NCBI GenBank assembly: GCA_002269645.1
Contig: NIVC01003265.1
Coordinates: 44,258-108,257, forward strand
Origin: Macrostomum lignano
Taxonomy: Eukaryota
Direction: 5' to 3'
Length of the DNA stretch: 64,000 bases
Shown: positions 1 through 64,000 of the stretch, in pieces
Numbering within the stretch: the first letter of the stretch is position 1
How the letters are laid out: each line of letters opens with the position of its first letter
Position numbers and translations under genes: made by a program
The notes under the pieces: model-generated
Seen by the model: only the letters and a program-made list of their open reading frames with translations
The model's database searches: none
Told to the model about the DNA's origin: nothing

Positions 1-412
1 TGGCTCAGTGACTTGGAGCACTGATTCCCTGATTGGGGCACTGATTCCCTGATTGGGACACTGATTCCCTGATTGGGACACTGATTCCCTGATTGGGGCA
101 CTGAGCTCAGAGACTGGCTCAGTGACTTGGAGCACTGATTCCCTGATTGGGGCACTGATTCCCTGATTGGGGCACTGAGCTCAGAGACTGGCTCAGTGAC
201 TTGGAGCACTGATTCCCTGACAATGATCCCTGACAGTGATCCCTAGCTGATTCAGACAATGATTCAGTGGTCCCTAGCCAATGATTCAGTGGTCCCTAGC
301 CAATGATTCAGTGGTTCCTAGCTGACTCAGACAATGATTCAGTGGTCCCTAGCTGACTCGGACAATGATTCAGTGGTCCCTAGCTGACTCAGACAATGAT
401 TGAGTGGTTCAC
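1..412. repeat. Two adjacent minisatellites (~20-nt CTGATTCCCTGATTGGGGCA; ~30-nt GACAATGATTCAGTGGTCCCTAGCTGACTC)
   Basis: Direct reading. Confidence 0.85.
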
Positions 413-1364
413 TCTGAGCTAGTGCATTTAGATATGTAGAAACGAATGCACGCATTGTTAAAGGTATCAAGCAGATTTCTATTTGTTGGTTAACTGCAGT
501 CAGTCATGTTTATGATTGAAAGAATTTATTTGTGAATCCGAAACTCCGCATGCAGGTCATTGTCTCACTGGAGCAAGTCCTCATTAATTATTAATTACTA
601 GTACATAGCAAAGCTACACGTGCATACTGACCAGAGAAACAGCCATAAAGAATTTGGATGCACAGGCAGCATCGGATAGTCCCCCGGCTGTCCTGGCCGC
701 AGTCTCATTGCTCAGCAGGGACTTGAGTTCCCCGCCCTCCCCTTCTCTCTTCCCCCGCCCAGATCCCCATTAACGGGAATGGCCTGACTTTCGATGAGTT
801 TGGTTTTGCCTTATCTTCCCATATCGGGCCCCGGTTTTGATCTCGCAGCAGACAGTGCTCACCTGTAGCGAACCGGCCTCACAAAAAGAACATGTGAAGG
901 TTAGGGGGAGGCTGGGTAGCCATCATAACCGGTGGGAGCGGCTTTGATCCCGCTAATTGCAGGTACTGCGGTGTATGTACTGCACCGCCTCAGACACGCG
1001 GCGAGACGGAACCCCATTTTTAATACCTTTGAGACGGAGACTCTGAGCAGCCAGCCGAGCTGCCCTAATTAATTGATAACGAGGGGCAGCCGCTGCGGCC
1101 TCGGGAGGAGCCGGCGGTCCGCGTTTTCCGCTCATAAATAATTCACCGCCACTCGAGGGCTCGCAAATCTGGGGGAGCTTGAATAATGGCCCCGGCAACT
1201 GCGGGGGGGGGCAGCCTCGGCTCCTCCCCTTCTTTCCCCAGCGGGTCGCTTTAATCCGCGATTGAGGGGAAAATTTCCAGTCCGTGTTAAAGTGTTTTCC
1301 GGCAGAATGATAATGCCTAATGAAACTGCATGCTAGGTTTGGGAGCTTTCCTATGGTTAAAGGC

Positions 1365-2985
1365 CAGACTAGCAATCCATTCTACACATGCATTCAAGCA
1401 GATTAGATCAGCAATCCATTCTATTCCTGCACCCATGATAGGCTAGATTAGCAATCCATTGTATTCCTGCACCCATGATAGGATAGATTAGCAATCCATT
1501 CTATTCCTGCACCCATGATAGGCTAGATTAGCAATCCATTCTATTCCTGCACCCATGATAGGCTAGATCAGCAATCCATTCTATTCCTGCACCCATGATA
1601 GGCTAGATTAGCAATCCATTCTATTCCTGCACCCATGATAGGCTAGATTAGCAATCCATTCTATTCCTGCACCCATGATAGGCTAGATTAGCAATCCATT
1701 CTGTTCCTGCACACATGATAGGGTAGATTAGCAATCCATTCTATTCCTGCACCCATGATAGGCTAGATTAGCAATCCATTCTATTCCTGCACCCATGATA
1801 GGCTAGATTAGCAATCCATTCTATTCCTGCACACATGATAGGCTAGATTAGCAATCCATTCTATTCCTGCACACATGATAGGCTAGATTAGCAATCCATT
1901 CTATTCCTGCACCCATGATAGGCTAGATTAGCAATCCATTCTATTCCTGCACCCATGATAGGCTAGATTAGCAATCCATTCTATTCCTGTACCCATGATA
2001 GGCTAGATCAGCAATCCATTCTATTCCTGCACCCATGATAGGCTAGATTAGCAATCCATTCTATTCCTGCACCCATGATAGGCTAGATTAGCAATCCATT
2101 CTATTCCTGCACCCATGATAGGCTAGATTAGCAATCCATTCTGTTCCTGCACACATGATAGGGTAGATTAGCAATCCATTCTATTCCTGCACCCATGATA
2201 GGCTAGATTAGCAATCCATTCTATTCCTGCACCCATGATAGGCTAGATTAGCAATCCATTCTATTCCTGCATCCATGATAGGCTAGATTAGCAATCCATT
2301 CTATTCCTGCACCCATGATAGGCTAGATTAGCAATCCATTCTATTCCTGCACCCATGATAGGCTAGATTAGCAATCCATTCTATTCCTGCACACATGATA
2401 GGCTAGATTAGCAATCCATTCTATTCCTGCACACATGATAGGCTAGATTAGCAATCCATTCTATTCCTGCACCCATGATAGGCTAGATTAGCAATCCATT
2501 CTATTCCTGCACCCATGATAGGCTAGATCAGCAATCCATTCTATTCCTGCACCCATGATAGGCTAGATTAGCAATCCATTCTATTCCTGCACCCATGATA
2601 GGCTAGATTAGCAATCCATTCTATTCCTGCACCCATGATAGGCTAGATTAGCAATCCATTCTATTCCTGCACCCATGATAGGCTAGATTAGCAATCCATT
2701 CTATTCCTGTACCCATGATAGGCTAGATCAGCAATCCATTCTATTCCTGCACCCATGATAGGCTAGATTAGCAATCGATTCTATTCTTGCACCCATGATA
2801 GGCTAGATTAGCAATCCATTCTATTCCTGCATCCATGATAGGCTAGATTAGCAATCCATTCCATTCCTGCACCCATGATAGGCTAGATTAGCAATCCATC
2901 CTATTCTTACATCTGTGATACGATAGATTAGCAATCCATTCTATTCTTACATCCGTACATTCTTACGATAGATTAGCAATCCTAA
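1365..2985. repeat. 40-nt minisatellite GGCTAGATTAGCAATCCATTCTATTCCTGCACCCATGATA, ~40 copies
   Basis: Direct reading. Confidence 0.95.
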
Positions 2986-3861
2986 TACTGTAATCGCAAT
3001 GTAAAGTAAGACACATGAATGTAAGAACACATGAATGTGTTTTTTTACACAAACACATGAATGTAATGCAATGTAAGACACATGAATGGCAAAGCTGACA
3101 CAGCCTTGCCCGCAATAAATGCAGTTCGACCCGCTGCCGGGATGCAGCACCTGCCTCTGTGTTTGCAAACTCACTGCATCTCCGTTCCCCACCCCCTGGA
3201 TCATCCCAGTCGGCCCTGTCCCCTGTCCCCAGTGCGCATCCCCAGTCTGGGTCTGCCCATCCCAGCCAGCCGGCCAGGGCCAATGGGATTCGGGCAGCAG
3301 CAGCTGCACCCGCCAGCTCCTGGCTCAGCAGTCTAAATACCCCCCCAGCCTCCCAGCTCCGGCATCTTCCCGGTCTCAACGTCAACAGCCGCTTCTGTTC
3401 TCCCAAATTTCCCGACATCGCGCCGAGTGTCCGCCAGGTGAAATCCGCGACTCAACCCGGCTTGCGACAGTCTTCAGCCAGTTCTGTGAGCATTTCCTGC
3501 TGGCTTCATGTCTTTGCTGCTGTTACTGTTGATGCTGTTAGGAGCAGCTGGGATCCCCCGTTGATGCTGGACTGAGTGGAGCTGCCAAAAAATTGCCTTC
3601 CTCACAGCTCATCCCCCTCTGAGCTGCTCCTCTATCCTCTCCCTTCTCTCCCCTCCCCCTGCTGGCTGGGGGCATTTCTGCTTCTGGAAGCCTGGAAGCC
3701 GGCTTCAGGCCTGCTGGGGGATAATTGCTCCCTAAAAATCCTCAATTCGGAGCCGCCGCAGCCACCGGGAGTTGCCCCGCCAGGCGTGCACTTTAAGCCG
3801 CGGCTCACCTACGAGCAGTTTGAAATCCCCACCGGCCGCCGAGCTGGCGGAGCCCTTTATT

Positions 3862-4378
3862 GACTTTCTGCCTGCTGCTTCTGCTTGCTGCTTCTGTCTG
3901 CTGCTTCTGCTTTCTGCTTCTGTCTGCTGCTTCTGCTTTCTGCTTCTGTCTGCTGCTTCTGTCTGCTGCTTCTGCTTGCTGCTTCTGTCTGCTGCTTTTG
4001 CTTGCTGCTTCTGCTTGCTGCTTCTGTCTGCTGCTTTTGCTTGCTACTTCTGCTTGCTGCTTCTCTCTGCTGCTTCTGTCTGCTGCTTCTGTCTGCTGCT
4101 TCTGTCTGCTGCTTCTGTCTGCTGCTTCTCTCTGCTGCTTCTGTCTGCTGCTTCTGCTTTCTGCTTCTGTCTGCTGCTTCTGTCTGCTGCTTCTGCTTGC
4201 TGCTTCTGTCTGCTGCTTTTGCTTGCTGCTTCTGCTTGCTGCTTCTGTCTGCTGCTTCTGCTTGCTGCTTCTGTCTGCTGCTTCTGCTTGCTGCTTCTGT
4301 CTGCTGCTTCTGTCTGCTGCTTTTGCTTGCTGCTTCTGCTTGCTGCTTCTGTCTGCTGCTTTCTCTGCTTTCTGTAGC
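3862..4378. repeat. Composite CTGCTT/CTGTCTG low-complexity repeat
   Basis: Direct reading; produces spurious open frames on both strands. Confidence 0.9.
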
Positions 4379-5234
4379 TCTCTGGGCTGCGCTGGGGCTC
4401 CCCGCATCGGCACCTGAGGGGGGGGGGCTGGGCTGAGAAGATCCCCAGCATCCCCGATCCCTGCCCCCCTTACTGAGATCCCACTGGGAACAGCGGAGTC
4501 TCCTAGCCTCCCTATCCTCTTCATCTTATCCTCCCGAGGGATAAATCGGATTATGGAGGACTTCGTGGTCCGTCTTTTATCACCTTTCCTCTCCCGCATC
4601 CCCCTGCCTGGCCTGACCGCAGTCCGAGTTCGAGCTGCTCGGGCAGAATCTTCAAGCCCGATGAAGGAGGAGTCTGAGAGCTTTGCAGCTTCCTCTGTTC
4701 AGTAGAGAAGCGGGATTCTGAAGAGCGCGGGAGAGCGGGGTGGCCCGAGAGGTGTGGAAGCGACGCGATCCCGGAGTCGAAGTGGGCTGCCTGACTTCTC
4801 CCAGACCCAGTCGACCCGCGGCCCCAGCTGCGAGCTTACAAATCGCTTGCAGAATGATTAAAATTGCAGAGACTGGCACTGAGCGCTTCCTCCACTTCCC
4901 TCATCCCTCTCCACGCCCAGCTCCTCCATCGCTCACTCTTGCAAAAGGACTCTCTGTTTATAAAAACAGCCTGAATGCTGCGAGCCGGGAGGCTGTTGCT
5001 AAATGAGGCTCAGGGACAGGGGGGAGGCAGCTTCCATTGATTCCCAGGTGGAGCTGGGGGGGGGGCTGCTTTCAAGCAAAGCAGTTGGAACAGAAGAAGT
5101 TTGAGATGCTGGCCTCCATAGCCGCGGGGCACGCCGTCCCCAAACAGCCGGGAGACATCTGCGGCGGCTTGAAAATCAATAGAATTTTTTTGCAAATTTT
5201 TCTACCCTTTATGCAGCGGCGATAGGTATTGTTT

Positions 5235-6350
5235 CCTATCTCACAGTCTCATCTAGACTATCTCATCGGTATCTCACAGTCTCATCTAGACTATCTCATC
5301 GGTATCTCACAGCCTCATCTAGACTATCTCATCGGTATCTCACAGTCTCATCTAGACTATCTCATCGGTATCTCACAGTCTCATCTAGACTATCTCATCG
5401 GTATCTCACAGTCTCATCTAGACTATCTCATCGGTATCTCACAGTCTCATCTAGACTATCTCATCGGTATCTCACAGCCTCATCTAGACTATCTCATCGG
5501 TATCTCACAGCCTCATCTAGACTATCTCATCGGTATCTCACAGCCTCATCTAGACTATCTCATCGGTATCTCACAGCCTCATCTAGACTATCTCATCGGT
5601 ATCTCACAGCCTCATCTAGACTATCTCATCGGTATCTCACAGCCTCATCTAGACTATCTCATCGGTATCTCACAGTCTCATCTAGACTATCTCATCGGTA
5701 TCTCACAGTCTCATCTAGACTATCTCATCGGTATCTCAGCCTCATCTAGACTATCTCATCGGTATCTCACAGCCTCATCTAGACTATCTCATCGGTATCT
5801 CACAGTCTCATCTAGACTATCTCATCGGTATCTCACAGCCTCATCTAGACTATCTCATCGGTATCTCACAGCCTCATCTAGACTATCTCATCGGTATCTC
5901 ACAGCCTCATCTAGACTATCTCATCGGTATCTCACAGCCTCATCTAGACTATCTCATCGGTATCTCACAGTCTCATCTAGACTATCTCATCGGTATCTCA
6001 CAGCCTCATCTAGACTATCTCATCGGTATCTCACAGTCTCATCTAGACTATCTCATCGGTATCTCACAGCCTCATCTAGACTATCTCATCGGTATCTCAC
6101 AGCCTCACTTAGAGTACCTCACCGGTTATCTCACAGTCTCACCTAGAGTATCTCAGTCTAACCTACAGTATCTCACAAGTTATCTCAGTCTAATCTAGAG
6201 TATCTCACCGGTTATCTCAGTCTAGCCTACAGTATCTCAGAAGTTATCTCAGTCTAATCTAGAGTATCTCACCAATTTTCTCAGTCTAATCTAGAGTATC
6301 TCCCGGTTATCTCAGTCTAATCTAGAGTATCTCCCCGGTATCTCACAGTA
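5235..6350. repeat. 33-nt minisatellite TCTCACAG(C/T)CTCATCTAGACTATCTCATCGGTA with degenerate tail
   Basis: Direct reading; the 11-aa period in the ORF track agrees. Confidence 0.95.
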
Positions 6351-6844
6351 TCACCCAGAGTATCTCCTACTTTGCCATGCATATGTTGCAACAAGTCTGC
6401 TTGCAGTCGTGTCTGATGTTTCCAATTAGCAAAAGTATCCAGCTGCTGACTCAGTGAAATCTGGCACATCCTGCTTTCAGCTATCAATATCCCCCCCCGC
6501 ATCTTCGATACTCCTGCCTCATCCTGAGCACCCCGTGCTCTCCAATCTCGCTAATGAGTTTGTCTCACCTGCCACGTGTGAAATGAGAGAAATTGACTTT
6601 TCCAAGAATCGCTACTGCTGCGGGGCCGGGGAATGAGTGGGGAGCAGAGGGGTAGGGAGGCGGCAGGGGGGGGGGTGCTTTGCCGGGGTTTGTTTGCTTT
6701 GTGTGCAAATTAATTTTAGCAGTGGGAAAGTCAAATTAGAGCGAATGTTGAGACAGGTTGGCGAGCCGAACCGGCACCAGCTCGGAGCCGCTTATCGCCC
6801 TTGGATTGTGGCGATTTTTACTGATGAAGTGCTCAGAATGCTGA

Positions 6845-8345
6845 GATTTTGATAGGAGATGGGGTGAGATTTTGATAGGAGATGGGGTGAGATTTTGATA
6901 GGAGATGGGTGAGATTTTGATAGGAGATGGGGTGAGATTTTGATAGGAAATGGGTGAGATTTTGATAGGAGATGGGGTGAGATTTTGATAGGAAATGGGG
7001 TGAGATTTGATAGGAGATGGGGTGAGATTTAATAGGAGATGGGGTGAGATTTGATAGGTGATGGGGTTAGATTTTGATTGGAGATGGGGTTAGATTTTGA
7101 TAGAAGATGGGGTGAGATTTTGATAGGAGATGGGGTGAGATTTTGATAGGAGATGGGTGAGATTTTGATAGGAGATGGGGTGAGATTTGATAGGAGATGG
7201 GTGAGATTTTGATAGGAGATGGGGTGAGATTTGATAGGAGATGGGTGAGATTTTGATAGGAGATGGGGTGAGATTTTGATAGGAGATGGGTGAGATTTTG
7301 ATAGGAGATGGGGTGAGATTTTGATAGGAAATGGGGTGAGATTTGATAGGAGATGGGGTGAGATTTAATAGGAGATGGGGTGAGATTTGATAGGTGATGG
7401 GGTTAGATTTTGATTGGAGATGGGGTTAGATTTTGATAGAAGATGGGGTGAGATTTTGATAGGAGATGGGGTGAGATTTTGATTGGAGATGGGGTTAGAT
7501 TTGATAGGTGATGGGGTTAGATTTTGATTGGAGATGGGGTGAGATTTTGATAGGAGATGGGGTAAGATTTTTAGAGGAAATGGGGCGAGACATTGATAGG
7601 AGATGGGGTGATATCTTGATACTCGTAGATTATGGGATGAGATTTTGATAGAAGTCAGTGTGAGATTTGATAAGATATGGGGTACGATGTTGAAAGGAGA
7701 TAGGGTGAGATTTTTAGAGCAGATGGGGTGAGATTTGATAGGAGATGAGGTGAGATTTGATAGGTGATGGGGTTAGATTTTGATTGGAGATGGGGTTAGA
7801 TTTTGATAGAAGATGGGGTGAGATTTTGATAGGAGATGGGGTTAGATTTTGATTGGAGATGGGGTTAGATTTTGATAGAAGATGGGGTGAGATTTGATAG
7901 GTGATGGGTGAGATTTTGATAGGAGATGGGTGAGATTTTGATAGCAGATGGGGTGAGATGTTGAAAGGAGATAGGGTGAGATTCGATAGGAGATGGGGTG
8001 TGATTTGATAGGTGATGGGTTAGATTTTGATAGGAGATGGGGTGAGATTTGATAGGTGATGGGTGAGATTTTGATAGGAGATGGGGTGAGATGTTGAAAG
8101 GAGATAGGGTGAGATTTGATAGGAGATGGGGTGAGATTTGATAGGAGATGGGGTGAGATTTCGATAGGAGATGGGGTGAGATTTCGATAGGAGATGGGGT
8201 GAGATTTCGATAGGAGATGGGGTGAGATTTCGATAGGAGATGGGGTGAGATTTCGATAGGAGATGGGGTGAGATTTCGATAGGAGATGGGGTGAGATTTG
8301 ATAGGAGATGGCTGAGATTTTGATAGGAGATGGGGTGGGATTTTG
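6845..8345. repeat. 21-23-nt purine-rich minisatellite GAGATTTTGATAGGAGATGGGGT
   Basis: Direct reading; 6845-7150 and 7200-7500 look like a higher-order duplication. Confidence 0.95.
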
Positions 8346-9404
8346 AAATAATACAACCAATGAGAAAAAAAAGATTTTGAATAAAGATGGGGGAGATTCG
8401 TGAGGTGTTTGCTGATCGCATTGAGCATGCTGTCACTAAAAGCAGCTTGGCAGAGCCTGGCTCTCACAACTGGAAATCCAGGCGCTCACAGCGGTGATAA
8501 AAAACCCCTGCACTCCCCGAGCTCCGCGGCAGCTGGACCACCAGAGCACAGCGGGTCTGGGCAGGAGAGAGAATTAAACTGCTCGGGAGACGGCCGACTC
8601 ACAGGCCATCGCTTTATTGTGATGAGGCTGCATGGCCCCAGTGGGATCTGATCCCGCTGACCCCAGCCTCCCGCTGTCCCGTCTCTCTATCCTGTGCTCA
8701 AGTACCTCCGGCAATTAGCTGGCAAAATACGGGGAGCCTCCGATTAATGAACGGGCAGGTCCGGTGGCGGGGCAGAGAGGCACTGATGAAGCTGGCACGG
8801 CCTCCCAGCCTCCCACGCGCGGCTCAACCACTGGGCCAGGTGAGAGGGAGAATGCAGTATTGAAGGGATGGCACGGATGATGAATTGCCTCTCCCCCTGA
8901 CAACAAGCAGACAGCTGCAGCTCGAGCAGAGCCGGTCGCCAGCAAGAGTGCATCTGGGTGGGGCCGCATCAATCTGCGCTAATCCCCCCAGGCTAATTAA
9001 ATAATAATCCGTCACTGCGGATGCCATGGGATCCGCGCCAACCCCGCTGCTCGGTCCGGATGCCTCTCAATTATTGATGAAGCTGCCGTGCCGCAGCCTC
9101 CAGCGCATCCGCCAAACCCCCTCAGAGATGCCCTGTCCAGCCCTGGCACTTGTCACCTTGGAGCTGTCTGCCCCCCCCCCCTGCCCCAGCCTGTCTTCAC
9201 CTTCCGTGTTTGCCTGCCGAATCGATCGCTTTGCTGCCTCTGGAAATTCAGGCCAGAAATACTGCAATTTGGCTATTTGTGCGCCTTTGACACTTCCTGT
9301 GCGGACAGCCTGCGCCCGCGTGTGCCTGCGGTATTCACTTAAACTCTTGCCGATCTCCTGTCTGACACTCAGACTGGACTGAACTTCTCTGAGGTACAGT
9401 GGCT

Positions 9405-9505
9405 TGACTGACTGACTGACTGACTGACTGACTGACTGACTGACTGACTGACTGACTGACTGACTGACTGACTGACTGACTGACTGACTGACTGACTGAC
9501 TGACT
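9405..9505. repeat. (GACT)n microsatellite
   Basis: Direct reading. Confidence 0.95.
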
Positions 9506-9560
9506 CCCCAATCCCACTGCAGCCAGGGCCACAGGCGATGCCAGTCACTGCAGGGGAGTC

Positions 9561-31168
<21,608 letters not shown>

Positions 31169-32044
31169 CGACGGGACGCCGGACGACAAGCGATGCTCAA
31201 ACTCCCGATCCGGCATGAAAACTTGCTCGCGCTTTGCGTCTGAAATAACAAAACATTTCCTAGAGAGTCTTCATGATCTACTTGACGTGTGCGCTAAAAA
31301 ACATTGTCAGTTATTTTTGCCTCACCCACCCTAGATTCCCCAGCCGACAGCAAGGAGTCTCCAATCACTGCTCTTGCCACACTGCATTCCAGCACCCGCA
31401 TCAGCACACCTGGCTGGTGACTCTGTCACCGTCAGTCTGTTATTAACTGTAATCAATCTTTATTTATACTACTCAAGATTAGCGAAGCACTTCCTAAGCT
31501 GGTGTCTTTTTGAGCAAGGAACGCTCTTAATAATAACATTCATTGAAGATTTGAGTCGTCTGCGCACCAAGACCGCATTCTGCCCATCCAGAGCACGCAT
31601 CTCCTTCTGACTGTACATTTTTGTTCAGAGAGTAATCGTTGATAACTATCTCATTAACGAAAGACTCAACACCGTGAGCTGTGAGAAGGTCTCAAAAATT
31701 CCCCAAAAACCTGCGTTCACCGGACTCCACAGCACAGATGCTACAAAAGCCAATTCAAAACCTGTTTGTTCACCATGCTGGCAGTGCAAGCAGCAATCTG
31801 TCAGCTAGTTTATTATTAATCGAGTTGCCTCTTTCGAAAAGGCAATGAAGGCTAAGAAATAAATAAACAACTGCAGCTGCAGCGCAAAGTATTTTGTCTA
31901 TTTTGATTCAAAACTGCATTGACTAACGGGTCTGTGAGTTCATTTCTGCCGTGTTAGAATGCTCCAAACTGATTAATTTCAATTCAATTTCGGGTAGAAT
32001 GAATAAACTGTTAACTATTGAAACGTTGGAGCTGCTGGCTCCAT

Positions 32045-35000
32045 TCAGCTCTGCTTTGCAGCCTTTTCACTCGGGCTTAGCTCCGCCGCAATCTCCTTCC
32101 AGACGGGGTCCAAACGTCGTTTGGTCGGCTTTGGCTTCGGCTTGCTGGGGTCCGCATTTTTGCGCTCCTTCGCTGGCTGCTCATTCGAGGCTGACAGACA
32201 GTGCCAGACCGCCAGCAGGGGGACGGGCAACACCGTCAGCCCTCTGATCAGCTCAATCAGCCACCACTCTGCCAGCGACCTGTGCAGCTGACTCTCGCTG
32301 AGGTTCTGCAGCGGCCCGGTCATCACGGGGCTGAGCGGGTTTCCAGTCCAGGATGGTAAAGCGAACTTCACCGAGTCCGTGACCAAGACCACCAAGCTCA
32401 GCAGCAGCAGCAGCGGAGTGTAGAAAAACCAGCAGAGCCGCCACCAGAAAGCCAGGCGGGAGAGCCGCTCGTTAACTGCAAAATATTCCAATCAGTGATG
32501 GCGCGTCAAGAACTGAACCAGCTTCTCCAGAAGCTTCTCCAGAACGGAGAAGACCACAGTGCCAATTATACTCCCGCTCTGTTGCATCTTTCGCCTAATG
32601 ATGCAAGCTCAGCCTCGAGAGAGTCAGTCTTGCATCTAACTAATGATGCAAGCTCAGTCTCGAGAGAGTCAGTCTTGTATCTAACTAATGATGCAAGCTC
32701 AGTCTCGAGAGAGTCAGTCTTGTATCTAATGATGCAAGCTCAGTCTCGAGAGAGTCAGTCTTGTATCTAATGATGCAAGCTCAGCCTCGACAGAGTCAGT
32801 CTTGTATCTAACTAATGATGCAAGCTCAGTCTCGAGAGAGTCAGTCTTGCATCTAACTAATGATGCAAGCTCAGTCTCGAGAGAGTCAGTCTTGTATCTA
32901 ACTAATGATGCAAGCTCAGTCTCGAGAGAGTCAGTCTTGTATCTAAATAATGATGCAAGCTCAGCCTCGAGAGAGTCTCTCTCGAGAGTCTTGTATCTAA
33001 TGATGCAAGCTCAGTCTCGAGAGAGTCAGTCTTGTATCTAATGATTCAAGCTCAGTCTCGAGAGAGTCAGTCTTGTATCTAATGATTCAAGCTCAGTCCC
33101 GAGAGTCAGTCTTGTATCTAACTAATGATGCAAGCTCAGTCTCGAGAGAGTCAGTCTTGTATCTAACTAATGATGCAAGCTCAGTCTCGAGAGAGTCAGT
33201 CTTGTATCTAACTAATGATGCAAGCTCAGTCTCGAGAGAGTCAGTCTTGTATCTAATGATGCAAGCTCAGCCTCGAGAGAGTCAGTCTTGTATCTAATGA
33301 TGCAAGCTCAGTCTCGAGAGAGTCAGTCTTGTATCTAATGATTCAAGCTCAGTCTCGAGAGTCAGTCTTGTATCTAACTAATGATGCAAGCTCAGTCTCG
33401 AGAGAGTCAGTCTTGTATCTATCTAATGATGCAAGCTCAGCCTCGAGAGAGTCAGTCTTGTATCTAATGATGCAAGCTCAGCCTCGAGAGAGTCAGTCTT
33501 GTATCTAATGATGCAAGCTCAGCCTCGAGAGAGTCAGTCTTGTATCTAATGATGCAAGCTCAGCCTCGAGAGAGTCAGTCTTGTATCTAACTAATGATGC
33601 AAGCTCAGCCTCGAGAGAGTCAGTCTTGTATCTAACTAATGATGCAAGCTCAGTCTCGAGAGAGTCAGTCTTGTATCTAATGATGCAAGCTCAGCCTCGA
33701 GAGAGTCAGTCTTGTATCTAATGATGCAAGCTCAGCCTCGAGAGAGTCAGTCTTGTATCTAACTAATGATGCAAGCTCAGTCTCGAGAGAGTCAGTCTTG
33801 TATCTAACTAATGATGCAAGCTCAGTCTCGAGAGAGTCAGTCTTGTATCTAACTAATGATGCAAGCTCAGTCTCGACAGAGTCAGTCTTGTATCTTACTA
33901 ATGATGCAAGCTCAGCCTCGAGAGAGTCAGTCTTGTATCTAATGATGCAAGCTCAGCCTCGAGAGAGTCAGTCTTGTATCTAACTAATGATGCAAGCTCA
34001 GTCTCGAGAGAGTCAGTCTTGTATCTAACTAATGATGCAAGCTCAGCCTCGAGAGAGTCAGTCTTGTATCTAACTAATGATGCAAGCTCAGTCTCGACAG
34101 AGTCAGTCTTGTATCTAATGATGCAAGCTCAGCCTCGAGAGAGTCAGTCTTGTATCTAATGATGCAAGCTCAGTCTCGAGAGAGTCAGTCTTGTATCTAA
34201 TGATGCAAGCTCAGCCTCGAGAGAGTCAGTCTTGTATCTAACTAATGATGCAAGCTCAGTCTCGAGAGAGTCAGTCTTGTATCTAACTAATGATGCAAGC
34301 TCAGTCTCGAGAGAGTCAGTCTTGTATCTAACTAATGATTCAAGCTCAGTCTCGAGAGAGTCAGTCTTGTATCTTACTAATGATGCAAGCTCAGCCTCGA
34401 GAGAGTCAGTCTTGTATCTAATGATGCAAGCTCAGTCTCGAGAGAGTCAGTCTTGTATCTAACTAATGATGCAAGCTCAGTCTCGAGAGAGTCAGTCTTG
34501 TATCTAACTAATGATGCAAGCTCAGTCTCGAGAGAGTCAGTCTTGTATCTAACTAATGATGCAAGCTCAGTCTCGAGAGAGTCAGTCTTGTATCTAACTA
34601 ATGATGCAAGCTCAGTCTCGAGAGAGTCAGTCTTGTATCTTACTAATGATGCAAGCTCAGTCTCGAGAGAGTCAGTCTTGTATCTAACTAATGATGCAAG
34701 CTCAGTCTCGAGAGAGTCAGTCTTGTATCTAACTAATGATGTTAGATGCAAGCTCAGTCTCGAGAGAGTCAGTCTTGTATCTAACTAATGATGCAAGCTC
34801 AGTCTCGAGAGAGTCAGTCTTGTATCTTACTAATGATGCAAGCTCAGTCTCGAGAGAGTCAGTCTTGTATCTAACTAATGATGTTAGATGCAAGCTCAGT
34901 CTCGAGAGAGTCAGTCTTGTATCTAACTAATGATGCAAGCTCAGTCTCGAGAGAGTCAGTCTTGTATCTAACTAATGATGTTAGATGCAAGCTCAGTCTC

Positions 35001-38000
35001 GAGAGAGTCAGTCTAGGACTGCAAGCTCAGTCCGCCACCAATCTAGAAAATGAATGAAAATCTCACGGCCCAGGTGCTTGAATAGAACTGTGGCCCCGGC
35101 CGGTCCAAGGAAGCTCCAGAGGGCCGCCAGCTGCATGGTGAGCAGCAGAGCGCAGTTCCAGCCCCAGGAGCTGTACAAGAAGGTGTAGATAGCGGCGCCG
35201 CCATACTGAAAGCAGAGCGGCAGGCACAGCGCAATCAGCAGGCAGAACAGCAGCAGGTGGAGGACTCCCGTCCAGTTCTTCAGCCTCGGCCAAACATCCA
35301 CCAGCGAGTCCACGCAGCAACAGAGGAAGGAGACGCAGTCGCAGACCTCGCCGACTGCGAAGCACAGCAGCGGGGCGACACTGAGTCCGGAGTTGATGGT
35401 GGACAGCACGTACGGCTGGATCTGCATGAGGATGTGCGAGTAGCCGAAGGCCTCCGGCTTCAACAGCATCGCCACGTCCGATTCCTTGCTGCTGACGCCA
35501 GCCTGAATGATCTCCTGGCAGAGGACGTGCAGCGAGTTGGCCAGGCAGTGCAGCGACAGGCTGACGAGGCTGGTGCCGATGAAGTTGTAGCCAAACGCGT
35601 TGGTCTTGGCCAGGTTGATGAGCTCCCCGGTGCTGCAGCCGGTGTTCCTGGGGAGTTTCGGGAGAGTTTTGGCGCCATCTGTGTGAGTTCTTGCCAGCAA
35701 AATCTATGGAGAGAGCAGAGACCGTTGCAGCTGCTCCAAGTCCTGGCTTGGCTAAGTTATTGGACAGCTCACCACATTACCAACTGAACAACTCACCACA
35801 TGACCAACTGAACAACTCACCACATGACCAATTTAACAACTCACCACATGACCAGCATTGTCGCGTCCACCCAAATGCTCAAATTGTTGGTCACACTGAG
35901 GCCTTTGCTGCTCGAGACGAACTCCATCAGGCCAACAAAGAAGCTGCTTCCATCGCCGTGGCAAACTGTGATGATGCAGACCACGCCGAGGGAAGCCGTG
36001 CTCGCGACGCTAAGGAAGTGCAACCAGCTGCTCAGAGTTTTCGGCTCCACCATCAGCGTGAGCAGCAGGCAGCAGTAGGTCAGGGTGAACACAAAGGTGA
36101 GCAGAGTCCAGTGTACCGGCTCCCCCATCGATGAGTCGACCCGGAAGCCGCGCCGCATTCTGCCAGTCAGCAGGTCGGTGGTGATCAGCTTCGGCCCGGC
36201 GAAATTCTCCGCAGCCTTTTCGGCGTCAACGATGCCGACCCGCTTCCACAGGTAGTGGTTTTTCAGCCCCTTCTCGCTGGAGTGCCGCTGCCGGTTCGCG
36301 TCGATCTCGCCGCAGATGCCCCAGTCGAGGTGAACTTCGTTCAGGCCGAGCTGCTGGCAGTCGCTGAGGTTGAGGTTCTTGTAAATTCGCTTCACAAAAA
36401 AGCCGCTCAGCAGAGGTGAGTTGCTGCTGTTGCTGCGCTCTCCCACGCTAAGCAGGCCGAGGCTCTCCAGCAGCACGATGGCCGTGTAGACACCCTCGCT
36501 GGCCACCACCATGTTGAGCGCCGTGTGCAGCACGCTGACCAGCAGGATGGACAGTCCGAGACCTGAATGGGATTGCCAGGCCATGATCAGATTCTAGTAG
36601 TTTCACTCTTCACCAGCTGGTGTTAACCGCTCTCTTGCGCAAGGATTTTGTCTGTAGGTTTCATAATTAATTAATTGATTACACCCGCCCTAATGGGCGG
36701 ATGTGCAACCGACAGCTCAGCCGCAGGTTTTGCGTGGCGCATGTGAAGGCTGCGTACGGCTGTTCAGTCCAAGGACTGGGGGGTCGCCACACGCACCCTC
36801 ATTTACCCCAGCTAATGCTGGCACCCATTTTAGAGCTGGGTGAACTGAAGCAATGCGGAGTTAAAGTTCCTAAGGAGGCTAAAACCCCTCACTAGGCTAC
36901 AACCCCTCACTAGGCTACAACCCCCTACAACTAGGCTACAACCCCTCACTAGGCTACAACCCCTCACTAGGCTACAACCCCCTACAACTAGGCTACAACC
37001 CCTCACTAGGCTACAACCCCTCACTAGGCTACAACCCCTCACTAGGCTACAACCCCCTACAACTAGGCTATAAACCTCTCACTAGGCTACAACCCCCTAC
37101 AACTAGGCTACAACCCCCTCACTAGGCTACAACCCCTCACTAGGCTACAACCCCTCACTAGGCTACAACCCCCTTTTCTAGGCTACAACCCCTCACTAGG
37201 CTACAACCCCCTACAACTAGGCTACAACCCCCTCACTAGGCTACAACCCCTCACTAGGCTACAACCCCTCACTAGGCTACAACCCCTCACTAGGCTACAA
37301 CCCCCTTTTCTAGGCTACAACCTCTCACTAGGCTACAACCCCCTACAACTAGGCTACAACCCCTCACTAGGCTACAACCCCCTTTTCTAGGCTACAACCC
37401 CTCACTAGGCTACAACCCCCTCACTAGGCTACAACCCCCTCACTAGGCTACAACCCCCTTTTCTAGGCTACAACCCCTCACTAGGCTACAACCCCCTTTT
37501 CTAGACTACAACCCCTCACTAGGCTACAACCCCCTTTTCTAGGCTACAACCCCTCACTAGGCTACAACCCCTCACTAGGCTACAACCCCCTTTTCTAGGC
37601 TACAACCCCTCACTAGGCTACAACCCCTCACTAGGCTACAACCCCCTTTTCTAGGCTACTTTTTTGCCAAACCCAACTGCAGGTAGCTTTGTTTAAGCTT
37701 TGTTTAAGCTACATGCAGTTGGGTTGAAGCTACAAAAAACGAAGCTTATTAAATTCTAAATCAGCACCATGGAAAACCCCTGTACAGACGAAATTATGAT
37801 CCTATCAAAACTGCAGCTAATTTATCTACCTAAAGTTTCAAAAAAGTCCAGGATTTCGTCTGTGGATAAAATGAACACGTTCGAAGCCTGGTGCTGGACC
37901 TTCACATTTCACACACTTCATAATCTCAGTCAGCTACCTGCTGAGACCTACTGCTAACTAAGAGTAGACCTGAGAGTCTCGCTACTCGTCACCAAGCACC

Positions 38001-38389
38001 CTCAGCCGAGCTCGGCACCAACCTCGGATCGCCGGGTTGAAGCTCCAGCAGCGCAGCGGGCCGAAGCGCGAGTGCTGGCCCACTGCAGCCAGCAGGATGA
38101 CTGTCGGCAGGCCGAACGCCGCCATGACAGTGAAGTAGGCCACGGAGAAGGACAGGCCGCCGTACTTGCAGCAGTAGCTAAAGTACATGTACAAGCCGGA
38201 GTTGCGGAACAGGCGCGAGTAGAACCCGAGCGAGAATCGGAGCGGGTGCCGCCAGGCCTTGCTCTCGGACACGTTCGCCTGCCACAGCTGCTCGCAGGTG
38301 CAGTGCCGGCTGTCGGCGGAGGTCTCGTGCTTCATTGGCTGGTAGTTCCTGGCATCGACTGGGCCAAAGTCGTCCTGACTGCTCTGCAT
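32045..38389 (-). CDS. Atypical SLC6/NSS (sodium:neurotransmitter symporter fold) membrane protein, ~698 aa. Exons (minus): 38389-38023, 36562-35845, 35647-35067, 32475-32045
   Basis: Phases 1/2/1 are consistent; total 2097 nt = 699 codons. SLC6 landmarks: YCCKYGGLSFSVAYFTVMAAFGLP..LLAAVGQHSRFGP..CW..NPAIRGLG, LDWGIC, WVDATMLVMWNTGCSTGELINLAKTN, FWWRLCWFFYTP. Confidence 0.85.
32595..35015. repeat. 41/45-nt minisatellite TGATGCAAGCTCAGTCTCGAGAGAGTCAGTCTTGTATCTAA(CTAA) filling SLC6 intron 3 (~2.4 kb)
   Basis: Direct reading. Confidence 0.95.
36680..36885 (+). mobile_element. Probable SINE-like fragment in SLC6 intron 1
   Basis: GCTGGCACCCATTTTAGAGCTGGGTGAACTGAAGCAATG resembles, by recall, the conserved central domains of widespread metazoan SINE superfamilies. 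No full element or TSD seen. Confidence 0.35.
36885..37660. repeat. ~18-nt minisatellite CTAGGCTACAACCCCTCA with interspersed variants
   Basis: Direct reading. Confidence 0.95.
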
Positions 38390-39361
38390 GATGCTGGTCT
38401 GACTGAATAATAACAGAGCTCGCTTGTCTTGGCTGAGGTTTCAAGTTCTAGAGCTTCTGTCCCTGCTGTAGAGGTTTTGGTCATAGACATATCGGAAAGT
38501 GATGCCGCTACGGAGATTTCAGTGCTCTGTGGTTTACGTTGTTCAGTGAAGTATTTGAAGTTTCAGTGAAGTTGACTTTCTAGACTAGGTTTGGAAGCTC
38601 TGAGAGCTAGAGAATAGGTTCACAACATCCGTAACTTCAACGTAACTTCCTACTTATCAGTAGCAGTTAGTAGCAACTAGTGCACATTTAAAATATGACC
38701 TGGAGCACCAGGAGGTACTCCGAGGAGCTCCTTGTGTTATTCTACTGGATCTTATCCATCAGTGCCTAATGCTTGAGCAGGATGTCATCTGCCTCCCATC
38801 TGATCACACGCTATCAGCTTCAAAGCTGTCACAGATGGAGAAGGTCGTGATCCTGGTCATCGACAATATCTACATGTACACCGCAAGTTGCCGTCATTCA
38901 CAGACGAAGCAACAGGCAAACCTGTGTTTGTGCTGTTCGATCCGGTGCACAACTTGAAAAAAAAATCGACAACTTTCAAAGTCAAGGAGTCTGATCCATC
39001 TCCCTCCCTCTCCGGCTCTTGTAATTATTCTCAAACAAGTTTGTTCAGAGCCTGGCCCTAATTCAATATTTTTCTCTATTATTGCCTTATATTCTCATCA
39101 TAAAGCTGAATTATTGTACTGTCTCCAAACTATCAGCAATGTCTCCAAACTAATCGCTTTTGCACGCTGTTGGTGTTTAAAACCCTCATAACATCCTTGT
39201 TGCTCATATAGCTGCGAATGGCTGCCACACTAATGGTGTGGGGAGCCTGCAGTCTAGTTATGTTATTTTAAGAAGTACCTGGTCAGTCACTTACTGAGTC
39301 ACCCACACTGCACCAGTCACTCACTGAGTCACCCACACTGCACCAGTCACTCACTGAGTCA

Positions 39362-39965
<604 letters not shown>

Positions 39966-40011
39966 GTCTATCTCAGTTTCCCAAGCAACCTAACCACCCC
40001 TCATCACTCAG

Positions 40012-40137
40012 GCCACATCCCTGGCTCTGATGCTGCTGCTCATCTGCGCTCTCCACACGGAGGTGAACACTCCGCGCTGCTTGTACGAAGACTACTTCAG
40101 AGATGAGCCTTCGAACCGGGAGAAGAAGATCATGTAA
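40012..40137 (+). CDS. Orphan terminal-exon-like ORF ATSLALMLLLICALHTEVNTPRCLYEDYFRDEPSNREKKIM*
   Basis: Acceptor CATCACTCAG ends 40011; mostly G/C-ending codons; phase 0 matches the donor at 39410/1. No parent gene identified. Confidence 0.35.
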   Translation, partial: ATSLALMLLLICALHTEVNTPRCLYEDYFRDEPSNREKKIM

Positions 40138-41285
40138 CACGCTTGCAAATTTATCCCCTATTGGGGCTGGGATTGCTCCATGTTGGGTTGCAAATGGGTT
40201 GGTTGCGAAGTTGTTGAATTTTTGAGCTGTTTAGTCGGTAAATATACTGCTTGTCTGTTACGGCACTCATCAAGTGCTTATTTTCATATTCCAAACCGGT
40301 TTTGCATTCGATCTGCAACTCAAGATTCCCAAATACTCGGGGCTCCTACTTCTCGACCAGACACAAAAGTGTGCAGCTGGGAATTGAAATGCTCCATACG
40401 ACAAACCGACATACGACATACGACAATTTACTAAGTTTAACTCTTATAAACCAGAGTTTTGAAAGTGATTCGGAGGCCAGCTGGTCACCCCTGATGATTC
40501 AGTAGATGGGTTTGAAGCTGACCAGCTCTCCACAACTTTTTCAAGAAAATGCTGATGTTTGATCAGCACCAAATTCAACTAAAAACTGCCCCTTCAACAA
40601 TTTTTTTCTTCAATACTGTATCCAAATTGACTACGAGGATTTGAAGGACCACGGAGTATCAGAACAATGGAAATTTTATTAACCCCTGTAGGCTAAAGAT
40701 TGACAATTCCGAATTCGCGTATCCAAAACTACTCATAGTAGTCTCTTGTATTCGTAATTATCAGCTCATATCGGATCAGAAGCCAGCGAACGCCCAGCCT
40801 AAATGCGGTCTGTTCGATCACTTCGTTCAATGCAATTCTAAGTCAATTTTTATGGCCTTTTTATGGCGACATTCAGGCGCTAATTTTGACCCCCGGTCAG
40901 GATTGAGACCCGGGGGGGGGCGGGATTGGCCGGCTCTCTGAGGCCTCAGAGCTGCTGGATAAAAATTAACTTGCCAACCAGAAAGTCGGCCTGTTTCGTC
41001 AACCCCTCCGGGTCACATGACCCCTGCTCTTGAGCCCAAGACTTTTATGGCCAGCTGAAAGTGCCAGCGGCTCCCTGGCCCGTGCGTGACTCAGGTGGCC
41101 GGGCGGGATCGATTGCCGTTGATTTGGCACATTTTTGTTCCTTCGCTGGACAAGAGCTGCGGGCCTGGTACAGTCTGGCCAGGTGAACCCTGTCAAGCCT
41201 CTGTGTTTGTTAATTAGCAATAACATTATGGGGCCGCAGTTTCAATATTGACCAAACTGCAGCCAGCACACCGCCCTGGACTTTA

Positions 41286-41288
<3 letters not shown>

Positions 41289-41374
<86 letters not shown>
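41289..41374. repeat. (CT)n microsatellite upstream of ARHGEF17
   Basis: Direct reading; CCAAT at ~41453. Confidence 0.9.
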
Positions 41375-41377
<3 letters not shown>

Positions 41378-41712
41378 CGCCCTCAATAGCTGATAAGGAG
41401 AAGCGAGCGGGACATGGCGAGATGGAGGGGCAGAGGAGGGGTGGGCGGGCAGCCAATGGGATCAGTTCGGCGTCACTGCGGACTTCGGGCGCCGGCATTC
41501 CAATCCGTGTACGGCTCCGCTTTCCCTGCCTCCTTCACCGACCTCTCCCTCCTCTGTGCTGAAAGCCGGGAGCGGAACGGAAAACCAGCGGAAGCAAATT
41601 GCGGCAGCAATCGAAGCCCGGACCATTGAAGAAGATCGTCGCCGCCAACACCGCAGAGGTTGAACACGAAAGCAGAAGATCTTCTCTTGTTAGCAGCAGA
41701 GGCAGTGCAACT

Positions 41713-56822
<15,110 letters not shown>

Positions 56823-57181
56823 AATTTGTTCTGCTCTACGAATACACTGCTGACACCGACACTTGTCCAATGTACAGCCGCTTCTGTCACTCGCTGCCAC
56901 TAGATATCTTCGACCTTCATTGTATTCTTCAGAATGCGACAATTTTTAGATTCCCCCAATGGCGTAAATGCAGTGACGTCATGCTTTACTTCTGCAAATT
57001 ATCATAAACTTTAATTGGCTTGAAGTTGCAGTCTAAGTGACTCTACAGTATCGGTTGTCTGCTCGAGTAGCTCATACTACTCAAAGTATTCAATGAGATG
57101 CATCAGACTGTTTCTATTGAGTTCAATTCGCTATTTGCTGTCTCTGGGGTTATTTTAATTTAAATAAGCTAGATGGAGCCT

Positions 57182-57535
57182 GGTCAGAGTGACGTCTTGG
57201 TCAGAGTAGAGTGACGTCTTGGTCAGAGTAGAGTGACGTCTTGGTCAGAGTAGAGTGACATCTTGGTCAGAGTAGAGTGACATCTTGGTCAGAGTAGAGT
57301 GACGTCTTGGTCAGAGTAGAGTGACGTCTTGGTCAGAGTAGAGTGACATCTTGGTCAGAGTAGAGTGACATCTTGGTCAGGGTAGAGTGACATCTTGGTC
57401 AGAGTAGAGTGACGTCTTGGTTAGAGTAGAGTGACGTCTTGGTCAGAGTAGAGTGACGTCTTGGTCAGAGTAGAGTGATATATTGGTCAGAGTAGAGTGA
57501 CATCTTGGTCAGAGTAGAGTGACATCTTGGTCAGA
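57182..57535. repeat. 22-nt minisatellite GGTCAGAGTAGAGTGAC(G/A)TCTT
   Basis: Direct reading; downstream of the ARHGEF17 stop. Confidence 0.95.
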
Positions 57536-57607
57536 TTGACTTGTGAACTACAATCAGCTTTTTCAAAGCAAATTTCGCGAGTTTACAATTAGAAATTTAC
57601 GATATAA

Positions 57608-57621
57608 AATAAAATTTTATT
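57608..57621. terminator. Palindromic bidirectional polyadenylation signal AATAAAATTTTATT
   Basis: Perfect 14-bp palindrome giving AATAAA on both strands, between the convergent stops at 56822 and 57866. Confidence 0.55.
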
Positions 57622-57865
57622 GTTATATATTTAATTATTGAACCCCAGTCGAACCTCAGTATGGACAACAGGAGAGTATAAATATTCTATTATATAAATA
57701 TATCAAATATTGAAAGTGAGTCTACATTCAACAGAGTGCAGTTTGACAATGCGGGTACGGTCGCTTTCACAGTTACAACTGAGCACTTTTCGGACAGTAC
57801 AGTACGCTGTAGTTTTGGCTTTAGAAAGTACATCAGAGGTCAAGCACCTGGCTGGCCAAAGCTGG

Positions 57866-60800
57866 TCAGAGCACCCGTTGACCCCTCGGAGTTCCTTGAC
57901 CCCGGAAGACCGGATTTTCACGGCTGACGTTGAACTGCTGGTGGAACACGTTGCTGTTGTCGGGCCCCGGCGAGCCCCTGTAGCCCAGCTGCGGGTAGGC
58001 GCGGCCCTGGGTGGACAGCGAGGACCGCCGGGACCAGGCGGTGCTGTCCGCGTCTGCTTGGAGGTCGGCGGGCGGTACAGGAGACACTTAGTGCAGAACC
58101 ACAGCGGAACCTTGACGCTCCCAACTCCCCACACCGACAGACACCCATCAGTCCTTGGCGCTCTCTCAGTATCCCACACCGACAGACACCCATTGGCCCC
58201 TGGCGCTCTCTCAACATCTGAGACTGACAGACACCCATCAGTCCCTGGCACTCTCTCAGCATCTGAGACTGACAGACACCCATCAGTCCCTGGCACTCTC
58301 TCAGCATCTGAGACTGACAGACACCCATCAGTCCCTGGCACTCTCTCAGCATCTGAGACTGACAGACACCCATCAGTCCCTGGCACTCTCTCAGCATCTG
58401 AGACTGACAGACACCCATCAGTCCCTGGCACTCTCTCAGCATCTGAGACTGACAGACACCCCTCAGTCCCTGGCATTCTCTCAGCATCTGAGACTGACAG
58501 ACACCCATCAGTCCCTGGCATTCTCTCAGCATCTGAGACTGACAGACACCCATCAGTCCCTGGCATTCTCTCAGCATCTGAGACTGACAGACACCCATCA
58601 GTCCCTGGCATTCTCTCAGCATCTGAGACTGACAGACACCCATGAGTCCCTGGCACTCTCTCAGCATCTGAGACTGACAGACACCCATCAGTCCCTGGCA
58701 TTCTCTCAGCATCTGAGACTGACAGACACCCATCAGTCCTTGGCGCTTGTCAGCTCCACAATCGCATCAGAGTCCAATCGATCCTTCGCTCCCGCCAAAA
58801 ACACATGCATGCTTCTGAAAGTAGCTGAATCGGGCGTGCAACTCCAAAGTTGAAAAAAGCTCACCGAATTCGTCGGTCCAACCGTTCCGTCCCACCGACT
58901 GTCGGTAGCTCTGGTAACCAACCTCAGGCTGCTGTTGCGGCAGCTCTTCCAACGGAATCTGCCGCGTCACTGTCCACTCCTCAACGCGGAAAGGCGTGCT
59001 CATCCTGGTCTCCACGCCTTCATCCTCTTTGCGTTCCTGGAACTCGCGAAGATGATCGTAGCGGCCGATTCCGTCTCCTGGCAGCTGGCTGTTTGCCGCG
59101 GCGCTGTGGTACACCGTCCACTCCTCCACGTTCCGGTTTTCTGCTCCGCCACCGCCCACTGAGCGGCGTCGCTCCCTGCGGTCCTCGCTTCGGACGGTGC
59201 GCCTCTCGAAAGACCGCGCCCGCCTGGCTGCTGGCTGGCCACCCTCGGCTTCCGCCGAGTCCAGCAGCCGGCGGTAGCCCACGATCGAGTCCTGGCTGTC
59301 GATGATTTGTCCCGAAGCCGGCGACGACCGTCCCCTTCTCGTGGACGCAGCCACCGGAGTCTCGTACACGGTCGAGGCCTCGTAAGCCGGGATTCGCTCG
59401 TACACCGTCCACTCCTCCTTTGAGAAGATCTCCGGCGTTTTGGACTGACTGCGGCTGCTGACGGCTGCTTGCTGGCGCTGCTCTTCTTCTCGGGGACGTC
59501 GACGACTTTCCTCCGCCTCGCGACGTCGACGGCTTTCTTCTTCCTCGCGACGACGCCTGTTTTGCTCCTCTTCGCGACGCCTTCGTTCTTCGTCCCGTTC
59601 GCGACGTTGGTGACTTTCGCTCTCGTTGCTGTATCGGTAACTTGAGTTCTCTTCTCGTTTCTCGTTTCGCTTGTTCTCGTAGCCGTCTAAATAGCGTCGA
59701 TATCCAATAACGGAGTCGGTGCTGTCGTACTGATGCAGCTGCGAAGGTTGCGACGGTGGCGGCTGGAGATGCTGCACCGGGACCGTGTCGTACACAGTCC
59801 ACTCTTCGCGTCTGAAAATATCCGGAGTCTTGTTGGCGACTTCGCGGCGATGAAGCTCCTCTTGACGGCGCTCCTGCTCCGCCTCTTCCGCTCGACGTTG
59901 TCTCTCCCAATTCTCCGCCTCCCTGCGCCGCCTCTCCCGCTCCTCAGCTTCAGCCAGTCGCCTCCGCTCCGAGTCCTCCCTGCGCCGCCTCTCCCGCTCC
60001 TCAGCTTCAGCCAGTCGCCTCCGCTCTGAGTCCTCCCTGCGCCGCCTCTCCCGCTCCTCAGCTTCAGCCAGTCGCCTCCGCTCCGAGTCCTCCCTGCGCC
60101 GCCTCTCCCGCTCCTCAGCTTCAGCCAGTCGCCTCCGCTCCGAGTCCTCCCTGCGCCGCCTCTCCCTCTCCTCAGCTTCCCTCTGCCGCTGTCGGCGCTC
60201 CTCCTCCTCCGCCTCTTGCCGCCTTCGCGCCTCGGCCTGCTCAGCCTGCCGCTCCTGCAGCCGCCGGTCAAGCGTGTCGGTCACCGGCAAGGTCTCGTAA
60301 ACGGTCCACTGCTCCGTCTGCTGCGCGGGACGCAGATCGCCGCCCGAACTGGTTGGGCTGTCCCGTTCCAGAATTGTTCGTGAGGTGTACCGCGTCTTTT
60401 TCGTGACGAACCGCGGCGGCTGACGAAGGTCACGACTGCTGTTGTACTCCTGGCTGTCATCGCCTGGCCGCTGCTGGCCGGCCGCCAGGTTCGAGTCCGA
60501 GAGCAACATCTCCGCTTCATCGTCGGCGGAGGGAGTCTGGACGATCCGGATTCGCGCGGGCTTGCCGATCGGAGTGAAGCCGAGGTTCGTCGGCGTCCGC
60601 GGCGGCGACGGCGACCGTCGTTGCGGCTGCTTCGATGGCTGCGGCTTTGGCTGCGGTGGTGGAGACGGTGGCGGCGGAGGCGGCGGAGGCGGCGGCGGAG
60701 TTTGAGGCTTCGGCGACGGCGGCCTGAGCTGAGCCGGCTGCGCTGAGCGATTTGAGGGCGCACGCCGGACCGGCACCGCCACCCGCTTGAGCGACTCGTT

Positions 60801-60920
60801 GGAAGCGCTGCGCTGGGCGAACAGGCTGGCCAGGGAGCTCACGTGGCCCTTCTTGATGCCGGCCTCCGGCTCAACTTGGCTGCGCTGCTGCCGCTGCCTG
60901 GGCCGATTCGGGTTGCTCAT
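57866..60920 (-). CDS. Uncharacterised ~758-aa protein: Pro-rich N-terminus, five (E/Q)EWTV(Y/T) modules, R/E-rich helical repeats. Exons (minus): 60920-58865, 58086-57866
   Basis: 685-codon open exon with GC3-rich codons; acceptor TTCTCCAG just upstream of the ATG. Donor TTC G|GTGAGC (phase 1) matches acceptor CTAAG|TG. Stop 57866; AATAAA on the minus strand at 57616-57621. Confidence 0.8.
58130..58740. repeat. 45-nt minisatellite GACTGACAGACACCCATCAGTCCCTGGCACTCTCTCAGCATCTGA in the gene-4 intron
   Basis: Direct reading. Confidence 0.95.
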
Positions 60921-62419
60921 GCTGACCGCCTGGAGAACGCCGGGACTGAGGAGGCGAGTCCGCCTGCCTTGCGCTTTTTCAAACTCTCAGCTCGCCGCTC
61001 GGCCGCACCGCTGCCGGCTCGACTTTATTCAGCCTCGCCTTTCCCGACGGGCGGGTCTGGGAGGTTCCCACGGCCTGCGCCTGCGGAGCCGCCCAAGCTG
61101 GCGAAACATTTTACTGCTCCGCCCAAACCCTGCGGTGCGGGAGGGCGCGGCCTGGCGCCTGCAGTTCGCCCCGGCCGCTGAGAACAGAACCCCCCACCTC
61201 TACAGCGCCCAGTGTTCTCACTAACTGAGACAACTCCAGTTTTACGTGTGAAGATTGCTTCGAAAGTGAGCACGGTTCTTACTCAATGCATCCTAACCGT
61301 AACTTGGGACTGAACAACATCAATTGGGGGTTAAAATTTATTGTTGAGAAATTAGCAAAAAGGTAAAGAGTCCACCTGGGGGGCACCAATAGCATCTATA
61401 TTTAGAGATAAGGGAATGGGGTAGACAGGAATGGGATGGGCTAGCATTGGTGAGTCAAGAAGGGGTTAAGGCGATCGATAAAGCGGTGTACGGTACAGAG
61501 GGAAGGGGGGAGGCAGGGGCAGGTAAATTGTACATTTCTAATGATAATTGAATATGCCCGATGAGCCTGGGAAAGTTCCAATTCATGTATAGAGATAAGA
61601 ATACAAGTAATAAGTAATATACAATAATTAAAACAAATCAATAATAACGCTAAGCTAGCGTGCAACGCCTAAATTACTATGAGAGCCGAGTGTAAACTTA
61701 TCCATTAATTTAGTCGCTAATAAAAGGGACGAGTCGCACCTGTTTCGGCTTGCCTGAGCAACTGGAAGCCAACTAGCAGGGTCTGAGCAGACTGTAGCGG
61801 GAGTAGGCGGCCGGCTGAGGATCAAGTGTCTGTGGGACTCGCATCTGACCGCCGCGCGCCTGGCTAATGACCGCCGCACTAATGACCGCCGCACTAATGA
61901 CCGCCGTGAGAAATCCAATTCCGTGTGCCACAGGAGCCAATTTGCTATACATTCGTCTAACTGATTGCCTCACAGTAGTGCTCACTGTGCTCACTGTGCT
62001 CACTGAACTCATCATTGCCCTTTTTCTTTGCTACTCTTTGAAACACAAAATAGCGTGACTGACAAGAGCCCACCGCGGTTAGCTGGGTCAGAAATGCGGC
62101 TTTGAGGGGACCATCGCCCAGCTTCCTGCATTAATGATGAAGGTCCGGTATGAGTCTCGGCCGTGTCCACAGTAAGCCAATCAGCCAAGGTTGCAGTCTG
62201 ACAGTTCATTTATTGTAATTCGATTGCCTCTACTTTATGCTGTATAGATCCACCAGCCCTTCTGATAGTCTAATCATTAACACCATTAACACCAATGATT
62301 AACATCATTAATCGTCAACACCGATAATCTAATCTAGTCATCTTGTCGCCTGATCTCTGAGAAATCTAGTCATCTGATTACCCAGTAATTTTGTCATACA
62401 ATTACCTGATTATCTAGGT

Positions 62420-63090
62420 AGTCACTTGAACATCTAGTCAGCTAGTCACTTGAGCATCTAGTCATCTGGTCACTTGAACATCTAGTCATCTGGTCACTTG
62501 AGCATCTAGTCATCTGGTCACTTGAGCATCTAGTCATCTAGTCACTTGAGCATCTAGTCATCTGGTCACTTGAGCATCTAGTCATCTGGTCACTTGAGCA
62601 TCTAGTCATCTGGTCACTTGAGCATCTAGTCATCTGGTCACTTGAACATCTAGTCATCTGGTCACTTGAGCATCTAGTCATCTAGTCACTTGAGCATCTA
62701 GTCATCTGGTCACTTGAGCATCTAGTCATCTGGTCACTTGAGCATCTAGTCATCTGGTCACTTGAGCATCTAGTCATCTGGTCACTTGAGCATCTAGTCA
62801 TCTGGTCACTTGAGCATCTAGTCATCTGGTCACTTGAACATCTAGTCATCTGGTCACTTGAGCATCTAGTCAGCTAGTCACTTGAGCATCTAGTCATCTG
62901 GTCACTTGACATCTAGTCATCTGGTCACTTGAGCATCTAGTCATCTGGTCACTTGAGCATCTAGTCATCTGGTCACTTGAGCATCTAGTCATCTAGTCAC
63001 TTGAGCATCTAGTCATCTGGTCACTTGAGCATCTAGTCATCTGGTCACTTGAGCATCTAGTCATCTGGTCACTTGAGCATCTAGTCATCT
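62420..63090. repeat. 24-nt minisatellite CATCTAGTCATCTGGTCACTTGAG
   Basis: Direct reading. Confidence 0.95.
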
Positions 63091-63309
63091 AGTAACCAAG
63101 TCGTCTAGTCACCCAATCATCTAATTACCGAATCCTCTAGTTATCTAGTGATCTGATCACATGGTCATCTAGTCATCCATCTACTGCAGATGCGAGCCAC
63201 CTCCAGAGCTGCTCGTCTCGCTCAGCACTGAGCAATAAAAGCGAGTGAATGAGGACAGCACTTGATGGCGCTGCCAGGCCTCCGATGCCGACTGTTTATG
63301 CAATCATGC

Positions 63310-63778
63310 TCTGTTTACAGCCTGTGCCACTCCATCTGTTTACAGCCTGTGCCACTCCATCTGTTTACAGCCTGTGCCACTCCATCTGTTTACAGCCTGT
63401 GCCACTCCATCTGTTTACAGCCTGTGCCACTCCATCTGTTTACAGCCTGTGCCACTCCATCTGTTTACAGCCTGTGCCACTCCATCTGTTTACAGCCTGT
63501 GCCACTCCATCTGTTTACAGCCTGTGCCACTCCATCTGTTTACAGCCTGTGCCACTCCATCTGTTTACAGCCTGTGCCACTCCATCTGTTTACAGCCTGT
63601 GCCACTCCATCTGTTTACAGCCTGTGCCACTCCATCTGTTTACAGCCTGTGCCACTCCATCTGTTTACAGCCTGTGCCACTCCATCTGTTTACAGCCTGT
63701 GCCACTCCATCTGTTTACAGCCTGTGCCACTCCATCTGTTTACAGCCTGTGCCACTCCATCTGTTTACAGCCTGTGCT
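63310..63778. repeat. 25-nt homogeneous minisatellite CTGTTTACAGCCTGTGCCACTCCAT
   Basis: Direct reading. Confidence 0.95.
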
Positions 63779-64000
63779 GCTGCTGCACAATTAAAACAAG
63801 AAAACACCCGAATCACCCGGCAGTTGAGGCTGTTAAATGCGTGCGAATTGGGAAGGCTGGGGATTTGGGATTTCACTTTTCGCGCCTCCGCAGCTTTTCC
63901 TGGAATGGGAGCCGCTTCAAGTGGTTGTGGCGCAGCTCCGGCACAGGGATGCAGCTGCTTGATGCAGCCACTTGTGCGCACTGCGACAGATGTAGCAATT

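What the first reader, a model, noticed from the sequence alone, without database searches (positions are those of the whole stretch)
32045..38389. Intact SLC6-fold gene lacking the canonical ion, substrate and gate residues (pseudo-transporter or transceptor candidate)
Seen: a gapless hand alignment of TM1 from the N-terminal Trp gives SRLFRNSGLYMYF in place of GFAVDLANVWRFP, losing the Na2 Gly/Val, Na1 Ala/Asn, the substrate Asp/Gly position and the outer-gate Arg. TM3 YYN becomes ALN (LeuT Y108-equivalent lost). TM6 ATQIFFSLG becomes TMLVMWNTG (Cl-/Na1 Gln and Ser and the gate Phe changed). The 698-codon frame, splice sites and all TM segments are intact. Known: these residues are near-invariant in DAT/SERT/GAT/LeuT, and atypical SLC6s such as Drosophila Bedraggled exist. 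Inference: selected for a non-transport role or a novel ion-independent substrate.
Basis: partly seen in the sequence, partly recalled or inferred. Interest (0 to 1): 0.7.

Follow-up and report, generated by a model that had tools for sequence, protein, structure and literature searches.

The report
Degenerate SLC6 transporter-like gene, flatworm
This is a real, intact and apparently transcribed gene of the flatworm Macrostomum lignano. It keeps the 12-helix shape of a neurotransmitter/amino-acid transporter but has lost essentially every residue those transporters use to bind sodium, chloride and substrate and to open and close. It therefore cannot work as an ordinary sodium-coupled transporter, and what it does instead is unknown.

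Summary
The window is M. lignano contig NIVC01003265.1. On the minus strand, four GT-AG exons (38389-38023, 36562-35845, 35647-35067, 32475-32045) encode 698 aa. These are identical to the transcriptome-derived GenBank model PAA52309.1.

The protein is a full-length SLC6/NSS homologue, but an extreme outlier:
- It scores 40 bits on Pfam SNF, against 335-718 bits for ordinary members.
- It keeps 44% of near-invariant family columns, against a median of 93%.
- Mean identity to family members is 18%, against 32%.

Three independent alignments agree on what is lost: the whole TM1 motif (SRLFRNSGLYMYF), the TM2 Glu, the TM3 Tyr, the TM6 Gln/Phe/Ser, the TM7 Asn/Ser, the TM8 Asp-Ser, and most gate residues on both sides. 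Scaffold Gly/Pro/Trp motifs are kept. AlphaFold gives 12 TMs with breaks in TM1 and TM6, and the best fold matches are DAT/NET.

An exhaustive search of 1.84 billion representatives found no orthologue. Three near-identical genomic copies give no power for dN/dS. The intact ORF (P about 1e-9 by chance) and GC3 of 85% against 47% in introns argue against a dead gene.

Best reading: a lineage-restricted SLC6-fold protein that does not perform Na+/Cl- symport, probably a non-transporting derivative. An ion-independent carrier is not excluded. The function is untested.

The parts
38023..38389 (-). Exon 1 (aa 1-122): start codon, short N-terminus, TM1a/1b, TM2 and the start of TM3. It is the only part that canonical SLC6 proteins detect by tblastn.
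   Evidence: model; tblastn with canonical SLC6 hits only 38329-37997; best Pfam SNF stretch is aa 70-153.
38180..38218 (-). TM1 core S58-F70, SRLFRNSGLYMYF, in place of G-[YF]-A-V-[GD]-L-G-N-V-W-R-F-P. Lost: the Na2 carbonyl positions, the Na1 Ala/Asn, the substrate Gly/Asp position (now R62) and the outer-gate Arg (now M68).
   Evidence: Gapless phmmer alignment to GAT1; custom HMM; per-sequence comparison; AF2 helix break at residues 61-62.
38135..38161 (-). Retained TM2 scaffold motif G77 G78 L S F S V A Y85. The family has GGGAF..PY, and this Tyr is the Cl--site Tyr.
36563..38022 (-). Intron 1 (GT-AG). Contains an 18/38-bp tandem array at 36876-37659.
35845..36562 (-). Exon 2 (aa 123-361): TM3, a long low-confidence EL2 (about aa 157-273, with sequons N167 and N187 and Cys191/Cys206), TM4, TM5, EL3 helix and TM6a.
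36513..36521 (-). TM3 A137 L138 N139 in place of Y-Y-N. The LeuT Y108-equivalent Tyr is absent.
35648..35844 (-). Intron 2 (GT-AG). It splits the TM6 motif between M361 and W362.
35067..35647 (-). Exon 3 (aa 362-555): TM6b, TM7, EL4, TM8, TM9 and TM10.
35626..35873 (-). TM6 motif W353-G369, WVDATMLVMWNTGCSTG (it spans intron 2). W-x-D-A and two hinge Gly residues (G365, G369) are kept. The Gln becomes L359, the gate Phe becomes W362, and the Na1/Cl Ser becomes N363.
   Evidence: AF2 break at 365-369.
35536..35550 (-). TM7 H395 C L A N399 in place of N-x-x-T-S. The Na1/Cl Asn and the Cl Ser are lost.
35347..35361 (-). TM8 F458 A V G E462 in place of L-G-[LI]-D-S. The Na2 Asp/Ser pair is lost, and the register is uncertain by one residue.
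35281..35304 (-). Retained motif at the cytoplasmic end of TM8, L477 V D479 V W P R L484. The family has [LI]-x-D-x-[FY]-P.
35176..35178 (-). TM10 L519 at the position of the extracellular-gate Asp/Glu.
32476..35066 (-). Intron 3 (GT-AG). Almost entirely a 45-bp x about 55 tandem array (32595-35014).
32045..32475 (-). Exon 4 (aa 556-698 plus TGA stop): the retained W566-W-R-L-C-W571..TP motif, TM11, TM12, and a short Lys/Pro-rich C-terminal tail.

Best explanation
The locus is a genuine, spliced gene that is probably transcribed. It is restricted to Macrostomum lignano as far as public data show, and it descends from an SLC6/NSS transporter.

Shown:
- It keeps the 12-TM LeuT-type scaffold, including the helix breaks in TM1 and TM6 and the structural Gly/Pro/Trp motifs of TM2, TM6, the TM8 end and TM11.
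- It has replaced the residues that form the Na1, Na2 and Cl- sites, the residues that contact the substrate, and most of the gate residues on both sides.

Inferred: it cannot couple transport to Na+/Cl- as DAT, SERT, GAT and LeuT do.

My committed reading (inference): it is a non-transporting SLC6-fold membrane protein, a 'pseudo-transporter'.
- The small hinge and pocket residues (Gly, Ala, Ser) are replaced by bulky or charged ones: R59, F61, R62, W362, N363, and E462/D465 on TM8.
- These would fill the central pocket and may lock it by internal ion pairs.
- The conserved outer scaffold would be used for something else, such as binding or regulating a partner (possibly a canonical SLC6) or sensing a ligand.
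For: - Gene model and identity to the transcript-derived GenBank protein. The annotation was built from RNA-seq and transcriptome assemblies (PMC5730564).
- SLC6 homology over the whole length: Pfam SNF 40.4 bits against a 27-bit cut-off; GAT1, NET and DAT are the best PDB sequence hits; a custom family HMM aligns aa 36-666 at 144 bits.
- Fold: AF2 pTM 0.76, TM core pLDDT 80-95, 12 TMs, with breaks at residues 61-62 and 365-369. Foldseek's top hits are hDAT, dDAT and NET, with target-normalised TM-score 0.75-0.78.
- Loss of functional residues.
- Outlier status.
- Not a dead gene: no stops in 698 codons against about 20 expected (P about 1e-9); GC3 85.5% against GC2 43.7% and intron GC 47%; the ORF is intact in all three genomic copies.
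Against: - There is no direct evidence of selection. No orthologue was found. The only two differences among the three copies are both nonsynonymous, and the non-repeat introns are as conserved as the exons.
- No expression level, tissue or phenotype was found in any paper or supplement searched.
- The protein's 90% cluster holds only genome-derived models.
- The AF2 model was built with an SLC6 alignment, so the fold is partly imposed.
- Na+-independent LeuT-fold carriers exist, so losing the Na+ sites does not prove that transport is lost.
Confidence: 0.5

Rival explanations
1. It is still a carrier, with a different mechanism: an ion-independent facilitator or exchanger, or a H+-coupled transporter with a remodelled pocket. 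Fixed positive charges (R59/R62 on TM1) would stand in for the Na+ ions, as basic residues do in Na+-independent LeuT-fold transporters (ApcT Lys158, CaiT Arg262; from my own knowledge).
For: - The hinge features needed for rocking-bundle movement are kept: helix breaks in TM1 and TM6 and G365/G369 in the TM6 loop.
- The scaffold is well conserved.
- Two Arg residues lie in the unwound TM1 segment, and E462/D465 lie on TM8 where Na2 would sit.
Against: - Most of the residues of both gates are gone together: M68, L519, L138/N139 and W362 outside, and S43 and T377 inside. D479 and W46 are retained.
- The TM1 hinge glycines are replaced by Arg and Ser.
- No related protein with this pattern is known to transport anything.
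- No coordinates were available to test whether a cavity remains.
Confidence: 0.3
2. It is a decaying relic: a lineage-specific duplicate released from constraint, still with an open frame and some transcription but without function.
For: - There is no orthologue anywhere.
- Divergence is extreme.
- The two substitutions between copies are both nonsynonymous.
- No expression or phenotype record was found.
Against: - Neutral drift to about 18% identity would have introduced stops and frameshifts. None is present in 698 codons or at four exon junctions, in any of three copies.
- GC3 is 85.5% against 47% in the gene's own introns.
- Losses are concentrated in ligand and gate positions, while structural Gly/Pro/Trp positions are kept.
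- The TM pattern supports a confident 12-TM model.
Confidence: 0.12
3. It is an artefact of gene prediction or assembly: wrong exons joined, or a chimeric frame.
For: The UniRef/WormBase models of the same locus (P0003, P0004) differ. They lack exon 1 and have another C-terminus.
Against: - My model, built independently from ORFs and GT-AG sites, equals the transcript-based GenBank model residue for residue.
- The same CDS occurs on three contigs.
- The family HMM aligns collinearly across all four exons.
Confidence: 0.03

Closest known systems
Human GAT1 (SLC6A1), and NET/DAT (SLC6A2/A3) and Drosophila DAT
   Same: These are the best sequence hits among solved structures (GAT1 7sk2, E 2.6e-12) and the best fold matches (hDAT 8vby, dDAT 4xnx, NET; TMt 0.75-0.78). 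The 12-TM order is collinear. Shared features are the TM2 GG..F..Y and P....GQ motifs, TM6 W-x-D-A, the TM8-end D-x-x-P, and WW.xCW before TM11.
   Different: Identity is about 15-17%. All Na1, Na2 and Cl- ligands are replaced except the TM2 Tyr. So are the substrate-contact residues and the outer-gate Arg-Asp/Glu, Tyr and Phe. The canonical EL2 Cys-Cys motif is not in place.
C. elegans SNF-12 (an SLC6 member acting in epidermal immune signalling)
   Same: It is a precedent for an SLC6-family protein whose known role is signalling. It binds the STAT-like factor STA-2 on endocytic vesicles, and its substrate is unknown (PMC4681281).
   Different: No sequence comparison was made here. SNF-12 is still predicted to be a transporter in that review. 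Specific relatedness was not tested; no named SNF-12 sequence appeared among the top hits I identified.
Degenerate N-terminal SLC6 domains of mollusc tandem double-SLC6 proteins (Ylistrum balloti XP_060064335.1, Physella acuta XP_059161224.1)
   Same: These are SLC6 domains with partly eroded TM1, TM6 and TM8 motifs that persist next to a canonical SLC6 domain. That suggests degenerate SLC6 folds can serve as partners of working ones.
   Different: They are far less degenerate (382-468 bits on the family HMM, against 144 for the query) and they keep F-P and parts of G-x-G-N in TM1. The query shows no special affinity to them (27-40 bits, against 44-63 bits to ordinary members). The query is a stand-alone protein.
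Non-transporting nutrient sensors derived from transporters (yeast Ssy1, Snf3/Rgt2) and pseudoenzymes in general (from my own knowledge)
   Same: The concept is the same: the fold is retained and the catalytic or transport residues are lost, with a new regulatory or sensing role.
   Different: They belong to different families (APC/AAP and MFS). They carry long cytosolic signalling extensions, whereas this protein has only about 45-residue termini. Sensing is unproven here.

Membership tests
SLC6 / NSS (Pfam SNF, PF00209) | Significant sequence match to the family profile | tested here: met
   PF00209 scores 40.4 bits against a cut-off of 27 (E 2e-10). A custom HMM of 42 members scores 144 bits over aa 36-666. 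All 141 exhaustive-search hits that I inspected are SLC6. The match is weak: ordinary members score 335-718 bits.
SLC6 / NSS (Pfam SNF, PF00209) | 12-TM LeuT fold with unwound TM1 and TM6 | tested here: met
   The AF2 model has pTM 0.76, 12 TM helices, and breaks at residues 61-62 and 365-369. Foldseek's top matches are DAT, NET, SERT, GAT and GlyT. Caveat: the model was built with an SLC6 alignment.
SLC6 / NSS as Na+/Cl--coupled symporter | Na1 site (TM1 Ala carbonyl and Asn, TM6 Ser/Thr, TM7 Asn) | tested here: not met
   Ala becomes L60, Asn becomes G65, Ser becomes N363, and Asn becomes H395.
SLC6 / NSS as Na+/Cl--coupled symporter | Na2 site (TM1 Gly/Val backbone in the G-x-x-V context, TM8 Asp/Thr-Ser) | tested here: not met
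   Gly becomes S58 and Val becomes F61. The TM8 L-D-S aligns to V460-G461-E462, with the register uncertain by one residue. There is no hydroxyl or Asp pair in any register, and only E462 might supply a carboxylate.
SLC6 / NSS as Na+/Cl--coupled symporter | Cl- site (TM2 Tyr, TM6 Gln and Ser, TM7 Asn and Ser) | tested here: not met
   Only Y85 is kept. Gln becomes L359, Ser becomes N363, Asn becomes H395, and Ser becomes N399 or A398. No acidic replacement of the LeuT E290 type is present.
SLC6 / NSS as Na+/Cl--coupled symporter | Extracellular gate (TM1 Arg with TM10 Asp/Glu; TM3 Tyr with TM6 Phe) | tested here: not met
   Arg becomes M68, Asp/Glu becomes L519, Tyr becomes L138/N139, and Phe becomes W362.
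SLC6 / NSS as Na+/Cl--coupled symporter | Intracellular gate (N-terminal Arg and Trp, IL3 Tyr, TM8-end Asp) | tested here: not met
   W46 and D479 are kept. Arg becomes S43 and Tyr becomes T377.
SLC6 / NSS as Na+/Cl--coupled symporter | Na+/Cl--dependent substrate uptake | not testable with these tools
   This needs oocyte or cell uptake and current assays.
Processed or unitary pseudogene | Frame disruptions, loss of splice sites, neutral evolution, no transcription | tested here: not met
   There are no stops or frameshifts, all introns are GT-AG, and three copies are intact. GC3 is 85.5% against 47% in introns. The annotation is transcript-derived. dN/dS is inconclusive because the copies are too similar.
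Transceptor / non-transporting sensor (Ssy1, Snf3/Rgt2 type) | Extended cytosolic signalling tail added to the transporter core | tested here: not met
   The N-terminus before TM1 is about 45 aa, and the C-terminal tail after TM12 is about 45 aa. No extra Pfam domain is present.
Transceptor / non-transporting sensor (Ssy1, Snf3/Rgt2 type) | Ligand binding that triggers signalling without transport | not testable with these tools
   This needs genetics and biochemistry.
Na+-independent LeuT-fold carriers (ApcT/CaiT-type charge substitution) | Basic side chain occupying a former Na+ site | tested here: inconclusive
   R59 and R62 lie in the unwound TM1 segment, and E462/D465 lie on TM8. No model coordinates were available to test their geometry.

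The most novel reading that the evidence does not exclude
This is the first stand-alone 'pseudo-transporter' of the SLC6 family. The fold would be kept under selection while the Na+, Cl- and substrate sites are replaced by fixed charges (R59/R62 pairing with E462/D465) that lock the core. The protein would then act as a receptor or as a regulatory subunit, for example by heteromerising with canonical SLC6 transporters. That would be the free-standing counterpart of the degenerate domains fused to working SLC6 domains in molluscs.
Probability: 0.3. Interest if true: 0.7.

Novelty: new variant of a known kind. Interest (0 to 1): 0.45.

Why it matters
SLC6 transporters are among the best-understood secondary transporters, and their ion, substrate and gate residues are treated as near-invariant. 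A protein that keeps the fold after losing all of them would have three uses:
- It is a natural experiment on which residues are structural and which are mechanistic.
- It would extend the pseudoenzyme concept to this drug-target family.
- It could reveal a non-transport role (partner regulation or sensing) that canonical members may also have.

Macrostomum lignano has RNAi and transgenesis, so the question can be tested. If the gene is only a fast-evolving, species-restricted paralogue with marginal function, the finding is of local interest for flatworm gene turnover.

Tried and rejected
1. dN/dS between the three genomic copies (L001 = the window, L002, L003). The CDS is identical in L002 and differs at 2 sites in L003, both nonsynonymous (G325S, N662S). 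The 1,044 bp of non-repeat intron are also identical, and the flanks differ by 0.3-0.5%. This gives no power, so I drew no conclusion from it.
2. Orthologue search. The word-indexed search of 5.8 billion proteins found only the protein itself. Exhaustive HMMER on 1.84 billion representatives found a best non-self hit of E 2.7e-12 at 25% identity. The top hits are nematode, mollusc or unnamed sequences.
3. Expression or phenotype records. The gene ID was not found in the full-text library or in the supplements of four M. lignano papers. No paper combines M. lignano with SLC6.
4. Special kinship with degenerate SLC6 domains of tandem proteins. Rejected: it scores 27-40 bits to them, lower than the 44-63 bits to ordinary members.
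5. A second SLC6 copy in the window. None was found.
6. The UniRef name 'Piezo_RRas_bdg domain-containing protein' for the alternative models. A Pfam scan did not reproduce it, so I treat it as spurious.
7. Literature on Bedraggled, SNF-10 and 'pseudotransporter'. Nothing usable was held. The SNF-10 primary paper is not in the library.
8. Subfamily placement. I did not attempt it, because identities of 15-24% to all members would make it a long-branch exercise.
Full report
**What is there**

The window matches Macrostomum lignano contig NIVC01003265.1 (assembly GCA_002269645.1) at 100% identity over the 26 kb compared. On the minus strand, six-frame translation and splice-site inspection give a four-exon gene: 38389-38023, 36562-35845, 35647-35067 and 32475-32045. 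All introns are GT-AG, and the CDS is 698 codons plus TGA. The ATG at 38389 is the first Met after an in-frame stop about 17 codons upstream.

This model is residue-for-residue identical to GenBank PAA52309.1/PAA57832.1, 'hypothetical protein BOX15_Mlig004806g1, partial'. That annotation was derived from RNA-seq and transcriptome assemblies, not from ab initio prediction (PMC5730564). The exon structure therefore has transcript support, although I found no expression level or tissue information.

The same gene lies on two further contigs of this partly duplicated genome. One has an identical CDS. The other has two substitutions, both nonsynonymous.

**Is it an SLC6 protein?**

Yes, but only barely by standard measures:
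- Pfam SNF (PF00209) scores 40.4 bits (cut-off 27), in two fragments. Ten other SLC6 proteins score 178-718 bits, and ordinary full-length ones score 335-718.
- The alternative UniRef model, which lacks exon 1, is not recognised as SNF at all.
- Among solved structures, the best sequence hits are GAT1, NET, DAT, GlyT2 and B0AT1, with E values from 1e-12 to 1e-7.
- An HMM built from 42 full-length SLC6 proteins aligns aa 36-666 collinearly at 144 bits, covering all 12 TMs.
- An AlphaFold2 model built with that family alignment has pTM 0.76 and pLDDT 80-95 in the membrane core. It shows 12 TM helices, with helix breaks at residues 61-62 (TM1) and 365-369 (TM6), where SLC6 transporters are unwound.
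- Foldseek's best PDB matches are hDAT, dDAT and NET, with target-normalised TM-score 0.75-0.78. Because the alignment was made of SLC6 proteins, the fold is partly imposed by it.

**The observation**

Three alignments agree on TM1: phmmer to GAT1, gapless over 106 residues, the custom HMM, and hmmalign. The family motif G-[YF]-A-V-[GD]-L-G-N-V-W-R-F-P reads S58 R59 L60 F61 R62 N63 S64 G65 L66 Y67 M68 Y69 F70. The alignment is anchored on both sides by retained residues, W46 and F52 upstream and C-x-K-x-G77-G78 downstream.

TM6 A-[ST]-Q-I-F-F-S-L-G reads T357 M358 L359 V360 M361 W362 N363 T364 G365. TM3 Y-Y-N reads A137 L138 N139, or shifts by one residue. No Tyr is present either way.

- TM2 Glu becomes L100.
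- TM7 Asn and Ser become H395 and N399 (or A398).
- The TM8 Asp-Ser falls in V460/G461/E462, with the register uncertain by one residue.
- The TM10 gate Asp/Glu becomes L519.
- The N-terminal gate Arg becomes S43.
- The IL3 Tyr becomes T377.

Retained positions are mostly structural: W46, F52, G77, G78, F81, Y85, G93, P95, G104, Q105, G110, P119, G123, G125, Y148, W353, D355, A356, G365, G369, N378, G412, D479, G511, P576 and the WWRxCW motif.

In numbers, the protein keeps 44% of the columns that are at least 80% conserved, against a family median of 93%. It is the lowest of 43 sequences at every threshold. Its mean identity to the others is 18% (maximum 24%), against a median of 32%. Even the most atypical relatives retrieved keep F-P and parts of G-x-G-N in TM1.

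**Is it alive?**

No orthologue or closer paralogue exists in the word-indexed 5.8-billion-protein collection or in an exhaustive HMMER scan of 1.84 billion representatives. The best non-self hit there is E 2.7e-12 at 25% identity, and the top hits are nematode, mollusc or unnamed sequences. A between-species dN/dS test is therefore impossible with these data.

The three genomic copies are too recent to help. The non-repeat introns (1,044 bp) are as identical as the exons, and only the flanks differ, by 0.3-0.5%.

The indirect evidence favours a maintained gene:
- There are no stops in 698 codons, where shuffles of the same sequence give about 20 (P about 1e-9). The other five frames carry 6-36 stops.
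- GC is 85.5% at third codon positions, against 43.7% at second positions and 47% in the gene's own non-repeat introns.
- The losses are concentrated in liganding and gating positions, while helix-packing Gly, Pro and Trp residues are kept.

A sequence drifting neutrally to 18% identity would not keep these properties.

**How it most likely works**

What is shown is an SLC6 scaffold without Na1, Na2, Cl- or substrate-contact residues and with most gate residues on both sides replaced. It follows that canonical Na+/Cl--coupled symport is not possible.

The step beyond that is inference. Small hinge and pocket residues have become bulky or charged (G to R62, G to S64, A to L60, V to F61, F to W362, S to N363). 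Two Arg residues on TM1 face a TM8 segment that now carries E462 and D465. I therefore think the central pocket is filled and perhaps locked by internal ion pairs, giving a non-transporting 'pseudo-transporter' that uses its surface for partner binding or sensing.

There are precedents for non-transport roles. C. elegans SNF-12 is an SLC6 member that binds STA-2 in immune signalling (PMC4681281). Mollusc proteins also exist in which a partly degenerate SLC6 domain is fused to a canonical one.

The main rival is an ion-independent or differently coupled carrier in which the Arg residues replace Na+, as in ApcT and CaiT (my own knowledge). The retained TM1/TM6 breaks and the G365/G369 hinge are compatible with that. 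I put roughly 0.5 on the non-transporting reading, 0.3 on the alternative carrier, 0.12 on a functionless relic and 0.03 on an artefact.

**Comparison and novelty**

The protein is an SLC6 family member by descent and by fold. It fails every feature that defines the family's mechanism (see the membership table). It is not a sensor of the Ssy1 or Snf3/Rgt2 type, because it has no added signalling tail.

I found no description of this gene, and no literature on fully degenerate SLC6 proteins in the library searched. I rate it a new variant of a known kind.

Interest is moderate. The pattern is striking and M. lignano is experimentally tractable. Against that, the gene is known from one species, with no orthologues, no expression data and no functional evidence, and flatworm lineages are rich in fast-evolving genes.

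Noticed in passing
window 32595-35014 and 36876-37659: The introns of the gene are dominated by tandem arrays: 45 bp x about 55 copies in intron 3, and 18/38 bp x about 41 copies in intron 1. Array length differs between the three genomic copies, whose gene spans are 6387, 6386 and 6180 bp.
   Followed up: partly
window 39420-39973 and 41821-42463: A (TGTC)n array of about 139 copies and a 42-bp x 15 array lie in the roughly 4-kb region between the 5' end of the SLC6-like gene and a divergently oriented RhoGEF/WD40 gene (about 42477 to beyond 48431, plus strand).
   Followed up: no
window 30854-31168 (+): An ORF fragment has an SH3-domain match (SH3_9, E 7e-6). It corresponds to a 442-aa gene annotated on the L002 copy (L002 17264-19399) but not on the L001/window copy.
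   Followed up: partly
P0003/P0004 (UniRef A0A1I8I5N7, A0A1I8HS22), same locus: Alternative 662-aa models lack exon 1 and read into a different C-terminus. They are named 'Piezo_RRas_bdg domain-containing protein'. A Pfam scan finds neither that domain nor SNF in them.
   Followed up: yes
P0007 (Ylistrum balloti), P0008 (Physella acuta), P0006 (Caenorhabditis bovis): These are tandem double-SLC6 proteins. In the two mollusc proteins the N-terminal domain is the more degenerate one: 468 against 760 bits, and 382 against 526 bits, on the family HMM. Its TM1, TM6 and TM8 motifs are partly eroded.
   Followed up: partly
window 35648-35844 (intron 2): Intron 2 interrupts the TM6 signature between M361 and W362. 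Downstream of the donor site, the motif CAACTCACCACATGACCA(A) is repeated three times on the plus strand (35789-35850).
   Followed up: no

What the first reader, a model, noticed from the sequence alone, without database searches (positions are those of the whole stretch)
58865..60920. Unrecognised modular protein with five EEWTV(Y) repeats separated by ER-rich helices
Seen: EQWTVYETLP, REEWTVYDTVP, KEEWTVYERIP, VEEWTVYHS and VEEWTVTRQIP. Two sit in a longer duplicated module, TP(D/E)IF..EEWTVY...DS.DS(V/I)(I/V)GYRR.LD. Between them are R/E tracts typical of single alpha-helix (SAH) spacers, including four 19-aa AEAEERERRRREDSERRRL repeats. The N-terminus has GHVSSLASLFAQ and a poly-Pro tract. 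I cannot assign a family. Inference: a lineage-specific ruler or scaffold with repeated beta-strand docking motifs at defined spacing, possibly cytoskeletal (actin, muscle or ciliary rootlet).
Basis: partly seen in the sequence, partly recalled or inferred. Interest (0 to 1): 0.7.

Follow-up and report, generated by a model that had tools for sequence, protein, structure and literature searches.

The report
Orphan flatworm protein, repeated EEWTVY motif
This is a real, transcribed two-exon gene of the flatworm Macrostomum lignano encoding a mostly disordered 747-residue protein with five EEWTV(Y) peptides, each followed by a helix (two are long arginine/glutamate rods); no relative was found outside this species and its function is untested, so it is a neat but fairly ordinary fast-evolving orphan.

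Summary
Coordinates 58865-60920 (-) are exactly exon 1 of a two-exon gene (CDS 60920..58865 and 58053..57866, 747 aa) on Macrostomum lignano contig NIVC01003265.1 (GenBank BOX15_Mlig023050g2, "hypothetical protein").

- **Motif.** Five [E/Q]EWTV motifs hold 5 of the 7 Trp in exon 1. About 0.002 would be expected by chance. They use different synonymous codons.
- **Helices.** AlphaFold2 predicts disorder apart from helices that begin just after each motif, at a D-[S/T]-x-D box. Two R/E helices (about 151 and 87 aa) have single-alpha-helix composition.
- **Homology.** There is no Pfam hit. No relative outside M. lignano was found among 5.8 billion word-indexed or 1.84 billion HMMER-scanned proteins. 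UniProt's "CCDC66 domain" label was not reproduced.
- **Constraint and expression.** The gene is under constraint (dN/dS 0.14 against a homeologous copy) and is transcribed. A published primer table records in situ signal in "testes". Positional RNA-seq gave 0/1/2/29 reads, with none in the head sample.
- **Spacer length.** The helices differ in length between copies (-19 aa and +36 aa), through slippage of a coding minisatellite.

The "lineage-specific scaffold with SAH-like spacers" reading is plausible. "Defined spacing" and "muscle or ciliary rootlet" are not supported. A nuclear mixed-charge-domain role remains a live rival.

The parts
57866..60920 (-). Whole coding span of the gene (BOX15_Mlig023050g2 locus): two exons, 747 aa
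   Evidence: Locus L001 (NIVC01003265.1) is 100% identical to the window over 3601 nt.
58865..60920 (-). Exon 1 (aa 1-685 plus the first base of codon 686). This is the finding's interval.
   Evidence: ATG at 60920 with an in-frame TGA 66 nt upstream (read). GT donor at 58864/58863.
58054..58864 (-). Intron (811 nt, GT..AG), mostly a 45-bp tandem array (58136-58744, 13.5 copies)
   Evidence: The same array is expanded to about 3.3 kb in the homeologous locus L002.
57866..58053 (-). Exon 2 (aa 686-747 and stop). Identical in L002.
60285..60314 (-). Motif copy 1, EQWTVYETLP (aa 203-212). The helix starts 2 residues later, at TDTLDRR.
59778..59807 (-). Motif copy 2, EEWTVYDTVP (aa 372-381), preceded by KTPDIF
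59388..59417 (-). Motif copy 3, EEWTVYERIP (aa 502-511), preceded by KTPEIF. A partial echo STVYETP lies at aa 515-521 (59358-59378).
59097..59126 (-). Motif copy 4, EEWTVYHSAA (aa 599-608)
58953..58982 (-). Motif copy 5, EEWTVTRQIP (aa 647-656), preceded by STPF
59829..60281 (-). Helix 1 (aa 214-364, about 151 residues): R/E mixed-charge tract with SAH-type composition
   Evidence: AlphaFold2 H214-326 in P0001 numbering, pLDDT 85-94. Composition. Weak match to the myosin VI SAH region.
59918..60179 (-). Coding minisatellite inside helix 1: 57 bp (19 aa, AEAEERERRRREDSERRRL), 4.6 copies, 98% identity
   Evidence: L002 has 3 full copies. The GenBank model P0001 of this locus shows only 2.
59460..59720 (-). 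Helix 2 (aa 401-487), from the cap box DSTDSVIGYRRYLD through the second R/E tract. It contains a 27-bp repeat at 59495-59552.
   Evidence: AlphaFold2 H363-449 in P0001 numbering.. L002 has 36 more residues here.
59160..59288 (-). Helices of module 3 (aa 545-558 and 563-587), starting at DSQDSIVGYRRLLD
60603..60725 (-). Proline-rich tract (aa 66-106), predicted disordered
60813..60848 (-). N-terminal GHVSSLASLFAQ (aa 25-36). Present, with no match to anything.
60290..60521 (-). Amplicon of the published ISH primer pair RNA815_51051 (expression annotated as 'testes')
   Evidence: Brand et al. 2020, PMC7336406, Table S11. Both primers match the window exactly and also match all three paralogous loci.

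Best explanation
The gene encodes an intracellular, largely disordered, multivalent linker protein. So far it is known only from Macrostomum lignano, and it is expressed at low level, probably in the male reproductive system.

The protein is built from five degenerate copies of one module. Each module has an extended, beta-prone peptide ([TPxIF]-xx-E-E-W-T-V-Y), then a variable linker, then a helix that starts at a D-[S/T]-x-D capping box. In modules 1 and 2 the helix has grown into a long arginine/glutamate rod of the single-alpha-helix type. At 0.15 nm per residue these rods would be about 23 nm and 13 nm long.

The proposed mechanism is as follows. The Trp/Val/Tyr face of each EEWTV(Y) peptide docks onto a folded partner, by strand addition or insertion into a pocket. 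The rods hold the docking sites apart, so one molecule can bridge or cluster several partner copies. Rod length changes easily by minisatellite slippage, so the rods act as tolerant spacers and not as a calibrated ruler.

Shown here: the gene model, transcription, motif conservation, predicted helices and their composition, length variation between copies, and the failure of these searches to find any relative outside the species.

Inferred: docking, the existence of a partner, bridging, and the cell type.
For: - **Gene and constraint.** Gene model and splice sites. Against the homeologous locus there are 9 nonsynonymous and 20 synonymous changes in 666 codons (dN/dS 0.14, binomial p = 5e-7). 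None falls in an EEWTV core or a cap box.
- **Motif.** It far exceeds chance and is conserved through synonymous codon changes.
- **Module architecture.** Internal alignment. AlphaFold2 places helices at aa 214-364, 401-487, 545-558 and 563-587 in window numbering, each beginning at the DTLD or DSxDS box, with everything else disordered. In the module run the motif is extended with pLDDT 83, and the helix starts at the DS box.
- **Rods.** 73-76% charged, 0-5% hydrophobic, 0.73-0.90 opposite-charge i/i+3,4 pairs per residue, no Gly or Pro in tract 1. The nearest PDB sequence is the myosin VI SAH segment, at a non-significant E = 0.087.
- **Cell location.** I see no hydrophobic N-terminal segment in the sequence. 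No signal-peptide predictor was run.
- **Expression.** The annotation is RNA-seq based. The ISH primer pair lies in this gene and is annotated 'testes'. Positional RNA-seq reads were 0/1/2/29 for head; head+testis; head+testis+ovary; whole worm.
Against: - No partner is known and nothing shows that the motif binds anything.
- In the full-length AlphaFold2 run the motifs have pLDDT below 50. Both runs had essentially no alignment depth.
- The expression data conflict and are thin. Only 29 reads put the transcript fragment in the tail region in 2015, the 2020 reanalysis calls the gene 'Non-Specific', and the ISH entry has no reference or image available to me.
- Flanking and intronic DNA differs by only 1.5% between the two loci, against pS 4.1%. 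Measured against non-coding DNA the constraint is weaker: pN 0.6% against 1.5%.
- R-rich mixed-charge tracts are also typical of nuclear condensate proteins.
Confidence: 0.4

Rival explanations
1. Nuclear or RNA-granule protein. The arginine-rich mixed-charge tracts act as nuclear-import and condensate-targeting domains (nuclear speckle or nucleolus), as in SNRNP70 or NELFE. The EEWTV(Y) motifs recruit a client. The helices are then incidental.
For: - The protein is 18.6% Arg and 14.1% Glu, with net charge +18.
- The tracts are R-enriched (Arg, almost no Lys), near neutral and moderately blocky (RRRR/EEEE).
- PMC9324279 reports that R-rich mixed-charge domains enter the nucleus even at zero net charge, and partition to speckles or nucleoli according to charge patterning.
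- SP/TP-rich and RG-containing flanks can be read.
Against: - The characterised R-MCDs are disordered alternating RD/RE/RS dipeptide tracts. Here AlphaFold2 predicts one uninterrupted helix at pLDDT about 90, with i/i+4 charge pairing.
- No RRM, G-patch or other RNA-processing domain was found.
- There are no localisation data.
Confidence: 0.25
2. One reading: a calibrated molecular ruler of the actin, muscle or ciliary-rootlet cytoskeleton, with docking motifs held at defined spacing.
For: SAH-type tracts and repeated motifs.
Against: - Spacer lengths differ between two constrained copies in the same genome (-19 aa in tract 1, +36 aa in tract 2).
- The repeats are a young minisatellite (98% identity).
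- The head sample, with muscle and ciliated epidermis, gave 0 reads, and the ISH annotation is testes.
- No CH, LIM, Xin, nebulin or other cytoskeletal domain was found.
Confidence: 0.05
3. Coiled-coil protein. The R/E helices pair into dimers or filaments (trichohyalin- or CCDC-like), and the protein is a structural polymer.
For: - Long predicted helices.
- UniProt names two older gene models of this cluster 'CCDC66 domain-containing protein'.
- A weak compositional match to the colicin E1 helical region.
Against: - Only 5% hydrophobic residues and no heptad seam; the only regular hydrophobic residue is one Leu per 19 aa.
- The current Pfam gives no CCDC66 hit, or any other hit, at E <= 10 for four cluster members.
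Confidence: 0.1
4. Young repeat-driven ORF with little or no function. It would be transcribed at low level, with its shape dictated by minisatellite expansion in a repeat-rich genome.
For: - No homologues were found.
- Read counts are very low.
- The window is full of tandem arrays.
- One of the three loci carries a frameshift.
Against: - dN/dS is 0.14 with p = 5e-7.
- The motif is conserved through synonymous change across five old, otherwise diverged copies.
- A 2.2-kb frame stays open in GC-rich sequence in two diverged loci.
Confidence: 0.1

Closest known systems
Single alpha-helix (ER/K, CSAH) domains, e.g. the myosin VI medial tail, myosin X, caldesmon's central helix and INCENP
   Same: Long uninterrupted helix predicted, about 75% charged residues, dense i/i+3,4 opposite-charge pairs and no hydrophobic seam. 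The myosin VI SAH segment is the top PDB sequence match to tract 1, but not significantly (E = 0.087). Like caldesmon or INCENP, the rod would separate binding regions; this comparison is from my own knowledge.
   Different: The basic residues are almost all Arg rather than mixed Lys/Arg. There is no motor, kinase-binding or actin-binding domain attached. Length varies between gene copies. Monomeric helicity is untested. The similarity is compositional and does not indicate homology.
Arginine-enriched mixed-charge domains of nuclear speckle proteins (SNRNP70, NELFE)
   Same: R-rich, near-neutral mixed-charge low-complexity tracts more than 50 residues long (properties of the class from PMC9324279).
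   Different: Those tracts are alternating RD/RE/RS and disordered. This one is blocky (RRRR, EEEE), Glu-based and predicted helical. No RNA-binding domain was found.
CCDC66 (Pfam PF15236), the label UniProt gives to cluster members P0004 and P0005
   Same: Both contain a Glu/Arg-rich helical region (property of CCDC66 from my own knowledge; the label is).
   Different: There is no Pfam match at E <= 10 for P0001, P0002, P0004, P0005 or the window protein. No CCDC66 relative appeared in any homology search. The label most likely came from a composition-driven hit in an older release.
Arrays of short peptide motifs, e.g. Xin repeats (GDV..RWLFET.PLD), LIR/AIM motifs and kinesin W-acidic motifs
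   Same: A short Trp-centred peptide flanked by acidic residues, repeated several times in a disordered chain. YETLP loosely resembles the FETQP of Xin repeats; this is recalled from memory and is a lead only.
   Different: There is no hit to the Pfam Xin model. The register differs by one residue from Xin. The residue at +3 from Trp is Tyr or Thr, not the Leu/Ile/Val an LIR needs. Trp is followed by Thr and not by the acidic residue of W-acidic motifs (read).

Membership tests
Single alpha-helix (SAH / ER-K) domain | A segment of at least about 40 residues that is mostly Glu plus Arg/Lys | tested here: met
   Tract 1 core (aa 219-358) is 73% charged. Tract 2 core (aa 432-483) is 75% charged.
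Single alpha-helix (SAH / ER-K) domain | Dense opposite-charge pairs at i/i+3 and i/i+4 | tested here: met
   0.76-0.90 pairs per residue in the two tract cores (0.73 over helix 1 as a whole), against 0.18 for the GCN4 zipper and 1.6 for ideal (E4K4)n. This is my own simple count and not a published SAH predictor.
Single alpha-helix (SAH / ER-K) domain | No heptad hydrophobic seam; no helix breakers | tested here: met
   5% and 0% hydrophobic residues. Tract 1 has no Gly or Pro. Tract 2 has one Pro, at aa 476.
Single alpha-helix (SAH / ER-K) domain | A stable monomeric helix in solution | not testable with these tools
   The only support is an AlphaFold2 continuous helix at pLDDT 85-94. Circular dichroism and ultracentrifugation are needed.
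CCDC66 domain (PF15236) | Match to the family profile at or above its threshold | tested here: not met
   No Pfam family at E <= 1 or E <= 10 for the window protein, P0001, P0002, P0004 or P0005. HMMER's bias filter may hide weak compositional hits.
Xin actin-binding repeat (PF08043) | Match to the repeat profile; GDV..RWLFET.PLD register | tested here: not met
   No Pfam hit. The spacing from W to [FY]ET is one residue longer, and the GDV part is missing.
Arginine-enriched mixed-charge domain (nuclear speckle type) | A long R-enriched tract with near-balanced acidic residues | tested here: met
   36-38% basic (Arg) and 34-37% acidic, net +1 to +4 per tract. Class definition from PMC9324279.
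Arginine-enriched mixed-charge domain (nuclear speckle type) | Nuclear speckle or nucleolar localisation | not testable with these tools
   No localisation data exist for this protein.
Canonical coiled coil | Hydrophobic residues at the a/d positions of a heptad repeat | tested here: not met
   One Leu per 19 residues and otherwise Ala only. 5% hydrophobic against 29-33% in reference coiled coils.
LIR/AIM (Atg8-binding) motif | Core [W/F/Y]-x-x-[L/I/V] after acidic residues | tested here: not met
   The acidic residues are present, but the core is W-T-V-Y (four copies) or W-T-V-T.

The most novel reading that the evidence does not exclude
EEWTV(Y) is a previously undescribed peptide docking motif. 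The protein would be a male-germline-specific cross-linker whose SAH rods set the geometry of a Macrostomum-specific sperm structure, such as cortical microtubules, bristles or shaft. Minisatellite-driven changes in rod length would then provide heritable variation in sperm morphology, a trait under strong sexual selection in this genus.
Probability: 0.1. Interest if true: 0.55.

Novelty: new variant of a known kind. Interest (0 to 1): 0.3.

Why it matters
If the mechanism holds, this is a compact natural example of peptide docking sites separated by stiff charged helices. The spacer length varies between gene copies in one genome, which would make the protein useful for asking how tolerant such linkers are to length change. 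Macrostomum lignano allows RNAi and transgenesis, so the function could be tested directly.

More soberly, it is one of many reproduction-associated genes in Macrostomum that evolve too fast to be traced (PMC7336406). It also shows that the database name "CCDC66 domain-containing protein" carried by older gene models of this cluster is not reproducible with the current Pfam.

Tried and rejected
- **Word-indexed homology searches (5.8 billion proteins).** The full exon 1 returned only three M. lignano proteins, with candidates saturated by R/E words. The query with proline and R/E tracts masked returned the same three at E <= 10. A profile of the five modules found 19 candidates and none scored. 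That run did not even return the self protein, so it counts only as weak negative evidence.
- **Exhaustive HMMER search.** aa 484-747 against 1.84 billion representatives returned self only.
- **Metagenome scan with back-translated motif patterns.** 117 pattern matches, none confirmed. The first attempt failed for lack of conserved columns.
- **Pfam.** Run on five versions of the protein, with no hits.
- **PDB sequences.** Only non-significant compositional matches. One odd E = 0.0017 match to 8cgn_B did not recur.
- **Structure search.** I did not run fold search. Both AlphaFold2 models are low confidence outside plain helices (pLDDT 53.6 and 60.4), so matches would be meaningless.
- **Literature.** Nothing for the gene ids, the motif string or RNA815_51051 in main texts. 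The single EEWTV hit is a thrombospondin peptide paper, which I judged from its title and abstract to be unrelated. Supplements of PMC5816591, PMC5730564, PMC12896417 and PMC6410801 gave nothing, and some of those files are truncated.
- **Motif classes considered and rejected by inspection.** Xin repeat, LIR, UHM-ligand motif, kinesin W-acidic motif, PP1 RVxF and SxIP.
Full report
**1. What is in the sequence**

The interval 58865-60920 lies on the minus strand inside a 717-codon ORF (58767..60920). The sequence shows a GT donor immediately after base 58865 and, 811 nt downstream, an AG acceptor at 58054. These join exon 1 to a 188-nt second exon that ends at the stop codon at 57866. The spliced product is 747 aa. 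Its C-terminus is identical to that of the GenBank proteins P0001 and P0002. The finding's coordinates are therefore exactly exon 1 of a two-exon eukaryotic gene. An in-frame TGA lies 66 nt upstream of the ATG at 60920 (read).

**2. Organism and locus**

The only database relatives are Macrostomum lignano proteins. Locus L001, from contig NIVC01003265.1 of assembly GCA_002269645.1, is 100% identical to the window across 3601 nt. By arithmetic, the window is positions 44258-108257 of that contig.

The GenBank product at this locus (P0001, BOX15_Mlig023050g2, 709 aa, "hypothetical protein") lacks two of the four 19-aa repeats that the genomic DNA encodes. This annotation was built from RNA-seq and from de novo transcripts mapped to the genome (PMC5730564). 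The missing 114 nt is therefore most simply a collapsed repeat in a transcript, mapped as a false intron.

**3. Checking the observation**

The five [E/Q]EWTV motifs are at aa 203, 372, 502, 599 and 647.
- They contain 5 of the 7 tryptophans in exon 1.
- The expected count of EWTV for this composition is 0.002.
- None of 20000 shuffles gave even two copies.
- The copies differ at synonymous sites (Thr ACC/ACT/ACG/ACG/ACA, Val GTT/GTG, Glu GAA/GAG). Outside the motif the modules are only 24-43% identical. The peptide has therefore been conserved through old duplications.

The 19-aa repeat is different in kind. It is a 57-bp tandem array of 4.6 copies at 98% identity, which makes it a young coding minisatellite. 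The window as a whole is crowded with minisatellites (39 TRF rows scoring at least 300, some overlapping rows describing the same array). This agrees with the 15% simple and tandem repeat content reported for this genome.

**4.

AlphaFold2 on P0001, run without an alignment (mean pLDDT 53.6), predicts disorder everywhere except four helices. In window numbering these are aa 214-364 (pLDDT 85-94), 401-487, 545-558 and 563-587.

Each helix begins at an acidic/hydroxyl box directly downstream of a motif:
- TDTLDRR, 2 residues after motif 1
- DSTDSVIGYRRYLD, after motif 2
- DSQDSIVGYRRLLD, after motif 3

A second run on module 3, using the five internal copies as its alignment, gave an extended EEWTVYERI stretch with pLDDT 83 and a helix starting at the DS box. 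The internal alignment also shows weakened versions of the second half after motif 4 (GIGRYDHL) and motif 5 (EVGYQSYR).

The protein is thus five degenerate copies of one module: an optional TPxIF, then EEWTV(Y), a linker, a capping box and a helix. The helix has been inflated by R/E repeats in modules 1 and 2. Two further echoes exist: STVYETP at aa 515-521, and GWTDEF at aa 680-685 at the exon junction.

**5. Nature of the R/E tracts**

The cores of the two tracts have these properties:

| Property | R/E tract cores | GCN4 zipper | Ideal (E4K4)n |
|---|---|---|---|
| Charged residues | 73-75% | 45% | 100% |
| Hydrophobic residues | 5% and 0% | 33% | 0% |
| Opposite-charge i/i+3,4 pairs per residue | 0.76-0.90 | 0.18 | 1.6 |
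| Net charge per tract | +1 to +4 | – | – |

Tract 1 has no Gly or Pro. The best PDB sequence match to tract 1 is the single-alpha-helix segment of myosin VI, but at a non-significant E = 0.087. These features meet the compositional criteria for a single alpha-helix and fail those for a coiled coil. Monomeric helicity cannot be tested here.

At 0.15 nm per residue (textbook helix rise) the helices would span about 23 nm and 13 nm.

**6. Is it a functional gene?**

Three loci exist.
- L003 (NIVC01000292.1) is identical to the window over exon 1 except for a 1-nt deletion in a C run at codon 476. This shifts the frame and explains the aberrant P0003. The same shifted peptide appears in P0004, a separate UniProt entry (A0A1I8IV03) with different gene-model boundaries, which I take to come from an earlier assembly. 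If so, the deletion may be real rather than an assembly error.
- L002 (NIVC01002442.1, P0002) is a diverged copy.

Across 666 aligned codons, L002 differs from the window by 20 synonymous and 9 nonsynonymous changes. That gives pS 0.041, pN 0.006 and a ratio of 0.14. Under neutrality, a split this skewed has p = 5e-7. No replacement touches an EEWTV core or a cap box.

There is a caveat. Flanking, intronic and 3' sequence differs by only 1.5% (14 of 908 positions). The synonymous rate may therefore be inflated by mutable CGN codons. Measured against non-coding DNA, the constraint is about 0.4. Either way the reading frame is being maintained.

**7. Spacer length is not fixed**

L002 genomic DNA encodes three rather than four full 19-aa units (-19 aa, about -2.9 nm). 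It also has 36 extra residues of EAEESRRR(H/R) units in tract 2 (about +5.4 nm). Both copies show the same purifying pattern. This argues against a calibrated ruler and for a spacer whose exact length is tolerated.

**8. Homology**

| Search | Result |
|---|---|
| Pfam, five versions of the protein | nothing, even at E <= 10 |
| Word-indexed search of 5.8 billion proteins, full exon 1 | the M. lignano copies only |
| Same database, low-complexity tracts masked | the same three proteins |
| Exhaustive HMMER scan of 1.84 billion representatives, aa 484-747 | self only |
| Module profile | nothing (also missed self, so weak evidence) |
| Metagenome motif scan | nothing confirmed |

UniProt names two older gene models in the same 90% cluster "CCDC66 domain-containing protein". 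That name could not be reproduced and probably reflects a compositional hit on the R/E tract.

The failure to find relatives has to be read with care. I do not know how well these libraries cover other free-living flatworms.

**9. Expression**

- The annotation is transcript-based.
- Brand et al. 2020 (PMC7336406) list an ISH primer pair in their Table S11. It was designed on the 399-nt transcript fragment RNA815_51051, carries the expression annotation "testes", and is mapped to Mlig023050.g1. No reference is given, and the acknowledgements mention previously unpublished primers.
- Both primers match the window exactly, at 60499-60521 and 60290-60311. They bracket aa 134-210, including motif 1. 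They match all three loci, so the probe reports on the whole small family.
- In the positional RNA-seq of Arbore et al. 2015 (PMC4490696) this fragment had 0, 1, 2 and 29 reads. The samples were head; head plus testis region; head plus testis and ovary regions; and whole worms. It was therefore classed as tail-region specific.
- The 2020 reanalysis calls the gene "Non-Specific".

The data are thin and partly contradictory. They do agree on low expression and on absence from the head sample, which contains muscle, nerve and ciliated epidermis. That speaks against a general muscle or ciliary-rootlet protein.

The tail region holds the seminal vesicles with stored sperm, as well as the prostate and stylet. 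A male-reproductive role would fit both data sets, but this is an inference. Reproduction-related genes in this genus are reported to diverge faster and to be harder to trace between species, which fits the lack of detectable relatives.

**10. Most likely mechanism**

I favour a multivalent linker (confidence about 0.4). Five extended peptides, rich in the strong beta-formers Trp, Thr, Val and Tyr and preceded by acidic residues, dock onto copies of a folded partner. The charged helices keep the sites apart, so the protein can bridge or cluster partners. Docking, partner and bridging are all inferred.

The rivals are:
- **Nuclear or RNA-granule role (0.25).** The tracts would act as arginine-rich mixed-charge domains that drive nuclear import and partitioning into speckles or nucleoli (properties of the class from PMC9324279). 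The predicted helicity and blocky Glu-based pattern differ from the characterised RD/RS tracts, but nothing excludes this reading.
- **Coiled-coil polymer (0.1).**
- **Barely functional young ORF (0.1).**

**11. Comparison with known systems and novelty**

In its likely mode of action the protein most resembles SAH-containing linkers such as caldesmon, INCENP or the myosin VI and X tails. That resemblance is compositional and architectural, with no sign of homology.

It fails the membership tests for CCDC66, Xin repeats, canonical coiled coils and LIR motifs. It meets the sequence criteria for an SAH and for an R-enriched mixed-charge domain. The defining physical property (monomeric helix) and cellular property (nuclear localisation) of those two classes remain untested.

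I rate it a new variant of a known kind: a new peptide motif arrayed on a familiar type of charged-helix spacer, in a lineage-restricted gene. Interest is modest (0.3).

Noticed in passing
window 59918-60179; P0001: The GenBank protein for this very locus (PAA52311.1, 709 aa) contains only 2 of the 4 genomic 19-aa repeats. This is probably a collapsed transcript mapped with a false 114-nt intron, so the deposited protein is 38 aa too short.
   Followed up: partly
L003 (NIVC01000292.1) about 7425; window codon 476 (about 59493-59495): A third locus is identical to the window over exon 1 except for a 1-nt deletion in a CCCC run. The deletion shifts the frame (P0003, 601 aa). The same shifted peptide is in P0004, a separate UniProt entry (A0A1I8IV03) that I take to come from an earlier assembly, so it may be a real, very recent pseudogenisation.
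   Followed up: partly
window 58136-58744; L002 about 8234-11600: The intronic 45-bp tandem array has 13.5 copies here but spans about 3.3 kb in the homeologous locus. Its translations produced several long spurious ORFs on both strands (57703-58853).
   Followed up: partly
window 1-64000: The window is extremely rich in minisatellites (39 TRF rows scoring at least 300, some overlapping). Examples are 45 bp x 55 at 32595-35014, 40 bp x 40 at 1361-2946 and 23 bp x 66 at 6842-8346. Most long ORFs in the window are translations of these arrays.
   Followed up: no
window about 51866-56822 (+), e.g. ORF 53333-53953: The convergent downstream neighbour is a RhoGEF plus WD40_2 beta-propeller gene (ARHGEF10/17-like, more than 1248 aa). 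Its 3' end lies about 1 kb from this gene's stop codon, with a 22-bp array (57186-57535) between them. The same neighbour follows the gene in L003, so the duplication covers both genes.
   Followed up: partly
P0004, P0005 (UniProt A0A1I8IV03, A0A1I8I4B6): Older gene models of this cluster are named 'CCDC66 domain-containing protein', but the current Pfam gives no hit at E <= 10. P0004 also fuses untranslated upstream sequence and part of ORF 56355-56942 onto the protein.
   Followed up: yes
window 60290-60521: The expression records conflict. The ISH annotation is 'testes', the 2015 positional RNA-seq class is tail region (0/1/2/29 reads), and the 2020 reanalysis says 'Non-Specific'. The genomic amplicon is 232 bp, while the table lists a probe length of 278.
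   Followed up: partly
window 58866-58883 and 59358-59378: There are two degenerate echoes of the motif: GWTDEF at the exon 1/2 junction (aa 680-685) and STVYETP, 4 residues after motif 3 (aa 515-521).
   Followed up: no
masked query aa 424-510 (C-terminal region): One PDB sequence hit (8cgn_B, deposited as 60S ribosomal protein L17-A, 338 aa) reached E = 0.0017 with the masked query. It did not appear with the unmasked exon 1 query. I treated it as spurious and did not inspect it.
   Followed up: no
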